NCBI GenBank assembly: GCA_003226295.1
Contig: CP029803.1
Span: forward strand, 166,226 to 230,225
Source: Candidatus Moanibacter tarae
GTDB lineage: Bacteria; Verrucomicrobiota; Verrucomicrobiia; Opitutales; UBA2987
DNA: 64,000 nucleotides
Direction: 5' to 3'
In this document: piece by piece, positions 1-64,000 of the stretch
How positions within the stretch are numbered: the stretch's first letter is position 1
Layout: each line of letters opens with the position of its first letter
Made by a program: the position numbers and the translations under genes
The notes under the pieces: model-generated
Database searches by the model: none
Told to the model about the DNA's origin: nothing
The model's input: the letters and a program-made list of their open reading frames with translations, nothing else

Positions 1-985
1 TTAGGCTGGAGCGACTTAGGGACCCGGATGCCGGCATCCCTCCGGAAAAAGAACAGGCAATGTTGGCTATTCCCATACCTAGCATCTCTTGATTAGTATT
101 GAATCGTTTCCCTGACCGGGCGGCTAACGACTTTCCAATTGAAGCTCCTTCTAGAATACAGAGAAAGGCAATCACAAGAGCTGAAATAGCCAGGTTACCG
201 ACTGCAGCGCTACCGATCTTAGGAATTTTGAGAGACCATTCCGAAGAATCGATGGCATTCAGCATTTGCAATGAGGATGAACTAATATCACCCTCGATCG
301 CTTTTGTCGGGAGGGTGTTAATTATCCCGGCGATGAGGGATGCAATAATTAAGGTGATTGCGATATTGGGAAAGGTAAGGAATTTGCGATTCAGTACGAC
401 TAGAATGAGGACAGTGGCTGCGCTCAGAAGAATCGAGGGGATATCAGTTTGGTTAAGGTGTTGTACAGTAAGACTAATGATCCCCACTATGGTTGTGCCG
501 GGTGGAAGCTCAAATGACACTCCGAGGATGCTGCGTGTTTGATTGGCGATGATCAGCAGGGCTGCAGCCGTAATGTAACCGGTGATCACCGAGTGCGAAA
601 TATACTGAATGAGGTCAGCGACTCTTAGTAAGGCTCCAAGAACAAGGAATAGGCCAACCAGTAGAAGGAGGACAGGCAGAAGTGCTAATTTCTCCGATGC
701 TGCAAAATTGAGACCGAGGAAGGTCGTAAACAGAAGAATCGACGTCGCATTAGTTGGTCCCAGAATGATGAATCTTGACCCGGAAAAGAGTGGCCCGATC
801 AAAGCGGCAACGGCTGAACCGTAGACCCCGTACTCGATTGGAAGACCGGCAATCAAAGCGTAAGCCATTCCTTGTGGGAAGGCGAGAAGGGCGACGTTTA
901 GACCGCTCCAAAAATCGCGCTGCGCATCCGTTGAACGGTAGTTGCGGAACGAATGCCGAATAGGGAAAGGATCGAGGTTGGACAT
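1..985 (-). CDS. SulP/SLC26-family sulfate (anion) permease, partial; the 3' end lies beyond the left window edge
   Basis: Absent from the ORF track because it has no stop codon in the window. My minus-strand translation from the ATG at 985 gives MSNLDPFPIRHSFRNYRSTDAQRDFWSGLNVALLAFPQGMAYALIAGLPIEYGVYGSAVAALIGPLFSGSRFIILGPTNATS. The frame stays open to position 2 and ends ...GMGIANIACSFSGGMPASGSLSRSSL. These are typical SulP N-terminal and transmembrane motifs. Confidence 0.8.
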   Translation of the reverse strand, partial: MSNLDPFPIRHSFRNYRSTDAQRDFWSGLNVALLAFPQGMAYALIAGLPIEYGVYGSAVAALIGPLFSGSRFIILGPTNATSILLFTTFLGLNFAASEKLALLPVLLLLVGLFLVLGALLRVADLIQYISHSVITGYITAAALLIIANQTRSILGVSFELPPGTTIVGIISLTVQHLNQTDIPSILLSAATVLILVVLNRKFLTFPNIAITLIIASLIAGIINTLPTKAIEGDISSSSLQMLNAIDSSEWSLKIPKIGSAAVGNLAISALVIAFLCILEGASIGKSLAARSGKRFNTNQEMLGMGIANIACSFSGGMPASGSLSRSSL

Positions 986-1163
986 CCCACAGTTCGCGCA
1001 CTAAGAATCTGTCAACCTTTTATCTTGTGACATGGCTGGACGGTTATCGTGACTCTCTGGGTGCAGTTAGCAACCCCATTAATTCCGAAAGATTCCTTTC
1101 AACAAAATGAGTTCAGGTCCCTTTGCCCTGCAATACGAGAGAATGTTCGATAGAATCTTGAGA

Positions 1164-1643
1164 TCATGAAACGTCCTGAACGATTTGAATTAAGTCATTT
1201 GTCCGGATTGTACCGGACCTGAGAATCCGAGCGCAGATACCCCCTTTGGTCCCGGTCAAAGCCCTGGTCATACCTACCTGAGTGAGGGATTGAATATAAG
1301 AACAAGGTGGTCGGGGACGATCAAATGTGAGGATGGCTTCACCGACTGAGAATTTTTTCCCTCGTAATTCGTAAAGTTTAATACCCCTAGTGATGAGATT
1401 ACGGCGGTGTTCCCCGCTATTAATTTTTAGGCTGGTCTGCTGACTAATTTCGTCGAGAGTTTCGCCTTCAATAAGCGTTAGTTGACACTCATCGATTCCT
1501 GACCAGTAACCGGTCTTTTTCAGATAACGATCTCCTTGGAGCCCGCTATTCTCAATCGCATTCACCATCTCTTTTATTTCCATCAAGGCGCCGCCTTTTG
1601 GGGAAACGTAGATAGCCTCAACTTTTCCTTTTATGCTCAGCAT
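1164..1643 (-). CDS. MOSC domain-containing protein
   Basis: 159-aa ORF. It has GLQGDRY, GEHRRNLITRG and a conserved Cys near the C-terminus (RPRPPCSYI), as in MOSC (Moco sulfurase C-terminal) domains. Confidence 0.7.
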   Translation of the reverse strand: MLSIKGKVEAIYVSPKGGALMEIKEMVNAIENSGLQGDRYLKKTGYWSGIDECQLTLIEGETLDEISQQTSLKINSGEHRRNLITRGIKLYELRGKKFSVGEAILTFDRPRPPCSYIQSLTQVGMTRALTGTKGGICARILRSGTIRTNDLIQIVQDVS

Positions 1644-2253
1644 TTTCGTTTCGGATTCGTATCCATTGTAAAATAAAAAAGTTGCATGCAGATAAAATCA
1701 ATGGAACAGGAAGCAAATTTTATCGGGGGATGATTCGGCAATTTCAAGTATATTGTCGATATTGGAGATCTTCTTCAATTTTGGATCCAACCTTTTAGTG
1801 GCTTCTATGCAGGGCTCGGAATGATTACCATCTTGGGCTTTTTAGTTTGACGCGTTTTCCAGCAATTGATCCTCAGAAAATTGAACTATAATCTACATGA
1901 TTTCTTGAAACGATTTGAGAATCGAAATTATCGAAAAGGAGTTTATCTTGGGAGACACAAAGGAAAGTGTGCTCCGGCTAACGTATTTTGAAGCGGGCCT
2001 GGTCTGTTACTCTTATCAAATCGAACTTTGGAATACTTTTGAGGAGGCGGCTCCCATCAGAGAATAGGTGGTCCTACTCGAATCTGAAAGTTCTTAAGGT
2101 TCGTATGATGCCCACTATTCTGATTAATAAGATGGTGATAATTCAGGCTAATTATTTTGGTGTTTGCCTGTACAAGCAAGGGAAAGGATTTATAGGATTA
2201 AAAGCATGTTTAAGGGGAGTAGGGGATTTTAAGCGGGAAGGGCTGGTGACGAT

Positions 2254-4113
2254 ATGGAAAAAGCTCTGAAAACCCATTTCGGGTTTGATAGTTTTCGGCC
2301 TGGGCAAAGGGCAGTGATTGATGCGATTTTAAAGAAAAGGGATATCATGGTCGTAATGCCTACCGGCGGGGGAAAGTCTCTTTGTTATCAACTCCCGGCG
2401 GTTATGATTCGCGGTATAACAATCGTTGTTTCTCCCCTGATAGCCTTGATGAAGGACCAGGTGGACTCTTTGATTAGGAGATCGATTCCTGCCACATTTA
2501 TAAACAGCAGTTTAAGCCGAAGGGAGCAGGATCGGCGGGTTCAGGATATGAAAATGGGTATCTATACGCTCATCTACGTGGCCCCAGAACGATTTAGAAA
2601 TACGCTATTTCTCAACGCCCTTAAGGGCGTTGAAATCTCCTTTTTCGCCATTGACGAAGCTCATTGTGTATCGATGTGGGGTCACGATTTTCGGCCTGAT
2701 TACCTTGGGATTGGTCGTGCTATCGATAAGTTGGGACACCCTCCGATTGCTGCATTTACGGCCACAGCGACTCCGGAAGTCAGAGCGGATATTATTAGGC
2801 ACCTTAATATTAATGAGGGTATCGAATTTGTCACAGGGTTCAGGCGGTCGAATCTTGGATTTCGAGTCGAGCATGTCTCATCGGAGGCAGCTAAGATGGC
2901 ACGGTTAAGCGAAATCATTGAGTCGCGTCAGAAGGGGATTGTGTATTGTGCTACCAGAAGACGAGTAGAGCTGATTTCGGAGAAGCTTTCCACTTGGGAT
3001 ATTGCCCATATCTCCTATCACGCGGGAATGGATGATGAGCAAAGAAGAGAGGCACAAGAGTCTTTCATGACGGGGAAGGCAGATGTGGCAGTGGCCACAA
3101 ATGCTTTCGGAATGGGAATCGACCGCGCCGACATTCGTTTCGTCGTCCATTTTGAGCTGCCGGGAAGCCTTGAAGCTTACTACCAAGAGGCCGGCCGAGG
3201 AGGTCGAGATGGCGAGTTTGCACTTTGTCTTCTACTCTTTAACTATGCCGATAAGCGTATTCAAGAGTTTTTCATTGAAGGGGGAAATCCGAGCGATAAG
3301 GTCATTCGCTCGGTTTATTCTCTTTTGAGGAATGTTGCTGATGGGAATGGAGAGATCCATCTCCCAACGCGAGAACTTATCAAACGAATGGGGGGTCGGA
3401 CCAACGGGATAGCGGTTTCAACTGCTCTCACTATATTGAGTCGAATTGGGGCCGTAGAGCGCTTTGATGTAGTTGGCTCACGTACAAAGGGAACCCGCCT
3501 TACCCGAGCAGATCTGATGGCACGAGATTTGAAAATTGATTTGGAAGTTCTGTCCGAGAAAAAGGAACGCGATTGGTCAAAATTGAAAGAGATGATTCAA
3601 TACGCCTATGCTGAAACCTGTCGGCAGCAATGGATTCTTAATTACTTCGGTGAAAGGGAGAGGTCTCTTTGCGAGGTATGTGACAGATGTTTCCCAGATC
3701 CGAATACAGGAGTGCGCGATCCTACAAATGAGGAGCTTATCATGCTGCAAAAAGCTCTCAGCGGGGTTGCTCGAACTTCCCATCGAGGAGAAACCGGTAG
3801 GATGCTCCCTCGTTTTGGAGCAAACAGAATTATCTTGATGTTGACGGGTAGCCGCAGTTCTCAGGTTGTCGATGCCGGACTAGATTCACTCTCGACTTTT
3901 GGTATACTAAAACAACATGGCGTAGTTTTCGTAAAGGCGCTATTCAAAGAGATGGAACGCTCTAGATTAATTCAAGCTTCAGCTGATGAGTATCGCATGA
4001 TCTCTTTGACCGCTCTGGGGGCGGATGTTATGCGCGGGAAGAAAAAGGTTAAGCTAGCATTCCCTGAGAAAACTCTTTCGGGATCCCGAAAACGGACCAA
4101 AAATTCGGGTTAA
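2254..4113 (+). CDS. recQ: ATP-dependent DNA helicase RecQ
   Basis: 619 aa. N-terminus is FGFDSFRPGQRAVIDAIL, Walker A is MPTGGGKSLCYQLPA, the DEAH box is DEAHCVSMWGHDFRPDY. A RecQ C-terminal Zn-binding Cys cluster (CRQQ..CEVCDRC) and an HRDC-like tail are present. Confidence 0.92.
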   Translation: MEKALKTHFGFDSFRPGQRAVIDAILKKRDIMVVMPTGGGKSLCYQLPAVMIRGITIVVSPLIALMKDQVDSLIRRSIPATFINSSLSRREQDRRVQDMKMGIYTLIYVAPERFRNTLFLNALKGVEISFFAIDEAHCVSMWGHDFRPDYLGIGRAIDKLGHPPIAAFTATATPEVRADIIRHLNINEGIEFVTGFRRSNLGFRVEHVSSEAAKMARLSEIIESRQKGIVYCATRRRVELISEKLSTWDIAHISYHAGMDDEQRREAQESFMTGKADVAVATNAFGMGIDRADIRFVVHFELPGSLEAYYQEAGRGGRDGEFALCLLLFNYADKRIQEFFIEGGNPSDKVIRSVYSLLRNVADGNGEIHLPTRELIKRMGGRTNGIAVSTALTILSRIGAVERFDVVGSRTKGTRLTRADLMARDLKIDLEVLSEKKERDWSKLKEMIQYAYAETCRQQWILNYFGERERSLCEVCDRCFPDPNTGVRDPTNEELIMLQKALSGVARTSHRGETGRMLPRFGANRIILMLTGSRSSQVVDAGLDSLSTFGILKQHGVVFVKALFKEMERSRLIQASADEYRMISLTALGADVMRGKKKVKLAFPEKTLSGSRKRTKNSG

Positions 4114-4501
4114 ACCGTAATGAGCGAATAGCCAGAACGTGCTTTCCCGAATTTCTCAGGTCTAAATGAACTCAGGATTCAGGCGGTCGGGTAAATGTAC
4201 ATTTCCAAATTATTCAATCAGATATTAGACTGGTTGGAATTTTCGGGAATCATTGCCGGGAGAGGAGATAATGAGAATTCTTGGGAGGGAAATATTAAAG
4301 TGTTGATCCTATTGTCGGGGGTTTTTATTTAATCAGAGATTATAATGGCTATTTTCCTGGAGGATCTTTCGAATTGAAGTAGCTGGGGGGCCACCGCTGA
4401 ATATATTGCCAAGAGGCATTGTATTAGAGTGAATTGTCAGATAGATTCCTAGGGATGGCGGCTTTACAAAGGGGGTACAAGTTTATATTTAAACTAAATC
4501 T

Positions 4502-5656
4502 ATGATATTAGACCCAGCGAAAAAAATCTACCCGGAATTCAGTCTTAACCGTCTCTTAGGCACTGTTTTTGCTCCCGAAGGAGGCGAGAAAGTAGCGATT
4601 TTAATCGACCTTGAGGATCCATCGGAGGTGAAAAACTTCGGCTTTCTTGAAAATAAGAATCTATCCATTCAACGTAACGCCTTTGAAAAATTCTATCAGG
4701 TCTTCGAGAGAGGAGAGTTGGATGATCTCGGTCTCAAGGCAGGTGATCTTTACGCCTATAAGATTACTGGGGGAAGTAATCTAGATCTTCCCCATGACTT
4801 GTATGATACGGGCGGGAGGCATCTAAGATTTGCGTCAGATATCTATCCGAGTTATGATATCATCCTTTGTATTTCGACGTATTCTGCGACAGCACCTCTC
4901 ACCGCTTCAGCTAAGAAATTCGGATTCCGAGGGGCTACTCTCCACGGCTTAAATGATGTGATTCTATCTTCCGGACTCTGCGTCGACTACAATGAGGTAA
5001 GCCGGGACGCGGAAAAATTAAGGTTGGGTATGACGCGAGCAGATCAGTTTGAAATCGACTACGAAATAAATGGAGATTCATGTAGGTTGATTCTGAAATG
5101 CAACGGGCAAGAAGCACAAAAGAGCCATGGCCTCTGCCGAGGGAATAGGCCGGATGTGGCGAACTTGCCGGCAGGAGAAGTCTATTTCGTACCGGAAAAT
5201 GCTGAGGGCGAATTTCCCATGCAATACAGCGATGGAACATTGGGGATCATGCAAGTTGAGGGAGGTAGGATTCGCCGTGCTGCTCTCCTGAGGGGATCTA
5301 ATGAAACAATTGAAGCTCATAATCGGAAACTTGAATCTGATCCTGTTGTGGGTGAGATCGGAGAATTAGGTTTCGGAACACAGGTTCTACCGGTCTCTGG
5401 GCGCGACATTCAGGACGAAAAGATTCTGGGTACCGTTCATGTAGCCACGGGACGCAGTGACCATCTCGGGGGGCACCTAACTCCGGATCTTTTTTCTGAA
5501 CATCAGAATGCGACTCACGATGATATTCTCTTTGCTCCCTTTAAAACACCAGATATTAAAATTCCTGAGGTGCGAATGCAACGTGATGGGGTGACAACGA
5601 TAATCCTGGCAGGGTACCAACCTTCAGAATATCTGATTTCGCTCCTCGATAGCTAA
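4502..5656 (+). CDS. Hypothetical protein, possibly a distant M29 (aminopeptidase T/S)-like metallopeptidase
   Basis: 384 aa. NLPAGEVYFVPE and DEKILGTVHVATGRSDHLGG resemble the conserved PxGEVFxxP and EKIxGxxHxAxG blocks of thermophilic metalloprotease M29. The assignment is weak. Confidence 0.35.
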   Translation: MILDPAKKIYPEFSLNRLLGTVFAPEGGEKVAILIDLEDPSEVKNFGFLENKNLSIQRNAFEKFYQVFERGELDDLGLKAGDLYAYKITGGSNLDLPHDLYDTGGRHLRFASDIYPSYDIILCISTYSATAPLTASAKKFGFRGATLHGLNDVILSSGLCVDYNEVSRDAEKLRLGMTRADQFEIDYEINGDSCRLILKCNGQEAQKSHGLCRGNRPDVANLPAGEVYFVPENAEGEFPMQYSDGTLGIMQVEGGRIRRAALLRGSNETIEAHNRKLESDPVVGEIGELGFGTQVLPVSGRDIQDEKILGTVHVATGRSDHLGGHLTPDLFSEHQNATHDDILFAPFKTPDIKIPEVRMQRDGVTTIILAGYQPSEYLISLLDS

Positions 5657-5670
5657 TTGGATTATGGGGA

Positions 5671-6423
5671 GTGATGAGGAACGTCTATAAGACGAAACGC
5701 TTACTCGAAGAATATCTGCTCTTTCACTACGGAACTGCTGAGGAAATACTTCCCTTTTCGTTTGGGCCCCGGGGAGCCTTGGACTTTGCCACCCGGTCGG
5801 TATCGGAGTGCCTGATCCGCGACTTTTTGCCACCAAGAGCTCGTGCATTGGATTTAGGGTGCGCCGTAGGACGATCGAGTTTCGAGCTAGCGCGTCATTG
5901 CCATGAGGTTGACGCGGTTGACTTTTCTCCACAATTCATCGAAGCGGCCAGGTCTCTACAGGCTCAAGGTAGCTTGAAATTCCAATTCAAAATACATGGG
6001 CAAGTTTACCGGAGGTCCGAAGCCCGCGTCCCGAAAGGAGTCGAACCGAATCGAGTTAATTTCGAGGTGGGCGATGCTCATAACCTATCTGAGGAAATCG
6101 GTGGCTACGATGTTATTCATGCCGCGAATCTGCTTTGCCGCATGGAGCGACCCATGGCGCTGTTAAACCGTCTCCCTTCACTCGTTGTCCCGGGAGGGCA
6201 ACTGATCATTACCAGTCCTTACACTTGGGATGAGGAGTTTACTCCATCGGAAAACTGGGTTGGAGCAACAGTAAATTCTCCGGATCCTTTTGCAGCTCTT
6301 GAAGTGAAGCTCTCAGATGCATTCCGTTTAAAGGGACGCAAGGACCTTCCTTTTCTCATTCGAGAGCACGCTAGAAAATTTCAATGGAGTGTTGCCGAGG
6401 CTACCGTTTGGATTCGGAAATAA
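5671..6423 (+). CDS. Class I SAM-dependent methyltransferase, resembling the stand-alone OvoA C-terminal-domain family (putative 4-mercaptohistidine N1-methyltransferase)
   Basis: 250 aa. The SAM motif I is ALDLGCAVGRSSFELA. The N-terminal YKTKRLLEEYLLFHYG and C-terminal GGQLIITSPYTWDEEFTPSENWVG blocks match my recollection of that family. The family-level call needs an HMM check. Confidence 0.55.
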   Translation: MMRNVYKTKRLLEEYLLFHYGTAEEILPFSFGPRGALDFATRSVSECLIRDFLPPRARALDLGCAVGRSSFELARHCHEVDAVDFSPQFIEAARSLQAQGSLKFQFKIHGQVYRRSEARVPKGVEPNRVNFEVGDAHNLSEEIGGYDVIHAANLLCRMERPMALLNRLPSLVVPGGQLIITSPYTWDEEFTPSENWVGATVNSPDPFAALEVKLSDAFRLKGRKDLPFLIREHARKFQWSVAEATVWIRK

Positions 6424-6532
6424 TATCTGGGATTGATTTTGCCAAAGTTCGATGGCCTGCTTATCTCGAGCTAGATAACATTAAGGCTAAAGATGCCATG
6501 TGCCATACGGAACAGTCTTCAAATAATCTTTG

Positions 6533-7435
6533 TTAGCAAGAAAGTGGATAGCCCATTCGTTGGAAGATCTTGTGAAGATCTTTCCGGTTGAGGCCATTTT
6601 GCCTAAAATAACGTAAACTAAGTGCCTGATCTCTCTTTGCCAAACGTTTACCATAACGGTCTCTTATCAGTTGGCAGTGGTAGAATTGAGGTGGTCGCCA
6701 TCCCAAGGCTCGATAAATAAGAAGTTGGCGGGCAGTAGAAAGGAGGAGGTCTTCCCCTCGGACCACTTCGGTTATTTTCATCGCGTGGTCATCTGCCACT
6801 ACTGCTAGCTCATAGGATGGAAATCCGTCCTTTCGCCAGACAACAAAATCGCCAAAGTCTTTCCCTGCAACAAATGCAACTTTGCCATGTCGGAAATCAA
6901 AAAACTCGATTGTTTGACCATCCGGAACGCGAAATCTCCAATTTTGGTTTCCCGGCTGTTGAAACTTGAGGCCTGTGTTTTCATTGGGCCGGAGAGAGGC
7001 TGGAAAGATGTTTTCTCCTGCTGTACTATGGGGTGCTAGGAGGGATCTCGCTATGTCTTTCCGCGATTGTGGTGAAGGATATATTAGTCCGGTGTTCTTA
7101 AGTTGCTCCCAGGTGGTGTGATAAAAGGAAAGGCGTTGGCTTTGAGTATAGGGGCCATGGATACCGCCCTTTTTAGGGCCTTCTTGCCAGACGAGACCTA
7201 CCCAGGCAAGGTCTTCCAGCATGGCATCAGCAAACTGCGGCTTACACCTATCCTGATCCAGATCTTCGTTACGCAGGATAAGAATTCCCTGTTGCTGCTT
7301 TGCTCGACTCTGAGCGATAAGGAAGGTGTGGGCATGACCAAGATGAAGAAACCCGGTTGGGGTCGGTGCTATTCTACCCCTGTAATGATCTTCGAGTATC
7401 GCTTCTAGTGGTCGCTTGATGTTAGTGCTTGCCAA
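6533..7435 (-). CDS. gluQ: Glutamyl-Q tRNA(Asp) synthetase (truncated GluRS paralog)
   Basis: 300 aa. It has a class I aaRS signature (RIAPTPTGFLHLGH) and LRNEDLD, and it lacks an anticodon-binding domain. The length is typical of GluQRS. Confidence 0.8.
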   Translation of the reverse strand: MASTNIKRPLEAILEDHYRGRIAPTPTGFLHLGHAHTFLIAQSRAKQQQGILILRNEDLDQDRCKPQFADAMLEDLAWVGLVWQEGPKKGGIHGPYTQSQRLSFYHTTWEQLKNTGLIYPSPQSRKDIARSLLAPHSTAGENIFPASLRPNENTGLKFQQPGNQNWRFRVPDGQTIEFFDFRHGKVAFVAGKDFGDFVVWRKDGFPSYELAVVADDHAMKITEVVRGEDLLLSTARQLLIYRALGWRPPQFYHCQLIRDRYGKRLAKRDQALSLRYFRQNGLNRKDLHKIFQRMGYPLSC

Positions 7436-7633
7436 TGTTTATGTAATAGGGACAATTCAGCGGTTAATTCCGGCCGGTCCTCGTCGTTTTGTTAGTTGCA
7501 CGATAGGGGGTACTCCGAGATAAGGAGGCAAGGATTTTGTTGCGGTTTCGAAGGCTATAGCCTCGTGATATGCAATCGTTTTTCGAACTCGGGTACCATC
7601 TTTCATAGACTTGCACTAATGCGTCATGGATAA

Positions 7634-8911
7634 ATGGATGGATTGGATTTAAACGCTATGAGCGAGATTTCTATAGAAGAATTATCAGATACAAGTGGAT
7701 TTGGTGAGCTTGGGTTGAGCGATGCCATCGTTAGAGGTGTATCGCTATGCGGGTATAAAGAACCAACGCAGATACAAAAGCAGGCAATTCCAATTATCAT
7801 GAAAGGAAGAGATCTTTTGGGTGCATCCCATACCGGATCAGGAAAGACGGCGGCATTCGCACTTCCAATCCTTAGTTTATTGCATAGGTCGGGTCCCCTA
7901 CGATGTTTGGTTCTAGAGCCGACCCGTGAACTAGCGCAGCAAGTAGAGAAGGCATTTCTTAAGTACGGACGTACACTCCAACTCAAAGTCACCCTTTTAC
8001 ACGGTGGGGTTGGTTATGGTAAACAAACACAGGATTTGCAAAGGGGTGTAGATATCGTGGTTGCGACTCCAGGACGTCTTCTCGACCATCTTTCGCAAAA
8101 AGCGCTTACTCTTCAGGATATTAGATTTCTGGTTCTTGATGAAGGTGACCGGATGATGGATATGGGGTTTATCCCTGATCTCAGGCGGATTATTGGGCAC
8201 TGCCCACAGAATCGCCAAAGTATGTTGTTTTCGGCAACGCTGGGTCCTGAAATGGAAGGGGTGGCAAACTGGGTGGTTAGCGACCCAGTTCGGATCTCGA
8301 TTGGAGGGGGCAAGGCCCTGGCGAGTTCAGTGCAACATTCCATTTATCCAGTTGATGATCGGCAGAAATTTGATCTACTGCTAGCGCTTTTGGAACAGAT
8401 CGACTATCGTAGTGTAATCATATTTTGCCGTACCAAATTAGGCGCAGATATGATTGCAAGGTGGCTATCAAACACCAAGTACCGGGCTGTTATCCTTCAT
8501 TCAGACCGTAGTCAAAAAGAACGTGATCAGGCACTTGAGGGATTCAAGTCGGGAGCGGTGGAGATTCTTGTTGCTACTGATATTGTAGCGCGAGGTATCG
8601 ATATTATGGATGTGAGCCACGTTATAAACTATGATGTGCCACAAAATCCGGAGGACTACGTGCACCGTATTGGTAGGACTGGGCGGATGGATCGAGAAGG
8701 TGATGCTTTTTCTCTTTTTACAGCGAGCGATCAGGATTTCCTGAAGAACATTGAACGCTTTATAGGACAAACTATCAAAAGGGAAAAAATCGAAAACTTT
8801 CCCTACAACTGGTCTCCCATTCTGGAAGAAAGAACGGTACAACGAAAAAGACGCAATAGGGGCTATGATTCTTCGCCTACTATGAATATTGGCCGCCGTA
8901 AGAGAAGATAA
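7634..8911 (+). CDS. DEAD-box ATP-dependent RNA helicase
   Basis: 425 aa. It has a Q-motif (GYKEPTQIQ), Walker A (SHTGSGKTAAF), a DEGD box (LVLDEGDRM), SAT, and HRIGRTGR with a basic tail. Confidence 0.88.
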   Translation: MDGLDLNAMSEISIEELSDTSGFGELGLSDAIVRGVSLCGYKEPTQIQKQAIPIIMKGRDLLGASHTGSGKTAAFALPILSLLHRSGPLRCLVLEPTRELAQQVEKAFLKYGRTLQLKVTLLHGGVGYGKQTQDLQRGVDIVVATPGRLLDHLSQKALTLQDIRFLVLDEGDRMMDMGFIPDLRRIIGHCPQNRQSMLFSATLGPEMEGVANWVVSDPVRISIGGGKALASSVQHSIYPVDDRQKFDLLLALLEQIDYRSVIIFCRTKLGADMIARWLSNTKYRAVILHSDRSQKERDQALEGFKSGAVEILVATDIVARGIDIMDVSHVINYDVPQNPEDYVHRIGRTGRMDREGDAFSLFTASDQDFLKNIERFIGQTIKREKIENFPYNWSPILEERTVQRKRRNRGYDSSPTMNIGRRKRR

Positions 8912-9111
8912 GTATATTTTAAGGTAAACCCGGAATCACAGATGTAGAGACTCTGCGATGAATCAACGGGCACGAGGACCCTAAATTTGTGATCCAGAAC
9001 ATCGCTGCGTATCGGATAAAGCATCTTTGGTCGGAGGAGATGATGGTGGGTTTCGGGTTGGGAAATGACCAGAAGGGGGATTGTAGGTCCCCTTGGAAGG
9101 ATGCAGGCTTT

Positions 9112-9414
9112 CTAAACCTCCTCGAACTGACTCTCAAAGAGCTTACTCAGCTCATCAAGGATTGGGTTAGGATTGGAGCCGATCAAAGTGAACTTGAGTT
9201 CCGATCCCTGGCCGGCTGCTAACATCATTAGGCCCATGATACTTTTCCCATTGACTAGCTCTTCGTCTTTTTCGACGAAAATTTCGCCAGTGTAGCGATT
9301 AGTCGTTTTCACTATCATGGCGGCAGGGCGAGCGTGAATGCCCATCTTGTTTTTGACTACTAGAGTCTTTTCAGTTTTCGGCTGGTCCGGGGGTTTATTA
9401 TCCAGCTGCGTCAT
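9112..9414 (-). CDS. ptsH: Phosphocarrier protein HPr
   Basis: 100 aa. It has the active-site His block (KNKMGIHARPAA) and the regulatory Ser block (NGKSIMGLMML). Confidence 0.85.
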   Translation of the reverse strand: MTQLDNKPPDQPKTEKTLVVKNKMGIHARPAAMIVKTTNRYTGEIFVEKDEELVNGKSIMGLMMLAAGQGSELKFTLIGSNPNPILDELSKLFESQFEEV

Positions 9415-9569
9415 GGATTTTTAGGATCTGGGAGTAGTCTTTAAATAAAGGGCAATTTATTTAAAATATGAAACGGGACTCGCGGATCAATGGAATTTTC
9501 TTCAATGGAACCTGTCTTTTTATATTAGCGTTAGGTATGCTGGGTGAGACTGTAATTACGGTTTCAGCA

Positions 9570-11312
9570 CTAGGTCAAAGAATGTGAGATAACGTCGTGT
9601 TGGGCGTGCCAAAGATGGGCATAATTGCCGTCGTTATCCAAAAGCTCTTCGTGACCTCCCTGCTCGACAATTCTTCCTGCTTCGAGAACCACAATTTGAT
9701 CGGCTCGTCGAACGGTAGAAAGACGATGGGCGATAATTAGGACTGTTCGGTCCTGCATGAGATTTTCAAGTGCATTTTGAATGTGACGTTCGGTGACGCT
9801 ATCAACGCTTGACGTGGCTTCATCCAGGATAACAAAGGGAGGGTTCTTAAGAAGAACACGGGCAATAGTGAGCCGTTGTTTCTCACCCATGCTCAATCTG
9901 ATGCCCCGTTCTCCAATGGTGGTTTGGATCCCTTGGGGGAGCTTTAAAACGAAATCCAGAGAATGGGCACCTCTAAGGGCCTCGATCAATTCTTCATCGG
10001 TTGCTTCCTTTCGGGCCAGGCGAAGATTTTCCTCAATTGTTCCGTCGAAAAGAAATGGGTCTTGGGCAACAAAACCGATATTTTCCCTGAGTTCGGCGAG
10101 TCGAAAGTGTCTCACATCAGTTCCATTGACAAGAACCTTACCCTGATCGACATCGTAATAGCGGAGAAGGAGATTTGCTACAGTTGACTTCCCTGAGCCA
10201 GTATGTCCGACAAGAGCGGTTACCTGTCCCATTGGGAATTTCAAGTCAAAGTTTTCAATGAGTTGGTCTCTCTGGGGATAGGCAAATCGGACACCGCAGA
10301 GTTCCGCTTGTACAGATCCAGTTGGAAATTTAACGGGAATGGTAGGGTCCTTGACTGAGATCGGATGATCAAGAATCTCGAAAACACGTTCGCCTGATGC
10401 TTTGGCTGTGCTCAACATGTGAGTGAGGGAATTAAGAGTATTCAGAGGTGCGTAGAGCATCGAGCAGAGGTAGAAGAAGGCGACGAATTTGCCAAATGTG
10501 AAGGAAGGATCCATTATCAGAAGGTAGCCGCCCATCCCAATTACCGCGACGGTTCCAAGACTGGCGATAAAGTTAGAGGTAGGGTTGTAAACTGACCAAC
10601 GAAACGCCGCCGTCAGCGTTCGGGATTTTAGAATCTCTGCTTGCTTCCGGAATCGAGCACGTTCGTTTTCTTTGAGAGCAAAAGAATGGATGAGCCGATT
10701 GCCTTGAATATCTTCAACAAGGAGACCGTTCAGAGCGCCGGCTGATTCGCGAACCAGTTGCCAGCTTCTTCGTGTTACAATGGCATGGTTCCAGCCGAGA
10801 AAAAAGAGAATTGGGAGGGGAGCAACGACGAACAGAGCGAGGAGCGGTTCCTTCAGAAATAGCATTGATGAAATGCCGAATACGTAGACGAGGGAAACAG
10901 AGCCTTGTTCTGTTCCATCAAGCAGGGCCCTCTCTACATCCTGCACATCTTCAATGACACGAGAGGCAACTTCTCCGGTCTTTCGCTGATCGTAAAAGGC
11001 AATTGGTAGATCAAGTAGCTTGGCATGCAGATCATGGCGCAGATCGATGAGTACTTTCTGCTCTACAATATTATTAAGCCGAATCCGCAGGGAGTTAAGC
11101 AACTCGCCGAAGAAGTAGCAGCCTGCGACTAGAAGGACTCCGATCCAAATCAAGTCGATCTTTTTGAGGCGTATGATATCATCAATTACCCATTGTACCA
11201 CCTGTGGTGCGCTCAGCGTGAAGAGAGCGCTTCCGATGGCTAATACGAGTGTCAGGATGAAAAGCGTTCGATAGCGGAAGAGGTAATGAGAGACTCGCCA
11301 AATCGTTCTCAT
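9570..11312 (-). CDS. ABC transporter, fused permease/ATP-binding protein (MsbA/exporter type)
   Basis: 580 aa. The N-terminal half has six transmembrane helices. Walker A is GHTGSGKST, the ABC signature is LSMGEKQR, and Walker B is FVILDEATS. Confidence 0.9.
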   Translation of the reverse strand: MRTIWRVSHYLFRYRTLFILTLVLAIGSALFTLSAPQVVQWVIDDIIRLKKIDLIWIGVLLVAGCYFFGELLNSLRIRLNNIVEQKVLIDLRHDLHAKLLDLPIAFYDQRKTGEVASRVIEDVQDVERALLDGTEQGSVSLVYVFGISSMLFLKEPLLALFVVAPLPILFFLGWNHAIVTRRSWQLVRESAGALNGLLVEDIQGNRLIHSFALKENERARFRKQAEILKSRTLTAAFRWSVYNPTSNFIASLGTVAVIGMGGYLLIMDPSFTFGKFVAFFYLCSMLYAPLNTLNSLTHMLSTAKASGERVFEILDHPISVKDPTIPVKFPTGSVQAELCGVRFAYPQRDQLIENFDLKFPMGQVTALVGHTGSGKSTVANLLLRYYDVDQGKVLVNGTDVRHFRLAELRENIGFVAQDPFLFDGTIEENLRLARKEATDEELIEALRGAHSLDFVLKLPQGIQTTIGERGIRLSMGEKQRLTIARVLLKNPPFVILDEATSSVDSVTERHIQNALENLMQDRTVLIIAHRLSTVRRADQIVVLEAGRIVEQGGHEELLDNDGNYAHLWHAQHDVISHSLT

Positions 11313-11432
11313 AGAGGATCAGTAAGGAAAATTTTTGTCTTCTTAATTCCAACGGATCTGTATCGTAACTCGTTATTAATCCTGGAATCCATAGGATCTG
11401 AATTCCAATAGATCTTTATTCTCGGAGAATGC

Positions 11433-12620
11433 CTAGTAAAATCTGATCGAGGGATCGATTTTATGTGCCCAGGCGTTAATTCCGCCCCCGATATTTGAGG
11501 CGAATTTGAATCCTTTGGAGCGTAGGAATTGGGTGGCTTGAAGGCTGCGTGATCCATGATGGCAGTGGATAAAAATAGGGTGATTTGTTGGAAGTGATTC
11601 ATATCTATCAGGAATTTGGCCCAAGGGAATGTTAATACTTCCTTTAATGGAGCAAATCTCTACTTCGTAGGGTTCCCTGACGTCGATGAGGAGACAGTCG
11701 ACTTCAGAATTGAGAATGGAATGTGCTTCTTCCACAGTGATTTCTAGAGGGTGTGTGGCAACATTGCTTCCAGCAGCGTCCTCGGCGTTTGGAACGTTGC
11801 ATTGGAACTCATAGTTTTGGGCTTTCAAGTTAAGAATTGTTGGATTGTCCCCGCATAGGGGGCAATTTGGATCTCTTTTAAGATTTAAGGTTCGAAAATT
11901 CATCGAAAGGGCTTCGGTTACAAGAAGCCGGCCTTTCATAGCTTCTCCGAGACCCAGTAGGTACTTGATGGCTTCCATGGCCTGAATGCTTCCTACTATC
12001 CCACAGAGGGCGCCGAATACTCCAGATTCTTCGCAGTTAGGAACGACTCCTGGGGCCGGCATTTTGGGGAATAGACACCGGTAACAGGGTCCTCCTTCTG
12101 AAGTGTCGAAGATTGAAACTTGTCCCTCGAATTGGAAAATACTGCCATAGACTAACGGTTTCTTAGTGAAGAACGCTGCATCATTGACGAGGTATCGTGT
12201 AGGGAAATTATCACTCCCATCAACCACGAGGTCGTAGTTCATAAAGAGAGAATGAGCATTATCAATAGTTACACCTTCAGAGTGATTTTGAAGCGTGACA
12301 GCCGGATTCAGATCTTTGATTTCAGCTATTGCAGATTCGGTTTTTGAGCTTCCAACTCGAGATGTTTTGTGTAGGATTTGTCTCTGGAGGTTGTGTTCTT
12401 CGATTCTGTCGAAGTCTGCCAGGCCCAAGGTGCCAATCCCAGCGGCTCCAAGATATAGGGCAACGGGACTGCCCAGGCCTCCCATTCCAATCACTAAAAT
12501 CTTAGCGTGGGACAAAATTTCCTGACTTTTAAGACCGACATTAGGAAGAATGATTTGTCTGCTATAACGAGCGATTTCTTCCGGGCTGAGTGGGTTTCTT
12601 TTTTCTCGCTTTTGATTCAT
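11433..12620 (-). CDS. MoeB/ThiF-family adenylyltransferase with a C-terminal rhodanese domain (MoeZ-type sulfur-carrier E1)
   Basis: 395 aa. It has RYSRQI, GMGGLGSPVALYLGAAGIG, two CxxC pairs (CYRC, CPLC), and a rhodanese active-site loop (HCHHGSRS). Confidence 0.85.
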   Translation of the reverse strand: MNQKREKRNPLSPEEIARYSRQIILPNVGLKSQEILSHAKILVIGMGGLGSPVALYLGAAGIGTLGLADFDRIEEHNLQRQILHKTSRVGSSKTESAIAEIKDLNPAVTLQNHSEGVTIDNAHSLFMNYDLVVDGSDNFPTRYLVNDAAFFTKKPLVYGSIFQFEGQVSIFDTSEGGPCYRCLFPKMPAPGVVPNCEESGVFGALCGIVGSIQAMEAIKYLLGLGEAMKGRLLVTEALSMNFRTLNLKRDPNCPLCGDNPTILNLKAQNYEFQCNVPNAEDAAGSNVATHPLEITVEEAHSILNSEVDCLLIDVREPYEVEICSIKGSINIPLGQIPDRYESLPTNHPIFIHCHHGSRSLQATQFLRSKGFKFASNIGGGINAWAHKIDPSIRFY

Positions 12621-12775
12621 TGAGAAATTCCTCTAATCGGATCTAACTCAAAGCATGAAGGAGAGACTGTCAACTAACCTGGGATATTTAAAATTTTTCC
12701 AAGAATCACATTTACACGAGGTTCCTAATGGATCAGAAGTTATTAAATAACTAGCTGCTGCGAAAACAGGGCATT

Positions 12776-13870
12776 GTGAGTATGAGTGAGAGATTTGCTG
12801 TAATAATGGCTGGGGGACGGGGAGAAAGATTCTGGCCAGCGAGTAGATTGAAGCAGCCCAAACATCTTCTACCTATTGTTGGGGATGGGCCTATGTTAAC
12901 TCAGACGGTGGAGAGACTCGATGGGGTTGTTCCTGAAGAAAATCTTTTTGTGATTACAAATCAGGAACAAAGGGATTCGATGCTGGAAATTGTCCCAGGC
13001 TTGGTTCCGGAGCGTGTGATCGCCGAGCCGGTCGGCCGTGATACAGCTCCAGCAGTAGCTCTTGCTACTTTATTGGTAAAGTCCAGGAATCCAGACGCTA
13101 CCTTTGCCATGCTGCCTGCGGATGCAGTTATTCAGCCGAAGGGAGCATTTCAGGCTGACTTGGTACATGCTTTCGAGGCGGCGGAAAGAGAAGACGCGAT
13201 CATAACGATTGGAGTGAAGCCGTCCTATCCAGCGACTGGATACGGATATATACATAGAGGCCCAGCGGTCTTTCATGTTGACGGAGCCCCAGTCTATTCG
13301 GTCAAAAAATTTGTTGAAAAGCCCTGTACGCAGACTGCAGAAGAGTATGTCGCCTCTGGGAATTATTTTTGGAATGCGGGAATCTTTTTGTGGCGGGTCT
13401 CGGTCATAGAATCCCAGTTTAAACTTCACGCTGAAGAACTATGGGCAAAAGTTGACGAGGTTGAGCAAGGAATAAACAGAGGGACTAAGCTAGACTTCCT
13501 CCTCGATACTCACTACCCTCTGATGGAAAAGGTCTCAATCGATTACGCGGTCCTGGAAAAGGCTGATCGGGTGCTGACGGTTGAAGCGAGTTTCAATTGG
13601 GATGACGTGGGCGAATGGGCCGCGATCGCACGACACTACCTGGCAGATAAGAACGGAAATGTTTCGAAAGGTAGCGCTCTTTTCCAGGAGAGTTCGGATA
13701 ATATCGCCTTCAGTTCTGAAGACCATTTGATAGCCATGTATGGGGTAGAGGACCTCATTGTTGTAAGAACCCCTAACGCCACCTTAGTCTGCCCCAAAAG
13801 CCGTTCGCAGGATATCAAAAATCTCGTTCAAAAGATTGCGGGCCATCCGGAATGGAAACATCTTTGTTGA
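12776..13870 (+). CDS. Mannose-1-phosphate guanylyltransferase (NTP-transferase family)
   Basis: 364 aa. It has AVIMAGGRGERFWP and GYGYI. The ORF-track start at 12776 is GTG, with an alternative ATG at 12782. Confidence 0.8.
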   Translation: MSMSERFAVIMAGGRGERFWPASRLKQPKHLLPIVGDGPMLTQTVERLDGVVPEENLFVITNQEQRDSMLEIVPGLVPERVIAEPVGRDTAPAVALATLLVKSRNPDATFAMLPADAVIQPKGAFQADLVHAFEAAEREDAIITIGVKPSYPATGYGYIHRGPAVFHVDGAPVYSVKKFVEKPCTQTAEEYVASGNYFWNAGIFLWRVSVIESQFKLHAEELWAKVDEVEQGINRGTKLDFLLDTHYPLMEKVSIDYAVLEKADRVLTVEASFNWDDVGEWAAIARHYLADKNGNVSKGSALFQESSDNIAFSSEDHLIAMYGVEDLIVVRTPNATLVCPKSRSQDIKNLVQKIAGHPEWKHLC

Positions 13871-14313
13871 TGAATTTTCTTGGAATCGACTATGGGGAAA
13901 GGCGGATTGGATTGAGTATCGGGGATGAGCTTGGCATTGCCGTGCCTCTACCAGCAGCAGTGGAAAAACACGAAGTGGGCAGGCTGGACCATATTTCACA
14001 TCTGGTCGAGGATCGAGGAATCACGGATATAATTGTCGGGTATCCAATTAACATGGACGAGAGTGCAGGTTATAAAGCCAGGGAAGTTGATCAATTTATC
14101 GATAAATTGCGGGAACGCTTTCGTATCCCAATCCATCGAGTTGATGAACGCCTGACTACCTATCAGGCAGAGAAGGATTTTTCGGAATCGGGGAAGAGGC
14201 CAACTCGTCGCAGTGGCAAAGTCGATTCTCGAGCTGCCACAATAATCTTGCAGGATCACTTAGATTCGATTTTTGGCCCAAAATTAGAGGCCGATGATAG
14301 CATGATCTCTTGA
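13852..14313 (+). CDS. ruvX: Holliday-junction resolvase-like nuclease RuvX (YqgF)
   Basis: It has FLGIDYGERRIGLS and VGYPINMD. The alternative ATG at 13870 overlaps the upstream TGA by 1 nt and may be the true start. Confidence 0.85.
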   Translation: METSLLMNFLGIDYGERRIGLSIGDELGIAVPLPAAVEKHEVGRLDHISHLVEDRGITDIIVGYPINMDESAGYKAREVDQFIDKLRERFRIPIHRVDERLTTYQAEKDFSESGKRPTRRSGKVDSRAATIILQDHLDSIFGPKLEADDSMIS

Positions 14314-14338
14314 AAATCAAAACTCGAGAATCGGACAG

Positions 14339-15082
14339 ATGCCCATCCGTTGGAAATCAATCGTAGCATATGACGGTACTGGCTTTAATGGCTGGCAGAG
14401 TCAAGTAGGCGGGAATACAATACAGGATATAATCGAGCAAAGATTTGAGGTCATATTGGGATGTCCAGTGCGTGTACACGGGAGCGGGCGTACGGACAGC
14501 GGAGTTCATGCCAAAGGTCAGGTTTTTCACTTCGACGCAGAGTGGAACCACCCGACCGAACACCTTCTTCGTGCTCTGCAGAGCGGAATACCATCAAGTA
14601 TTAGGGTCAAAAGCGTCAGTCGGGCTGTCCGGGATTTTCACGCCCGCTATTCTGCAAAAGGAAAGAGGTACAGCTACCGATTTTATGAAGGACTAGCATC
14701 TCCGTTTGAGACTCGTTACTGCTGGTCTCTCGGAAACATGAGACTTGATGTGGCACTCATGAATGAAGCTGCCTCAACCCTTCTTGGCGAGCACGATTTC
14801 TCTTCGTTTACTGCGAATCGAAGTGATGGATCTAATGAGAATCCAGTGAAGAACCTTAAGCGACTTGAAGTTAAAAGAGAAGGGAGGCGGATGCGAATGA
14901 CAACTGAAGCAGGTGGCTATCTTTACAAAATGGTCCGGACTCTTGCTGGCGCCTTAGTAGATGTCGGGATAGGCAAGCTTAAGCCTGTAGATCTCTGCGT
15001 CGTACTTGAAGCTAGGAAAAGGACAGCTCTCATACCAACTGCACCGGCCCATGGACTTTGTTTGGAAAGAGTTTTTTACTAG
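14339..15082 (+). CDS. truA: tRNA pseudouridine(38-40) synthase TruA
   Basis: 247 aa. It has YDGTGFNGWQSQ, the catalytic Asp block GSGRTDSGVHA, and YLYKMVR. Confidence 0.9.
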   Translation: MPIRWKSIVAYDGTGFNGWQSQVGGNTIQDIIEQRFEVILGCPVRVHGSGRTDSGVHAKGQVFHFDAEWNHPTEHLLRALQSGIPSSIRVKSVSRAVRDFHARYSAKGKRYSYRFYEGLASPFETRYCWSLGNMRLDVALMNEAASTLLGEHDFSSFTANRSDGSNENPVKNLKRLEVKREGRRMRMTTEAGGYLYKMVRTLAGALVDVGIGKLKPVDLCVVLEARKRTALIPTAPAHGLCLERVFY

Positions 15083-15117
15083 TGGGGAGAGAGCAGTCCG
15101 ATAAGTATCAAAGTCTC

Positions 15118-16074
15118 ATGATGTTACGTCATGCTGAGTTCATTCTCTTTGGAACCCGCCCACACGCTTTCTCTTTGAAAGGCATCTATTTACTTGTAGG
15201 TTATTTTTTCGGCGCACTTCTAGTGGCGGCGATTTTAAGTCCCCTTTGTTACTGGGGAATCATATTTTGGGGAGAGGTTTACCCGAATGGTTTGAACTCC
15301 TATCTCGCCGAGAAAGAGTTCGGACGGTACTTTGATCGGTTGCGTTGGTTGGTTGTGATCCTTTTCCTACCTTGGTTCGTTCGGAGATCCGGTATAAAAT
15401 CCTGGTCGAAGCTGGGTCTGAATTTCGAAATTGCATCAGGGAAGGTCGTTCTAGCCTGGTTGTGTCTCGGTGTTGGCTTGTTGGCGATGATCGCTTTGGT
15501 CCAGGCTTTAGTCTACCATACGGAGTATCAATCTTTTGACAACATACTGGGGATTTTGGGAAAAGGTTTGTGTGCGGGATTTGTTGTTGCTCTGGTTGAA
15601 GAAGCGGTGTTTCGCGGCATTGTGTTAAGGATCTTCTATACTGCGTTATCTCCTTTTATCGCAGTCTTTTTAAGTTCCTTGTTTTTTGCTTTCGTCCATT
15701 TTAAGCAATTACCCCAGGAGATTGCTTCACCGGAAGGCACAGTTACGGTTTTGTCCGGATTCTTAGCAGCCTTCTGGACTGTTTTCAGTATTATTCATAC
15801 TTTTGATGCGATCCCATTTCTGAATCTCACGCTGGTTGGTATGGTACTGGGTCTGCTGTTTCTCCGCAGTCGTTCACTTTGGCCATGTGTAGGACTTCAT
15901 GCGGGTTGGGTATCTTTTATTTCTGTTTACGATGATCTGGTAGTTAGTCAGGGTGGGGTAATCCAATTTTTTCTCGGGAGTTCTCGAATGCTAGACGGAC
16001 TTTCCTCTGCTATTCTCCTGGGTTTTATCTCTTTCCTTTTCTTGCGCCTTCCTATCAAAAAATTTGATTACTGA
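15118..16074 (+). CDS. CPBP-family (CAAX) intramembrane glutamic endopeptidase
   Basis: Polytopic membrane protein with EEAVFRG and FAFVHF motifs. The ORF is open from 15058, but that would overlap truA. The ATG ATG at 15118/15121 is the more likely start. Confidence 0.75.
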   Translation: MMLRHAEFILFGTRPHAFSLKGIYLLVGYFFGALLVAAILSPLCYWGIIFWGEVYPNGLNSYLAEKEFGRYFDRLRWLVVILFLPWFVRRSGIKSWSKLGLNFEIASGKVVLAWLCLGVGLLAMIALVQALVYHTEYQSFDNILGILGKGLCAGFVVALVEEAVFRGIVLRIFYTALSPFIAVFLSSLFFAFVHFKQLPQEIASPEGTVTVLSGFLAAFWTVFSIIHTFDAIPFLNLTLVGMVLGLLFLRSRSLWPCVGLHAGWVSFISVYDDLVVSQGGVIQFFLGSSRMLDGLSSAILLGFISFLFLRLPIKKFDY

Positions 16075-16534
16075 ATTCTGATATTTTCCAATCGGTCGAT
16101 TCTCGATTTGGGGTTAGCGAGTTTTTCTATAGATTATAATCGTCCGGGTGAAGGCAACAAAGTCTCGTAGCATTTTACGGAATTAGAAAGAGTCGTTGTT
16201 TGCTAAATCTCTGCCTTAATCAATTTGGAGTAACTTGAGCGCTGCCGGGTAGGTAGGCAAAGGAAGAATTGGGTGCGGGTATTATTGAAAGTGGATTTCT
16301 GGCCGATTCTCTTTAGGTGTCCAGTCGGTGTGAAGATTGTAAAAAATGCCTTTGCAATGTTAGAGGATACCTAATTAGATGTGAAATTACTTTTTTGCGT
16401 AATAATGTGTTTACGACTGGTACAACTCAAAACGCTCGCTAGACGGAAATGCAAGCATTGAGGTATTGAAGCTTCTTGTCCTCCCCAAAAGGTGAGTTGG
16501 TTCTTGGGGCCAGGTATTTTAAAATCACGCAGCC

Positions 16535-17416
16535 ATGGCATTTTTTAAGAAACCTCAGTATTCCACTGTAACTGCATCAGTCCGGACCAAAGATATACCC
16601 AAGAATCTTTTCACGAAGTGTCCAGTTTCTGGGGAGATCGTCTTTCATCGGGAGTTAGAGAAGAATCTCATGGTGGTTCCAGGAAGTGGATACCATTTCC
16701 CATTGAATTCAAAGAAGCGTATTGAGTCTCTCCTCGATGAAGGTTCGTTCGATGAACAGGATGCTGAGTTGAGGACAATCGATGTCCTTAACTTCAAAGG
16801 CCTCTCCGGTTACAAAGAGAAATTAGAGGCCGAGCAAAAGAAAACCGAGATGCCTGATGCGCTTCTTTCAGGAATCGGAGTCATGAATAAAATCGAGGTC
16901 TCAATTGCAGTATCAGATTTCCGATTTATAGCCGGAAGTATGGGAAATGTGGTAGGTGAGAAAATTACCCGTGCGATTGAAAGGGCTGTAAGCCGGAAGA
17001 TTCCGCTTATCATTGTATCTGGTTCTGGTGGAGGGGCTCGGATGCAGGAGGGGGTGTACAGCCTTATGCAAATGGCGAAAACGAGTGCAGCGCTCTCGCG
17101 TCTTCACGAGATTGGGATTCCCTATATTTCCATTCTTACTAATCCTACACTGGGTGGAGCTTCAGCTAGTTTCGCAACATTGGGCGACGTAATCTTGGCT
17201 GAGCCAGGCGCTTTGATTGGGTTTTCTGGTCCACGTGTGATTAAAGAGACTATTCAGGCGGAATTGCCTGAAGGATTTCAGACTTCCGAATTTCTTCTCG
17301 AACGGGGGCTTATTGATCAAATTGTTCCTCGCATGGTACTTCGTGAACGGGTTATTACACTCCTGAATGTACTTCATAGAGGGCGCCGCCCCTCCAACAT
17401 CCGAAAAAAACTCTAG
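16535..17416 (+). CDS. accD: Acetyl-CoA carboxylase carboxyltransferase beta subunit
   Basis: 293 aa. It has [16 protein letters not shown] and GFSGPRVI. The N-terminal zinc-ribbon cysteines appear to be partly lost. Confidence 0.88.
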
Positions 17417-17469
17417 GTGTCTGTTTTGCCTTGGCGGCACGTTGGTGAGACCGGTTAAGTTATAGAATC

Positions 17470-18759
17470 ATGGCTTTAAGGACTTACGAGGAAGTAAGAC
17501 GCTATCTTTACGGACTTAAGAATAAAGGTTCGAAGTACGGCATCGATAGGATGGTGCTTCTTTCCAAGTTGATCGGACATCCAGAACTAAACTACCCTAT
17601 AATACATGTGGCTGGAACTAATGGGAAAGGGTCGACCTGTGCGATGCTCGAGAGAATATACAGACGCAATGGATACAAAACTGGTCTTTTTACTTCACCA
17701 CACCTTGTCTACCAAGGAGAAAGGGTTCAGGTAAACCGTCGAATTCTTGATCGGGAATCGATTGTAGAGTATACAAACCGCCTCAAGGTCCATGTCGAGA
17801 TGTTAGCTACGAATGACCCGGAGGACCATCCCTCGTTCTTTGAGTTGATCACGGCGATAGCTTTCATGTGTTTTTCTGATGAGGAGGTAGATATAGGGAT
17901 CATTGAAACGGGTCTAGGAGGTCGCCGTGATGCCTCCAATATCGTTGATCCAGAGATCTCCGTGATAACTTCCATTAGTTTGGACCATTGCGATATCCTC
18001 GGTCACACACTGGAAATGATTGCAGCTGAGAAAGGGGGAATAATAAAGGAAGGTAAGCCAGTTGTTCTGGGACACATACCGGATTGTGCGGAAGCGGTGC
18101 TGAGAAAGATAGCTCAGGAGCGGAATGCGGAAGTGCGATCGATTCACGAGCGCTTCGGTTTTGAACCGAAGTGCTGCCCATCAACTAACCTGGAAGGTGA
18201 CTATCAACGATGGAACGCGGCCACTGCAACTTTGGTTGTCGAGACGCTTAATGAACGAGTCCCCGTTAGAATGGAAGAAGTTGGCCCTGCACTACGGGAT
18301 GTTTATTGGCCTGGACGCTGGGATGCTTATCAAGTTGGTGATCATCTTGTGTATCTTGATGCTTCCCACAACCCTGAGGGGGTAGAGGGATTAGCTGATA
18401 ATCTGGAGCGATTAATCAGGGAACGTAGGCGGAAGCCGGTAATCCTAGCAGGCACTCTTGGAAGCTATAGGGCTTCGGTGCTCATGCCTGTGGTTGCTCA
18501 ATTCGCTAAACAGATATTCCTGTTAGAATCAGTTCAGCCTCGTGCCGCGTCTTTTCAGGTGCTGCGTGATTCGATACCGCATGATTACTGTGGTGCAGTC
18601 GTGGAGTCTTCAGTTCGCGAAATTTTTCCGACTCCGGGGTTATGTACTTGTGCCGAACCGCATGATATCATCGTTGCAACAGGCTCGATTTACCTGATTG
18701 GCGAGATAATGGAGGCGATCAATAACCGTTTGCCAGTGGGGGAACACATTCTCCAGTGA
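17470..18759 (+). CDS. folC: Bifunctional folylpolyglutamate synthase/dihydrofolate synthase
   Basis: 429 aa. It has the Mur-ligase P-loop VAGTNGKGST, FTSPHL, ETGLGGRRDA and ISLDH. Confidence 0.85.
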   Translation: MALRTYEEVRRYLYGLKNKGSKYGIDRMVLLSKLIGHPELNYPIIHVAGTNGKGSTCAMLERIYRRNGYKTGLFTSPHLVYQGERVQVNRRILDRESIVEYTNRLKVHVEMLATNDPEDHPSFFELITAIAFMCFSDEEVDIGIIETGLGGRRDASNIVDPEISVITSISLDHCDILGHTLEMIAAEKGGIIKEGKPVVLGHIPDCAEAVLRKIAQERNAEVRSIHERFGFEPKCCPSTNLEGDYQRWNAATATLVVETLNERVPVRMEEVGPALRDVYWPGRWDAYQVGDHLVYLDASHNPEGVEGLADNLERLIRERRRKPVILAGTLGSYRASVLMPVVAQFAKQIFLLESVQPRAASFQVLRDSIPHDYCGAVVESSVREIFPTPGLCTCAEPHDIIVATGSIYLIGEIMEAINNRLPVGEHILQ

Positions 18760-18867
18760 TGCGTATAGCATTGTGGAGTTATCAGCCTTGTTGGTACCTT
18801 TCCGAAATTCCCGAAGGCCCGCTTCTTCAAGGGAGGTGGGTCTTTTGGTTAAAATTCGAAGATACCT

Positions 18868-20421
18868 CTAATCAACCAGACTCAGCAGCTTTTCGGTTGA
18901 GGGGGCGTCTTTAATTATTTGGTTAGGGTCGGGACCGACGCCAATATAGCGTAGATTAGGTAAAATTGGCGGAGCATCATTGTTGGGATAGGCAATCCTA
19001 AACGTTGATTGAACAAGTTTTGCAACGTAGCGTTGCGCATTCTGTGGGAGATGAGCAAAACTCCGGATGCCGCTGAGGTTCTCTTTCCAACCCGGCATCT
19101 CAATATACACTGGCTTAAGAGTTCTTTGAAGGGCAGGGTTTCGCGGGACATGGTGAAGCAGTTTCCCAGCTTGGTCTCGATAAGCCACGCAAATAAGTAA
19201 CTCGCCCCCGTCCCAGTCTCCCGAATAACTCAGTGCATCCAACTTGTTTATCATGAGGTCATTGAACCCACCGTAGCGAAGGGCATCACCCTTTTCTACA
19301 GCATCAAACCAGCCTACCATGCGCCCTCGCCCTGTGGAGGTCCCGAATTCCAGTTGTCTAAGGCGATTGCCGAGAGGATGGTTCTCAGCCATCGAAGTGA
19401 GGAAAACGTGGGTCCCAACTTTAGTATCATAGGCTTTGCAGACTCCAAAGGTGTGTACCGGTTGGAGGGGAATACCAATTGACTGAAAAAATTCTGGAGT
19501 GAAGGTGTGAGAGGCGGTAAGATTTGGGGTGAATCCCAGCCGTTTATCCAGCCAATAGGATTGGCCAAATTCTCCAATAATGTACTTGTCCTCTCCAAGA
19601 GCTTTAAGGGCAATTTCCCTTATCTCACCAACATTCTTTACGAGCTGTGTCCCTGCCTGCCAGTAGGTATCTAGAAGAAGTTCACGATTAATCTTAAAGG
19701 GCTCGGGTCCTTTAAATCGCTGGAAGTTGAATTCCTCTTCTGGAAAGACACTGCCTTTAATCGATTCGGCATTGGCTCGGATCTCGGCTTTCGAAAGGGT
19801 ATCGAAGAATCCGTCCCAGTGTTCCTCGCTTACTTGGTAGACGAACTTGATAGTTCTTTCAGCACGATCAATGCGCTCGTAGAATTTCTTCGAAAAGTTT
19901 TTTCTTGATCCCAAGAAATCGAGATAAAAAATGGGCCATTGCCCGACTTCATCTAGATAGGCTGGCGTGATGCCGCGTCCGGTCGTACCTCTTTTCTCCT
20001 GCTTGAGCATATGTACCCGGTAATTTTCGCAGGCTAGATCAAGGAGTCGATGTGTTAGATCACTGACTAGTGTGCGTTCATCAATGATAAGCCTCGAAAG
20101 GACGTCGTATCCTTGAACTTCGAGAGGATTGGATTCCCAAAGAAACTTCCTTGGATCAGCCACCACCCCGCTTCCTATTCCAAGCTTAGGCACGCTCTCG
20201 TCTACAACAGCTGCGGGAAGCAGGTTCAGTTTCAGTCCTCCTGCTGTGTGGCCCGAATTAGCACCCCCGTTTACTTTTATCACCATCGAAACCGGAGATG
20301 AGCTTCCGGAGAGATTCTTTAACTCCGAGATTACTTCGCAAATGAGACGACCCTTCCCCTCGTCTCCCATACTAATGCCTACATCGGCAATTATCCTATT
20401 AGTTATTTTCGTGAGTGCCAT
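18868..20421 (-). CDS. Adenylosuccinate synthetase-family protein, unusually long and divergent
   Basis: 517 aa. PurA-like blocks are GDEGKGR, NGGANSGHT, TTGRGITPAY and GTSTGRGRMVGWFD. There are large insertions relative to the ~430-aa canonical PurA. Confidence 0.7.
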   Translation of the reverse strand: MALTKITNRIIADVGISMGDEGKGRLICEVISELKNLSGSSSPVSMVIKVNGGANSGHTAGGLKLNLLPAAVVDESVPKLGIGSGVVADPRKFLWESNPLEVQGYDVLSRLIIDERTLVSDLTHRLLDLACENYRVHMLKQEKRGTTGRGITPAYLDEVGQWPIFYLDFLGSRKNFSKKFYERIDRAERTIKFVYQVSEEHWDGFFDTLSKAEIRANAESIKGSVFPEEEFNFQRFKGPEPFKINRELLLDTYWQAGTQLVKNVGEIREIALKALGEDKYIIGEFGQSYWLDKRLGFTPNLTASHTFTPEFFQSIGIPLQPVHTFGVCKAYDTKVGTHVFLTSMAENHPLGNRLRQLEFGTSTGRGRMVGWFDAVEKGDALRYGGFNDLMINKLDALSYSGDWDGGELLICVAYRDQAGKLLHHVPRNPALQRTLKPVYIEMPGWKENLSGIRSFAHLPQNAQRYVAKLVQSTFRIAYPNNDAPPILPNLRYIGVGPDPNQIIKDAPSTEKLLSLVD

Positions 20422-20487
20422 AAGTCTCAGATAACTTTTATACGCAGGTGCAGTTAGGCATAAATCTCCGGCAAGAGTCTGGTAGTT

Positions 20488-22119
20488 TTATTTGTGGGTC
20501 GCTTTGATTTCAACGACGTCGTGAGGAGCTGATTCAAGTTGACCGGCCGGAGTAATTCGAATGAAGCGAGCGTTATGCTTCAGTGCAGTGAGATCTTTTG
20601 CTCCGAGATATCCGAGGCCCGACTGAACTCCGCCGAGTAATCCCGCAAGTACTTCGTCAAGGGTCCCGGTTGTTTCCTTCAAGGCCTCGATGCCTTCTTC
20701 AGCGGTTTTGAGGTAACTATCTTTCTTGGAATGGCCGTATCTTGCCGCTGATCCTTTCTTCATTGCTTCAAAGCTGCCCATGCCTCGGTACTGTTTATAC
20801 AATTTACCGTCGATCTCTACCAACACACCCGGAGCTTCTCTACAGCCTGCGAAAAGCGAACCACAGATGACAGCATCCGCAAGCGTAAGGGATTTGACGA
20901 TATCACCCCCCTTGGTAATTCCACCGTCTGCCAGAATCCGAACACCGGAAAGCGCAGCCGATTTCGACGCGACGTATAGGGCCGTCAGCTGGGGGATTCC
21001 GACCCCGGCGACGAGACGGGTGGTGCAAATAGATCCGGGCCCTTGACCAACTTTTATGGCATCGGCTCCACATCCTGAAAGGAACTCAACTGCTGCCGCT
21101 GTAGTCACGTTACCTGCCATTATAGTTAGGTTGCAAAATTGATCACGGAGTAGCTTGACTAGTTGGCCGACTCCTTGTGTGTGCCCGTGAGCTGTCGATA
21201 CGACCACAGCGTCGATCCCTATATCGACTAAACAACCAATGTGGTTGACGATCCGGTCACGCTCCTTGGAGGTTTTAGGGGAACGGGAAGCGGGGACGGC
21301 GGCTCCACAAATTAACCGAAACTTCGAGTCTCGAGCAGATTTGAATCGAGCCCGACTTTCATCTATGATGCTTTCGATATCTTTCAGCGTAAAAAGTCCT
21401 CGAAGGTGGTCTTCCCTGTTTACCACTGGAAGCTTATTTATACCGACGTGATTATTGAAGAATTTGTCGGCTTCCCCAATTGGGTCTTCTCCTATTACTT
21501 CTTCCTGGATTGTTACAACCTGATCTCTCGGGGTCATAGTCTCTGCAACAGTTTTATGTCGAAAACGCGTTTTGAGAGTGTTCCCTGCGAGAAGCCCGAT
21601 GAGCTTCCCTTCAGAATCAACCACGGGGAAAGTGCTGAACTCAAAGCGCGACTTTAGATTTTGTTCCAAGATGTCGCCAATAAGCTGATTTGCAGTCACC
21701 TTAATAGGTTCCTGAATCAGGCCGTGGATATGATGTTTTACCTGGGCAACTTCTTTGGCTTGTTGGGAGTCACTCATGTTTTGGTGGATGATTCCCATGC
21801 CGCCGTTTAGTGCCATTGCTATGGCCATTTTAGACTCCGTTACAGTGTCCATATCAGCTGAGATGATAGGAATGTGAAGAGTAAGCCTGTCAGAGATCTT
21901 AGTTTCGAGTAAGGTTTCCCTAGGAAGAACTTCAGAATAGTGGGAGGCCAAAGAAACATCATCATATGTTAGCCCAGTGGGTAGGCTCTCCTCGAAGAAT
22001 GAAGTTGCATCCAAATAGAAACGATCGTCGATCATATTTGACTGATTAACGATTTCTCCGACTTTTTCGGGCAGGTTCATTTTAGGAGTAATATTATTGT
22101 TCTTAAAGAGAAATGGCAA
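20488..22119 (-). CDS. guaB: IMP dehydrogenase with a CBS pair
   Basis: 543 aa. It has GLTYDDVSL, the catalytic loop [23 protein letters not shown] and EGIEA. The N-terminal extension suggests the true start could be downstream. Confidence 0.9.
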
Positions 22120-22197
22120 TTAGGTCCATTGTGATGATTGGGATAGAACTTATGCAGATATGAACAGAGAGGGGATGTTTCTCATATTCTACTCTCG

Positions 22198-23601
22198 GTG
22201 AGGCAAGAATATCCTCGACGAATTTTGAATCAAGGAGAAAAACTTTCAGGAAAAATGGGGCTAAATTGGAAAGAGCTGAAGCCTCGGTTATCAGAATGGG
22301 GCGTATTTCATAATAGACCCGTGGGCTGTGTAGAATTAAAGGAAGCAGCGGCAGGGGAGCGGGTTTTGATTACAGAGCGTGAACCCAAGGCATTTCTTGT
22401 TGCTTTTTTTACGGCCCTTACAAGGGGGTGTGAAATTTTTCTCGCTTCTCCTGATTGGAACCGGAGACGCTTTGAGTACCTTCTTAGACTGATTCGCCCC
22501 CACTATATTCAAGGTCCCCGCCCTTTCCAGGTTCCTCATGAGGTTCGGGAAATGATTGGGAAAAGACTAGACCAGCCTGCTGTGATGATTCCAACGGGCG
22601 GTACAACTGGAGAGATTCGTTACACAATTCATACTTGGGAAACGCTTTGTGTGGCGGCAAGGAGTTTTAACAGTTTCCACGGAGGGGAAGCAATCAACTC
22701 TTGCTGTATGTTGCCGCTCTACCACGTTAGCGGGCTTATGCAGGTAGTGCGTTCTTTGGTGAGCGGTGGAAGGATCCAGTTCCTAGACTACCACTCCATA
22801 CTGAGGTGCGAATTTCCGGAAATCAGCCCGGAAGGGCAGTTCATTTCACTGGTTCCGACGCAGTTGATCCGCCTAATGCGTGATGAACTCATTCTTGATT
22901 GGTTGCGTCAGTTTAGTTGCATATTGCTCGGCGGGAGCCCAGCCAAAGAAAAACTTCTCCAGGCGGCCCGCGATGAGGAACTACCGCTTTCACCGTGTTA
23001 CGGGCTTACAGAGTCTGGGGCGCTAGTAACTATGCTAGAAAGGAAGGATTTCCTAGCGGGTGAAATTGGTGTTGGTCGTTCTCTTCCTCATGCTCAGGTC
23101 TTTATCAGAGAGCCAACCGGTTTGCCTGCAAGGCCTGGAACGATTGGAAGAATCATCATTAAATCAGATGCTCTTTTCCAAGGATACTATCCTGAAGTCA
23201 CTGATTTTTCCGAAGATGGTTTTGCTACCGAGGACGAGGGTTACTTTGACGAAAACGGATTTCTCCACATCGTTCGGAGACTGGACAAGGCGATTAACAC
23301 GGGGGGTGAAAAGGTCAATCCTGACCATGTGGAAAAGGTCCTGATGGAGACTGGACAATTTTCGGAAGTGTTGGTCACCGGTGCTCCGGATCCGGAGTGG
23401 GGAGAGCAAGTTGTAGCAATATATGTTCCGAGGGTGCCTTCGGAGAAACCAGCACAAAGCGTTGTGCGGAATGCGATGGGATTAAATCTCAATGCTCACG
23501 AGATCCCCAAGCAATGGATTAAATTATCAGAGATCCCGGTCAATTCATTGGGAAAACCAGATATTGACGAGATATTGAAAGATGATGGATCTTACGGGTA
23601 A
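22198..23601 (+). CDS. AMP-dependent synthetase/ligase (ANL superfamily; o-succinylbenzoate-CoA ligase-like)
   Basis: 467 aa. It has the P-loop-like IPTGGTTGEIR, YGLTES and GGEKVNP. Confidence 0.7.
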   Translation: MRQEYPRRILNQGEKLSGKMGLNWKELKPRLSEWGVFHNRPVGCVELKEAAAGERVLITEREPKAFLVAFFTALTRGCEIFLASPDWNRRRFEYLLRLIRPHYIQGPRPFQVPHEVREMIGKRLDQPAVMIPTGGTTGEIRYTIHTWETLCVAARSFNSFHGGEAINSCCMLPLYHVSGLMQVVRSLVSGGRIQFLDYHSILRCEFPEISPEGQFISLVPTQLIRLMRDELILDWLRQFSCILLGGSPAKEKLLQAARDEELPLSPCYGLTESGALVTMLERKDFLAGEIGVGRSLPHAQVFIREPTGLPARPGTIGRIIIKSDALFQGYYPEVTDFSEDGFATEDEGYFDENGFLHIVRRLDKAINTGGEKVNPDHVEKVLMETGQFSEVLVTGAPDPEWGEQVVAIYVPRVPSEKPAQSVVRNAMGLNLNAHEIPKQWIKLSEIPVNSLGKPDIDEILKDDGSYG

Positions 23602-23770
23602 AGAATCTTTCTGATCCCTATCTTGGTGGATAAAGAGGTGGGTGGTTATAGGCTATGCGTCTTTAGTGTTTGTTGCTAAATGAAAGGCAGAGGATATATG
23701 ATCGATTTCCCTTTTCCCAAGATTTGATCTTGCTTGATTTTAGTTTCTACAAGATTATGGCCATTCGGAA

Positions 23771-24154
23771 ATGAAACTAAAGGCCCTTTCCCTACTGTTA
23801 ACTATAGCACTGTTCTTTTCAGCGAACGGGCACTTTGTGTTTCTACAGGGTGTTGCTTGGGGAACTATGGCAAAGCAGTTTTATTCTGATACAGAATCGC
23901 TATCATCTGTTCTTGATAAGACTTTTAGCGGTGAGTTCCCGTGCCGGATTTGTCAATCCATCGAGGCTTCTATGGAGGCGCAAGACGAAGGAAATAAGAC
24001 ATCAGAGATTTCCCCAAAAAGTCTAAATCACTTAATCCCGTTCTTTCCTCCGCCTACCTCGCTTGTTTGGGCAAAGGGGTGCCCGTTTTCTGAGGAGGTC
24101 CTCCTTCTCGATGAATCTATTCCTCTTGTCGGTTCGCCGCCTCCTAGAGTTTAG
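23771..24154 (+). CDS. Small secreted hypothetical protein with a CxxC motif
   Basis: 127 aa. It has a signal peptide (MKLKALSLLLTIALFFSANG), HFVFLQGVAWGTM, and PCRIC. It lies directly upstream of the TonB-dependent receptor. Confidence 0.5.
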   Translation: MKLKALSLLLTIALFFSANGHFVFLQGVAWGTMAKQFYSDTESLSSVLDKTFSGEFPCRICQSIEASMEAQDEGNKTSEISPKSLNHLIPFFPPPTSLVWAKGCPFSEEVLLLDESIPLVGSPPPRV

Positions 24155-24183
24155 AGTGACCTAGTCCCTAAACGGAACGAATA

Positions 24184-24221
24184 CCCTATCGGAAGGTATT
24201 AGGATAGGGCATCTTCGTTTT
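24184..24221 (+). terminator. Candidate intrinsic terminator after the small CxxC gene
   Basis: The 7-bp stem ccctatc/gataggg has a 12-nt loop and is followed by catcttcgtttt. A second small hairpin, ggatgt/acatcc, follows at 24223..24240. Confidence 0.35.
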
Positions 24222-24502
24222 CCGGATGTATCTTCACATCCTGAAAGAATCCCGATTTCCATTTGCGAATCTTGGTTTGGATGGGAAGGCAATCAAAACC
24301 ACATTTTATGGAATCGGTAGCTGATCTTTGGATTTAAATGAAGCTTCGGATTCCTTTGCTAAAACTTTTCTCAACCATGAATAGAAATTTTAATTTTGAT
24401 GGTAAAAATAGAGATGTAGAGAAATCTAAGGAAATTAAATCTATGTTAGGGGCGCTGCGTATATTTACCACAGCTTGGCGTACCGAAGTTAAGGGTATTG
24501 AA

Positions 24503-26746
24503 ATGCAATTACTTCCTCGAGAATCACAATGGGAGAAGTATTGGGGTGTACTATCACTGACCTGCGCCTTCTTGTTTTCTCTGAATCTTTCGAATGCTCA
24601 ATCGGAACCAGATTTGGGAAAAGAGGTTCCCGAACTAGCCAACTTTGCGGCGTATTACGGATCGCAGGAATCAATCAATCGAACATCTGTTTCACCGCTA
24701 GGTGAGTTGGGTACTGCTCCCGACCTGGCTGGAATGATGAGGTGGATTCCGGGTGCGACGCTGGTCAACAATGGCCCCATTAGCGGCCAAGCGCAGTATC
24801 GTGGTTTGTTTGGTCCAAGGGTGAATATTCTCTTAGAAGGCGTTTATGTCAATCCGGGAGGACCAAATTGGATGGATCCACCCCTCCACTACATGCCTCG
24901 AAATTTGACCGAATCGCTTGAGGTCATACAAGGCGTAGCACCAGTTAGTGTGGGGATGGAGGTGATAGGTGGCAGCGTTTCAGGGAAGTATTATTCCATT
25001 CCTTATTCTGGGGAGAAAAGGTTTCAGAAACATGGTCGGACGGAATTGGTAAGGAGGAGTGTTGATGGAGGAACTTCTGCTGCTCTAATCGCAGGAATAA
25101 GCAACAATGTTCATCGAATTCAATTTAGTTCGGGCTACGATGAAGGAGACAACTATAAATTTCCCGGTGGTGTTCTCAGACATTCATCATATAAGCGGGA
25201 AACCCATCGAGGATCCTACGATTGGAAGAAAGGTGAACAACAATTTTCCTTCGCTTTGCACCACACAGCGACCGGTGATTCTGGTAATCCTTCACTTCCT
25301 ATGGACATCAAATTTGTTAATACCGACATTTATTCTGCTCGTTATGAAGGCCAATGGTCAAATTTTGGGGTTCAGGCCAAGATTCATTACTCCGAAGTGG
25401 ATCATTGGATGAGCAACTATACGTTGCGATCACCTCCAGATTTCAATGTATTTGATCCACCGCAGCTATTAGTCCCCCTTGTCATGGCCTTCGATGGAGA
25501 AGATCGTCGGGATGTTTCGGCGCAGAGTAGTGGACTTGGATACGCGGCTTTAGTTGGGTTTCCCATGTTTACGGGAACGCTTTCAATCGGAGGGAGTGGC
25601 CACCTTTCATCATACAATGTGCTGATTAATGACCCTGATTCAGCTTTTTTCGTTAGGAATTTCAATGATGTGATAAGGGACCGTTACGGCTTCACCTTGG
25701 AGTGGAAAGGAGCGATTGGAGAATCAACTCAATTGGATTTTGGAGTTCTATGGGGCCGAGTAGTAATGGCTGCAGGTCCCGTATCCCTCCCGCCCTTACT
25801 CAGCACTAGTGCAGTATACTCTATGTCTGCACCTGTGATCTTGCAGAATCGATTTAATGGAGCTGATCGAACACGAAGCGATAATCATTACAATTTCTCC
25901 CTAAATCTGGACCACGAATTGAATCGGAGTATGGCGGTTTCGTTAGGCATCGGTAGAAAAACCCGATCGGCTTCGCATATTGAACGTTATAGTTGGCTTC
26001 CAATCGAAGCGACTGCCGGTCTCTCCGACTTTAATAACTATGTAGGTGACTTTGACCTTAATCCAGAGATTGCACACGAGGTAGATTTGGCTTTTCACTT
26101 GGGAATACCTGATCGGACACGATTCTCAGTCCGCTTTTTCTTTAGGGATATCGAAGATTTTATTCAGGGATCCCCTTTTGATCCGATCACTATTGGCCCA
26201 CCTTTTGATAAGCCGGTAGAGATAGTGAGTGCACTCAATGGGGATCCGACTCCGATGAAATTCACTAATACTAATGCTGAGATGTACGGTTTTGATCTCT
26301 CCGGAGAATGGCGCATAGCCTCAGCTTGGACTGTCTCGTTCCTCGCTTCTTGTGTTCGAGGCAACAGAACCGATATCGACGATAATCTCTATCGTATCGC
26401 ACCCCCCAATGCTTCAATCGCCATGAAATATGGTTCAGAAAAAATTTTCTTGACCGTGGAGGGGGTGGGTTTTGGCAGGGGTAGACACTTGTCAAAGAAA
26501 ATTGTCTTAAATGAGGTACGCTCCAGCAACAGTAATACCTCGGGATATGCGCTTCTGAATCTTTTGGGAGTGTGGCACCTTAATGAGCACATTTCTTTCG
26601 TGCTGGGAGTCGAGAACGTGTTCAATAGGCTTTATGCCGAACATCTAAGTGGATTCAATCGTGTCCGAATCAGTGATGTGCCAGTTGGAGAGCGAATTAG
26701 CGGACCAGGACGCAACATTTCTGTTCAGGTAGGCTTTGAATGGTGA
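24503..26746 (+). CDS. TonB-dependent outer-membrane receptor
   Basis: The ORF is open from 24338. The ATG at 24503 is preceded by AAGGG and yields a signal peptide ending SNAQ. A plug domain and long beta-barrel repeats are present, and the C-terminal aromatic residue (GFEW) is typical of TBDRs. Confidence 0.85.
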   Translation: MQLLPRESQWEKYWGVLSLTCAFLFSLNLSNAQSEPDLGKEVPELANFAAYYGSQESINRTSVSPLGELGTAPDLAGMMRWIPGATLVNNGPISGQAQYRGLFGPRVNILLEGVYVNPGGPNWMDPPLHYMPRNLTESLEVIQGVAPVSVGMEVIGGSVSGKYYSIPYSGEKRFQKHGRTELVRRSVDGGTSAALIAGISNNVHRIQFSSGYDEGDNYKFPGGVLRHSSYKRETHRGSYDWKKGEQQFSFALHHTATGDSGNPSLPMDIKFVNTDIYSARYEGQWSNFGVQAKIHYSEVDHWMSNYTLRSPPDFNVFDPPQLLVPLVMAFDGEDRRDVSAQSSGLGYAALVGFPMFTGTLSIGGSGHLSSYNVLINDPDSAFFVRNFNDVIRDRYGFTLEWKGAIGESTQLDFGVLWGRVVMAAGPVSLPPLLSTSAVYSMSAPVILQNRFNGADRTRSDNHYNFSLNLDHELNRSMAVSLGIGRKTRSASHIERYSWLPIEATAGLSDFNNYVGDFDLNPEIAHEVDLAFHLGIPDRTRFSVRFFFRDIEDFIQGSPFDPITIGPPFDKPVEIVSALNGDPTPMKFTNTNAEMYGFDLSGEWRIASAWTVSFLASCVRGNRTDIDDNLYRIAPPNASIAMKYGSEKIFLTVEGVGFGRGRHLSKKIVLNEVRSSNSNTSGYALLNLLGVWHLNEHISFVLGVENVFNRLYAEHLSGFNRVRISDVPVGERISGPGRNISVQVGFEW

Positions 26747-26852
26747 AAATTCACCGCTCTGATTATTTTAGCTTCCCGAACAAGGTTCTAACCATATCGC
26801 CTTCCACTACTCCTCAATACAATCTAGATCTTATTGGCCAGATCTACCAATT

Positions 26853-28352
26853 TTAAAGATCCATTGCTATCTCGATATCAGGATCGAGTTGGGGTGGAGT
26901 TGAGAGAAACGAAATTGTAAGAAATAGAATCATGGAAACAAGTAGAGAGATGGCGCCTGGGTCGATGCGATAGGGAATTGTGAAGTCTCCCAGAAGGCTA
27001 GCAATTCGAATCAGGAAATTAGTAAGTAGACTGGAAATAATAGCGACATTGGCAGCGGTTGCTGTGGCTCTTTTCCAGTTGAATCCTATAGCCACGACTG
27101 GAACAAGGGCAGCTGCAAAGATTCCCCATCCGATCAGCCCAAGCAAAGCAACGAGGTCCTGACCAGAATAGAGAGCGACAAGAGCTGCGGAAAAGGCGAT
27201 AAGCACAGTTACGATACGTGCGCCCAGAAGTTCGTTTTCAAAGGATTTATTGAAAAGTGAACGCGGAATATCGTGGATAACGGCTGCAGTGCCGACATTG
27301 AGGAATCCATCAGCAGTTGACATGATAGCAGCAAATAATCCAGCGAAGACGATCCCAGCGAGAATAGGATGAGCATAAAATTGAAGAAACTGTGGCGCAG
27401 CGTGATCGGCCGACTGGATTTCCGGGTGGGCCCCAGTTAGAACCAGGGCCCGCATTACCAGCCCGATACTGATCCAGAGGAGGGCGCAGATTGAGAAGCC
27501 GACGAAGGTGACAGTTAGAATATGCTTCATGTCTTGTAATCGGCGGCACATCATGAATTTCGTTACGAGATGAGGCTGTCCAGCGTTTCCTAAGACGAAA
27601 AGAAAGATCCAGGAAATGCAGGCCATCATTCCGAGGGTACCCCAGGGCCCAATAGCTTCTAGATCATCTGCCATAATGGTCGTTGCTATTCCCGCCATGC
27701 CCCCTTCAAAGGCGGTGATTGCGGAAAAGAAAACGAGTATGGAAGCAACTGCCATTACGGAGCCTTGCCATACATCTGTGTAAACTGAGGCAAGAATTCC
27801 TCCGGAAACGCAGTAGAAGACGAGCACGAAACAAGATATGGCGACACACCACTCGATACTGAGCGATCCAATAGATTCGGTGTTGGCGAAGAGGTCCCGA
27901 AGTACCTCAGCCATTGCTAGGATTTGTGCCGCGAGGTAGCCAACCACTCCAATTAGAATGATAATGGCGGCAAGAAAGCGGGTCGTCTCGCTACTGTATC
28001 GAGCAGCAACGAGATCAGGAAGAGAGACAGATTCGAAAAGTTCGGCAAAATAACGCAGTCTTTTACCGACAATGTAGAAAGAAAAACTGTATCCCAAGGC
28101 GGAGATGACAATCAGCCAGATGGAGCTCATGCCCATCCGATAAACTAGCCCTGGCCCTCCTATAAATCCAAAACCACTCAGACTGCTTGAAAAAACGGCC
28201 AACCCAAGGACAAAGACCCCCAAGTTACGTCCAGCCATAAAGAAATCGCTCGTGGAGCGTGTCCTTTTCATAGCCCAGGCCCCAATAGCGACGCAGAAAA
28301 GCATGTAAATCCCAATACAGGTAAGGATTATGAGACTGCGGTTATACTCCAT
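26853..28352 (-). CDS. Sodium:solute symporter (SSF/SSS family)
   Basis: 499 aa with about 13 transmembrane helices. It has typical SSS N-terminal blocks (DFFMAGRNLG). Confidence 0.85.
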   Translation of the reverse strand: MEYNRSLIILTCIGIYMLFCVAIGAWAMKRTRSTSDFFMAGRNLGVFVLGLAVFSSSLSGFGFIGGPGLVYRMGMSSIWLIVISALGYSFSFYIVGKRLRYFAELFESVSLPDLVAARYSSETTRFLAAIIILIGVVGYLAAQILAMAEVLRDLFANTESIGSLSIEWCVAISCFVLVFYCVSGGILASVYTDVWQGSVMAVASILVFFSAITAFEGGMAGIATTIMADDLEAIGPWGTLGMMACISWIFLFVLGNAGQPHLVTKFMMCRRLQDMKHILTVTFVGFSICALLWISIGLVMRALVLTGAHPEIQSADHAAPQFLQFYAHPILAGIVFAGLFAAIMSTADGFLNVGTAAVIHDIPRSLFNKSFENELLGARIVTVLIAFSAALVALYSGQDLVALLGLIGWGIFAAALVPVVAIGFNWKRATATAANVAIISSLLTNFLIRIASLLGDFTIPYRIDPGAISLLVSMILFLTISFLSTPPQLDPDIEIAMDL

Positions 28353-28362
28353 ATCATTGCCC

Positions 28363-28884
28363 TTAATCGCCTTTGCGGCGTCGATTGAGGGTTTCTTTGA
28401 ATCTTTCTAGGTCTTGCGAAGTTACGATGTAACGGTCAAATCCCCAAACGTAGAGAACTATGAAGTAGACTGGCATTGGCCAGAGGGCGAAGAGCATAAT
28501 CGCAGTAGGTAAGGGAAATCCGAAGAGCTGTGGTGTCTCATCCCCTTGGATGTAACTAAAGTAGGTTAGAAATAGGACGGAAAAAAGCACTCCATAGATG
28601 ATCCCTCCTATGGTCAGATAAGTTCGTAATGGGCCGACTTTCTCTTTGCGTTGGAGTCCAAGAGCAAATCCCGTTACAATGGTACCAACTACAAGAAGTC
28701 CAAGGAGCCATCCGAATAGAAGCACGCTTCCGTGTCGTTCCAGCCCTGATCCACCACTATGTATGGTAGAGAATACTTCGTGAGCTTGTCCGTGATTATT
28801 TGGGGATTCAGGGATAGCGACGATAGCACCGCTGACTAGGGCAATGCTCAGAAGGAGAAGCAGAAGTAGGGAGGTTGTTTTCAC
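28363..28884 (-). CDS. Membrane protein, possible accessory subunit of the downstream symporter
   Basis: 173 aa with a signal peptide plus about 4 transmembrane helices. It ends 10 nt upstream of the SSS gene on the same strand. I recognise no family. Confidence 0.45.
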   Translation of the reverse strand: MKTTSLLLLLLLSIALVSGAIVAIPESPNNHGQAHEVFSTIHSGGSGLERHGSVLLFGWLLGLLVVGTIVTGFALGLQRKEKVGPLRTYLTIGGIIYGVLFSVLFLTYFSYIQGDETPQLFGFPLPTAIMLFALWPMPVYFIVLYVWGFDRYIVTSQDLERFKETLNRRRKGD

Positions 28885-29274
28885 GAACTATTGAAAGGGG
28901 GTACTGTAAATTGCTGGCATCATTTAAATTCAACGTAGGCTTTTGTAGAAGAGGAGGGGAGTTATAATGAGTTTTGAAGACGATTTAAAGTCCGGGGGAG
29001 GGTGCCTAGCTGGATTTATTGTAATTGGCAGATACATGGAGTAGATCAATGGGAAAATAGCGGGAATAAAGTAGTACATGCAACGACTCCATAATTTTTC
29101 CAGGAATTTCGGATAGCATACTATCTATGAATTTCTCGATTTGCTTTAGAGTTTCCCATCTACTCTTCGGCCTTGTCTTCGGTTTCCTCTTGGTTTTGAA
29201 TCTTTAATTTAACTATAGGACCGGAAGGCATACGACTAAGACTATCTGTATTCCCCCTGCGTCCAAAGAATATT

Positions 29275-30033
29275 ATGTCCGAAGACATAACCGAGATTTT
29301 GAAGTCTTGGCCTTTTGACGGCCAGAATAACGTGCGCAAGATCGTGGATACGAACGGTGTTGAGAAGATACAGGTGCGTATTGAGCAGGGTGCTTTCCAA
29401 GGCATTCTTCAAATGGATCTTGACGGTCGTCCCGATGGAAGGAGGCCATATGATAAAGAGTTTGTCTTGGACCATTTCAGAGAGAAGCTTGTTGGGTCCC
29501 AGAACAATAAAAGCACAATAGAGAAGTTCCTTCTTAGTCGCGAGGATTGTCGAGAAATATTCGATGAGAGTTTCACGGTCTATGAGAGATACGTCTTCCT
29601 TTTGCAGATAAAGGATTACGACAGGGTTGTACGAGATACCGAACGTAATATGGAGGTGTTCCGGTTCGTGAAGGAGTATGGAGCACACCGGGAGGATCGG
29701 CAACACCTCGAAAGGTGGTGGCCCTATATACTAAGAATTCATTATGTGGCCCGGGTAATGCTGGAGGTTCAGGAGAACAAATTTAGTGTGGCTCTCCGTC
29801 TAATTTCGGAAGCGGAAGGTAAAATTGAGAATCTTGAAGAGGTTGATTCGGAGGAATTCCATAATGAGAGAGATAGGTCCCGTCAGGCATTAAAAGACCT
29901 GGCTCAGGAAGTTCGGGACAAAATGCCTTTGGATCCCAAAGAGGCTTTAAAAAGAGCACTGGATCAGGCGGTAAAACGTGAAGAATACGAAAAAGCTGCG
30001 GTTTTACGTGATCAATTAAGGGATCTTGACTAG
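29275..30033 (+). CDS. UvrB/UvrC (UVR) motif-containing protein
   Basis: 252 aa. The C-terminal KREEYEKAAVLRDQLRDL is a UVR motif. The rest is uncharacterised. Confidence 0.6.
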   Translation: MSEDITEILKSWPFDGQNNVRKIVDTNGVEKIQVRIEQGAFQGILQMDLDGRPDGRRPYDKEFVLDHFREKLVGSQNNKSTIEKFLLSREDCREIFDESFTVYERYVFLLQIKDYDRVVRDTERNMEVFRFVKEYGAHREDRQHLERWWPYILRIHYVARVMLEVQENKFSVALRLISEAEGKIENLEEVDSEEFHNERDRSRQALKDLAQEVRDKMPLDPKEALKRALDQAVKREEYEKAAVLRDQLRDLD

Positions 30034-30051
30034 TAAGCTAGGGGTGGCCAA

Positions 30052-30993
30052 ATGCGTTACAGACGATTCGAGGGCATTGAAAAGGACTGGAGTGCGATCA
30101 CTTTTGGCTGTTGGCAGATTGCGCCGAGTGAAGGCTGGGGAGCTATTTGTTCTGAGGAAGCAGCCGATGGGGTCGTGAAGGCCGCTCTCGACTCGGGTAT
30201 TACCGCTTTTGATACAGCGGAGGGCTATGGTGACGGCGAATCAGAAAAGCGATTGGGCAAGGCGCTGGGATCTAATAAGGACGATGTGATTATCATCTCC
30301 AAGATTTGGCCCGACGCGAAGTTGGATATGGATGCCTACAGGGAGCGACTTGATGGGACCCTACATGCGCTCCAGAGAGACTATGTAGACGTCTACCTAG
30401 TACATTGGCCGGGAGATAACTTTGATTCGCCTGACAAGAGCGCCCGAATGTGTGATCTAATGGCTTCCTTAGTGGAGAGCGGGAAAGCTACACGGGTTGG
30501 CCTTTCAAATTTCCACAAAAGCGACTTGTCGCTGCTGGCCGATGGATTAAGAAACTTTTCTTTTAACGAAGTGCCTTACAGTTTGTTAGATCGACGATAT
30601 GATGGCGAAACTCGTTTGATTTGCGAAGAACACGGTCTGGCCTATATTGCTTATTCCCCGACTGGAAAAGGATTGTTAGCTGGACGGGTGGATGCAGAGG
30701 CGAGAAGCTATCCTGCTAGATCGTGGGATCCTCATTATCTAGAACCGCGCTTTTCTGAGTCCCTAAAGGTCTTAGAGGTTGTACAAGAAATTGCAGTAGA
30801 ATGCGATGTGCAGCCAATTGCGGTTGCCCTTTCTTGGGTGCTTGCAAGGCCAAACCTTTGGACAGTTATTATTGGTTCTCGAAAGGTAGACCAGGTTTCC
30901 GGTTTTGCTATCGCTGGCGATTTTGAATTGAACGCCGATCAGTTGATGCGACTCGAAGCTGCGAGTGATGCATACTTGGAGAAGTTTCCGTAG
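30052..30993 (+). CDS. Aldo/keto reductase
   Basis: 313 aa. It has FDTAEGYGDGESE, VDVYLVHWP and GLSNF. Confidence 0.85.
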   Translation: MRYRRFEGIEKDWSAITFGCWQIAPSEGWGAICSEEAADGVVKAALDSGITAFDTAEGYGDGESEKRLGKALGSNKDDVIIISKIWPDAKLDMDAYRERLDGTLHALQRDYVDVYLVHWPGDNFDSPDKSARMCDLMASLVESGKATRVGLSNFHKSDLSLLADGLRNFSFNEVPYSLLDRRYDGETRLICEEHGLAYIAYSPTGKGLLAGRVDAEARSYPARSWDPHYLEPRFSESLKVLEVVQEIAVECDVQPIAVALSWVLARPNLWTVIIGSRKVDQVSGFAIAGDFELNADQLMRLEAASDAYLEKFP

Positions 30994-31274
30994 AACTAAG
31001 GATAGGGAACGAATCTTATTTTCGTTTGTATTCTTGAAGAATATTGTAAAGTGGGAATTTTCAGCAAGTAATGGCCTCAATGGATGTTTTTCGAGTGGAT
31101 GATTTCAGTGATTTCTGATTGATAGGAAGTTATGAAGAAACGTTGTCTTTTGTAGATACTGGGTTTCGGGGGGATTGATAAATTTCATGAGGCGGCTCTT
31201 AATTTTCTGGCACTGGATGTATTTAACAAAGTGTGAAAATTATGGGCAGGAAGGAAGGGCTTTAATGCGGGGGA

Positions 31275-32051
31275 GTGATGAAATTGGGAGATAGAGTAGC
31301 AATCGTGACAGGAGCTAGTTCTGGGATCGGTCGAGGGATCGCTCTCGAGTTTGCCCGAGAAGGGGCCAAGGTCTGTGTGGTAGATGTTAGAGAAGAGCCA
31401 AAGCGAGGTAAATATCATGAAACCAAAAAACGGAAGTCGACTGCGGATACCATAGTCGATTTAGGGGGCGAGGCATGCTTTGCTGAGGCCGATATGGGAA
31501 ATGATTCTTCGATCGAGCAGATGATCCACAAAACGCTGAATCACTTCGGCCAAATTGACATTCTCGTAAATAACGCTGGGATTTATAATCCCGGAGGGAT
31601 TCAGGATGTCTCAAGTGCGGAATGGGATCGCATGACCGGTGTTAATCTGAAGGGGGTTTTTTTGGCGATGAAGTTCGTAATTCCTTTTTTAAGGTCTTCA
31701 GCTGCGGGAAGGATCATCAATATTGCTTCGATTCACGCCTTTGCTGGTGGGGCCGGCCCCCCCTATACTTCGGCTAAAGCAGCAGTTGTAAATCTTACAA
31801 AAGACATTGCTGTAGAATTGGCTCCCGATAGTGTAACTGTGAACGCAATTTGTCCGGGTTATATAGAGACGCCGATTCAGGATTACTTGTCCGATGAGGA
31901 TATTGAGAACAGTCGTTTACGGACGCCCTTGCCACGATTTGGAAATCCGAAGGATATTGGGCGTGCGGCCGTCTTTCTCGCCTCTGATGATGCGTCATGG
32001 ATCACTGGAGTTGCCCTGCCCGTAGATGGTGGCTGGTTGGCTCAGATTTAG
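31275..32051 (+). CDS. SDR-family oxidoreductase
   Basis: 258 aa. It has TGASSGIGRGIA, NNAG and the catalytic YTSAK. Confidence 0.85.
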   Translation: MMKLGDRVAIVTGASSGIGRGIALEFAREGAKVCVVDVREEPKRGKYHETKKRKSTADTIVDLGGEACFAEADMGNDSSIEQMIHKTLNHFGQIDILVNNAGIYNPGGIQDVSSAEWDRMTGVNLKGVFLAMKFVIPFLRSSAAGRIINIASIHAFAGGAGPPYTSAKAAVVNLTKDIAVELAPDSVTVNAICPGYIETPIQDYLSDEDIENSRLRTPLPRFGNPKDIGRAAVFLASDDASWITGVALPVDGGWLAQI

Positions 32052-32245
32052 AGTTGAAACTGCAAGGTAGTAGAGTGCGACAGGGAGATCTGGTCGAGGT
32101 GATGGAAGAAAAAGCGCCCGATGGAACTGGAAGTCTATTCCCTGGAATTAAAGATGGGGGGAATCCCTTGGGAAGAAAGTTTCTTGCCTACTGAGCAAAG
32201 TTTGGCGCAGCTCACATCCTATTTTAATATGCTTGAGACCTATCG

Positions 32246-32821
32246 TTAGAGAGAGGATCGGGTTAGGGTATCCCGAAACTCGGAGCTTATCAATTTGAGA
32301 GGTCGATCAAGCGCTGGAGGTGGTTCCTGGCCTGTTTCAACAAGTAGATTGATGAAGATAGGCCCTTCCTGGTCAAGGATTTCAGGTAATGTTTCGTTAA
32401 TTCCTTTAACCGAATCTATCTGGTGGGAATGTAGAATCCCCGCGCCCTTAGCTAGCGTTGTCATGGAAAGATAATCTCCGCCCGGAATAAGCTGATTCCC
32501 AGTCACTTCGTAAGTATTGTTCTGTATTACGTAAATAACCAGGTTAGCGGGGGGAGTTTGTGTAACTGTTACCAGGGTTCCGAGAGACATTAGCATACTT
32601 CCGTCTCCGTTTAGCACCCAAACCTTTCGTTCTGGCCGGGCCAAGGCAATTCCCATAGCGAAATCCGCTGCATGCCCCATTGCGCTTCCAACTGAGGGGA
32701 AATCCAGGTTCGAGTTCGAGAGATGACTCCATGGAGCCGCACTCCCCATGGTAGTCACGACTACTGTATCGGGGAGACGCAGCTTCTGTAGCGCGGCGAG
32801 ACATGAGTAGCGATTCATCAT
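32246..32821 (-). CDS. Sulfopyruvate/phosphonopyruvate decarboxylase family, beta subunit (TPP-binding)
   Basis: 191 aa. It has the ThDP motif GDGSMLM...N. It overlaps the upstream alpha-subunit gene by 4 nt (ATGA). Confidence 0.6.
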   Translation of the reverse strand: MMNRYSCLAALQKLRLPDTVVVTTMGSAAPWSHLSNSNLDFPSVGSAMGHAADFAMGIALARPERKVWVLNGDGSMLMSLGTLVTVTQTPPANLVIYVIQNNTYEVTGNQLIPGGDYLSMTTLAKGAGILHSHQIDSVKGINETLPEILDQEGPIFINLLVETGQEPPPALDRPLKLISSEFRDTLTRSSL

Positions 32822-33345
32822 ATCATAAGGACCCCAACTGGTTTTCTCAGCGCCTCTGCTTCTTTCTGGGCTTTGCGGAAAACCTTGGACTCAGTATCTC
32901 CTGTGAGTATGTGATAGGGCATTCCCCAGGCCTTCAGCATCGGTTCAAAAAATGATGCTGCAGTATCGACTGATTCGGTTCCGAGTGATCGGTATCCTCG
33001 ATAGGTCAGCAGGGCAACGAGCGGCACACCCATTTCAATTGCGGTTCCTCTAAGTGCATCTCCTGATTCGAAGAAACCCGTATTCTGGATAATTACGATG
33101 GGAGTCGCGCCTCCTATCCAGAGACCGCTCGCGATCGACCAGGCTTCGCCTTCACGACAAACTAGAATTGTCTGCACATTCGGATTTTGATCACATAATT
33201 CGAAGATCAGCCTGGATGAATTATCCGGTACTCCCACGGAGTGAGTCATTCCTATGTCGAGAAGAGCTCGGACTATTCTCTCCGACCGAAAACTTAACAG
33301 ACTCTCGTCATTCGGAGTCTCTCTATTGCAAATTTTGAAGGCCAT
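32818..33345 (-). CDS. Sulfopyruvate/phosphonopyruvate decarboxylase family, alpha subunit
   Basis: 175 aa with a pyrimidine-binding ThDP domain (REGEAWSIASGLWIGG). The split alpha/beta architecture is typical of ComD/ComE. Confidence 0.6.
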   Translation of the reverse strand: MAFKICNRETPNDESLLSFRSERIVRALLDIGMTHSVGVPDNSSRLIFELCDQNPNVQTILVCREGEAWSIASGLWIGGATPIVIIQNTGFFESGDALRGTAIEMGVPLVALLTYRGYRSLGTESVDTAASFFEPMLKAWGMPYHILTGDTESKVFRKAQKEAEALRKPVGVLMI

Positions 33346-33727
33346 AAAGTTACTGGATCATCATCAATTAAAAGTAGCTAATGCACAACAAATGGCATTT
33401 AAATCAATGACTGTTGGCCTAAGTTTCATAGAACGAAGACTTTTCGGAAATAAAGCACTTTCGTCGATTATCTGGAATCGGGTGGGGTCAGATTCTATTA
33501 TCATACGCTTGCAGTGTACGTCTGTGACTATCTAGGGAGGAACCGACTCATTAGCTTAGTCGAATTGCCGCGAAAACACAAAGACTGACTCGGTTAAAAG
33601 GTCGAATCAATTTCTCTGGCTCCAGGTACTGGAAGAGACTTCCTATGGCTTCAGAATCAGATTTGCTCACATCGGTATCCCGTATGCGGGTCATGAAAAA
33701 GTCAAGACCATGCTAATCAGTTTTAGG

Positions 33728-35692
33728 CTAGGGTACGGCAGTCTTCTGTTGTTGGCGAAGCACTCTTCGGTCTCCTTGTCGCAGGGTGATGCCTTCATGG
33801 TCTAATTTCTCCAGGATAGGTAGGGCAATTCGTCGACTGGTCCCGAGGGTGAAGCGAATCTCGCTTACAGTCGAGGGACCATTTAAACGGATGAGATCTA
33901 TGATTTTATCTTTTGCAAGGTTGAAGGAAGACTTTGACATAACGATTTTGTCTGAGACTTCGACAACTTCATTGGATTGGATAAGAAAAGTAAGGGTTTC
34001 AAGATAGTGTGAATCAGAGGCCAACTCTTTCCGCGATGGAGGTTCCAGAGGTTTGTTATTGAGGGAGCTGCGTATTTTATCAGCTAGTGGTCTAAGGCGT
34101 TCGGGAAGTGCAATTTTGTGATTTACTCTCATGAGAAATACACCCTGTTTCTGAAATCCCGATCGAAGCAGTCTTTCCAGCAAAGCTTCAAATATATCTT
34201 TATGGCGATTCTCAATACGAATAGTTCGTCGGAGCTTACTGAGCGTGAGACCGCCACGTTCCGGGTTTGTACTGTGTTCTTGGTCAATAGCCTTGGAGGC
34301 GGTGTGGAATAATTTGTCCCACCATTTCCTTTCAACAAGTAGGGGCCCTAGGAGTATAGCGGCTCCGGATTCTGCTAGTCCTCGAATTGTTTCGGCGATC
34401 TCATCAGCACTGAAGATGGACTGGAGCAAGACTTCGGTGGGCGAGATAGCTAGGTCGCGCAGAAGCTGAGAGCTGATCCAGTGATCTAATTTCCCGAGTG
34501 ACTTGGCACGTATTTCGAGGAAATTTTTATGAGCGCAATCTTGGAATAGGTAGGGACGGGATTGAGGGTAAAGAACAATTCCTCCTCCAACGGTAGTTTT
34601 CCCTGGCCAGTCTCGAATAATAAATCGATCACCGGCAAAAAGAAAAAGCGGGGACTCTAGGCGAAGTTGGGCAAGTGTACTTTGCCCTGGGGAGAGATCC
34701 TGTTTCTCAAAAAATCGCATCCTTGCGGGTACATTTTTGCTTCCGTGGTGGATTCGGACGCGGCTTCCATCAGTGAGATGACGGATTCCCCTTGGTAGCG
34801 ATCTCGCGAAATCAGGTGATCGCTCGATGAGGGCATCGGCTGTTTGGGAGGGACTCCCTAGTTCTGGTAAGGTTACTACATCACCTTTTTGGATCTTTGT
34901 TGGACCTTGTGAATCAGGCGTGGAGACGTGTGCCAGGCAGGTGGCAGTTCGCATGCTAGGCCGACTCTCTTCAAGATGTTGGTTTACAGATTGTATATTG
35001 CGAATTCGGGATTCGATGCCTGAGGGTTGGATGAGGATTTGCTGGCCACGAATCAAAGTTCCACCGGTTAGGGTTCCCGTGGCGACTGTCCCAATGCCCG
35101 GAATTGAAAAGACGCGATCGACGGGCAGGCGTGGCTTTCCAATATTGCGTGGGAGAGGGGTGTCTTTAAGGACCCTTCCCAAGGCAATCTTTAAGTCCTC
35201 GATCCCCTCTCCGGTTACTGATGATGTTCTTACAATGGGAGCCTTAGCTAAGCGGCTCGTGTTTAGTCTCTTTCTAATCTCATTGATTTTTAAAGTGTTA
35301 GTTTTATCCGCAAGGTCTGACTTGGATAGTGCCACAACGCCACGTGAGATTCCAAGATAAGAAAGGATCTCGAGATGCTCTTCCGTTTGAGTCATCCATC
35401 CGTCGTCAGCTGCGATAACGAGAAGACAGAGATCGATCGATCCAACGCCAGCGACCATATTCTTGACAAAATCTTCGTGTCCGGGAACGTCGACAATTCC
35501 AAGATTAAAGATGACAGAAGGGTCTTCAGGAGACCTGATATCGAGAAAGGCAAAACCGAGATCAATCGTAAGCCCTCTTTTCTTTTCTTCAGGAAGGCGA
35601 TCTGGATCCACACCCGTTAATGCCTTTACCAAGGAGCTTTTTCCGTGGTCAACATGACCGGCGGTTGCAAGGATTAAATTATGATTAGTCAC
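33728..35692 (-). CDS. selB: Selenocysteine-specific translation elongation factor SelB
   Basis: 654 aa. It has GTPase motifs (AGHVDHGKSSL, DVPGHEDF, SKSD) followed by long winged-helix C-terminal domains. It lies 27 nt downstream of selA. Confidence 0.9.
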   Translation of the reverse strand: MTNHNLILATAGHVDHGKSSLVKALTGVDPDRLPEEKKRGLTIDLGFAFLDIRSPEDPSVIFNLGIVDVPGHEDFVKNMVAGVGSIDLCLLVIAADDGWMTQTEEHLEILSYLGISRGVVALSKSDLADKTNTLKINEIRKRLNTSRLAKAPIVRTSSVTGEGIEDLKIALGRVLKDTPLPRNIGKPRLPVDRVFSIPGIGTVATGTLTGGTLIRGQQILIQPSGIESRIRNIQSVNQHLEESRPSMRTATCLAHVSTPDSQGPTKIQKGDVVTLPELGSPSQTADALIERSPDFARSLPRGIRHLTDGSRVRIHHGSKNVPARMRFFEKQDLSPGQSTLAQLRLESPLFLFAGDRFIIRDWPGKTTVGGGIVLYPQSRPYLFQDCAHKNFLEIRAKSLGKLDHWISSQLLRDLAISPTEVLLQSIFSADEIAETIRGLAESGAAILLGPLLVERKWWDKLFHTASKAIDQEHSTNPERGGLTLSKLRRTIRIENRHKDIFEALLERLLRSGFQKQGVFLMRVNHKIALPERLRPLADKIRSSLNNKPLEPPSRKELASDSHYLETLTFLIQSNEVVEVSDKIVMSKSSFNLAKDKIIDLIRLNGPSTVSEIRFTLGTSRRIALPILEKLDHEGITLRQGDRRVLRQQQKTAVP

Positions 35693-35719
35693 AGGAATTT
35701 GCCGGACTTAATCAGAAAT

Positions 35720-37114
35720 TTACTTTGAATTTTCAGTCCAGGACGGTTTAGATTTCAGTGCTGATCGAATGGCGCAGGAAAGTGACTCGTCTTGACTTTC
35801 AAAGACTGTACGTAAGTCGAGCCGAAGTTGCTGGTTTGAGATATATCCTATGACAGGAGGGGTTCCCTTCCGTAGTTCAGAGGTGAGTAGTTCGAGGTTT
35901 TTTGCTGTCGACGCTAAATCAATGGTCACCGATGGTATACTTGATTTCGGTAGGGCGCCTCCTCCGATTTGCGATTCTCCATCGTTAATGTTAATTTTGA
36001 TCGGCAGGTCTTTTAGGCTCCGAGCGATTTTTTCCCCACGTTTCCGAAGCTTTGCAACGGGATCATTAAGCATTTGGAAAACCGGTATTTCTTTATTAGA
36101 CCGTTGGCTGAGGTAAAGTTCGGCGGTGGACTGCAGGGCTGCGAGGATGAGTTTGTCGGAGCGTAAGGCTCGGAAAAAAGGTTCCTTTTTGAGGGCATCG
36201 ACAATCACTTTTTTCCCTGCTATTATGCCAGCCTGGGGACCACCCATCAATTTGTCACCACTGAAGCAGACCAAATCAACACCCTGGCGAAGCACTTCGG
36301 CAGGAGTAGGCTCGTGTTCCAGAGATGTGGTCTGAGCGGTATCGACTAGGGCACCGCTACCAAGGTCTTCGATCATTGGTAGTCGATGGGTATTGGCCAA
36401 TAGTTTGATATCCTCAGATGTCGGAGATTTGACGAAACCCTCCATAGCAAAATTGCTTCGATGCACCTTGAGTATGAGGGCTGTATCTCGGTTGATCGCC
36501 CTTTCATAATCTTTCACGGTAGTCCGGTTGGTAGTTCCGACTTCACGGATGTCGGCACCGCTTGACTCAAGGATCTCCGGTATTCGGAAGCCGCCTCCAA
36601 TTTGGATGAGCTCTCCCCTTGAAATGATGACGCTTTTCTGGTCCCCAGATGTAAAATGTCGGATGACTAAAACAAGAGCGGCAGCACAGTTGTTAACTAC
36701 GATTGTGCTCTCGGATTGGCACAGAATAGAGAGGCACAGCTCGAGATATTGACCTCGATTTCCTCGATTTCCGGTGGGCAGATCCATTTCAAGATTGCTA
36801 TATGTTTGTCCGATTTCACTCATATACTGAACGGCTTGGGGTGCGAGGGGGGCACGCCCAAGATTGGTATGAACAATGACTCCGGTTCCGTTTACAGTAG
36901 GCTTTATCCTGCTCAGCTCGATAGCTTTGAGTTCCTTTCCGATCTGAGTGACGATCAAATCGAAGGGAGGAATCTTTCTCTTTTTTCGAATAATATTCAA
37001 ATACTCCCGAACAACGGAGAGAACGATTTCGTGCGGAAGCTCTCTGAAAGCAAGCGCCTGGATGATTTTATCGACGGAAGGTATGGTGCGCCGGTCGCTA
37101 TCGGGGTTAGTCAT
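35720..37114 (-). CDS. selA: L-seryl-tRNA(Sec) selenium transferase SelA
   Basis: 464 aa. It has IPSVDKII, NNCAAAL and the PLP-lysine block FSGDKLMGGPQAGII. Confidence 0.9.
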   Translation of the reverse strand: MTNPDSDRRTIPSVDKIIQALAFRELPHEIVLSVVREYLNIIRKKRKIPPFDLIVTQIGKELKAIELSRIKPTVNGTGVIVHTNLGRAPLAPQAVQYMSEIGQTYSNLEMDLPTGNRGNRGQYLELCLSILCQSESTIVVNNCAAALVLVIRHFTSGDQKSVIISRGELIQIGGGFRIPEILESSGADIREVGTTNRTTVKDYERAINRDTALILKVHRSNFAMEGFVKSPTSEDIKLLANTHRLPMIEDLGSGALVDTAQTTSLEHEPTPAEVLRQGVDLVCFSGDKLMGGPQAGIIAGKKVIVDALKKEPFFRALRSDKLILAALQSTAELYLSQRSNKEIPVFQMLNDPVAKLRKRGEKIARSLKDLPIKININDGESQIGGGALPKSSIPSVTIDLASTAKNLELLTSELRKGTPPVIGYISNQQLRLDLRTVFESQDESLSCAIRSALKSKPSWTENSK

Positions 37115-37182
37115 CTTGTCTATCCTCGGTTGGGAGAATGGGTCTTTCTTTTAATGAGAAATAGTATCTGAGCGAATTTGAA

Positions 37183-39492
37183 TTGAAAAAGGGATATCGA
37201 CAAGCGAACTTTCCAGCAGTGAAGGCGGAAGGTCAGCGCATACTGAAGGAACTCGTTCTTGTCGGCGGGGGCCATTCTCATATCGCTATTCTGAAAGAGT
37301 TTGGAATGCGGCCGGTTTTGGGTTTGCGAATCACGCTTATATCGGAATATGGCGGAACGCCGTATTCAGGGATGCTTCCGGGCCTAATCGCGGGGCACTA
37401 CAATTACGAAGAAGTACATATTGACCTAGTCCGGCTCTGTCGGTTAGCAGGAGCTCAGTTTTATCGGACCCGAGTCGAGGGACTGGATTTGGGAGGGAAG
37501 CGAGTGCTTTGTGAAGGGAGACCTCCAGTTCGATTTGATTTAATTTCAATTAACAATGGATCGACACCGAGAACTAAAGGAATTGCTGGGGCGGCCAAGT
37601 ACTCCATTCCAGTGAAGCCGATTATGCAGTTTCTCCGTGGTTGGGATAGAATCTTGGAAGCGGCGATAAAAAGGGAAGGCGATTCATATCGGGTTACGGT
37701 GATAGGTGGGGGAGCCGGGGGTGTCGAAGTAACGCTTGCCACTCAGTTTTGCCTCTATAATGAACTTAAAAAACGCAATATTACGAGCTCTCAGATAGAA
37801 TTTCATTTGGTTACAGAAAGCGATGTTCTCCTTCCGACTCATAATCCGAGAGTGCAGGAAAAATACACCCGCATTCTGGATGATCGGAAAGTGGTAGTGC
37901 ACCTCCAACATCGGGTAGTGAAGGTTGAAGCCGACGCTTTATTTTGCGAACCGGGTGCAATTATCCTTAGCGACGCAATCATTCTGGCGACCGATGGTGC
38001 CCCATCGGAATGGCTGAGAGAATCGGGATTAACAACCGATCACCAAGGCTTCATTGTCGTAGATGAATGTTTGCGGTCGCCCTCACATCCCTTTGTCTTT
38101 GCTGCAGGAGATGCTGCCTCGGTGAGGGAGCATCCGCGCCCTAAGTCAGGAGTCTTTGCAGTTCGACAAGGGCCTCCCTTAGGCGAAAACATCCGTTTGG
38201 CTCTGGCTGATCTGCCTTCTAAGCCTTTTGTTCCCCAGAGACATTTTCTGAGCTTAATTAGTACAGGGGATCAGTACGCGGTTGCTTCACGAGGACGATG
38301 GGCATTGGAAGGGAAAATAATCTGGAAGATTAAAGATTGGATTGATCGCCGCTGGATGAAGCAGTATCGAGAGTTGCCTGCCATGTCGGAGGATGAGGGG
38401 GATTCTCGAATTGCGGAAAGGCTTATCCCCAATTCGGATACCCTTCCAGAAGAGGGAAAGGAAACGATTCGCTGTGGAGGATGCGGCTCGAAAGTTGGGA
38501 GCGTTGTATTGAATAAAGTTCTTAACCGGGTGGATATTATTGAGCGAAAGGACATTTTGCTGGGCCTCAAGAGTTCCGATGATGCAGCTGCCTTGAAAGT
38601 CCCGGAAGGAATGATACAGGTTCAATCAGTGGACAGTTTCCCGGTTTTCTTAAATGACCCCTACATGTTCGGTAAGATTGCTGCCAACCATTGTCTGGGC
38701 GATCTCTTTGCAATGGGAGCTGAACCTCAGTCTGCGCAGGTATTGGTTACTGTGGATCCAGGTTCTGATTCAGCGATGGAAGAGCAGCTTTTTCAGGTAA
38801 TGAGTGGAGCGATTTCTCTGTTGGAGGAACATAGGGTCGCGCTTATTGGAGGACACACTTCAGAAGGGTCGCCATTGGGTATAGGGTTGGTTGTAAACGG
38901 TCTGGCGGAAGAGGGAAGTCTCTTGCGCAAGGGAGGAATGCGGCCAGGCGATCAGCTCATCATGACAAAACCTCTGGGAACCGGGACGATCTTTGCTGCT
39001 GATATGCGGGCAAGAGCAAAGAGTAGTTGGATTGAGGAAGCGGTTCGATCAATGGTGCGTTCTAATGGGCCGGCGATCGATTGTTTCAAGAGGCATGGGG
39101 CAAGTGCTTCTTCTGATGTTACCGGTTTCGGTTTGGTTGGGCATTTGATTGAGATGCTGCATGCTTCCGGAACAGGAGCTAAAATGAATCTTAAAGCAGT
39201 AACATTTTTTTCTGGGGCGGTGGAAACAGCGAAGGCCGGGATACTGAGCACTTTGCAGCCCCAAAATCGAAAGCTGGAAGCATCTTTGAAATTTAAAGGG
39301 GAAAGAGATGAACGTTATGAGCTGCTCTTCGATCCACAGACCTCAGGAGGATTGCTTGCTAGTGTTCCATTGAAGCATGCAGAGGCTTGCCTAGGTGATC
39401 TCAAAAGTGTAGGTTATTTAGATGCTGCTGTGATTGGAGAGGTAGTTGTACGGGAGAAAGAGGAGCCTTGTCTTGAAATACGGGGGTTATAA
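37183..39492 (+). CDS. selD: Selenide,water dikinase SelD fused to an N-terminal FAD-dependent pyridine nucleotide-disulfide oxidoreductase domain
   Basis: 769 aa. The N-terminal ~400 aa has LVGGGHSHI and VIGGGAGGVE Rossmann motifs. The C-terminal half has the SelD active-site loop RCGGCGSKVG (Cys, not Sec) and PurM-like folds (DDAA..., GGHT). The ORF-track start is TTG. Confidence 0.9.
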   Translation: MKKGYRQANFPAVKAEGQRILKELVLVGGGHSHIAILKEFGMRPVLGLRITLISEYGGTPYSGMLPGLIAGHYNYEEVHIDLVRLCRLAGAQFYRTRVEGLDLGGKRVLCEGRPPVRFDLISINNGSTPRTKGIAGAAKYSIPVKPIMQFLRGWDRILEAAIKREGDSYRVTVIGGGAGGVEVTLATQFCLYNELKKRNITSSQIEFHLVTESDVLLPTHNPRVQEKYTRILDDRKVVVHLQHRVVKVEADALFCEPGAIILSDAIILATDGAPSEWLRESGLTTDHQGFIVVDECLRSPSHPFVFAAGDAASVREHPRPKSGVFAVRQGPPLGENIRLALADLPSKPFVPQRHFLSLISTGDQYAVASRGRWALEGKIIWKIKDWIDRRWMKQYRELPAMSEDEGDSRIAERLIPNSDTLPEEGKETIRCGGCGSKVGSVVLNKVLNRVDIIERKDILLGLKSSDDAAALKVPEGMIQVQSVDSFPVFLNDPYMFGKIAANHCLGDLFAMGAEPQSAQVLVTVDPGSDSAMEEQLFQVMSGAISLLEEHRVALIGGHTSEGSPLGIGLVVNGLAEEGSLLRKGGMRPGDQLIMTKPLGTGTIFAADMRARAKSSWIEEAVRSMVRSNGPAIDCFKRHGASASSDVTGFGLVGHLIEMLHASGTGAKMNLKAVTFFSGAVETAKAGILSTLQPQNRKLEASLKFKGERDERYELLFDPQTSGGLLASVPLKHAEACLGDLKSVGYLDAAVIGEVVVREKEEPCLEIRGL

Positions 39493-39549
39493 AGTAGCAT
39501 CCAATTTATAGGCCGTTTCTTGTCGCAGTTAAATTCGTTCTGTTGGAAG

Positions 39550-39580
39550 AGGTCCCTCTCGACCCAGGGGCGGTTTTGTT
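39550..39580 (+). terminator. Candidate intrinsic terminator of selD
   Basis: The stem gtccct/aggggc (6 bp including a G-U pair) has an 8-nt loop and is followed by ggttttgtttc. Confidence 0.35.
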
Positions 39581-39707
39581 TCCCGCGGATTACCCCACGG
39601 GCTCTAGATGTCTCTTGATCGATTTGGGGTAAATCAATCCTACATTTCTTACTCTCAATCCACAGGATACGAACTAGTGTTTAATCTCGATTAGATCAAG
39701 CGGAACA

Positions 39708-39804
39708 TGGCGGAGAGGGTAAGAATCGAACTTACCTCGACCTTCGGAGAAGGCCGACAACGGTTTTGAAGACCGCGGGGACCACCAGGCACCCTTCACT
39801 CTCC
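39708..39804 (-). tRNA. selC: tRNA-Sec (anticodon UCA), with encoded CCA
   Basis: The reverse complement reads GGAGAGUGAAGGGUGCCUGGUGGUCCCCGCGGUCUUCAAAACCGUUGUCGGCCUUCUCCGAAGGUCGAGGUAAGUUCGAUUCUUACCCUCUCCGCCA. The anticodon loop is CU-UCA-AA on a CGGU/ACCG stem. The long variable arm has a 9-bp stem (UCGGCCUUC/GAAGGUCGA). The extended D-stem has a 4-nt loop, the T-loop is UUCGAUU, the discriminator is G, and the 3' end is CCA. Confidence 0.9.
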
Positions 39805-39841
39805 GAATAATCCGAAGATGGGTCGTATCTTCGGATTATTC
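39805..39841 (-). other. Perfect 14-bp hairpin bridging the selenoprotein stop codon and the tRNA-Sec 5' end
   Basis: On the + strand, gaataatccgaaga (39805-39818) and tcttcggattattc (39828-39841) are exact reverse complements with a 9-nt loop. In the minus-strand RNA, the stem begins with the GA of the UGA stop and ends at the base before tRNA G1. No U-tract follows on the minus strand. On the + strand it is followed by agagttttt. Confidence 0.85.
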
Positions 39842-40070
39842 AGAGTTTTTCGCGGATTGATTTAATAATCGAATCGGGCTCAGGAAAGCAGCCAGTTGCC
39901 AGTTTTGAGTAAATCTTCTCACCGTTCAAACTGACTTCGAATGCGCCCCCCCTGGAAGGGACGAGCCGAAGGCCGATTATCTGTTGCTTGAACTGTAGGA
40001 TTCTTTCCGTCAGACTGACGGCTTGTAGTTCATAGCCTCAAGCGGCGCAGTATTCGATTTCAATTTCCAT
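39840..40070 (-). CDS. SelW-like (Rdx family) selenoprotein; the in-frame UGA at 40040..40038 is read as selenocysteine
   Basis: My translation is MEIEIEYCAA-U-GYELQAVSLTERILQFKQQIIGLRLVPSRGGAFEVSLNGEKIYSKLATGCFPEPDSIIKSIREKL*. Three family hallmarks are all present: the IEYC-x-x-U redox motif, GGAFEV, and G-x-FPEP. It is missed by the ORF track because codon 11 is TGA. It lies adjacent to selC and selD. Confidence 0.85.
39990..40037 (-). promoter_or_regulatory. Candidate bacterial SECIS element
   Basis: The mRNA downstream of the UGA is GGCUAUGAACUACAAG-CCGUCA-GUC-UGACGG. A perfect 6-bp stem (40007..40021) starts 16 nt after the UGA. Its apical loop starts with G. It is flanked by possible GAACU/AGUUC outer pairing. 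Confidence 0.5.
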
Positions 40071-40403
40071 CCTGTTTCAAAGGATGTGAAGGAACAGAGG
40101 CTGAGTCAAGATTTGGAGAGAATGTGATTCCAAACGAATTGGGGATAAGAAACAGAAGTTTTCCCATCTGTATCTTTGCAAGATACCTGGAAATCACAAT
40201 ATTGCCTCTTCTCTTTAATTCCAATGGTTTAAAATCCAGGTGAAACTCAATTTTTATGGTACGAGTACAAGACCGATAAAGGCGATCGATAGATGACAGA
40301 CTAAAAGAAAGCGACATAATCTTGGCCATCGAGCTGAGTTAGAGCCTTCAAAACTATATATTGTAGGGCTATTAGGTAGGTAAACTTAAACTCTAATAAG
40401 ATT

Positions 40404-40433
40404 TTGACAGGTTAGAGGAGAAAATCCTTGATA
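40404..40433 (+). promoter_or_regulatory. Weak candidate sigma70-type promoter for the coxM-like operon
   Basis: TTGACA (40404-40409), an 18-nt spacer, then TTGATA (40428-40433), in the AT-rich region about 125 nt upstream of the ATG at 40560. This rests on pattern only. Confidence 0.2.
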
Positions 40434-40559
40434 AAAGATGTTACCCGTAGATCGTAGTAGTCAGCGACCGATTCCGGATCCGATACAGAAAAGGTTTGGT
40501 TTTCCGGAATTAATTGTGTGAGGTGTGAGTTTAAATTCTGTAGTGGATAGATTGATAGT

Positions 40560-41471
40560 ATGAAAGACTTTCAGTTTTGCAGTCCGAGGTCCCTGGACGA
40601 AGCAGTGGGTTTGATGTCGGAAGAAGGTGTCAAAGCACGAGGTTTTGCCGGGGGTACCGATGTCTTGGTTCAATTGCGAGCGAAACGCTTTGAGATTGAC
40701 CGACTGGTTGATATGAAACAGGTCCCGGAATTGAATGACCTTCAATTGGAGTCCACCAAGGGTCTGCGGATAGGTGCATCTGTCCCGTGTCACCAGGTTT
40801 ACGAAGACAAGAGCATTTGTTCGGTTTACCCCGGCCTTATCGATTCGATTGCGATTATTGGAGGAATCCAAATCCAGGGTCGGGCCAGTATAGGAGGAAA
40901 TCTTTGCAATGCATCACCGAGCGCAGACTCCATTCCTACTCTAATCGTTTATGGTGCCCAATGTGAGATTGCTGGAAAAAACGGCATGCGTTCGATCGGA
41001 GTTGAGGACTTTTGTGTCGGGCCAGGGAAGTCGGTTTTGGATGAAGGCGAAATATTAGTGGCGGTTAATATCCCGACCCCGGCGCCAAATTCTGGTGCCC
41101 ATTACCTCCGGTTTATTCCTAGAAATGAAATGGATATAGCGGTAGTCGGAGCTGGAGCAGCGGTCGAGCTAGAAGAAGATTTGCAAACAATTAAAAAAGC
41201 GAGAATCGCTTTTGGTGCGGTTGCTCCTACCCCGCTTTTGGCGAGTGAAGCGGGTGATCTCTTATCTGGGAAAGAAGCCGGAGAAGAGTCATATGAAGCA
41301 GCAGCTTCAGTGGCACAGAGTATTGTTAGCCCTATCACCGATATGAGAGGGACTAAGGAGTTTCGCATTCACCTGACGGGGGTGTTGACGAAGAGAGCGC
41401 TTAGGGGCGCGGTTGCCCGAGCTAGGGGTGAGTTTGTACCCAATGCCGTAGAGGAGGCCAAAGCCTCGTAA
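40560..41471 (+). CDS. Molybdenum hydroxylase family FAD-binding (medium, CoxM/XdhB-like) subunit
   Basis: 303 aa. It has FAGGTDVLVQLR, ASIGGNLCNASPSADS and MRGTKEFR, typical of the FAD_binding_5/CO_deh_flav_C architecture. Confidence 0.85.
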   Translation: MKDFQFCSPRSLDEAVGLMSEEGVKARGFAGGTDVLVQLRAKRFEIDRLVDMKQVPELNDLQLESTKGLRIGASVPCHQVYEDKSICSVYPGLIDSIAIIGGIQIQGRASIGGNLCNASPSADSIPTLIVYGAQCEIAGKNGMRSIGVEDFCVGPGKSVLDEGEILVAVNIPTPAPNSGAHYLRFIPRNEMDIAVVGAGAAVELEEDLQTIKKARIAFGAVAPTPLLASEAGDLLSGKEAGEESYEAAASVAQSIVSPITDMRGTKEFRIHLTGVLTKRALRGAVARARGEFVPNAVEEAKAS

Positions 41472-41511
41472 TAGGGAACAGGGAAAAGGTAATCTCAGCG
41501 GGAGAAGAATT

Positions 41512-42015
41512 ATGGCACGAAAGACACATGTTCAAACGAAAATAAATAGGGAGCAGACGGAGTTCCTTTGTGAAGCAAGACAGAGTCTCCTTGAAGTTTT
41601 ACGAGAGGAACTCGGTCTTACGGGTACTAAAGAAGGTTGTAATGACGGGAATTGTGGAGCCTGTTCAGTGACCTTGGATGGCGTGTTGGTGGATTCGTGC
41701 CTTGTCTTGGCGACAGAAGTTGAAGGACGTGAAGTCGGGACTGTAGAAGGTATTGCTACCGCAGACGGTCTCCATCCATTGCAGCAGGCTTTTCTCGAGG
41801 AGGCCGGATTACAGTGTGGAATTTGCACTCCAGGATTTTTAGTTGCAAGCAAAGCGCTACTGGAGAGAAATCCGAATCCAACCGAACATCAGGTAAGGCA
41901 TTGGCTGGCTGGAAATTTATGTCGTTGCACGGGCTACGACAAGATCGTCAGATCCGTCCTCAAAGCAGCAGCAGTGACTGGAGACAAGGGAGCCGCGAAG
42001 GACGGCACCAACTGA
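41512..42015 (+). CDS. Molybdenum hydroxylase family [2Fe-2S] (small, CoxS-like) subunit
   Basis: 167 aa. It has two cluster motifs, CNDGNCGACSV and QCGICTPGF...CRCTGY. Confidence 0.9.
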   Translation: MARKTHVQTKINREQTEFLCEARQSLLEVLREELGLTGTKEGCNDGNCGACSVTLDGVLVDSCLVLATEVEGREVGTVEGIATADGLHPLQQAFLEEAGLQCGICTPGFLVASKALLERNPNPTEHQVRHWLAGNLCRCTGYDKIVRSVLKAAAVTGDKGAAKDGTN

Positions 42016-42048
42016 TTGGTTGCTCAATTGTTTTCCCCGGGAGAGAGT

Positions 42049-42312
42049 ATGCCCAGGGTTTTTATACCCCCTCTTCTCCAGCGTTTCACCTCAGGTGAGG
42101 ATTTCGTTGAGATCGAAGGTTCTACGGTTAGAGAGGTCGTCCAGAATCTTGAAGTGGAGTACCCAGGGATTCGGGATAGAATCTGTCAGGAAGACCGAAT
42201 AAATCCTGGCATCGCAGTTGCGGTTGATGGACAGATTTCCAACGAAGGGATGCGGCGAAAGGTTGGACCGGACAGCGAATTACAGTTTATACCTGCTATC
42301 GGCGGGGGCTAG
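42049..42312 (+). CDS. MoaD/ThiS-family ubiquitin-like sulfur-carrier protein (CysO-like), C-terminal GG
   Basis: The sequence runs MPRVFIPPLLQRFTSGEDFVEIEGSTVREVV...ELQFIPAIGGG. The ATG at 42049 is preceded by GGGAGAGAG. The ORF-track start is an upstream in-frame TTG at 42016. Confidence 0.75.
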   Translation: MPRVFIPPLLQRFTSGEDFVEIEGSTVREVVQNLEVEYPGIRDRICQEDRINPGIAVAVDGQISNEGMRRKVGPDSELQFIPAIGGG

Positions 42313-42526
42313 GGATTTAACGGTCTCGATATTTTAAGATTCTCGGTATGCCTTTCCGAAGGGTGACTGTATTTATTTTGACTGAATTTTCTCCGAAAGG
42401 ATTTGAAGGTGGAATCACACTAATTCGAGTTGTGTGAATACAATGATTAATTACGCTTGACCAACACTCATATTAAGATGAGGTCTGGGCTTTATTGAAA
42501 TTATTAAAGGAATAAACTTAAGAATT

Positions 42527-43051
42527 ATGAAACTGAAGCAGGATTGCTTTCTATCAGCAACGATAAGGACCTTTCAATTCCGGTGCCATTTGTTTCCGAC
42601 CTTCTACGCAAGGTCGGTGATTAGTTGCTTTTTGCTATTTGTGGGAGCATTGGTTGGAGCGGACGGGGCGGATATCAAGATAATTGAGATCAATGCTGAC
42701 GATACGATGCGGTATGACGTGACAGCGTTCGAAGTTAACGCAGGCCAGAATGTGCGTATCGTGTTTAAAAATGTTGGCAAGCTTCCCAAGGTTGCGATGG
42801 GACACAATCTCATAGTCCTCAAGGAGGGAATAGAGATGGCTGAGTTTGCTCAGGTTGCAATGACTGCGAAGGAATCGGAGTTTATACCAGAGCTAAAGAG
42901 GGGAGAGATCATCGCCCACACAAAATTACTTGGTCCTGGCGAGATCGATACAATAGAGTTCATAGCTCCGGCCAAACTTGGAAATTACACTTACTTCTGT
43001 TCCTTCCCAGGACATTGGGTTCTTATGAAGGGTGTGATGACGGTGAAATAG
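42527..43051 (+). CDS. Azurin-like blue copper protein (cupredoxin)
   Basis: The Cu ligand pattern is MGHN...FCSFPGHWVLMKG (His, Cys-x4-His-x3-Met). A hydrophobic signal-like N-terminus is present. Confidence 0.8.
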   Translation: MKLKQDCFLSATIRTFQFRCHLFPTFYARSVISCFLLFVGALVGADGADIKIIEINADDTMRYDVTAFEVNAGQNVRIVFKNVGKLPKVAMGHNLIVLKEGIEMAEFAQVAMTAKESEFIPELKRGEIIAHTKLLGPGEIDTIEFIAPAKLGNYTYFCSFPGHWVLMKGVMTVK

Positions 43052-43201
43052 TAGAGGTGTGTACAAATATTTTAAGGCCAACTTTGTAACGACAGGTTTC
43101 CCCGATGAGATAGACCAGCTAACAGACCTCAACAATACCGGGCGATCGGTCCGATTGGGGTTTTCAAAACTAAGCGATCATTGATAGGCTTTTCCCGTAT
43201 T

Positions 43202-43738
43202 TCAAAAATTGCATTTCCACATCATCGATTCGATTGGGTGGGAGGAACGGGAACCATATTTGGCGGAGGCTTTTTGATCGTAGGTTATCTCTACTTCCCC
43301 GCTAACTTCGAAGTAGATCAGTTGTCCGATGGGCATTCCGGCGTACACCCGAACAGGTTGGTGGACTGAGATTTCTAGGGTCCAGTGATTACAGAAACCA
43401 ACATCGCCCTTGCCAGCAGTGGCGTGAATGTCTATACCAAGTCGTCCGACGCTCGATTTACCTTCAAGAAAGGGAACGTGGAGGTGGGTTTCTGTATACT
43501 CTTCGGTGATCCCAAGGTAGGTTCGACCAGGCGTAAGTAAAATCCCATCTTTAGGAATTGACTGTGACACTGTATGATTGTGTTTCTTGGCATCGAGGAC
43601 TTTGTCTTTGTAGGTGGCCAGTTCCTTCCCCAAGTGGACATCATAGCTGTTGGTTCCGAGGCAATCCTTTCTAAAGGGGTCGATGACGATATTCCCAGAT
43701 TTGATGGCATGGAGGATCGAATTATCTGATAAAATCAT
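43202..43738 (-). CDS. dcd: dCTP deaminase
   Basis: 178 aa. It has MILSDNSI, NSYDVHLG, and SVGRLGIDIH with the catalytic Glu region. Confidence 0.88.
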   Translation of the reverse strand: MILSDNSILHAIKSGNIVIDPFRKDCLGTNSYDVHLGKELATYKDKVLDAKKHNHTVSQSIPKDGILLTPGRTYLGITEEYTETHLHVPFLEGKSSVGRLGIDIHATAGKGDVGFCNHWTLEISVHQPVRVYAGMPIGQLIYFEVSGEVEITYDQKASAKYGSRSSHPIESMMWKCNF

Positions 43739-43872
43739 GACTTAACTTAAAGCTCTGTCATCGACTGTTTGTACTCAAAAATCGCACCCTCCGAGTCATA
43801 TTTCTCGATAATATAATATGCGTAGATGGCTACAGCGAAATACAAGCGGATCGAGCTTTGTACTATTAAAAC

Positions 43873-44595
43873 CTACTTATCTTTTTTCGCGTACTGGTGG
43901 CCTCCAATGATAGCTTTGACTTCTTCTAGGCCTTTGGCCTTGAGAAGGTTGCCTACTCTCTCTTCTTCTTCCTCAATCAGCTTGGTGGCATTTTCAAGGA
44001 CTTCTGCCAGGCGATTCGCTGGAAATTTACAAGCGCCATTTTCATCCATGTGCACGATTTCTCCAGGTGCGACATCCATGCCAGAGATGCGGACAGGTAC
44101 GTTGACTGCATTAATCGCTTGATCTCCATGACCTGCGCAGACCCCGCTTGTCAAATACTGAAAGTTCATTGGTCGGATCTCATGAATATCACGGGAGGGG
44201 CCGTTGGAAATAGCACCAATAGCACCCACTGCCCTCATCGAGGATGTCATGTTTCCACCAGATAGTCCCACTTTGTCCGCTAGTTCGGGAGGGAATTTTT
44301 GTTCGAAACAGAAAATCGTCGGTTTGGGAGAATTATCTAGGGCCTCTAGAATGTCTATGAAAGACAACTCACTGTAGTTTGCATCGGGTAAACCATAGAC
44401 GCCAGTTACTGCGTATCCTGCGATAGCTCCCAATTCGGGATACCAGCATTTGAGGGAACGATCGGTGTACCAGTTTTCAGTCCAGGGATTATAAAGTCCA
44501 AGACATAGCGGGTTTCCTGGATAGGTGGCAACCACATTAGTGATTGTAGGGGTGTCAATTTTCTGGAGAGCTTCCAGCATTTCCTTGTCGGTCAT
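43873..44595 (-). CDS. RraA-family protein (4-hydroxy-4-methyl-2-oxoglutarate aldolase/oxaloacetate decarboxylase-like, long form)
   Basis: 240 aa. It has TPTITNVV and GMDVAPGEIVHMDENGACKF, resembling the RraA fold C-terminal block. Confidence 0.65.
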   Translation of the reverse strand: MTDKEMLEALQKIDTPTITNVVATYPGNPLCLGLYNPWTENWYTDRSLKCWYPELGAIAGYAVTGVYGLPDANYSELSFIDILEALDNSPKPTIFCFEQKFPPELADKVGLSGGNMTSSMRAVGAIGAISNGPSRDIHEIRPMNFQYLTSGVCAGHGDQAINAVNVPVRISGMDVAPGEIVHMDENGACKFPANRLAEVLENATKLIEEEEERVGNLLKAKGLEEVKAIIGGHQYAKKDK

Positions 44596-44634
44596 TGTAT
44601 CCTTTCTTGATTTGTGTTCTTTTCTGTTCTTAGT

Positions 44635-45810
44635 TTATTTTTTTAAGCTGTTCAGAACTTTGTCGGCGGCTGCGTTGATTGTTGTGATTGCGTCCTCCAG
44701 TTCCTCCTCAGTTTGATTCGGTTTGATCCCAATTGAAACTGTACGACTGAGGATATCGAGTGAATTTGGGCACATATCCTTACTATAATCCATCCGGCAG
44801 TTCGCATTTTGAGGGAGATTGAAAGGATTCAGAGCGGGATGATGGGAGCCTTGGTGGTTGAGGATTGGATCCCACTCTGTGTAGTTGTGCCGCCCTGTTT
44901 CAGACAATATTCTACCTTTAGTGTCTTCGACGAACTTCTTAGAGGAATCCTTACTAGGGAGTAGGTACATAATGCAAGTGGCGCACTCCCCATCAGGAGA
45001 GTGGCGTGGCGAAGGCCAAAGCCCCGACTCCTTAGTGGCCTCTAGAATCTGGGCTTTTTGAGAGCGTAATTCCTCTAGTAATTGCGGCAGTCGGTTCAAC
45101 TGCTCATTGAGGATGGCACCCTCAAACTCCGAAGCACGGGATCCACAATTAATAAAGGGCCTAAATGTGTCATCTCTTCCCTCCCAGTAGAAACTGCAGG
45201 GATCGATCATACAGTTAATACGCTGGAAGGTAGCTTCATCGCGAGTCACGACTGCCCCTCCCTCTCCGCAAGTCATGTTTTTGAAATAGTTGAAACTAAA
45301 TGCGCCGACGTCCCCCATGGACCCGACGCCTTTTTGTCTGTAGAATCCGCCAACACATTGACAGCCATCCTCTACGACAAAAAGATTTTTCTCTTCCGCG
45401 ATCCTCAGGATTGAAGTCATATCGCAAAGAGCCCCCCACATGTGAACGGGAATCACTGCTCGGGTCAAAGGTCCGATTGCCTCTTCTAGAGCATTGGGAT
45501 CCAAGGTGATCGATTCATCCACTTCGACTATGACGGGAATAGCGCCGACCGCAAGAACTGCGATAGCGGTTGCCATATAGGTATGGGCAGGGATAATGAC
45601 TTCGTCGCCGGGCCCGATTCCGATACCAGCCAAGGCGGCGGTAATGGCAGCCGAGCCGCTTGAACAGAGGGCAACATGGGGAACACCGAGAAACTCCCCG
45701 TATCGTCTTTCGAATCTCCCACATTCCCCATCGGGAGAATAGCGAAATATCTTTCCTCTATCTATAACGCGATTGACTGCAGCTGCCTCTTCTTGTCCGA
45801 TTTTTAGCAT
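44635..45810 (-). CDS. DegT/DnrJ/EryC1/StrS-family PLP aminotransferase
   Basis: 391 aa. It has SGSAAITAAL, PVHMWG and the PLP-Lys region FSFNYFKNMTCGEGG. Confidence 0.85.
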   Translation of the reverse strand: MLKIGQEEAAAVNRVIDRGKIFRYSPDGECGRFERRYGEFLGVPHVALCSSGSAAITAALAGIGIGPGDEVIIPAHTYMATAIAVLAVGAIPVIVEVDESITLDPNALEEAIGPLTRAVIPVHMWGALCDMTSILRIAEEKNLFVVEDGCQCVGGFYRQKGVGSMGDVGAFSFNYFKNMTCGEGGAVVTRDEATFQRINCMIDPCSFYWEGRDDTFRPFINCGSRASEFEGAILNEQLNRLPQLLEELRSQKAQILEATKESGLWPSPRHSPDGECATCIMYLLPSKDSSKKFVEDTKGRILSETGRHNYTEWDPILNHQGSHHPALNPFNLPQNANCRMDYSKDMCPNSLDILSRTVSIGIKPNQTEEELEDAITTINAAADKVLNSLKK

Positions 45811-46114
45811 TTCCTATGTATTAACTTCCATTGAAGACGAACACATGACGAAAGGCAAAACCGAAGTGGAACTCCATTTGTTCCTCTTTCTGATCTTTTG
45901 GTAGAAGCAAGTAGAAATAAAAGGTAGAATAGCGACAGTTGGGGATCGACCAATGATGCTTCGCTCTTTTCACTGTGACATTTTAACACATTGAACAGGA
46001 ACCTTTACTGTAATAGATGGTGAAGAGTTACTTTAGAGCAAGGGAGCGGGATAGATTAAACGGATACTCTGGCCATTCTCGTCAGTAAATCATGAACCAC
46101 GAACTGTGAGTCTC

Positions 46115-46891
46115 CTAGCCTGACACCTCAAGGTCTTGTCGGGTTAGATCAGTGCTTTGCAGTGAAGGACACCAGAATTTCTCAATGAAACCGATTGCAA
46201 GCTGTGTTCCCTCTTCGTGACTTATATAAGGAGGAAGTGCTGGATTGTAGATAGAGTCTGTAAGATCGCGAATCAGGGCGATGTTCACCCCCCATCTTAC
46301 CATTTGTTTGATGGCGAAGCTTCGATGCAAAATACACATTGAAGTATGTACCCCCATGATGAGGAGCCATTCGATCTCTCGGTGCTCTAGAAATGAATAT
46401 ACTTCCTCTCCACGGTCTGATATCACATCGAGGTCTTCATCGATGTCGATACCTGGATTCTGACGGGTCCAGTTCCGGTTCCCTTCAATTTCGCCGGTAT
46501 CCGAGCCATTTTCCCTTGCATCAAAAGGCAACAGGGGATCTTCGTGTTCGATTTCGGCAGGTGGATCAATCACTGGGAGGGTGAAGATTCGTTGACGTGC
46601 TGGTGAGTTCGCATAATAATCCATTGTGTCGGAAGGAGCATGGATAATGGCGGCGCCTTTTTCTCGTGCAGCAGCGATAACGGCGTTCATCCGAGGTATT
46701 ATTGCTTCAAGTCTCTCCACAGCACCGCGAAATGGATGTTTGTCCCAGACATCGCAAAGCAGGACAGCAGATTTGTTGGCGGGACAGGGTTGGATCCGGG
46801 TCTCGCTTTTCCAAATGTTGTAACCACGATCATCCTGGGTGAGTTTCTGCTGGCGGAAATAAAACTGGAAGAATTCCGAATTCTTATTCAT
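46115..46891 (-). CDS. Isochorismatase-like cysteine hydrolase
   Basis: 258 aa. It has AVLLCDVWDKH and the nucleophile block IMGVHTSMCI. Confidence 0.6.
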   Translation of the reverse strand: MNKNSEFFQFYFRQQKLTQDDRGYNIWKSETRIQPCPANKSAVLLCDVWDKHPFRGAVERLEAIIPRMNAVIAAAREKGAAIIHAPSDTMDYYANSPARQRIFTLPVIDPPAEIEHEDPLLPFDARENGSDTGEIEGNRNWTRQNPGIDIDEDLDVISDRGEEVYSFLEHREIEWLLIMGVHTSMCILHRSFAIKQMVRWGVNIALIRDLTDSIYNPALPPYISHEEGTQLAIGFIEKFWCPSLQSTDLTRQDLEVSG

Positions 46892-47013
46892 CGAATTTTT
46901 TATGGAGTTGGAGAAAATAGAGTTTTTCTGCGTACGGCTACATAACGAAGGATCTTCGTTGTAGTGTGATCAATGGAGATTTTGGCAGGTAACTTTATGC
47001 TTTGAACCACGGG

Positions 47014-48024
47014 TCAATCTGGTTTAAGCGAGAGTTCTTCTGCCATTTTATAGAGTTCATTTGCGGTGTATTTTCCGGGAGTGGCTTGGTTACGTGCCAT
47101 GTCCCTTACAATCCGCTGAAGAAGTCTATTAAAAGGGGTTGGTATCCCATATACTTTCCCCAGCCGTGCGATTTCCCCATTAAGAAAATCAGCTTCCGTT
47201 GACCCTTTCCTGCGCATTAGGCTTTGCCATGTGGATCCCTGATTTCGGACATTGGCGGGTAGCTTGTTGATGCCGCGGTGTGCACGTGTTCTTCCGGCTA
47301 ACTCAGTTCTCTGCTCGAAGGGAAGGCCGGCGGCTATCAGACACTGTTCAGCTTCTTTCCTAGCACGCTCCATATAACATTCCTCGTCGCCTTTGCCGTT
47401 GCAGATTGCTCGGAGAGCGTTTCCCAGGTTTCCAAGGAGTTTCGCACCCTTTGCTGTCATGATATTCGAATTTGCCTGAATTGCGAAACTCGCTTCGCTT
47501 AGGTCGGAGACCGCCTGGTTCACGAGATCATCGATCCCGGATGGATAAATGCCAGCCTCGAGATAGCCTGCGTTTCCTTCTACTGGATTGTATACCTTTC
47601 CCTCTTCTAGATAAATACCAGTAAACCCCACCATAACCCCGTATATTCTTTCGAAATAACGGGCTGCAACGGTTTCGTTCGTAATGCTGTTCTGCACGCA
47701 AAAAATAGGGATGTTGAAGGTGTCGACCCCAGTTTGCACGAGTGACCGCAACGCTTCCTCGGTATCTTGAGACTTCATACACAGCATAACGATATCATTC
47801 CAAGACCAATCGATTTCGGAGGGAGAGGTTACGGCAGGAATCGATATCTGATAACTGTCCTGAGGTGTGATTAACCTAAGTCCTGATTCATTAATACGGT
47901 CAATATGGCCATGTTTTCCGATGAGGACAGATTGATGTCCTGTCCGCTGCAGATGTCCCCCCACCGAACAGCCAATAGCGCCTGCACCATATATGATGTA
48001 TCGGGTTTTATTAGGTTTAATCAC
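47014..48024 (-). CDS. Ketopantoate reductase (PanE/ApbA) family oxidoreductase
   Basis: 336 aa. It has the Rossmann motif IYGAGAIGCSVGG and the C-terminal block STWQSLMRRKGSTEADFLNGEI. Confidence 0.75.
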   Translation of the reverse strand: MIKPNKTRYIIYGAGAIGCSVGGHLQRTGHQSVLIGKHGHIDRINESGLRLITPQDSYQISIPAVTSPSEIDWSWNDIVMLCMKSQDTEEALRSLVQTGVDTFNIPIFCVQNSITNETVAARYFERIYGVMVGFTGIYLEEGKVYNPVEGNAGYLEAGIYPSGIDDLVNQAVSDLSEASFAIQANSNIMTAKGAKLLGNLGNALRAICNGKGDEECYMERARKEAEQCLIAAGLPFEQRTELAGRTRAHRGINKLPANVRNQGSTWQSLMRRKGSTEADFLNGEIARLGKVYGIPTPFNRLLQRIVRDMARNQATPGKYTANELYKMAEELSLKPD

Positions 48025-48068
48025 ACGGAAAACTTTTTGAGGATTTAAGGGCCATAGAATCCGAACCT

Positions 48069-48902
48069 TCAGCTTCCTTTCTTCAGGATGTCAATCGCTC
48101 TCGCTACAATTTCACGATCCATTCCGAAACACGCCACAATTTGCTGTACCATTTCATCGGTCTCGATCTTCTGGTGGCTTACTTCTCTATGATTACGAAT
48201 TTGAATGCGGTTTTTTTGTAAATAGTACTGCTCTTTTCCTCTGACCTGAGTTAGGACGGGGTAACGCATCATATCCCAACCAAAAGATGAGTCCCAGACT
48301 TCGAGGAAATCACCCGCATCCACTGGTTGAGTTTTAAAAGTGAGCCGGTAAGTCCGCTTTCCCTGTTGCACTGTGTGTAAGACAATCTCATCTCCTTTTC
48401 GCCTGGGTGAGAGTATCAGTTTGTTAAAGGAGGTCTCGATTTTTTGTGGTTCCTCTAAATCGAGTGGCAGAGGATCGACGATTAGATAGCCTGGATCAAG
48501 GAGGTGGGGTCTTCGGTCGATCCATACAATGATGGCACTGTGGGTATTATCGCCATATTTCCGGTTTGCCAGGATCGGCTCCGCATTCCATCCGAGGGAG
48601 CGAATGAGGTAGATTAGAGTGGCTGAAAGCGAAAAACAGGTCCCCCCAGTTTTCGTAGAGAAATGATCTTGAATTACCCGTTTGGGGTCCCGACGGGCTC
48701 GTTCAGGAGATCCCTCATCGACAATTCTAATAGCTTTAGTTAGATTTTCGTAAGGGAGTAAGGCAAAGGTCTTAGCCAAGCGGTGCAGAAGTTCCCTTTT
48801 GTTACCGCTTTCTTTGAGAGAAAAATGACTCAAGTAGCGCTTGAGTAGGTCGTCATCCGTTGGTGGCGCCAGAGGATTCTTGGGCATATCCTGGAGGTAC
48901 AA
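48069..48902 (-). CDS. Arylamine N-acetyltransferase (NAT) family protein
   Basis: 277 aa. It has the catalytic Cys block GGTCFSL, followed by HSAIIV and LLDPG, consistent with a Cys-His-Asp triad. Confidence 0.7.
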   Translation of the reverse strand: MYLQDMPKNPLAPPTDDDLLKRYLSHFSLKESGNKRELLHRLAKTFALLPYENLTKAIRIVDEGSPERARRDPKRVIQDHFSTKTGGTCFSLSATLIYLIRSLGWNAEPILANRKYGDNTHSAIIVWIDRRPHLLDPGYLIVDPLPLDLEEPQKIETSFNKLILSPRRKGDEIVLHTVQQGKRTYRLTFKTQPVDAGDFLEVWDSSFGWDMMRYPVLTQVRGKEQYYLQKNRIQIRNHREVSHQKIETDEMVQQIVACFGMDREIVARAIDILKKGS

Positions 48903-49014
48903 GAATTTTCTAACGGTGGTCTATAAACCATGAGATTTTTGAAATACCCTATGGTGTTTGCACTTACTAGGGGACTCGAAGCCTATCGTAGGTGTCAACT
49001 TTTCTATGAACCAA

Positions 49015-50205
49015 TTAAGTTGGTGACGAATGGGCCGGAATTTCTCCTGATTTCGGCCCATTGGAATCTAATTCCTGCGCTGGGAGAGAAGCGCTGCCAA
49101 TATTCTCGATAAAGGTTTCTGTCATACGATAGGCTTCATCATCTGGAAATTGTTTTGGTGGATGTTTGCAGAAGAAAGCGGCAGGTCCTTCCAAGTTGCC
49201 ACCTATTCCTAATTTTTGAGCCAGTTTCAGACAACGAATTGCATCGATTGCTACTCCGGCTGAATTTGGCGAATCCTCCACTGATAAACGCATTTCCAAA
49301 TTCATCTCAACGTCTCCAAACATCTTTCCTTCCATACGAATGAAACAAACTTTGTTGTCGTTCTGCCAAGGGACATAATCGCTGGGTCCAACGTGAATAT
49401 TCTCGTCACCCAAACGTTCCGCAGTTACTGACTGAACCGCCTCCGTCTTGGAAGTCTTTTTCGACATGAGCCTGCTACGGTTGAGCATATTGAGGAAATC
49501 TGTGTTACCTCCTGTGTTGAGCTGGTAGGTCCGCTCCATCTTGACTCCACGCTTTTTAAAAAGGTCGGTTAGAGCTCGGTGGGCAATTGTTGCTCCCAAT
49601 TGTGCCTTGATGTCATCACCGATAATGGGAATTCCTGCTTCCGAAAATTTCTTTTCCCACTTGGGATCACTCGCGATGAATACGGGAATGTTGTTGAGAA
49701 AGGCAACCCCTGCATCTAGAGCGCATTCTGCATAGAATTGGGTTGCTGCCTCCGATCCCACCGGCAGATAGTTGACGAGGACGTCAACTTTTTTCTGTTG
49801 CAAAATATCGATGACGTCCGATTTCTTCGACTCAATCGCATCTGCCCTCAAAAAAGTGCGGTTTTCAGGGTAGTCACCCATGTGGGGGGAAAGGCCATCG
49901 AGTATTTTCCCCATTTCCACGATGACACCCGATTTAGGGATACTCGGGCAAAAAATCTTGGTCGAATTGGGTTCAGCAAAAATCGCTTCCGAAATGTCCT
50001 TACCCACTTTACGGCTATCGATGTCAAATGCAGCTGTGACTTCGACATCGAATGGGCGATAGTTTCCTATTTCCCAGTGCATTAATCCAATTGCCGATTC
50101 TGGGTCCTTATCTCTATAGTAGCAGATGCCTTGGACTAGGCTACTGGCGCAGTTGCCAACGCCAACAATCGCGATTCTTATGTTTTCTTTCATCGTGCTA
50201 TCCAT
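49015..50205 (-). CDS. myo-Inositol-1-phosphate (inositol-3-phosphate) synthase
   Basis: 396 aa. It has IAIVGVGNCASSLVQG, GDDIKAQLGAT and SKKTSKTEAV, typical of bacterial/archaeal MIPS. Confidence 0.85.
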   Translation of the reverse strand: MDSTMKENIRIAIVGVGNCASSLVQGICYYRDKDPESAIGLMHWEIGNYRPFDVEVTAAFDIDSRKVGKDISEAIFAEPNSTKIFCPSIPKSGVIVEMGKILDGLSPHMGDYPENRTFLRADAIESKKSDVIDILQQKKVDVLVNYLPVGSEAATQFYAECALDAGVAFLNNIPVFIASDPKWEKKFSEAGIPIIGDDIKAQLGATIAHRALTDLFKKRGVKMERTYQLNTGGNTDFLNMLNRSRLMSKKTSKTEAVQSVTAERLGDENIHVGPSDYVPWQNDNKVCFIRMEGKMFGDVEMNLEMRLSVEDSPNSAGVAIDAIRCLKLAQKLGIGGNLEGPAAFFCKHPPKQFPDDEAYRMTETFIENIGSASLPAQELDSNGPKSGEIPAHSSPT

Positions 50206-50462
50206 TTGTCTTGTTGGAGCCGTTGATTAATTTAATAGGAGGGTGTGACATGAAATCAGAGCGTCCTTTGCTTCTCAATGTTACCAAAGATAAGTTATTG
50301 TAAAAACGAGAGGAGCTAGCAACACGGTAGGGAGAGGAAGATACTTGGGGGAAATAAAGACGGACGATTCCGAACTCTCTTAAATATAAGAAACGGCGAT
50401 AATCCAGTTGTAGCGGCTTTATGTAAAGTCCGAAATTAGGACTTATAACCTGAATATCAGGT

Positions 50463-51263
50463 CTACAAAGTTAAAGAGCCTTTTTCTGCCGGCTCCCCCA
50501 TCAACAACTTCCAGCAATGGATTCGGATGGCACGTTGTTTTAAATGATCGCTCTGGCCGACATTCAGAGGATTCGATGAGGTCAGGATATTTCGAACATC
50601 ACCTGCATCAATATCCCAATTAGCTGGTCTAGCGAGTACATCTGGTTGGTGGTTCCAAGAAGGGGTGATGTTTTCGGAAGTGCGCTTAACCAGGAACTTT
50701 ACCATATGCCGTTTCTTCCGAGATCGGTTGGCAGCTGTACCATGCCAGATGTCATAATGAGTTAGAGCGATAGTCCCCGCCTTGACGGTGAGTGGAATCT
50801 GGCCCCTTATGTTAGTGTATGTTGCCATGCGATCAGTCGGAGCATTTCGAAACTGAGTTCCGGGGGCAATTATTGTAGGTCCCATTTCTGCCGTCACATT
50901 ATGGGGATAATACAAGGCGAGTATTTGATTTATACCTGCTCGTCGATTATTCGTGCTGTCTTGATGCCAGCGCATAAAATCGGATCCAGGGGGTTTTAGG
51001 TGCCAGTGTCGATGTGTTTTGAGTTCGTAGTTTTTCCCTAAAAGGCTAGTGAAGGCTCCTTTGACTGAAGAGTGATCTACAATCTTTTTGAGTTCAGGTA
51101 CGACATCGGTAATCGCGTCTCCGGGATTCCTCCTCATCTTATCCAGCTTTTGAGTGATCTCCTCGTGAAGGCCCTTTCTGAACCGAGGTTTCAGAATGAG
51201 ATAGCCGTTAACAACAAAGCGGGCTACATCTAAGTCGGAAAGTAAATATCGACGATTGCTCAT
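50463..51263 (-). CDS. Phytanoyl-CoA dioxygenase (PhyH) family Fe(II)/2-oxoglutarate oxygenase
   Basis: 266 aa. It has WHQD (HxD) and a distal His (IWHGT). Confidence 0.75.
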   Translation of the reverse strand: MSNRRYLLSDLDVARFVVNGYLILKPRFRKGLHEEITQKLDKMRRNPGDAITDVVPELKKIVDHSSVKGAFTSLLGKNYELKTHRHWHLKPPGSDFMRWHQDSTNNRRAGINQILALYYPHNVTAEMGPTIIAPGTQFRNAPTDRMATYTNIRGQIPLTVKAGTIALTHYDIWHGTAANRSRKKRHMVKFLVKRTSENITPSWNHQPDVLARPANWDIDAGDVRNILTSSNPLNVGQSDHLKQRAIRIHCWKLLMGEPAEKGSLTL

Positions 51264-51556
51264 TTTACAGGTTCAATTTTTTGAAGTATAAACTCGTAGC
51301 CGACAAACTCGAGATCGTGGTCATCGAACGGAGCCTGGAGGTGAGGAAACTGGATGACGTGCCATCCGTCAATTATAGCCTCATGAACTGATTGGTAGGG
51401 CCATTTAGGGGGTTCAGCTGTGATTTCCGCTTGATAGCCACTGGTCGGTTCGATCTGCGTCAGGCCGATCAATGGAGAAAAAACATTGGGGGTGCGGGCG
51501 TGAAGATAAAGAAGTCGCTGCTTAGACAGAGTTTTAGATGAAGGTTTTTTCGACAT
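51260..51556 (-). CDS. Hypothetical small protein, translationally coupled to the PhyH gene
   Basis: 98 aa. Its stop overlaps the downstream start (ATGA). I recognise no family. Confidence 0.4.
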   Translation of the reverse strand: MSKKPSSKTLSKQRLLYLHARTPNVFSPLIGLTQIEPTSGYQAEITAEPPKWPYQSVHEAIIDGWHVIQFPHLQAPFDDHDLEFVGYEFILQKIEPVK

Positions 51557-51754
51557 ACTTTTGTTTTGAATAGGAGCTGCTTGGCAAGCCTGGGGAAATC
51601 GATATTCAATCGGTAAATTGGGAAACAGGACTGCTGTTAAGATAGGAATTCTTTTTTGCGTATCTAAGTAAAATCAAATGCAGAGACATGATTCCTCATT
51701 TCCTCCCTTGGTGTGTTTGGAATGGTTCTCGCATTATATTTGCCAGCTACTTTT

Positions 51755-52519
51755 TCAGTCTGCAATCGATTCATGAACGGCGGCTTCCGCCTTTTTGAAG
51801 GCGACCTCATCATCGACATCGATCCAGAATCGATCGGTTCTCAGATACCTTGCACAGCGGGATTCCGCCAGGACGCGGATGCCTGCCGATAGGGTAGTGT
51901 CCTGGTAGGAATCCCCGGCTTTTTCTAAGGCTCCAAAAAGGGCAGGCGTACAGAGGAAGATGCCAGTATCGAAGGCCCTGAAGTGGTCAATGGATTTACC
52001 GATGTTCAGAATAAGACCGTTGGATGTATCAACCTTAGTTACATCTTCCAAGTCAACAAGAGGATTTGTGAGATTGTTGTCTACTGCTAACACGATTTCT
52101 CCTTGGTTCGGCGGATGGGCTTGTAGAGTATGGAGAATGGTAGGATCGAAAAGATGATCAGACATTAGTAGAAAGAAGGGCTCTTGCAAGTGGGGTTTCG
52201 CCTTAAGTACGGAGTAGCCGTTTTCTTTTTGCCAATTCTGATTTTCGATCGTCGTAATTGAGATCTCTAGCTTTTCGGCGAGTTCTTCCACGAAGTTGGT
52301 AACAGTTTCCCCTTCAAATCCCGTAACGACATAGAATTCGTCTGCCCCGCCATCAATAGCGGAGCAGACCACGCGTTCGATCAGGGGTTGACCAAGAAGT
52401 GGAACTAGAGGCTTAACCTCCCCTCGCTCCTTAAGTCGCGTTCCTTGGCCTGCAGCTAAGATTAAGCACTTCAAAATTTGGGGACTTCGTAGTTTTGTTG
52501 GGCCTGTAAATTCTGCCAT
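51755..52519 (-). CDS. Sugar/polyol-phosphate nucleotidyltransferase (IPCT/LicC-like)
   Basis: 254 aa. It has the N-terminal LILAAGQGTRLK...KPL signature of the NTP_transferase fold. Confidence 0.75.
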   Translation of the reverse strand: MAEFTGPTKLRSPQILKCLILAAGQGTRLKERGEVKPLVPLLGQPLIERVVCSAIDGGADEFYVVTGFEGETVTNFVEELAEKLEISITTIENQNWQKENGYSVLKAKPHLQEPFFLLMSDHLFDPTILHTLQAHPPNQGEIVLAVDNNLTNPLVDLEDVTKVDTSNGLILNIGKSIDHFRAFDTGIFLCTPALFGALEKAGDSYQDTTLSAGIRVLAESRCARYLRTDRFWIDVDDEVAFKKAEAAVHESIAD

Positions 52520-52806
52520 AGAGAAGTTACAGAATACAAATATGACAATATTAATTTCGCAGTTTTGACCATGAGTTTTTCTATCTTTCTATGTTAGTTT
52601 TGGTTCCAATAGTTTGTTAGTAGGTTTCGTCAGTTTAGAGCTCGATACCAAAACAGCTCATTAAGGGATACTGGGAGCTAAGGATGATATTGGTCGTGGT
52701 GGATCTTCCTCACCTAAAGATATTGCAATTCCAGGAGCTACCCGTTCAATTTCGGTATCTTTCAAGTATGCTGGTGAATACTCCACGGAAGACATAATAG
52801 AAAGCT

Positions 52807-53832
52807 ATGATCTCCGCGACCGATTTTGAAAAATTACCCATCCGCGTTGGGCTAGGTCAATTTAACATTCCTACCGCTACCGGGGAATTACTCTTATTCA
52901 TTAAGCAGTGCGGGGTAGATGATGTTCAACTAAATAGGGTGGAGTGGTCTAGACAGGATCTTTGGGAGTACGAGGAATTGGCTTCGCTACGTAAAATGAT
53001 CGAGGATTACGAACTGCGGTTAATGGCTTTAGAGAATGTGCCTTACTCTTTTTACGATAAGATCATGCTTGGTCTGGATGGCCGGGAGTTACAGTTGGAG
53101 AATATGTGCCAGACAGTGCGTAACATGGGGCAGGCAGGAATTCCGATTTTGGGTTATCACTTCATGCCTACTGAGGTTTGGCGAACATCGCGAACCACCC
53201 CAATCCGTGGAGGTGCGAAAACGACCGCGTTCAATCTAGATGTAGCGATATCCGCGAAGGCGGATCCTCTTCCAAAGAGAGGAAATTTCATATCTGAGCG
53301 CGAGATTACGGAAGAAGAGATGTGGGAAAACTACGATTGGTATATGGAGCGGATCCTTCCCGTTTGTGAAGAATCCAATGTTAGAATGGCGTTGCATCCC
53401 GACGATCCTCCCGTGAACTATCCCCTTGGAGGTGTGGCTCGGATATTTCGGAACTTTGAAAATTTTGATCGCGCCATGACAAAGTTCAATAGCCCAATGC
53501 ACGGCCTCAATTTCTGTCACGGATGTTGGTCGGAAATGCGAGCCGGTGCGGGAGTCATCGACGCGATTCGACATTTTGGGGTGCAAGGGAAAATTTTTTA
53601 TGTTCACCTTCGTGATGTTCAGGGGCGAATCGATGATTTTACCGAGTGCTGGATAGGTGAAGGCAATTCGGATATAATCGAGGTGATTCGAACCCTAAAG
53701 GATTCCGGATTCAGAGGTTTTATGATTCCCGATCATGTCCCGGTCATGAATGATGATGGCTGGTACAAGCAGCGGGGCCGAGCCTATACGGTTGGCTACA
53801 TGAAGGCAATGTTGGACGTTTTGGCCAGCTGA
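52807..53832 (+). CDS. Mannonate dehydratase (UxuA) family protein
   Basis: 341 aa xylose-isomerase-like TIM barrel with the UxuA-type block MALHPDDPP. Confidence 0.65.
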   Translation: MISATDFEKLPIRVGLGQFNIPTATGELLLFIKQCGVDDVQLNRVEWSRQDLWEYEELASLRKMIEDYELRLMALENVPYSFYDKIMLGLDGRELQLENMCQTVRNMGQAGIPILGYHFMPTEVWRTSRTTPIRGGAKTTAFNLDVAISAKADPLPKRGNFISEREITEEEMWENYDWYMERILPVCEESNVRMALHPDDPPVNYPLGGVARIFRNFENFDRAMTKFNSPMHGLNFCHGCWSEMRAGAGVIDAIRHFGVQGKIFYVHLRDVQGRIDDFTECWIGEGNSDIIEVIRTLKDSGFRGFMIPDHVPVMNDDGWYKQRGRAYTVGYMKAMLDVLAS

Positions 53833-53866
53833 TTCCTAGGTTACAATTGTAAAGGGGGAAGTGAAT

Positions 53867-53895
53867 CATCCGAAGCTGAAATAGAGCTTCGGATG
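53867..53895. other. Perfect 11-bp intergenic inverted repeat between convergent genes (possible bidirectional terminator or RNA stabiliser)
   Basis: catccgaagct and agcttcggatg are exact reverse complements with a 7-nt loop. No clean U-tract follows on either strand. Confidence 0.5.
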
Positions 53896-53942
53896 AAGAG
53901 TTGTTTCCGATTTTTATGGATTAAGTAGAGATTCAGGTCCTG

Positions 53943-54998
53943 CTATTTGCCTTTTCTTGGTCCGATCATTCCTCTTTCGAGCATATCTAGAAAAGGGGAG
54001 TCCTCAATGTCGAGAGGCAGGTCGACGCGGGAGCGCCTTCGACTGGATTCATAGGCACTGAAGATCACTTCGGTAGCTTGGAGAGCTTTACGGCTGCTCA
54101 ATTCCGGTTCTCTTCCAGTCTTTAGAGCGTCGACAAGATCGGTGATGGCAGAGGTAAATACTATCGGCATGTGTTGGCTCTTCAGTTCTCGGATCTCAGG
54201 TTCTTGCCAGCCCCTGTATCCTTTCGCCAGGAAGCGGAGCGCAGGTCCATCAGGGACGGTCACTTCAATAAGGCCATCGGAGCCCATAATCCTAAGAGCA
54301 CATGTTCTTTTATCGATTCCCGTATCTAGTAGACCTGTAACGCCGTTATTGAATTGGATTCGGCAGATAGCCTGATTTTCCATGTCCACTCCAAATAGTT
54401 TGTTCTCGGTCTGGCTGTTGATCTGGGCAATAACCCACGAAGCGGGTTCGTCATTATTGTAGAAAAACATCATATCAATCCAATGCGTTCCCCAGTCAAA
54501 GATATTGCTACAGTAACCTTCGAAACGGTGGATCTGGCCGATCGCACCGGAATGTGCGATTTCCTTGGCTTTCCGAAAAACTTCCCCAAAACGTCGTTGG
54601 TGATTGAATGTTAGCTGGACGCCTGAACGGTTACAGGTTTCGACCATAGACTTTGCTTCACCATAGGTTGGCGCCATTGGTTTTTCACAGTGAATTGCCT
54701 TAACGCCGAGGGTAGCGGCCTCTTTTACCACCGGGGCATGGAGAGGGATCCATAGACAGACACTGACCATATCGAGTTTTTCCCTAACAATCATTTCCTG
54801 GTAGGATTCATAGATTCTAGGTACATCGTGTTGGGAAGCGAATGCCTTTGCATTTTCCCGAACAATATCTGCAACCGCGACGAGTTTAGTGTCGTTACAC
54901 CCTTTATACCCGACGGCGTGATGATGGGCAATCCCATGCCCGGTTGAGCCTTCGTAATTACTTGGTCGACCGCAGCCGATGATACCAACTTTGTACAT
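53943..54998 (-). CDS. Gfo/Idh/MocA-family NAD(P)-dependent oxidoreductase
   Basis: 351 aa. It has the N-terminal Rossmann motif VGIIGCG and the EKP motif (HCEKPMA). Confidence 0.85.
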   Translation of the reverse strand: MYKVGIIGCGRPSNYEGSTGHGIAHHHAVGYKGCNDTKLVAVADIVRENAKAFASQHDVPRIYESYQEMIVREKLDMVSVCLWIPLHAPVVKEAATLGVKAIHCEKPMAPTYGEAKSMVETCNRSGVQLTFNHQRRFGEVFRKAKEIAHSGAIGQIHRFEGYCSNIFDWGTHWIDMMFFYNNDEPASWVIAQINSQTENKLFGVDMENQAICRIQFNNGVTGLLDTGIDKRTCALRIMGSDGLIEVTVPDGPALRFLAKGYRGWQEPEIRELKSQHMPIVFTSAITDLVDALKTGREPELSSRKALQATEVIFSAYESSRRRSRVDLPLDIEDSPFLDMLERGMIGPRKGK

Positions 54999-55140
54999 TT
55001 TTCAATCCAGAAATATAAGATAGAACTGAGGCAATTGGGGATTAGTTGGCTGCGTTTCAGCAGCACCAAGCCCGGAATGCTAAAAACCAATAATTATTGG
55101 AATCTAGGGATGTTTTTCCCTCGGGGAAATTATTTCGTTT

Positions 55141-56253
55141 CTATGCAAATCGATATTTTTCCACCGTTGTTTCGTTAATAGTTACCCCGAGGCCTGGGCC
55201 TTCGGGAAGTGCGACGTAGCCGTCAACAATTTCGAATTGTTCGTGCGTGAGCTCATGCCTCAGAGGGGATTCCGCCATACAGAATTCAAAAACTTCAGTG
55301 TTGGGGATAGCGGACAAAGCGTGAAGCGATGCGGCAATCGTGATGCCACTCTTGAAACTGTGGTTTACAACCTTCCTGTGATGACGACAGGCCATCTTTC
55401 CGGCTTCCACGAATACGGAGATGCCACATCTCCCAGGATCAGGTTGAATCCAATCAAGTCCACCTTCTACCACAAGTCGTTCGAACTCGATGTATCTTGC
55501 GTCGGCCTCAGCAGCGGCAATGGGTAAAGGGCTTTCGGCAGTTAGCCGAAAGTATCCAGTGACATCATCGGGGTGGAGTGGTTCTTCTAGCCAGAATGGG
55601 CGATATTCCATGAATTGATTCGTCCGTTGGAGAGCCGTTTTCCAATCCCACACTTGACCTGCGTCAATGAGTATGTCGACTTTATCTCCTGCCCCTTTCC
55701 TGGCCTCCCTAACTAGGGCAATATCAGTACTTTCGTCCCGGCCCATCGGTCCCCATCCAAATTTAATAGCGGTGAACCCCAGGTCAGTGAATTTCCGAGC
55801 TAGTTCACCAGTTTCCCTCGGGGTGTCGCCGAATAAAATGGAACAATAAGCCCGAAATTTCCGGTTGAAAGGACCACCCAGGAGTGCGTAGACCGGCCGA
55901 CCACAGGCCTTTCCAGCAATGTCCCAAAGGGCTACATTAACTCCGGCTATTGCATGAGTAGCTGCCGCAGCCCGTCCATAATAGTTGGTAGCTTGTTCCA
56001 TCAAACCCGTACAAACATCGATGGCTAAGGGATCAGTTCCAACGAGAGTATTCCTCAGGCCGCTGCAGATCTGATGGGAAAGAGGGGCATCCACAATCGC
56101 CTTAATCACACTTGGGCAAGAGTCGACTTCACCCCACCCAGAAATTCCTTCATCTGTGTCGACCCTAATAAGGCATGTATCCTGGGTTCCGTCACAGGCA
56201 GCGGTTACTTCAGGCAATCGTAGAATTATGGCGGTGACGTCAGTGATTTTCAT
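55141..56253 (-). CDS. Enolase-superfamily enzyme (mandelate racemase/muconate lactonizing; sugar-acid dehydratase-like)
   Basis: 370 aa. It starts MKITDV. Metal-ligand blocks are IDAGQ, LEEP and AAAE. Confidence 0.85.
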   Translation of the reverse strand: MKITDVTAIILRLPEVTAACDGTQDTCLIRVDTDEGISGWGEVDSCPSVIKAIVDAPLSHQICSGLRNTLVGTDPLAIDVCTGLMEQATNYYGRAAAATHAIAGVNVALWDIAGKACGRPVYALLGGPFNRKFRAYCSILFGDTPRETGELARKFTDLGFTAIKFGWGPMGRDESTDIALVREARKGAGDKVDILIDAGQVWDWKTALQRTNQFMEYRPFWLEEPLHPDDVTGYFRLTAESPLPIAAAEADARYIEFERLVVEGGLDWIQPDPGRCGISVFVEAGKMACRHHRKVVNHSFKSGITIAASLHALSAIPNTEVFEFCMAESPLRHELTHEQFEIVDGYVALPEGPGLGVTINETTVEKYRFA

Positions 56254-56721
56254 GATTTCTAGGATTTAATATTTGCAGAATATCTCTCCTTTGCCCACTT
56301 GACTCACGGGACCTAGCGGTTGCAATAAGAAAATGATTTAGCCCAGAATCAGCTGACTCCGAATATCTAAACTCAGCTTTGGAAAATCAGGTAGATCTTG
56401 TATTTCATGGTTAACCGACTTCCTACGTCCGTTCGTCGATCCTATTGAACCGAGTCTGTTGCTGCGGTCGTCCTGGCAAACATGCTTCATCAAAGAACTG
56501 AGCAGACTGATCATTTGGAATGATTATTATTTTGCGGCTTTTACCGAGACCCTGAAAACCTTGGAGGATATTGCAATATTTGCTCTGTGAATGCAACACC
56601 ACCGGGATTCATGCGTTATAGCTGGTGAAGCTTGTGGACATTCGAGGAAAGATTGTTAGAAACTTTTCTCAGGTGTGTTAGATTAGGGACTCAGAATTGA
56701 GACCAAGGAGGGGTTAGTATA

Positions 56722-57999
56722 ATGTTGGACATAAGGGGATCGCAAGAACGCCATCAAAGGGCTTCCCGAGTTCTTGCAACAGGAGTTTCGAGTGGACTTC
56801 GAAAATCCGTGAAACCGTTGCTTTACTTCGAACGAGCAAATGGCCCCTACTTCTATGATGTCGATGGGCACGAGTTGGTTGATTACACACTTGGGTGGGG
56901 ACCTCTCATTTTGGGTTCCAACCATCCTGCGATAAATGCTGCGGTAGTGGCACAGATTGAAAAGAGCTACACATATGGTGCTCAGCATCAACTAGAAATT
57001 GATCTGGCTGAGAAGTTAGTTGAGGTTCTTTCGGGTGTTGACCAAGTTGTTTTCTCAAACACCGGTTCCGAGGCTGTGCAAGTTGCGATCCGCTTGGCGC
57101 GAGCTACCACCGGTCGGGATAAGATTGTAAAGTTTGAAGGCCATTACCACGGCTGGATGAACAATGTACTGGTCAGTTATCATCCGACAGAGGAGCAGCT
57201 GGGGATTCCTTCTCCTACAACCGGCGGACAACCTGCGGCTGAGTTTGGAGATACTCTCGTTTTGAAGTGGAATGACTTCGATGGACTTGAGAGATTGTTT
57301 CGGGAACGAGGTAGCGAAATTGCTTGTGTCATAACTGAGCCGATCTTGGCTAATTCTGGGTCGTGCATGCCTTTGAAAGGGTACCTCCAGTTCTTAGTCG
57401 ATTTATGTCGGTCGAGCGGAGCAATCTCTATCTTTGATGAAGTCATCACTGGGTTTCGCATTGCCCTTGGAGGTGCCAGAGAATACTTCGACATTATTCC
57501 AGATCTTTCGATTTACGGAAAGGCAATGGCCGGTGGGTTTACGATGGGGGCGGTAGCAGGGAGCTACTCAATTTTTGAAGTGTTAAGGGATTCAAGAACC
57601 ATCCACGCGGGGACTTACAATGGTTCTCCGCTAAATCTTGCGGCATCTCTGGCAACAATTAAGACGCTTCAGGAGGTTAGTCCTTATCCGAATATGCGAA
57701 AGCACGGGTTTGCCATACGAGAGAGGATCGAACAATTGGCTTTGATGAAAGGTATTAAGTTAATAGCGAGTGGCGTGGGCAGTGTTTTCCATGTCCATTT
57801 CGGCCTTGATACACTGCCCCTAAACTATTCCGACACTCTTAGGGCTGACGTAAAAACCTACCAAAACTTTCGTCTATCTCTACTAGAGGCGGGAGTCCAT
57901 ACCCTTCCAGACGGTAGATGGTATGTGAGTGCAGTCCACACGGAGTGTGAACTTAGTAAGACGATGAGAGCTGTAGAAATGGCGTTTCAAAAGCTGTAG
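56722..57999 (+). CDS. Class III PLP aminotransferase (glutamate-1-semialdehyde aminomutase-like)
   Basis: 425 aa. It has NTGSEAV, FDEVITGFR and the PLP-Lys block YGKAMAGG. Confidence 0.85.
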   Translation: MLDIRGSQERHQRASRVLATGVSSGLRKSVKPLLYFERANGPYFYDVDGHELVDYTLGWGPLILGSNHPAINAAVVAQIEKSYTYGAQHQLEIDLAEKLVEVLSGVDQVVFSNTGSEAVQVAIRLARATTGRDKIVKFEGHYHGWMNNVLVSYHPTEEQLGIPSPTTGGQPAAEFGDTLVLKWNDFDGLERLFRERGSEIACVITEPILANSGSCMPLKGYLQFLVDLCRSSGAISIFDEVITGFRIALGGAREYFDIIPDLSIYGKAMAGGFTMGAVAGSYSIFEVLRDSRTIHAGTYNGSPLNLAASLATIKTLQEVSPYPNMRKHGFAIRERIEQLALMKGIKLIASGVGSVFHVHFGLDTLPLNYSDTLRADVKTYQNFRLSLLEAGVHTLPDGRWYVSAVHTECELSKTMRAVEMAFQKL

Positions 58000-58029
58000 G
58001 TGGCTCTCCAAATTTTCAAGATTCCAGGG

Positions 58030-59073
58030 CTAGGAGTTGGGTAACACATTCCTATTGTAGGCAAAGAGGGCAGGAGTGCCACCGGTGTGAACGAACACCA
58101 CAGTGTCGTTTGCGGAGAGTCTCCCTTTTCTGATGTGGTCGATTAGTCCAGCTAGGGCTTTGGAGGAATAAAGTGGATCGAGGACAATGCCTTCAGTTTG
58201 TGCCATTAGACTGAGAGCTTCCAATCCTTCTGGGGAAGGTTCTCCGTAAGTTGCGCCAATGTAATTGCTTATGTTAGTGAAGTGTTGCGTTTCCAAATTC
58301 GGAGTTAGATTTAACTTTTTCGCTGCTGAGTTTGCATTGCGTGTGAGAATCACTGCATGGTCTTCCTCCCACTGAATCGGAGCGATCCCTGTTATTTGCC
58401 AAGAAAGGCCTAGTAGTTTTGTCCCCAGTACCATTCCTGCTTGAGTTGCTCCGGCGCTAGAACAGTAGATGTGATTAGGCTCGATGTCTTCAGAATCTGT
58501 TTGGTGACTAAGTTCCAGAATGAAATCAACGTAGGCTAGGGGAGCAAAAGACTCATTGATTTCCTTGGTGATAACGAAGGGAGTTTCCCCGTCTTCTCGC
58601 AGCTGTTCACCCAGCTGTATCTTGGCCTCTTCCATCTTCTCACCCAGGGGAGCGTCAGCCAGGTGGATTTCGGCGCCAAGGAGATGATCCAAAAGTAAGT
58701 TTCCCTGAATTTCAGTGGTGACATCATATTTGTGAAGAACCAGATGAGCTGTTAGCCCTAGCTTGGCTGCTGCCGCAGCCAGTTGCCGGCAATGGTTAGA
58801 CTGTTCAGCTGCACCTTGAATCACGCAATTGGCTCCAGTTCGGATAGCCTCTCCCAGTACATACTCGAGAATTCGGGTTTTGTTTCCCCCGAATGCTAAC
58901 CCCGTGCAGTCCTCCCGTTTGATAAGGATGCGCGGTCCACCCAATTCTTCCGTCAGTCGCGGGCACAGTTCTAAGGGTGTTGGTAGATGCGCTAATGAAA
59001 CGCGAGAGACCTTGTTGAGGCGTTGTCTTAGTTCATTTGGTGTCAAATTCGGAGTCAGGTCTTTGTAATCCAT
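58030..59073 (-). CDS. PLP-dependent enzyme of the ACC deaminase/D-cysteine desulfhydrase family
   Basis: It has LPTPLE, KREDCTGLAFGGNKTR and HTGG. The ORF is open to 59142, but the ATG at 59073 (MDYKDL...) fits the family N-terminus better. Confidence 0.8.
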   Translation of the reverse strand: MDYKDLTPNLTPNELRQRLNKVSRVSLAHLPTPLELCPRLTEELGGPRILIKREDCTGLAFGGNKTRILEYVLGEAIRTGANCVIQGAAEQSNHCRQLAAAAAKLGLTAHLVLHKYDVTTEIQGNLLLDHLLGAEIHLADAPLGEKMEEAKIQLGEQLREDGETPFVITKEINESFAPLAYVDFILELSHQTDSEDIEPNHIYCSSAGATQAGMVLGTKLLGLSWQITGIAPIQWEEDHAVILTRNANSAAKKLNLTPNLETQHFTNISNYIGATYGEPSPEGLEALSLMAQTEGIVLDPLYSSKALAGLIDHIRKGRLSANDTVVFVHTGGTPALFAYNRNVLPNS

Positions 59074-59421
59074 TTTGGAGTTCAGTTTTATAGGTTGGGA
59101 GCAGTCGTATTCAATGAAGACACTATGTCCATTATGGAGCACATCTTTATTTCCGGGCGCAAGTCACAGGTCAGTCCGAGGGAGTGAAATAAGCCTTATT
59201 GGGGTTCGAATCTTCAATTCCAAACTCGATTATTGTTGGGTCACACGAATATTCCAGTCTGGTTAAGAAGTCTCTGAACTAGATGTGATATACGTAGAGG
59301 TAAGCACTCGGATGGGCTTGCGACAGCCCTCCTCCATGACAGTATAGATCTCGGCATCGCATCCTTAAAAAGTCAGAGAACATTTCTACTTTAGCTGTTC
59401 TCTTTGCATTTTTCATGGATT

Positions 59422-60918
59422 TTAATCGGTCGGATCAAGATAATCCATACCTGCTAAAAGCGGCCACCGGATCGAGTCGGGTGGTTGTACGTGGCGGCCC
59501 CATTGGCCAAGAATCCGCTGGTCTTGCCTTTGCGCTGCCATCTGCAACTTGACCCACTCGGGATCCCAATCTTGCAATACAAGCTCGAGGAGTTCGTCTC
59601 GGATTTTCTGGCTTTGTAGATCCCCGGCTCGATCGTCCCTTTCCTGGGGATCCTCGTCCAGATTGAATAGCTGACAGGGCATCCCGTGGTAGTAGTTGAG
59701 CTTCCAGGGCCCTCGGCGAATCATCCGCTGAATCACCCCATCTTCGGAGAACGGTCCCCCTGAGCCTGCGGAATCGAGGCAGAACTCTGAAAAGGCCACA
59801 TCCTCCCAGTCGGCGCTAGGATCACTTAATATTGGTAATAGGCTTCGTCCGCGAGAGTTCGGTAAAGGAGGGCCTTCCAATGCATCGATCATGGTGGCGT
59901 TGAGGTCGAGCGAGCTGACGACACGCTCACAACGAACCCCTTTGGGTAGGCGTCCAGGCCAAGAAAGGATTGCTGGAACCTTAACGGAATCCTCATAGAA
60001 AGTCTGTTTCCACCATAAGCCATGTTCGCCAACCTGTTCGCCATGGTCGGACATGTATAGGATGAGCGTGTTCTCAGCCAGATTATTGCGGTGCAACGCT
60101 TCGAGAATTTCTCCGATCATGAAGTCCATTCGGGTGACCAAAGCCCAGTAGGCGGTTCGGGCCCGGAGAATTTCTTCTTCGGTGACCTCAACCGTTTCAG
60201 TGGCTTTCCGCCACTGCGCAATATACGGATGTAATTTCTCCGAGAATGGTTCAGCAGTTCGGGGCAAGGACATTCTCCCCTCGTAAATCGCGTAATCCTC
60301 GCGGCGCGCAACAAAGGGCTGGTGGGGTAACATAAAGCCAACCGATACCGAGAACGGTTCGTCTCCAATCCCAGATCTTTTCTTAACGCCCAAACGATTT
60401 AGATAATTAACCGTGGCGGCAGTAACGTCTTCGTCATGAACCTGATAAGAGCTTTGTCCAGGACCGGAATTTATAAGACTTACCCGTGATGGACCTGCGC
60501 AACCTTCGAGCGCACCTCGGTTAACTCCTCCCCCGCTGCCTGCTTGATTAGGTCCGTGATCCCCCACCAGGCGATCGGCATAGCCATGAAGCTGATCCGG
60601 GCCTAAGGAGTGCATACGTCCAATAAGCATAGGACGATATCCGGCAGCTCCCATGGCGTGGGCGAAGGTGGGGATTCCCGAACTTAGGATCTGACTGTTT
60701 GTCCAAACACGATTTTCATAAGGATGCCTTCCGGTTAGCATTGACATGCGAGAAGGGACGCAGATGGGCGATGGACAGTATACGTTATCGAGGACCACGC
60801 CATTCTCAGAGAGGGAGTCCAGGTGAGGTGTCTCAACTATCGGATCACCATAGCAGCCTGTCACAAAAGGGCTGTGTTGGTCGGAATGGATATATAGAAG
60901 ATTAGGTTGATCGGACAT
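59422..60918 (-). CDS. Formylglycine-dependent sulfatase, with no evident signal peptide
   Basis: 498 aa. It has LLYIHSDQHS and the CVPSRMSMLTGR (C-x-P-S-R) maturation motif. The N-terminus starts directly with the catalytic core. Confidence 0.9.
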   Translation of the reverse strand: MSDQPNLLYIHSDQHSPFVTGCYGDPIVETPHLDSLSENGVVLDNVYCPSPICVPSRMSMLTGRHPYENRVWTNSQILSSGIPTFAHAMGAAGYRPMLIGRMHSLGPDQLHGYADRLVGDHGPNQAGSGGGVNRGALEGCAGPSRVSLINSGPGQSSYQVHDEDVTAATVNYLNRLGVKKRSGIGDEPFSVSVGFMLPHQPFVARREDYAIYEGRMSLPRTAEPFSEKLHPYIAQWRKATETVEVTEEEILRARTAYWALVTRMDFMIGEILEALHRNNLAENTLILYMSDHGEQVGEHGLWWKQTFYEDSVKVPAILSWPGRLPKGVRCERVVSSLDLNATMIDALEGPPLPNSRGRSLLPILSDPSADWEDVAFSEFCLDSAGSGGPFSEDGVIQRMIRRGPWKLNYYHGMPCQLFNLDEDPQERDDRAGDLQSQKIRDELLELVLQDWDPEWVKLQMAAQRQDQRILGQWGRHVQPPDSIRWPLLAGMDYLDPTD

Positions 60919-61368
60919 TGTTGTTTACGGATTGTTAATAATGGCTTCGAAAAGAACTTACCCTGATATTCTGATTGGAGTAGAGTCAACAATTCTGCTC
61001 CTTAGCAGAAGGGAGATTATTGGGATGAAACAATCGTCTGCGTTGTATTTATTTCTTATCGCTTTTTGTTTTATCCTAAGGATTTGGATTTCAGGAACTA
61101 AATATGGAAACAAGATTGCCACCTTTGTACCCACGATCCATGTCATGTGGTAGAATGTCAACGAGGAGATCCGGTTCATTTTGGGTTGTAACCTGGACCA
61201 CAGAGTCTGAGGTTGGTCATTGATCTTTAGGGTCTACTATCCCAATTAGAGTTGTCTTGGGGAGACTTGGTAGAACTTTAAGGAGAGTACAACAGAAAAA
61301 ATTGCTATCGGAAATAGATCAAAGGGTCTGGATTCGAAGAAAGACTGGACCATCAAAATTGCACTAGA

Positions 61369-62565
61369 ATGAGCATTTATCGTGACTTTGGCCTCGAGCC
61401 TATAATCAATGCTTCTGGGGGAGTGACGCGGCTCGGGGGAGCCCCCATGCCAGAAAAAGTTTTGGAGGCTTTCCACTCAGCGGCAGAGGATTGGGTCCCC
61501 TTGGAGCAGCTACAAGGCTTTGCTTCCCTTCGAATTGCTGAGGCTACGGGGACGGATTCGGGTCTAGTGGTTACCGGGGCGGCAGGTGCTTTGACCATGG
61601 GAACAGCCGCTATTCTAGCAGGACATGATATTGCCCGTATGGATGCGTTGCCGCATTCTCGAGGGTTTCCCAATCAGTTTCTAATTTCAAGAGACCAACG
61701 AAGTGGATATGACCATGCTGTTCGGGCGGCAGGCGCTGAATTAGTTGACGTCGGTTACAACGAAATAATATCGGGGGCTGGTGTCCGGCGTACCGAGCCA
61801 GTTGATTACGCTGTGGGGGTGACATCAGAAACAGCTGGAATTCTTTATGTTGTTTCACCGCATTCGCACCCGCCTCTTGAGACAGTCGTTGAAATTGGGA
61901 AAAAGCATCATCTCCCTGTCCTAGTGGATGCAGCTGGGGAATTGCCGCCACGTGAGAATTTAACTGCAATTCCTGGAAGTGGCGCTGATTTGGTTGCATT
62001 CAGTGGAGGGAAGTCAATTAGGGGTCCGCAGTCGACCGGATTACTATGTGGCCGTAGGGATCTAATTTCCTCAGCCGCCCTACAAATGCTCGATATGGAC
62101 GAACATTTGGAATTGTGGGATCCTCCGGATGAGTTGATTGATAGAGGGAATATTCAGGGCCTTCCCCGGCATGGGATTGGGCGGTCTCTCAAAGTTTCAA
62201 AGGAGGAGATTGTTGCGTTCCTTACGGCTTTGGATTTATTCGTGGGTGGTGCCTATGATCATGTAGATCGGTTTGAAGACCTATTAAAAACTGTTTCTGT
62301 CGGTCTTTCTTCAACTCTGGCGACAATGCGAATAAACAGAGGCCGGCACTCCGAATCTATACCACTGCTTGAAGTTACAATAGATGAATTAGCTTTAAGC
62401 AAGTCTGCTACTGAAGTTTGTTGGAGGTTACGAAAGGGATCGCCCCCAATTTACGTTGGGCACGGCTACCTGGCCCAAGGCAAACTGATTATCAACCCGC
62501 TCTGTATTAAGGAGAGGGATGTGGAATTTTTGATTAGTAGGCTGATGGAGGAATTAACGGTTTGA
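61369..62565 (+). CDS. SelA-like PLP enzyme (SelA paralog of the D-glucosaminate-6-phosphate ammonia-lyase type), not Sec machinery
   Basis: 398 aa. It has PIINASGGVTRLGG and the Lys block FSGGKSIRGPQSTG. It lacks the SelA N-terminal tRNA-binding domain. Confidence 0.7.
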   Translation: MSIYRDFGLEPIINASGGVTRLGGAPMPEKVLEAFHSAAEDWVPLEQLQGFASLRIAEATGTDSGLVVTGAAGALTMGTAAILAGHDIARMDALPHSRGFPNQFLISRDQRSGYDHAVRAAGAELVDVGYNEIISGAGVRRTEPVDYAVGVTSETAGILYVVSPHSHPPLETVVEIGKKHHLPVLVDAAGELPPRENLTAIPGSGADLVAFSGGKSIRGPQSTGLLCGRRDLISSAALQMLDMDEHLELWDPPDELIDRGNIQGLPRHGIGRSLKVSKEEIVAFLTALDLFVGGAYDHVDRFEDLLKTVSVGLSSTLATMRINRGRHSESIPLLEVTIDELALSKSATEVCWRLRKGSPPIYVGHGYLAQGKLIINPLCIKERDVEFLISRLMEELTV

Positions 62566-62677
62566 TTAGTCTACGATATTCTTCCCGGCGTAGTGGTTAG
62601 AAAAGATGGACAGACAGAGCGTGGGTAATAGTAGTGAATGCCTAGAAAAACGCCAAGCTATGGGATAGGAGAGAAAA

Positions 62678-63547
62678 ATGGAGAAGGTTTTACCTGAAGA
62701 AGAAATTGGGTTTATGAACTTGGATAAAACGGACTTTGCTTCCATGAGTCGACCGGAGCAGATTCGTCATTTGGAAGTAGAGGGTTATGTTGCCTTCCCG
62801 GAGATTCTCAGTTCCGAGTTGATTGGACGAATGAAAGAGGAACTGGCTGAAATTGAGATGGGTTACGCAGACTACAGTATCAACCAATCTCGTGCGAAGG
62901 TTCAACCCCAGTGGGCTAGTCAGGCCGTAGGGGAATTAATTGGGTATCGCCCAATTATGGATTTTCTCATTGATCTAATGGGACCTGATATTGTTTTCAC
63001 TCGGGGATTTTATCAACGCACGCAACCGGGTTGTCCAGGTATCTCGATTCATACTGATGGGCAACCTCATGGGTCTAATCTATTTGGGTATGAGGGAAGC
63101 TGTCCGCGACTCATAAGAGTGTTATACTATCTTGATGAGTTAACTCCGGAACGAGCTCCTTTTCGCCTGATCCCTCGTTCCCATCTTTCATTTCATGCCG
63201 ATGCAAGCCCCTATGTTCGCTACAAGTCGCATCCGGAAGAAATCACTATTGTGGCGCCGGCAGGCACCGCCGTGGTGGTTCCATCGATGCTACTGCACGG
63301 TAGTCATCCAAACAAAGACTCTAAGCCTCGTGAGCTGGTACAGCTAGGATATCGTCCCAGTTGGGCGGGTCCGATCCAACCGGTTGACGAGTGGGACCCG
63401 CGACTTGTTGAGATGGCGCCGAAGGTCTCTCGACCCTTCCTTAAAAGTTTAAACACAACTGGTGCGGAATGGGTCCAACCTCATAAACCGAAGGGCATGA
63501 AAAGAGCCGCGCCAGGAATTAATCCGAGCCGGTGGGATAATCTATAA
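62678..63547 (+). CDS. Phytanoyl-CoA dioxygenase (PhyH) family oxygenase
   Basis: 289 aa. It has IHTD (HxD) and the distal LLHGSHPN. Confidence 0.75.
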   Translation: MEKVLPEEEIGFMNLDKTDFASMSRPEQIRHLEVEGYVAFPEILSSELIGRMKEELAEIEMGYADYSINQSRAKVQPQWASQAVGELIGYRPIMDFLIDLMGPDIVFTRGFYQRTQPGCPGISIHTDGQPHGSNLFGYEGSCPRLIRVLYYLDELTPERAPFRLIPRSHLSFHADASPYVRYKSHPEEITIVAPAGTAVVVPSMLLHGSHPNKDSKPRELVQLGYRPSWAGPIQPVDEWDPRLVEMAPKVSRPFLKSLNTTGAEWVQPHKPKGMKRAAPGINPSRWDNL

Positions 63548-63635
63548 TTTGAATCCGGATATCGAGGAAATGGATCCTTCCACATCTCGCCGAAAATATT
63601 GGGAATGTGACGGTGGAGGGTTTCAGGACCAGAAT

Positions 63636-64000
63636 TCACTCCAATCCTACTGAACCATCCGAATTGAAGATGATAGGACGGTCGTAAGGCTTAAAGGGGT
63701 AGTCCTTAGCAGCTTCTTCTTCGATATCGATCCCGAGGCCTGGGACATTTGGCAGGACTAGGAAACCATTTGTTATTTTCGGTCCTCCAATAAATACATC
63801 ACGATAGCAAGAGCTCTCCATCTGAAGGGTGTTATTAAACTCTTGAATGAGAAAATTATTAATAGCAGCAGCGATGTGGGCGCAAACCATGAGGGAGACC
63901 GGACCTTGAGCCTGATGGGGGGCAACCAGGAGATCGAACATTTCAGCCATGGCAGCAAGTTTCAGGGTTTCCGTAATTCCTCCATTGGCAGTGGGTTCAG
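63636..64000 (-). CDS. Enolase-superfamily enzyme, C-terminal part; the 5' end lies beyond the right window edge
   Basis: The frame stays open upstream of the listed Met (…EPTANGGITETLKLAAMAEMFDLLVAPH…). The C-terminal barrel blocks are typical of mandelate racemase-like enzymes. Confidence 0.7.
   Translation of the reverse strand, partial: EPTANGGITETLKLAAMAEMFDLLVAPHQAQGPVSLMVCAHIAAAINNFLIQEFNNTLQMESSCYRDVFIGGPKITNGFLVLPNVPGLGIDIEEEAAKDYPFKPYDRPIIFNSDGSVGLE

Follow-up and report, generated by a model that had tools for sequence, protein, structure and literature searches.

A tRNA-Sec gene joined to a SelW-like selenoprotein gene by a single hairpin in Candidatus Moanibacter tarae, and the conserved selW-selC pair of its verrucomicrobial relatives

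A stable stem-loop is the element shared by Rho-independent terminators and by the stem-loops that stabilize the 3' ends of mRNAs; in the terminators, it is followed by a U-tract. When a tRNA gene lies directly downstream of a coding gene, the 3' end of the mRNA can be made in another way. In Escherichia coli, where secG and leuU are separated by a spacer of 14 nt, a single RNase P cut makes both the 5' end of the tRNA and the 3' end of the mRNA (PMC2241853). The secG mRNA that is released by this cut carries no hairpin and is degraded by PNPase and poly(A) polymerase with a half-life of less than 30 s (PMC2241853), a rapid decay that shows what a 3' hairpin would buy. The selenocysteine system, too, includes cases of a tRNA gene within an mRNA operon. 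Specifically, selC is found inside the mRNA operon in selA-selB-selC arrangements (PMC1794560, PMC5330540) and, where selC is nested in or overlaps selB, a trade-off between tRNA processing and SelB expression has been proposed (PMC8124441). The literature that we searched contains no selC downstream of, or between, client selenoprotein genes, and no spacer that consists of nothing but a hairpin touching nucleotide +1 of a tRNA. In the locus described here, selC lies downstream of such a gene, and the spacer is of this kind. A sequence-only reading of this locus had not recognized the arrangement as described, which holds for the partner gene and for the zero-spacer hairpin; these alone are new, given that transcription of an mRNA followed by a tRNA is already known from secG-leuU and selABC.

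The locus lies in a 64,000-nt stretch of the Candidatus Moanibacter tarae genome, referred to below as the window (Table 1). The sequencing runs of DNA that contain window sequence are marine metagenomes, two of which (X2, X3) cover this genome at 14-19x, and the closest genome match is L001, a MAG of an uncultured marine member of the Opitutales. The tRNA-Sec gene is the sole tRNA gene of the window (ARAGORN, anticodon tca). In addition to the UCA anticodon, it has a score of 63.4 bits against Rfam RF01852, for which the gathering score is 47, with the full model (1-91) covered, as expected of a bacterial selC. The cloverleaf, with a minimum free energy (MFE) of -42.8 kcal/mol, shows the long-variable-arm/G73 architecture, namely, a variable arm of 9 bp and a G before the encoded CCA; the seventh acceptor pair is a U-C mismatch. 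The gene upstream of it on the same strand is read from an ATG at 40070 to a UGA stop at 39842-39840, with an in-frame UGA at codon 11 (40040-40038) that closes a CAAU motif (codons 8-11). When Sec is replaced by Cys, residues 2-74 of the product match the Rdx family of Pfam (PF10262, the SelW family) with E=3.7e-21. The Rdx signature, together with an N-terminal CxxU that is encoded via an in-frame UGA, identifies this product as a SelW-like/Rdx selenoprotein. It is 91% identical in L001; gene and UGA are conserved in more than 100 loci, the UGA being kept in 106 homologous ones. The candidate SECIS stem-loop within the gene has a counterpart, GCCGTCAGTTTGGCGGC, in homologues, as judged by eye. 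The possibility that the stop UGA of selW is a second Sec codon was considered and rejected, the frame entering the tRNA and the SECIS spacing being absent. Beyond selC and selW lies a divergent, plus-strand cluster of molybdenum-hydroxylase-like genes.

Table 1. Positions of the features of the selC locus and of the related hairpin H2, numbered from the first nucleotide of the window
Feature	Position	Strand	Basis or remark
selB	33728-35692	-	
selA	35720-37114	-	
Pyr_redox_2-SelD fusion gene, 769 aa	37183..39492	+	convergent with selC and selW
Terminator-like hairpin + GGTTTTGTTT	39552..39581	+	consensus scan; about 60 nt past selD stop
tRNA-Sec (selC), UCA, CCA encoded	39708..39804	-	ARAGORN, Rfam RF01852, folding
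Hairpin H1, 15 perfect bp, 7-nt loop	39805..39841	-	inverted-repeat search, folding, L001 comparison
H1 palindrome as stem-loop + AGAGTTTTTC, terminator-like	39805..39851	+	consensus scan; kinship with H2
SelW-like (Rdx) selenoprotein gene, 76 aa	39840..40070	-	sequence reading, PF10262, homologues
Candidate bacterial SECIS stem-loop CCGUCAG/CUGACGG	40007..40021	-	palindrome scan and fold; starts 16 nt past Sec-UGA
Hairpin H2, 12 bp, 7-nt loop, tail AGAGTTGTTT	53866..53896	+	repeat search, folding

The entire 35-nt spacer between the selW stop codon and the tRNA is occupied by the hairpin H1, whose arms are formed by nucleotides 39841-39827 and 39819-39805. The sequence-only reading had described a perfect 14-bp hairpin with a 9-nt loop, overlapping the stop codon by 2 nt and abutting the tRNA without a spacer. 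The hairpin is, indeed, perfect, but it comprises 15 bp and a 7-nt loop, the closing U-A pair having been omitted from that description. The boundaries were all correct: the 5' arm starts at the G of the stop codon (39841) and so overlaps its last 2 nt, the 3' arm ends at 39805, and the tRNA begins with G1 at 39804, with zero nt between. Likewise, no U-tract follows H1 on the minus strand, the tail there being GGAGAGUG, so that on the strand of selW and selC the hairpin does not have the form of a Rho-independent terminator. By using nucleotides 1-4 of the tRNA, H1 can be extended to 19 bp (39801-39845, CUCU with GGAG, including one G.U pair). Its folding energy of -27.5 kcal/mol (z = -9.6) was equalled by 0 of 200 shuffles, and it is the longest perfect hairpin of the window, the maximum in 20 mononucleotide shuffles of the window being 12 bp. 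Between the window and L001, only 1 of the 30 stem positions has changed (A>G, with a U.G pair retained), as compared to 3 of the 7 loop positions and about 16-23% of the positions in flanking non-coding DNA. This difference (P of about 0.003-0.05 by our own binomial arithmetic on these two sequences) is modest evidence, which suggests that the stem is under purifying selection.

When the precursor is folded as a whole, a conformer with the 19-bp hairpin and no acceptor stem (-64.7 kcal/mol) competes with one that combines the 15-bp hairpin with the full cloverleaf (-63.1 kcal/mol). The latter is at most 1.6 kcal/mol from the MFE and, therefore, an RNase P substrate can form. The pairing of nucleotide -1 within H1 and the possible invasion of nucleotides +1 to +4 may, in this folding model, hinder or slow RNase P. 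Only the window and L001 have H1 in common; in other lineages, the spacer contains either no hairpin or a hairpin that is followed by a U-tract. Further close relatives with H1 were sought in runs X4-X7, which yielded only identical sequence or unrelated tRNA-Sec contexts. A protein search returned only seven truncated homologues, whose contigs (L201-L203) have other spacers, and in the public protein collection SelW-like homologues are present only as fragments of 47-57 aa. As far as these comparisons reach, H1 is specific to one lineage, unlike the gene pair that it joins, and its role is unproven.

The gene pair itself is far more widespread. In a survey of reference genomes, the best 80 SelW-like loci include a tRNA-Sec directly downstream and on the same strand only in Verrucomicrobiota, namely, in L001 (Opitutales), L008 (Chthoniobacterales) and L022 (Ca. 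Udaeobacter). At the SelW-like loci of Bacillaceae and Actinomycetota among these 80, an adjacent selC is absent, as it is at L003, which encodes a Cys-form homologue. Metagenomes were scanned with a 44-nt pattern that represents the 5' half of this type of tRNA-Sec, an approach that avoids the bias of a SelW search, and 120 loci were obtained. A CxxU SelW-like gene is found immediately upstream of the tRNA-Sec and on the same strand in 103 of the 111 scan loci whose upstream sequence is 350 nt or longer (in L099, it was rescued by tblastn). The comparison of selC synteny in related genomes, which had been proposed as a check on the sequence-only reading, thus comes out in its favor. On the other side of the tRNA, selD is the next gene on the same strand in 87 of 98 assessable oriented loci, these being the loci with enough downstream sequence among the 120 scan loci, the window, L001, L008, L022 and L201. 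An in-frame UGA interrupts selD in 94 loci, at the position where L008 has Cys. The selW-selC pair is nearly universal across this clade of Verrucomicrobiota, and the genes usually stand in the order selW(Sec)-selC-selD(Sec), so that a client of the tRNA lies on either side of it. The arrangement in the window and in L001, where selD forms part of a fusion gene and is encoded on the other strand, is a derived one.

The spacers between selW and selC vary from 5 to 278 nt and include 10 distinct sequences of 5-14 nt, too short for the intergenic region to contain both a terminator and a promoter. A class of 14-nt spacers is devoid of structure. Many spacers from soil form long hairpins out of inverted runs of 7-nt units (AACGYTC / GGACGTT), perfectly paired over about 20 bp in some cases, followed by a pyrimidine- and U-rich tract that reaches to within a few nt of G1. 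Other spacers contain direct 7-nt repeats (CGCAATC, TTTCAGC), and on L202, a contig of marine origin, a long GTGCGGA/TCCGCA hairpin without a U-tract stops 3 nt short of the tRNA. The possibility of a single conserved spacer structure was considered and rejected, sense and antisense strands folding alike: across spacers, there is no folding bias towards the sense strand (mean of -37.7 vs -36.8 kcal/mol, Wilcoxon p=0.17).

When considering whether the two genes are transcribed together, it is important to distinguish this organism from its relatives. Transcripts of selW or selC of the window were present in no RNA library found by run searches; the metatranscriptome from the same sample (X21) covers only 40440-40618 and 41647-41812, within neighbouring plus-strand genes, and the marine RNA runs contain tRNA-Sec of other organisms only. 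For L110, which represents a soil type of wide distribution and has a spacer of 77 nt, contigs that run through coding sequence, spacer and tRNA were found in X48 (4725-5112), X50 (4742-4937) and X51 (4701-4871). In X49, the library with the strongest expression, the coverage of the 10.5-kb L110 locus is essentially limited to selW and selC, the selW signal consisting of two contigs of 151 nt, i.e. of read length, at 5077-4927 and 4911-4761, with a depth of about 10. Such a pattern is what paired reads would give if the selW RNA were a discrete molecule of about 317 nt, extending from 17 nt before the start codon into the U-tract, 5 nt past the stem and 9 nt before G1. Such a 3' end could result from termination or, alternatively, from an RNase P cut after which exonucleases trim the RNA as far as the hairpin. 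Judging from this discrete RNA, much of the selW RNA in relatives excludes the tRNA and, as it ends in the U-tract, termination or trimming at the hairpin coexists with read-through. For L124, with a 14-nt spacer, selW is covered by four metatranscriptomes with both flanks at zero depth, which indicates that the signal is RNA and not carry-over of DNA. One contig (X72, 2338-2502) passes through stop codon and spacer and includes the first 30 nt of the tRNA, and in other contigs the 5' end of the tRNA is preceded by 96-167 nt of upstream sequence. The junction-spanning contigs are products of an assembler rather than reads, have a depth of 2-4 and come from RNA libraries, which can contain DNA, so that they support read-through from selW into selC in the relatives without proving it. 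The earlier proposal that selC is transcribed as a 3' extension of a selenoprotein mRNA is strengthened by the synteny and by these bridging contigs, whereas the selW RNA of X49, which ends before the tRNA, sets a limit to it.

A consensus scan of the minus strand between 37000 and 41000 detected no sigma-70-like promoter. Since the scan also misses a promoter for the selW-like gene, the absence of a selC promoter carries little weight. The hexamer AATAAT at 39840-39835, inside the 5' arm of H1, is a weak -10-like sequence with no accompanying -35, and it could conceivably serve as a promoter of selC. An extended -10 promoter at TGAATAAT was also considered and rejected, its TG being one base off register and the -35 element being absent. 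On the plus strand, the picture is different: there, the H1 palindrome is followed by AGAGTTTTTC and is called terminator-like by the consensus scan. It has a sister in the window, H2, which consists of GAATCATCCGAAGCT, a 7-nt loop and AGCTTCGGATGA, followed by AGAGTTGTTT, and which matches H1 in 13 of 15 arm bases, in having a loop of 7 nt and in the AGAGTT tail. H2 is located between convergent genes, 34 nt past the stop of a plus-strand gene (52807-53832) and 47 nt past the stop of a minus-strand gene (53943-54998). Because H2 is related to H1 and occupies an ordinary place for a terminator, H1 belongs to a local family of terminator-like palindromes with the U-tract on the plus strand. A dispersed repeat was rejected as an explanation of the H1 arm: within the window, a search at up to 2 mismatches retrieves only H2 as an extra copy, and the 203 fetched loci contain none. 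The hairpin at 39552..39581 is probably the primary terminator of selD, and its ortholog in L001, a hairpin followed by GATTTTTCTC, has altered stem bases that still pair. The end of selD is 313 nt away from H1, and this site of its own is closer. The sequence-only reading had remarked that H1 could stop antisense read-through from selD. The tail and the kinship with H2 speak for this function, but the closer terminator of selD speaks against it as the main one; given the kinship with H2, termination on the plus strand deserves roughly equal weight. Further points against a co-transcript are the lack of spacer conservation among lineages, the absence of an overall sense-strand bias in folding and the resemblance of H1 to the plus-strand, terminator-like H2.

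These features can be accommodated in several ways. H1 might be an intrinsic terminator, acting on the plus strand or bidirectionally, for selW, for antisense transcription from selD, or for both, in which case selC would have its own promoter, embedded in the hairpin or in the last part of the selW coding sequence, and the contact between hairpin and tRNA would merely reflect compaction. The terminator-like score of the plus-strand tail and the position of the kindred H2, 34 nt past the stop of a plus-strand gene, fit this explanation, as do the hairpin-plus-U-tract elements between selW and selC in relatives, with selW RNA ending at such an element in one library; AATAAT would be the candidate for the embedded promoter. 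However, selD has its own terminator-like hairpin and U-tract about 60 nt past the stop, conserved in the window and L001, H1 lacks a U-tract on the minus strand, and AATAAT is without a -35 in a region where the promoter scan is empty. Furthermore, in the relatives, spacers of 5-14 nt or a U-tract close to G1 leave no room for a tRNA promoter, and contigs from RNA libraries cross the junction. We consider a terminator with an independently transcribed selC unlikely, if still to be reckoned with.

The hairpin could also be a processing or regulatory switch, whether as a target for a cut of the RNase III type that parts the mRNA from the pre-tRNA or through a 19-bp form that sequesters tRNA nucleotides 1-4 and delays maturation in a manner tuned by ribosomes. 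The 19-bp conformer and the 15-bp-plus-cloverleaf conformer are nearly isoenergetic, the selW stop codon overlaps the 5' arm, and the very long spacer hairpins of soil relatives, some of them perfect over about 20 bp, would suit RNase III. Nevertheless, a length of 15-19 bp is at or below that of the usual RNase III substrates, the CUCU/GGAG extension comes from two near-identical sequences and is, therefore, beyond covariation testing, and a hairpin that in most relatives is tens of nt away from the stop codon implies that coupling to the ribosome is not general; all this makes a switch improbable. We assign an equally low probability to the view that H1 is a neutral insertion of a small repeated palindromic element with no function on the minus strand. 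The presence of two related copies, H1 and H2, in 64 kb would be expected under this view, and the selW-selC spacers of relatives do turn over fast and gather repeats. Against it stand the stem, which has changed far less between the window and L001 than have the loop and the non-coding DNA around it, the exact fit of the hairpin between stop codon and G1 in both genomes, and the result of the window search with up to 2 mismatches, in which no copy other than H2 came up.

The best reading of the locus, to which we give a probability of roughly 55%, is that in this organism selW and selC are transcribed together and the transcript is cut by RNase P, leaving a hairpin-capped mRNA. The anatomy of the locus, the conserved synteny and the junction-spanning contigs in RNA libraries of relatives are direct observations; what we infer is that this organism co-transcribes the two genes, that RNase P makes the cut and that the mRNA is stabilized. 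Under this reading, the SelW-like gene and selC would form one minus-strand unit, a local, rearranged form of the selW(Sec)-selC-selD(Sec) module, in which the spacer has shrunk, in this lineage of Opitutales, to a single 15-bp hairpin. As H1 has no U-tract on the sense strand, polymerase would mostly read through into the tRNA. Cleavage by RNase P at G1 would free the tRNA-Sec, and the selW mRNA would then end flush in a stable 15-bp hairpin and be shielded from 3' exonucleases. On the plus strand, the same palindrome, as a terminator made up of a hairpin and a U-tract, would halt residual antisense transcription coming from selD, a second role that, by analogy with H2, it probably has. In those relatives that have a hairpin with a U-tract, the capped selW mRNA would arise by partial termination, and the read-through would supply selC and selD.

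A more far-reaching extension, which we regard as quite unlikely, if a shade less so than a switch or a neutral insertion, would make the selW(Sec)-selC-selD(Sec) module a self-sensing selenium operon. Because the Sec-UGA is at codon 11, a ribosome would reach the stop codon only when Sec-tRNA is available. At the stop codon, which in the window overlaps H1, it would shield the transcript against polarity or change the fold of the hairpin, so that the output or maturation of tRNA-Sec (and, in relatives, the output of SelD as well) would be gated by Sec decoding of the very same RNA.

Compared with the detail of the hairpin, the conserved selW-selC(-selD) module is a firmer result and one of greater interest. 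If selW and selC are, indeed, co-transcribed, the supply of the decoding tRNA would be tied to the expression of the selenoproteins that it serves and, in most relatives, selC would be located between two selenoprotein cistrons; the literature that we searched describes no such coupling of selC to a client for the selenocysteine system. The module is found in some of the most abundant Verrucomicrobiota of soil (Udaeobacter-like) and sea. The series of spacers, with no structure, with a hairpin alone or with a hairpin and a U-tract, offers a natural set for studying the ratio of mRNA to tRNA and the stability of the mRNA after RNase P cleavage. In addition, the selW-selC pair is a strong genomic marker for the annotation of selC and of SelW-like genes that are interrupted by UGA.

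The comparison with the systems introduced at the outset can now be made specific. In common with secG-leuU, the locus has a coding gene followed by a same-strand tRNA after a short spacer, with, by sequence prediction only, no functional terminator in between, and one class of soil relatives even has the same spacer length of 14 nt. In contrast to the unstructured secG spacer, however, the spacer here is a 15-bp hairpin throughout, and the tRNA is the one predicted to decode the UGA of the very gene that precedes it. Compared with terminators of the Rho-independent type, H1 has in common the stem-loop at the 3' end of a coding sequence, the U-rich tail on the plus strand and the sister H2, but on the strand of the gene it has no U-tract, and the next base is nucleotide +1 of the tRNA. 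With operons of the selABC type, the locus would share the placement of tRNA-Sec within an mRNA operon of the Sec pathway, from which the tRNA is presumably excised, with effects proposed for the flanking cistrons. The partners differ: there, they are the selA and selB machinery, which in the window is encoded elsewhere (33728-37114), whereas here the upstream partner is a client selenoprotein and, in most relatives, a selD that contains Sec takes the place downstream.

The spacer between the SelW-like gene (selW) and the tRNA-Sec gene (selC) is from 5 to 278 nt long, differing even among close relatives, and tandem 7-nt repeats are concentrated in it (loci L082, L097, L106, L137, L178 and L198 of the metagenome scan, the marine contig L202, and others). 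The repeat units are GGACGTT/AACGYTC, CGCAATC, TTTCAGC and GTGCGGA, and inverted blocks of them form, in some loci, hairpins of 20-40 bp. In the window, the sequence of a second perfect hairpin (see table), which is flanked by convergent genes at 52807-53832 (+) and 53943-54998 (-), is clearly related to that of the selW/selC hairpin, and the two may represent a genome-specific family of terminators or of palindromic elements.

Features of the window in and beyond the sel cluster
Feature	Position	Description	Tail
Second perfect hairpin	53866-53896	12 bp, 7-nt loop	AGAGTTGTTT
Divergent intergenic region	40071-40559	490-bp, upstream of selW	
Molybdenum hydroxylase (xanthine/CO dehydrogenase family) FAD-binding subunit and 2Fe-2S subunit; ThiS-like protein	40560-42312		

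As regards transcription, the plant-associated metatranscriptome X49 yielded two contigs, each of read length (151 nt) and with a depth of ~10, at positions 4761-5077 of the soil locus L110. These two contigs imply a discrete selW RNA of ~317 nt, the inferred span of which runs from 17 nt 5' of the GTG start to a U-tract 9 nt short of tRNA-Sec. Upon comparison with window positions 39708-39805, tRNA-Sec from other organisms was found in contigs of two marine metatranscriptomes (X29 and X30), with flanks of 41-58 nt on the 5' side and of up to 158 nt on the 3' side, which suggests that long tRNA-Sec precursors occur in other marine taxa too or, alternatively, that DNA was carried over. Upstream of selW, a TTGACT hexamer at about 40109-40104, which is also kept in the closest relative (L001), may be the -35 element of the gene; the consensus scan called no minus-strand promoter, and the sole ORF of the intergenic region (40060-40329, 89 aa) had no Pfam match.

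The tRNA-Sec gene of the window encodes the 3' CCA (39708-39712: …CTCCGCCA); the 95%-identical gene of L001 is devoid of it (6355-6365: …CTCCGCTG). The public gene calls for the SelW-like proteins of this clade, as returned by the homologous-protein search (P0001-P0007), are all fragments of 47-57 aa that start past the Sec-UGA. Mis-annotation of this family is systematic, and protein databases under-represent it.

In 94 soil loci (within L081-L200; e.g. L110:4500-4600 and L124:2685-2760), the selD gene directly 3' of tRNA-Sec carries an in-frame TGA, in the context …SSCAG-U-A[SA]KL…, so that the tRNA lies between two selenoprotein genes; the Chthoniobacterales locus L008 has Cys at the same position. 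The selD of the window (37183-39492) differs in that it lies on the opposite strand and encodes a Pyr_redox_2-SelD fusion of the Cys type. The genes for the two molybdenum hydroxylase subunits and the ThiS-like protein adjoin the sel cluster of the window, divergent from selW; SelD has been linked to selenium-dependent molybdenum hydroxylases.

Follow-up and report, generated by a model that had tools for sequence, protein, structure and literature searches.

A stretch of DNA of 64,000 nucleotides, referred to here as the window, very probably carries a genuine selenocysteine (Sec)-decoding gene for a SelW-like protein of the Rdx family at 40070..39840 on the minus strand, as judged from the sequence and its homologues. 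The gene comprises 76 codons, including the predicted Sec codon 11, and a TGA stop codon at 39842..39840. When the minus strand is translated from the ATG at 40070, the frame runs through MEIEIEYCAA, an in-frame TGA at 40040..40038, which is predicted to be decoded as Sec, and 65 further sense codons (GYELQAVSLTERILQFKQQIIGLRLVPSRGGAFEVSLNGEKIYSKLATGCFPEPDSIIKSIREKL, GYELQ...IREKL) to the second TGA. Another in-frame TGA lies two codons 5' of the ATG and closes the frame, which leaves this ATG as the sole possible start; a Shine-Dalgarno-like AGGA directly abuts it, which is an atypical spacing. An earlier note on this DNA had proposed a hidden gene with an in-frame UGA at this place, and the frame and both TGAs proved to be exactly as claimed. 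The CxxU, GGAFEV, and G-x-FPEP motifs that it described were all located in the recoded product, as the redox motif C8-A-A-U11, RGGAFEV (residues 40-46), and GCFPEP (residues 60-65), respectively. Tryptic cleavage of this product would yield the Sec peptide MEIEIEYCAAUGYELQAVSLTER, and the peptides encoded 3' of the UGA include ILQFK, GGAFEVSLNGEK, and LATGCFPEPDSIIK. The source organism is uncultured. The DNA of the window was found in a JGI marine metagenome, where it is part of a contig of 1.6 Mb, as well as in ENA and Tara Oceans assemblies, and the locus, including the TGA, is base-for-base the same in two independently assembled public contigs.

The UGA was written as Cys for profile searches with the 76-aa product. 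The product matched the Pfam family Rdx (PF10262) over positions 1-74 of the 74-position profile with an E-value of 3.7e-21 and a score of 75.6 bits against a cut-off of 22.6, and the NCBIfam family TIGR02174 (SelT/SelW/SelH, CXXU_selWTH) with 66.6 bits against a cut-off of 34.2. The profile search proposed in the earlier note thus gave scores above the cut-off in both families, and the end-to-end Rdx match of the recoded product far exceeds chance. With the NCBIfam equivalog NF041051 (SelTWH_Campy), the score of 66.3 bits was below the cut-off of 88, and the gene is therefore not assigned to the Campylobacter-type subtype while still being a member of the family. In a search of the PDB, the product matched seven Rdx-fold entries at E-values of 1e-9 to 3e-7, namely 2LJK (human MIEN1), 2FA8 (Agrobacterium Atu0228), 2P0G (a Vibrio 'selenoprotein W-related protein'), 2OBK, 2OKA (2OBK and 2OKA both from Pseudomonas), 3DEX, and 2OJL. 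By homology to these solved structures, the product is predicted to adopt a thioredoxin-like fold. In the alignments, C8-A-A-U11 is placed on CEPC of MIEN1 and CTQC of Atu0228. The bacterial Cys-containing Rdx proteins among these entries show homology to residues 2-75 of the product (E 2e-9 to 3e-7) and share its GG-F-E and FP motifs, and in the alignment their CxxC falls on its CxxU. They differ in that they carry Cys instead of Sec, are approximately 105 aa long with extra termini, and do not need a SECIS element. Mammalian SELENOW and its Cys paralogue MIEN1/C17orf37 (E 1.1e-9 for MIEN1) belong to the same Rdx family, with CxxU or CxxC at the same position.

Only seven homologues of the product were found in a large protein database, all of them C-terminal fragments of 47-57 aa, some of which carry the name 'selenoprotein W-related protein'. 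Such fragments are the expected pattern because gene callers cut the gene at the in-frame UGA. For five of the fragments, corresponding to six loci (L001-L006), the surrounding DNA was inspected. In every locus there is an upstream ATG, the aligned codon is TGA, and the frame stays open after it, with (I/V)-x-I-E-Y-C-x-x kept before the TGA. A scan of GTDB with one genome per species, using an alignment of SelW-like sequences as the query, added 80 further loci for a total of 86. The aligned codon is TGA in 85 of the 86 loci, which span at least six phyla, and Cys in the remaining one (L046, Thermomicrobiales); the motif C-x-x-(U/C) is invariant across all of them. The earlier note had also proposed a comparison with orthologues, where a lack of conservation downstream of the TGA would have spoken against the gene. 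Instead, both flanks are conserved among the homologues, with 10-13 residues before the TGA, including I-E-Y-C, and approximately 65 after it, which make up the full domain. The closest relatives of the product in the GTDB scan are from Verrucomicrobiota MAGs with 61-66% identity, and none was found above 66%; Verrucomicrobiota also provide the closest relatives of the SelA and SelB encoded in the window. The other loci are from Chthoniobacterales, Chloroflexota, Actinomycetota, Planctomycetota, Methylomirabilota, Acidobacteriota, and the cultured Tenuibacillus multivorans.

These comparisons bear on two other explanations of the TGA. The first is that the gene is a pseudogene, or that an error in sequencing or assembly has turned a Cys codon (TGY) of an ordinary CxxC Rdx protein into TGA. 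TGA is indeed one base from TGC and TGT, and Cys forms of the family exist, as seen for L046 and the PDB entries. However, an error or a decayed gene is at odds with the identical sequence in independent assemblies, with a TGA at exactly the same codon in nearly all homologues across several phyla, with the full Sec machinery adjoining the gene, and with a constraint on synonymous sites in a downstream hairpin (see below) that a Cys gene would not need, and we assign it practically no weight. The second is that UGA is read as something other than Sec, either under a reassigned code (Trp or Gly) or by near-cognate suppression. Reassignment of UGA is known in some uncultured bacterial lineages. 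In the window, however, TGA is a normal stop codon, which ends nine of the 40 longest frames as well as the SelW-like gene itself; moreover, the UGA is aligned with the second Cys of CxxC in the solved homologues, and a tRNA-Sec with the anticodon TCA is encoded 35 nt away, leaving a very small chance for a non-Sec reading. Since TGA otherwise acts as a normal stop and the independent assemblies are identical, a pseudogene, a sequencing error, and a code reassignment are all very unlikely, and decoding of this UGA as Sec is the explanation that we favor.

Decoding as Sec would require a SECIS element, and a candidate apical hairpin, CCGUCA-GUC-UGACGG, was located at 40021..40007 on the minus strand from folding and comparative data, within the interval 39980..40045 that the earlier note had named for a SECIS search. 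The stem starts 16 nt past the UGA, the loop is GUC, and the loop G is 23 nt past the UGA. This agrees with the description of bacterial SECIS elements as stem-loops directly 3' of the UGA whose small apical loop includes a G (PMC1088965). An alignment of 74 distinct segments, each comprising the 54 nt from the TGA onward, required no gaps. The conserved hairpin has 5-6 bp, with the five core pairs paired in at least 98% of the 74 distinct sequences, and RNAalifold independently predicted the helix, pairing columns 21-25 with columns 29-33. Among the 74 sequences, pair 21-33 is CG in 70 and UA in two, pair 23-31 is UG in 46, UA in 21, and CG in seven, pair 24-30 is CG in 72 and GC in one, and pair 25-29 is AU in 51 and GU in 22. 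The loop G (G26, column 26) is invariant, and the hairpin is at a fixed distance from the UGA. In a shuffle control, the observed value was reached in 0 of 500 shuffles for four of five measures, and pairing, which is 83.6% in the actual register, was 22-50% when the register was slid. The core helix shows few two-sided compensatory changes (three cells in two pairs), and the variation is mostly one-sided among G-U, A-U, and G-C.

Because the hairpin lies inside the coding sequence, where its codons encode A-V-S/G-L-T/A, we used the entropy at third codon positions to separate constraint on the RNA from constraint on the protein. The entropy is 0.10-0.34 bits in the five hairpin codons and 1.35-1.88 bits in the flanking codons. 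Codon use in the hairpin is nearly fixed, with AGT for Ser in 53/53 cases, GTC for Val in 69/70, and GCC for Ala in 72/76, whereas outside the hairpin a conserved Pro freely uses four codons and a conserved Leu six. The freeze of synonymous sites in the hairpin relative to its flanks indicates selection on the RNA, as for bacterial SECIS elements. In single-sequence folding, the element is thermodynamically unremarkable, with z = -0.9 for a 46-nt segment and z = -2.2 for a 71-nt segment whose fold contains the hairpin, and because this thermodynamic support is weak, the case for a SECIS element is built on the comparative data. It should be noted that in a permissive Rfam scan of 39650..40150 the tRNA-Sec was the only real match, and no curated SECIS family matched the hairpin.

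The arrangement is similar to the SECIS-SelB systems of E. coli fdhF and Moorella fdhA, in which the hairpin likewise directly follows the UGA and carries G-U in its apical loop, and as in those systems a winged-helix SelB is encoded nearby. The loop context in the SelW-like loci, (A/G)GU(C/U)U, presumably resembles the GGUCU loop of the E. coli and Moorella elements. The stem of the minimal E. coli SECIS starts 11 nt after the UGA, whereas the stem in the window starts at 16 nt, shows no evident bulged U, and has a conserved part of only 5-6 bp. In eukaryotes, decoding of SELENOW depends on a 3'-UTR SECIS element, SBP2, and eEFSec; in contrast, the element in the window is inside the coding sequence and would be read by SelB. 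As a separate observation, L046, the Thermomicrobiales locus with CSGC, retains five of the six hairpin pairs and the GUC loop (2015-2062) after its TGC codon, suggesting that this hairpin is a fossil SECIS left by a recent Sec-to-Cys conversion.

The earlier note placed the gene in a complete Sec-decoding locus, and indeed all four Sec-decoding genes, selA, selB, selC, and selD, are found within 33728..39804, no more than 6.4 kb from the SelW-like gene. The tRNA-Sec gene selC (39708..39804, minus strand, anticodon TCA) was identified with ARAGORN and with Rfam RF01852 (63.4 bits, gathering score 47), and it is situated 35 nt 3' of the SelW-like stop codon on the same strand. Also on the minus strand are selA (35720..37114), encoding selenocysteine synthase (PF03841 SelA, E 9e-126), and selB (33728..35692), encoding the Sec-specific elongation factor with the domains GTP_EFTU, Beta-barrel_SelB, and SelB-wing_3; its C-terminal winged-helix domain is of the SECIS-binding type. 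In between, on the plus strand, an Ndh-SelD fusion is encoded at 37183..39492, in which an Ndh-like N-terminal pyridine-nucleotide-disulfide oxidoreductase domain is joined to the AIRS and AIRS_C domains (Pfam) of selenophosphate synthetase. The fusion has 769 aa, or 757 aa in the public gene calls, which start it at 37219, and is of the Cys type with the CxxC active site C431-G-G-C434. Ndh-SelD fusions of this type with CxxC are reported to account for approximately 40% of the SelDs of the Cys type from marine samples (PMC2398784). A perfect 15-bp inverted repeat (39805..39841; fold -19 kcal/mol) takes up the entire gap from the SelW-like stop codon to the tRNA-Sec, extending from one base past the stop to the first base of the tRNA. 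The repeat is terminator-like on the plus strand only, where a T-run is found at 39842-39851, with no U-run after it on the minus strand, and it may serve as an mRNA 3' stabilizer, a processing site, or a bidirectional or partial terminator.

From the frame, the family match by profile, the conservation of the TGA and its flanks, the constrained hairpin, and the four Sec-decoding genes, we infer the following route to the product. At codon 11, the ribosome would not read the UGA as a stop, because the hairpin at 40021..40007 with its GUC loop would act in the mRNA as the SECIS element and recruit SelB-GTP with Sec-tRNA(Sec), so that Sec is inserted. The tRNA transcribed from selC would be charged with Ser, which SelA would convert using selenophosphate supplied by Ndh-SelD. 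The second TGA, for which there is no SECIS element, would then terminate translation. The predicted product is a SelW-like protein of 76 residues with a thioredoxin fold and a Cys8-x-x-Sec11 redox center, most likely a small thiol-dependent oxidoreductase cycling between the selenol/thiol and the selenenylsulfide of Cys8 and Sec11. A selenenylsulfide mechanism has been inferred for the SelW-like family from its CxxU motif (PMC1088965).

As the earlier note had pointed out, the ORF list misses the SelW-like gene and has only an 89-aa ORF (ORF89, 40060..40329, minus strand) that overlaps its start by 11 nt. The same holds for the public gene calls on the 1.6 Mb marine contig, in which the real gene is absent and this orphan ORF is called instead. 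That choice by public gene callers, together with a codon-usage score of 0.13 bits per codon, which lies among the scores of real small genes in the window, would fit a reading in which translation ends at the first TGA, the 65 codons after it are untranslated, and ORF89 is the real gene. However, ORF89 matches no Pfam family, tblastn showed no counterpart of it in any of the 86 related loci, and a search of 1.84 billion representative proteins returned only a self-match, while the 65 codons hold most of the full-length Rdx match and are conserved as protein across phyla. The two frames are not mutually exclusive either, given that their overlap is only 11 nt. Termination at the first TGA has scarcely any chance of being correct. 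We regard ORF89 as an orphan and most likely a spurious call, in line with the opinion of the earlier note, or possibly as a lineage-specific small gene. The SelW-like gene thus illustrates the systematic loss of selenoprotein genes under stop-bounded ORF calling, and the omission or truncation of SelW-like genes by annotation is a documented problem (PMC1088965, PMC2398784, PMC4607533).

The gene is a fresh member of the established family of bacterial SelW-like selenoproteins (PF10262, formerly PF05169; TIGR02174), a correct find and an unsurprising one for a marine bacterium. It shares with the family a length of approximately 75-80 residues, an N-terminal CxxU, and a UGA followed by a SECIS element in the coding region with a G in a small apical loop, and the family consists mostly of Sec forms of marine origin that are often missed or truncated by annotation (PMC4607533). 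There is no essential difference between the window copy and this family; the copy is at most 66% identical to homologues in reference genomes and is placed directly upstream of selC. SelW-like proteins were catalogued in the selenoproteomes of the Sargasso Sea and the GOS expedition (PMC1088965, PMC2398784, PMC1794560), and the SelW-like CxxU proteins, described in 2005-2008, are the most abundant marine bacterial selenoprotein family (PMC1088965, PMC2398784), with 427 Sec forms and 56 Cys forms in the GOS data (PMC2398784). Very few Cys homologues are present in Sec-decoding organisms (PMC1794560). In a 2026 review, the bacterial SELENOW-like family is entered as 'predicted with high confidence' and its function as unknown (PMC13188914). 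Apart from adding one more SelW-like selenoprotein to this abundant marine family, the analysis revealed that its SECIS hairpin is strikingly uniform across phyla, and the hairpin could serve as a search model.

Other features around the gene were also inspected. Divergent from it, four genes occupy 40560-43051 on the plus strand, encoding a CoxM-like FAD-binding subunit (40560-41471), a CoxS-like 2Fe-2S subunit (41512-42015), a ThiS/MoaD-like protein (42049-42312), and a cupredoxin (42527-43051). The ORFs listed up to 46000 include no molybdopterin large subunit, and the FAD-binding and 2Fe-2S subunits (40560-42015) have no counterpart in the loci related to the SelW-like gene. A loose scan for other frames that are interrupted by a TGA and have Cys, Ser, or Thr close to it gave 101 candidates, most of which are off-frame; the nine most plausible ones had no significant Pfam match, and no second selenoprotein gene was evident among them. 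A 98-aa ORF in frame after the TGA of the 2Fe-2S gene (42013) was considered as a read-through product and rejected, as it is the separately called ThiS/MoaD-like gene.

The placement of the SelW-like gene next to selC recurs in its relatives. Among the 80 loci used for gene order (L007-L086), the order SelW-like gene, tRNA-Sec, selD, selA, selB on one strand was found in approximately 40 genomes of Verrucomicrobiota/Chthoniobacterales from several orders (for example, L007 at 6001-12141, L025, L028, L044, and L071-L073). In the window, Ndh-SelD is inverted compared with the Verrucomicrobiota relatives, whose selD, selA, and selB follow one another on one strand. In 47 loci, the SelW-like stop codon is followed by tRNA-Sec, and the spacers between the two range from 12-17 nt (L037, L060, and L071) to more than 100 nt with terminator-like hairpins. 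A spacer of 12-17 nt leaves no room for a promoter, implying that the mRNA and the tRNA are co-transcribed in those three loci, and the SelW-like gene in the window is presumably co-transcribed with selC as well. In Tenuibacillus, the SelW-like gene is placed among selB, selD, and selA. Within 6 kb of the SelW-like gene, Chloroflexota, Actinomycetota, and Planctomycetota have no sel gene. We found no description of the Verrucomicrobiota gene order, or of a SelW-like gene directly upstream of selC, in the literature searched.

What the linkage means is a separate question from how the UGA is decoded. The gene may be intact and decodable and yet be a mere passenger beside the Sec machinery, with no functional tie to selenium metabolism, because a selenoprotein gene must travel with selA, selB, and selC to keep the trait selected after horizontal transfer. 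This reading concerns only the meaning of the linkage and is compatible with Sec decoding. It is consistent with the proposal that Sec decoding is transferred successfully when selA, selB, and selC sit in one cluster with one or more selenoprotein genes (PMC1794560), and also with the distribution of the linkage, which was found for Verrucomicrobiota and Tenuibacillus and is absent within 6 kb in the three phyla named above. On the other hand, a one-strand order kept in some 40 genomes of several Verrucomicrobiota orders, with spacers to selC as short as 12-17 nt, is tighter than co-transfer needs. On balance, we consider it probable that the gene is such a passenger, and the simplest reading of the linkage is that the Sec trait is inherited together with a selenoprotein gene, as proposed previously (PMC1794560).

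Alternatively, the SelW-like ORF could be an integral first cistron of a Sec-decoding operon, which we regard as rather unlikely. In one version, the SelW-like protein may be a dedicated redox or selenium-handling partner of SelD; in the other, the ORF may be a translational sensor, in which passage through the UGA to the stop codon beside the 15-bp hairpin couples the availability of Sec-tRNA(Sec) to how selC and the sel genes downstream of it are processed or transcribed. The physical tie to the Sec-decoding genes, which is present in Verrucomicrobiota, one Bacillota species, and this window, offers a concrete hypothesis, a role in selenium metabolism or co-regulation with it, for a family that lacks an assigned function. 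As a last observation on these clusters, the stand-alone SelD is itself a selenoprotein (…SSCAG-TGA-ASKLS…) in nine of the loci (L007, L008, L018, L019, L028, L041, L044, L071, and L083) and has Cys at that position in four others (L025, L030, L035, and L073). Clusters with a Sec-type SelD beside the SelW-like gene therefore hold two Sec genes, and the SelD of the window is of the Cys type.
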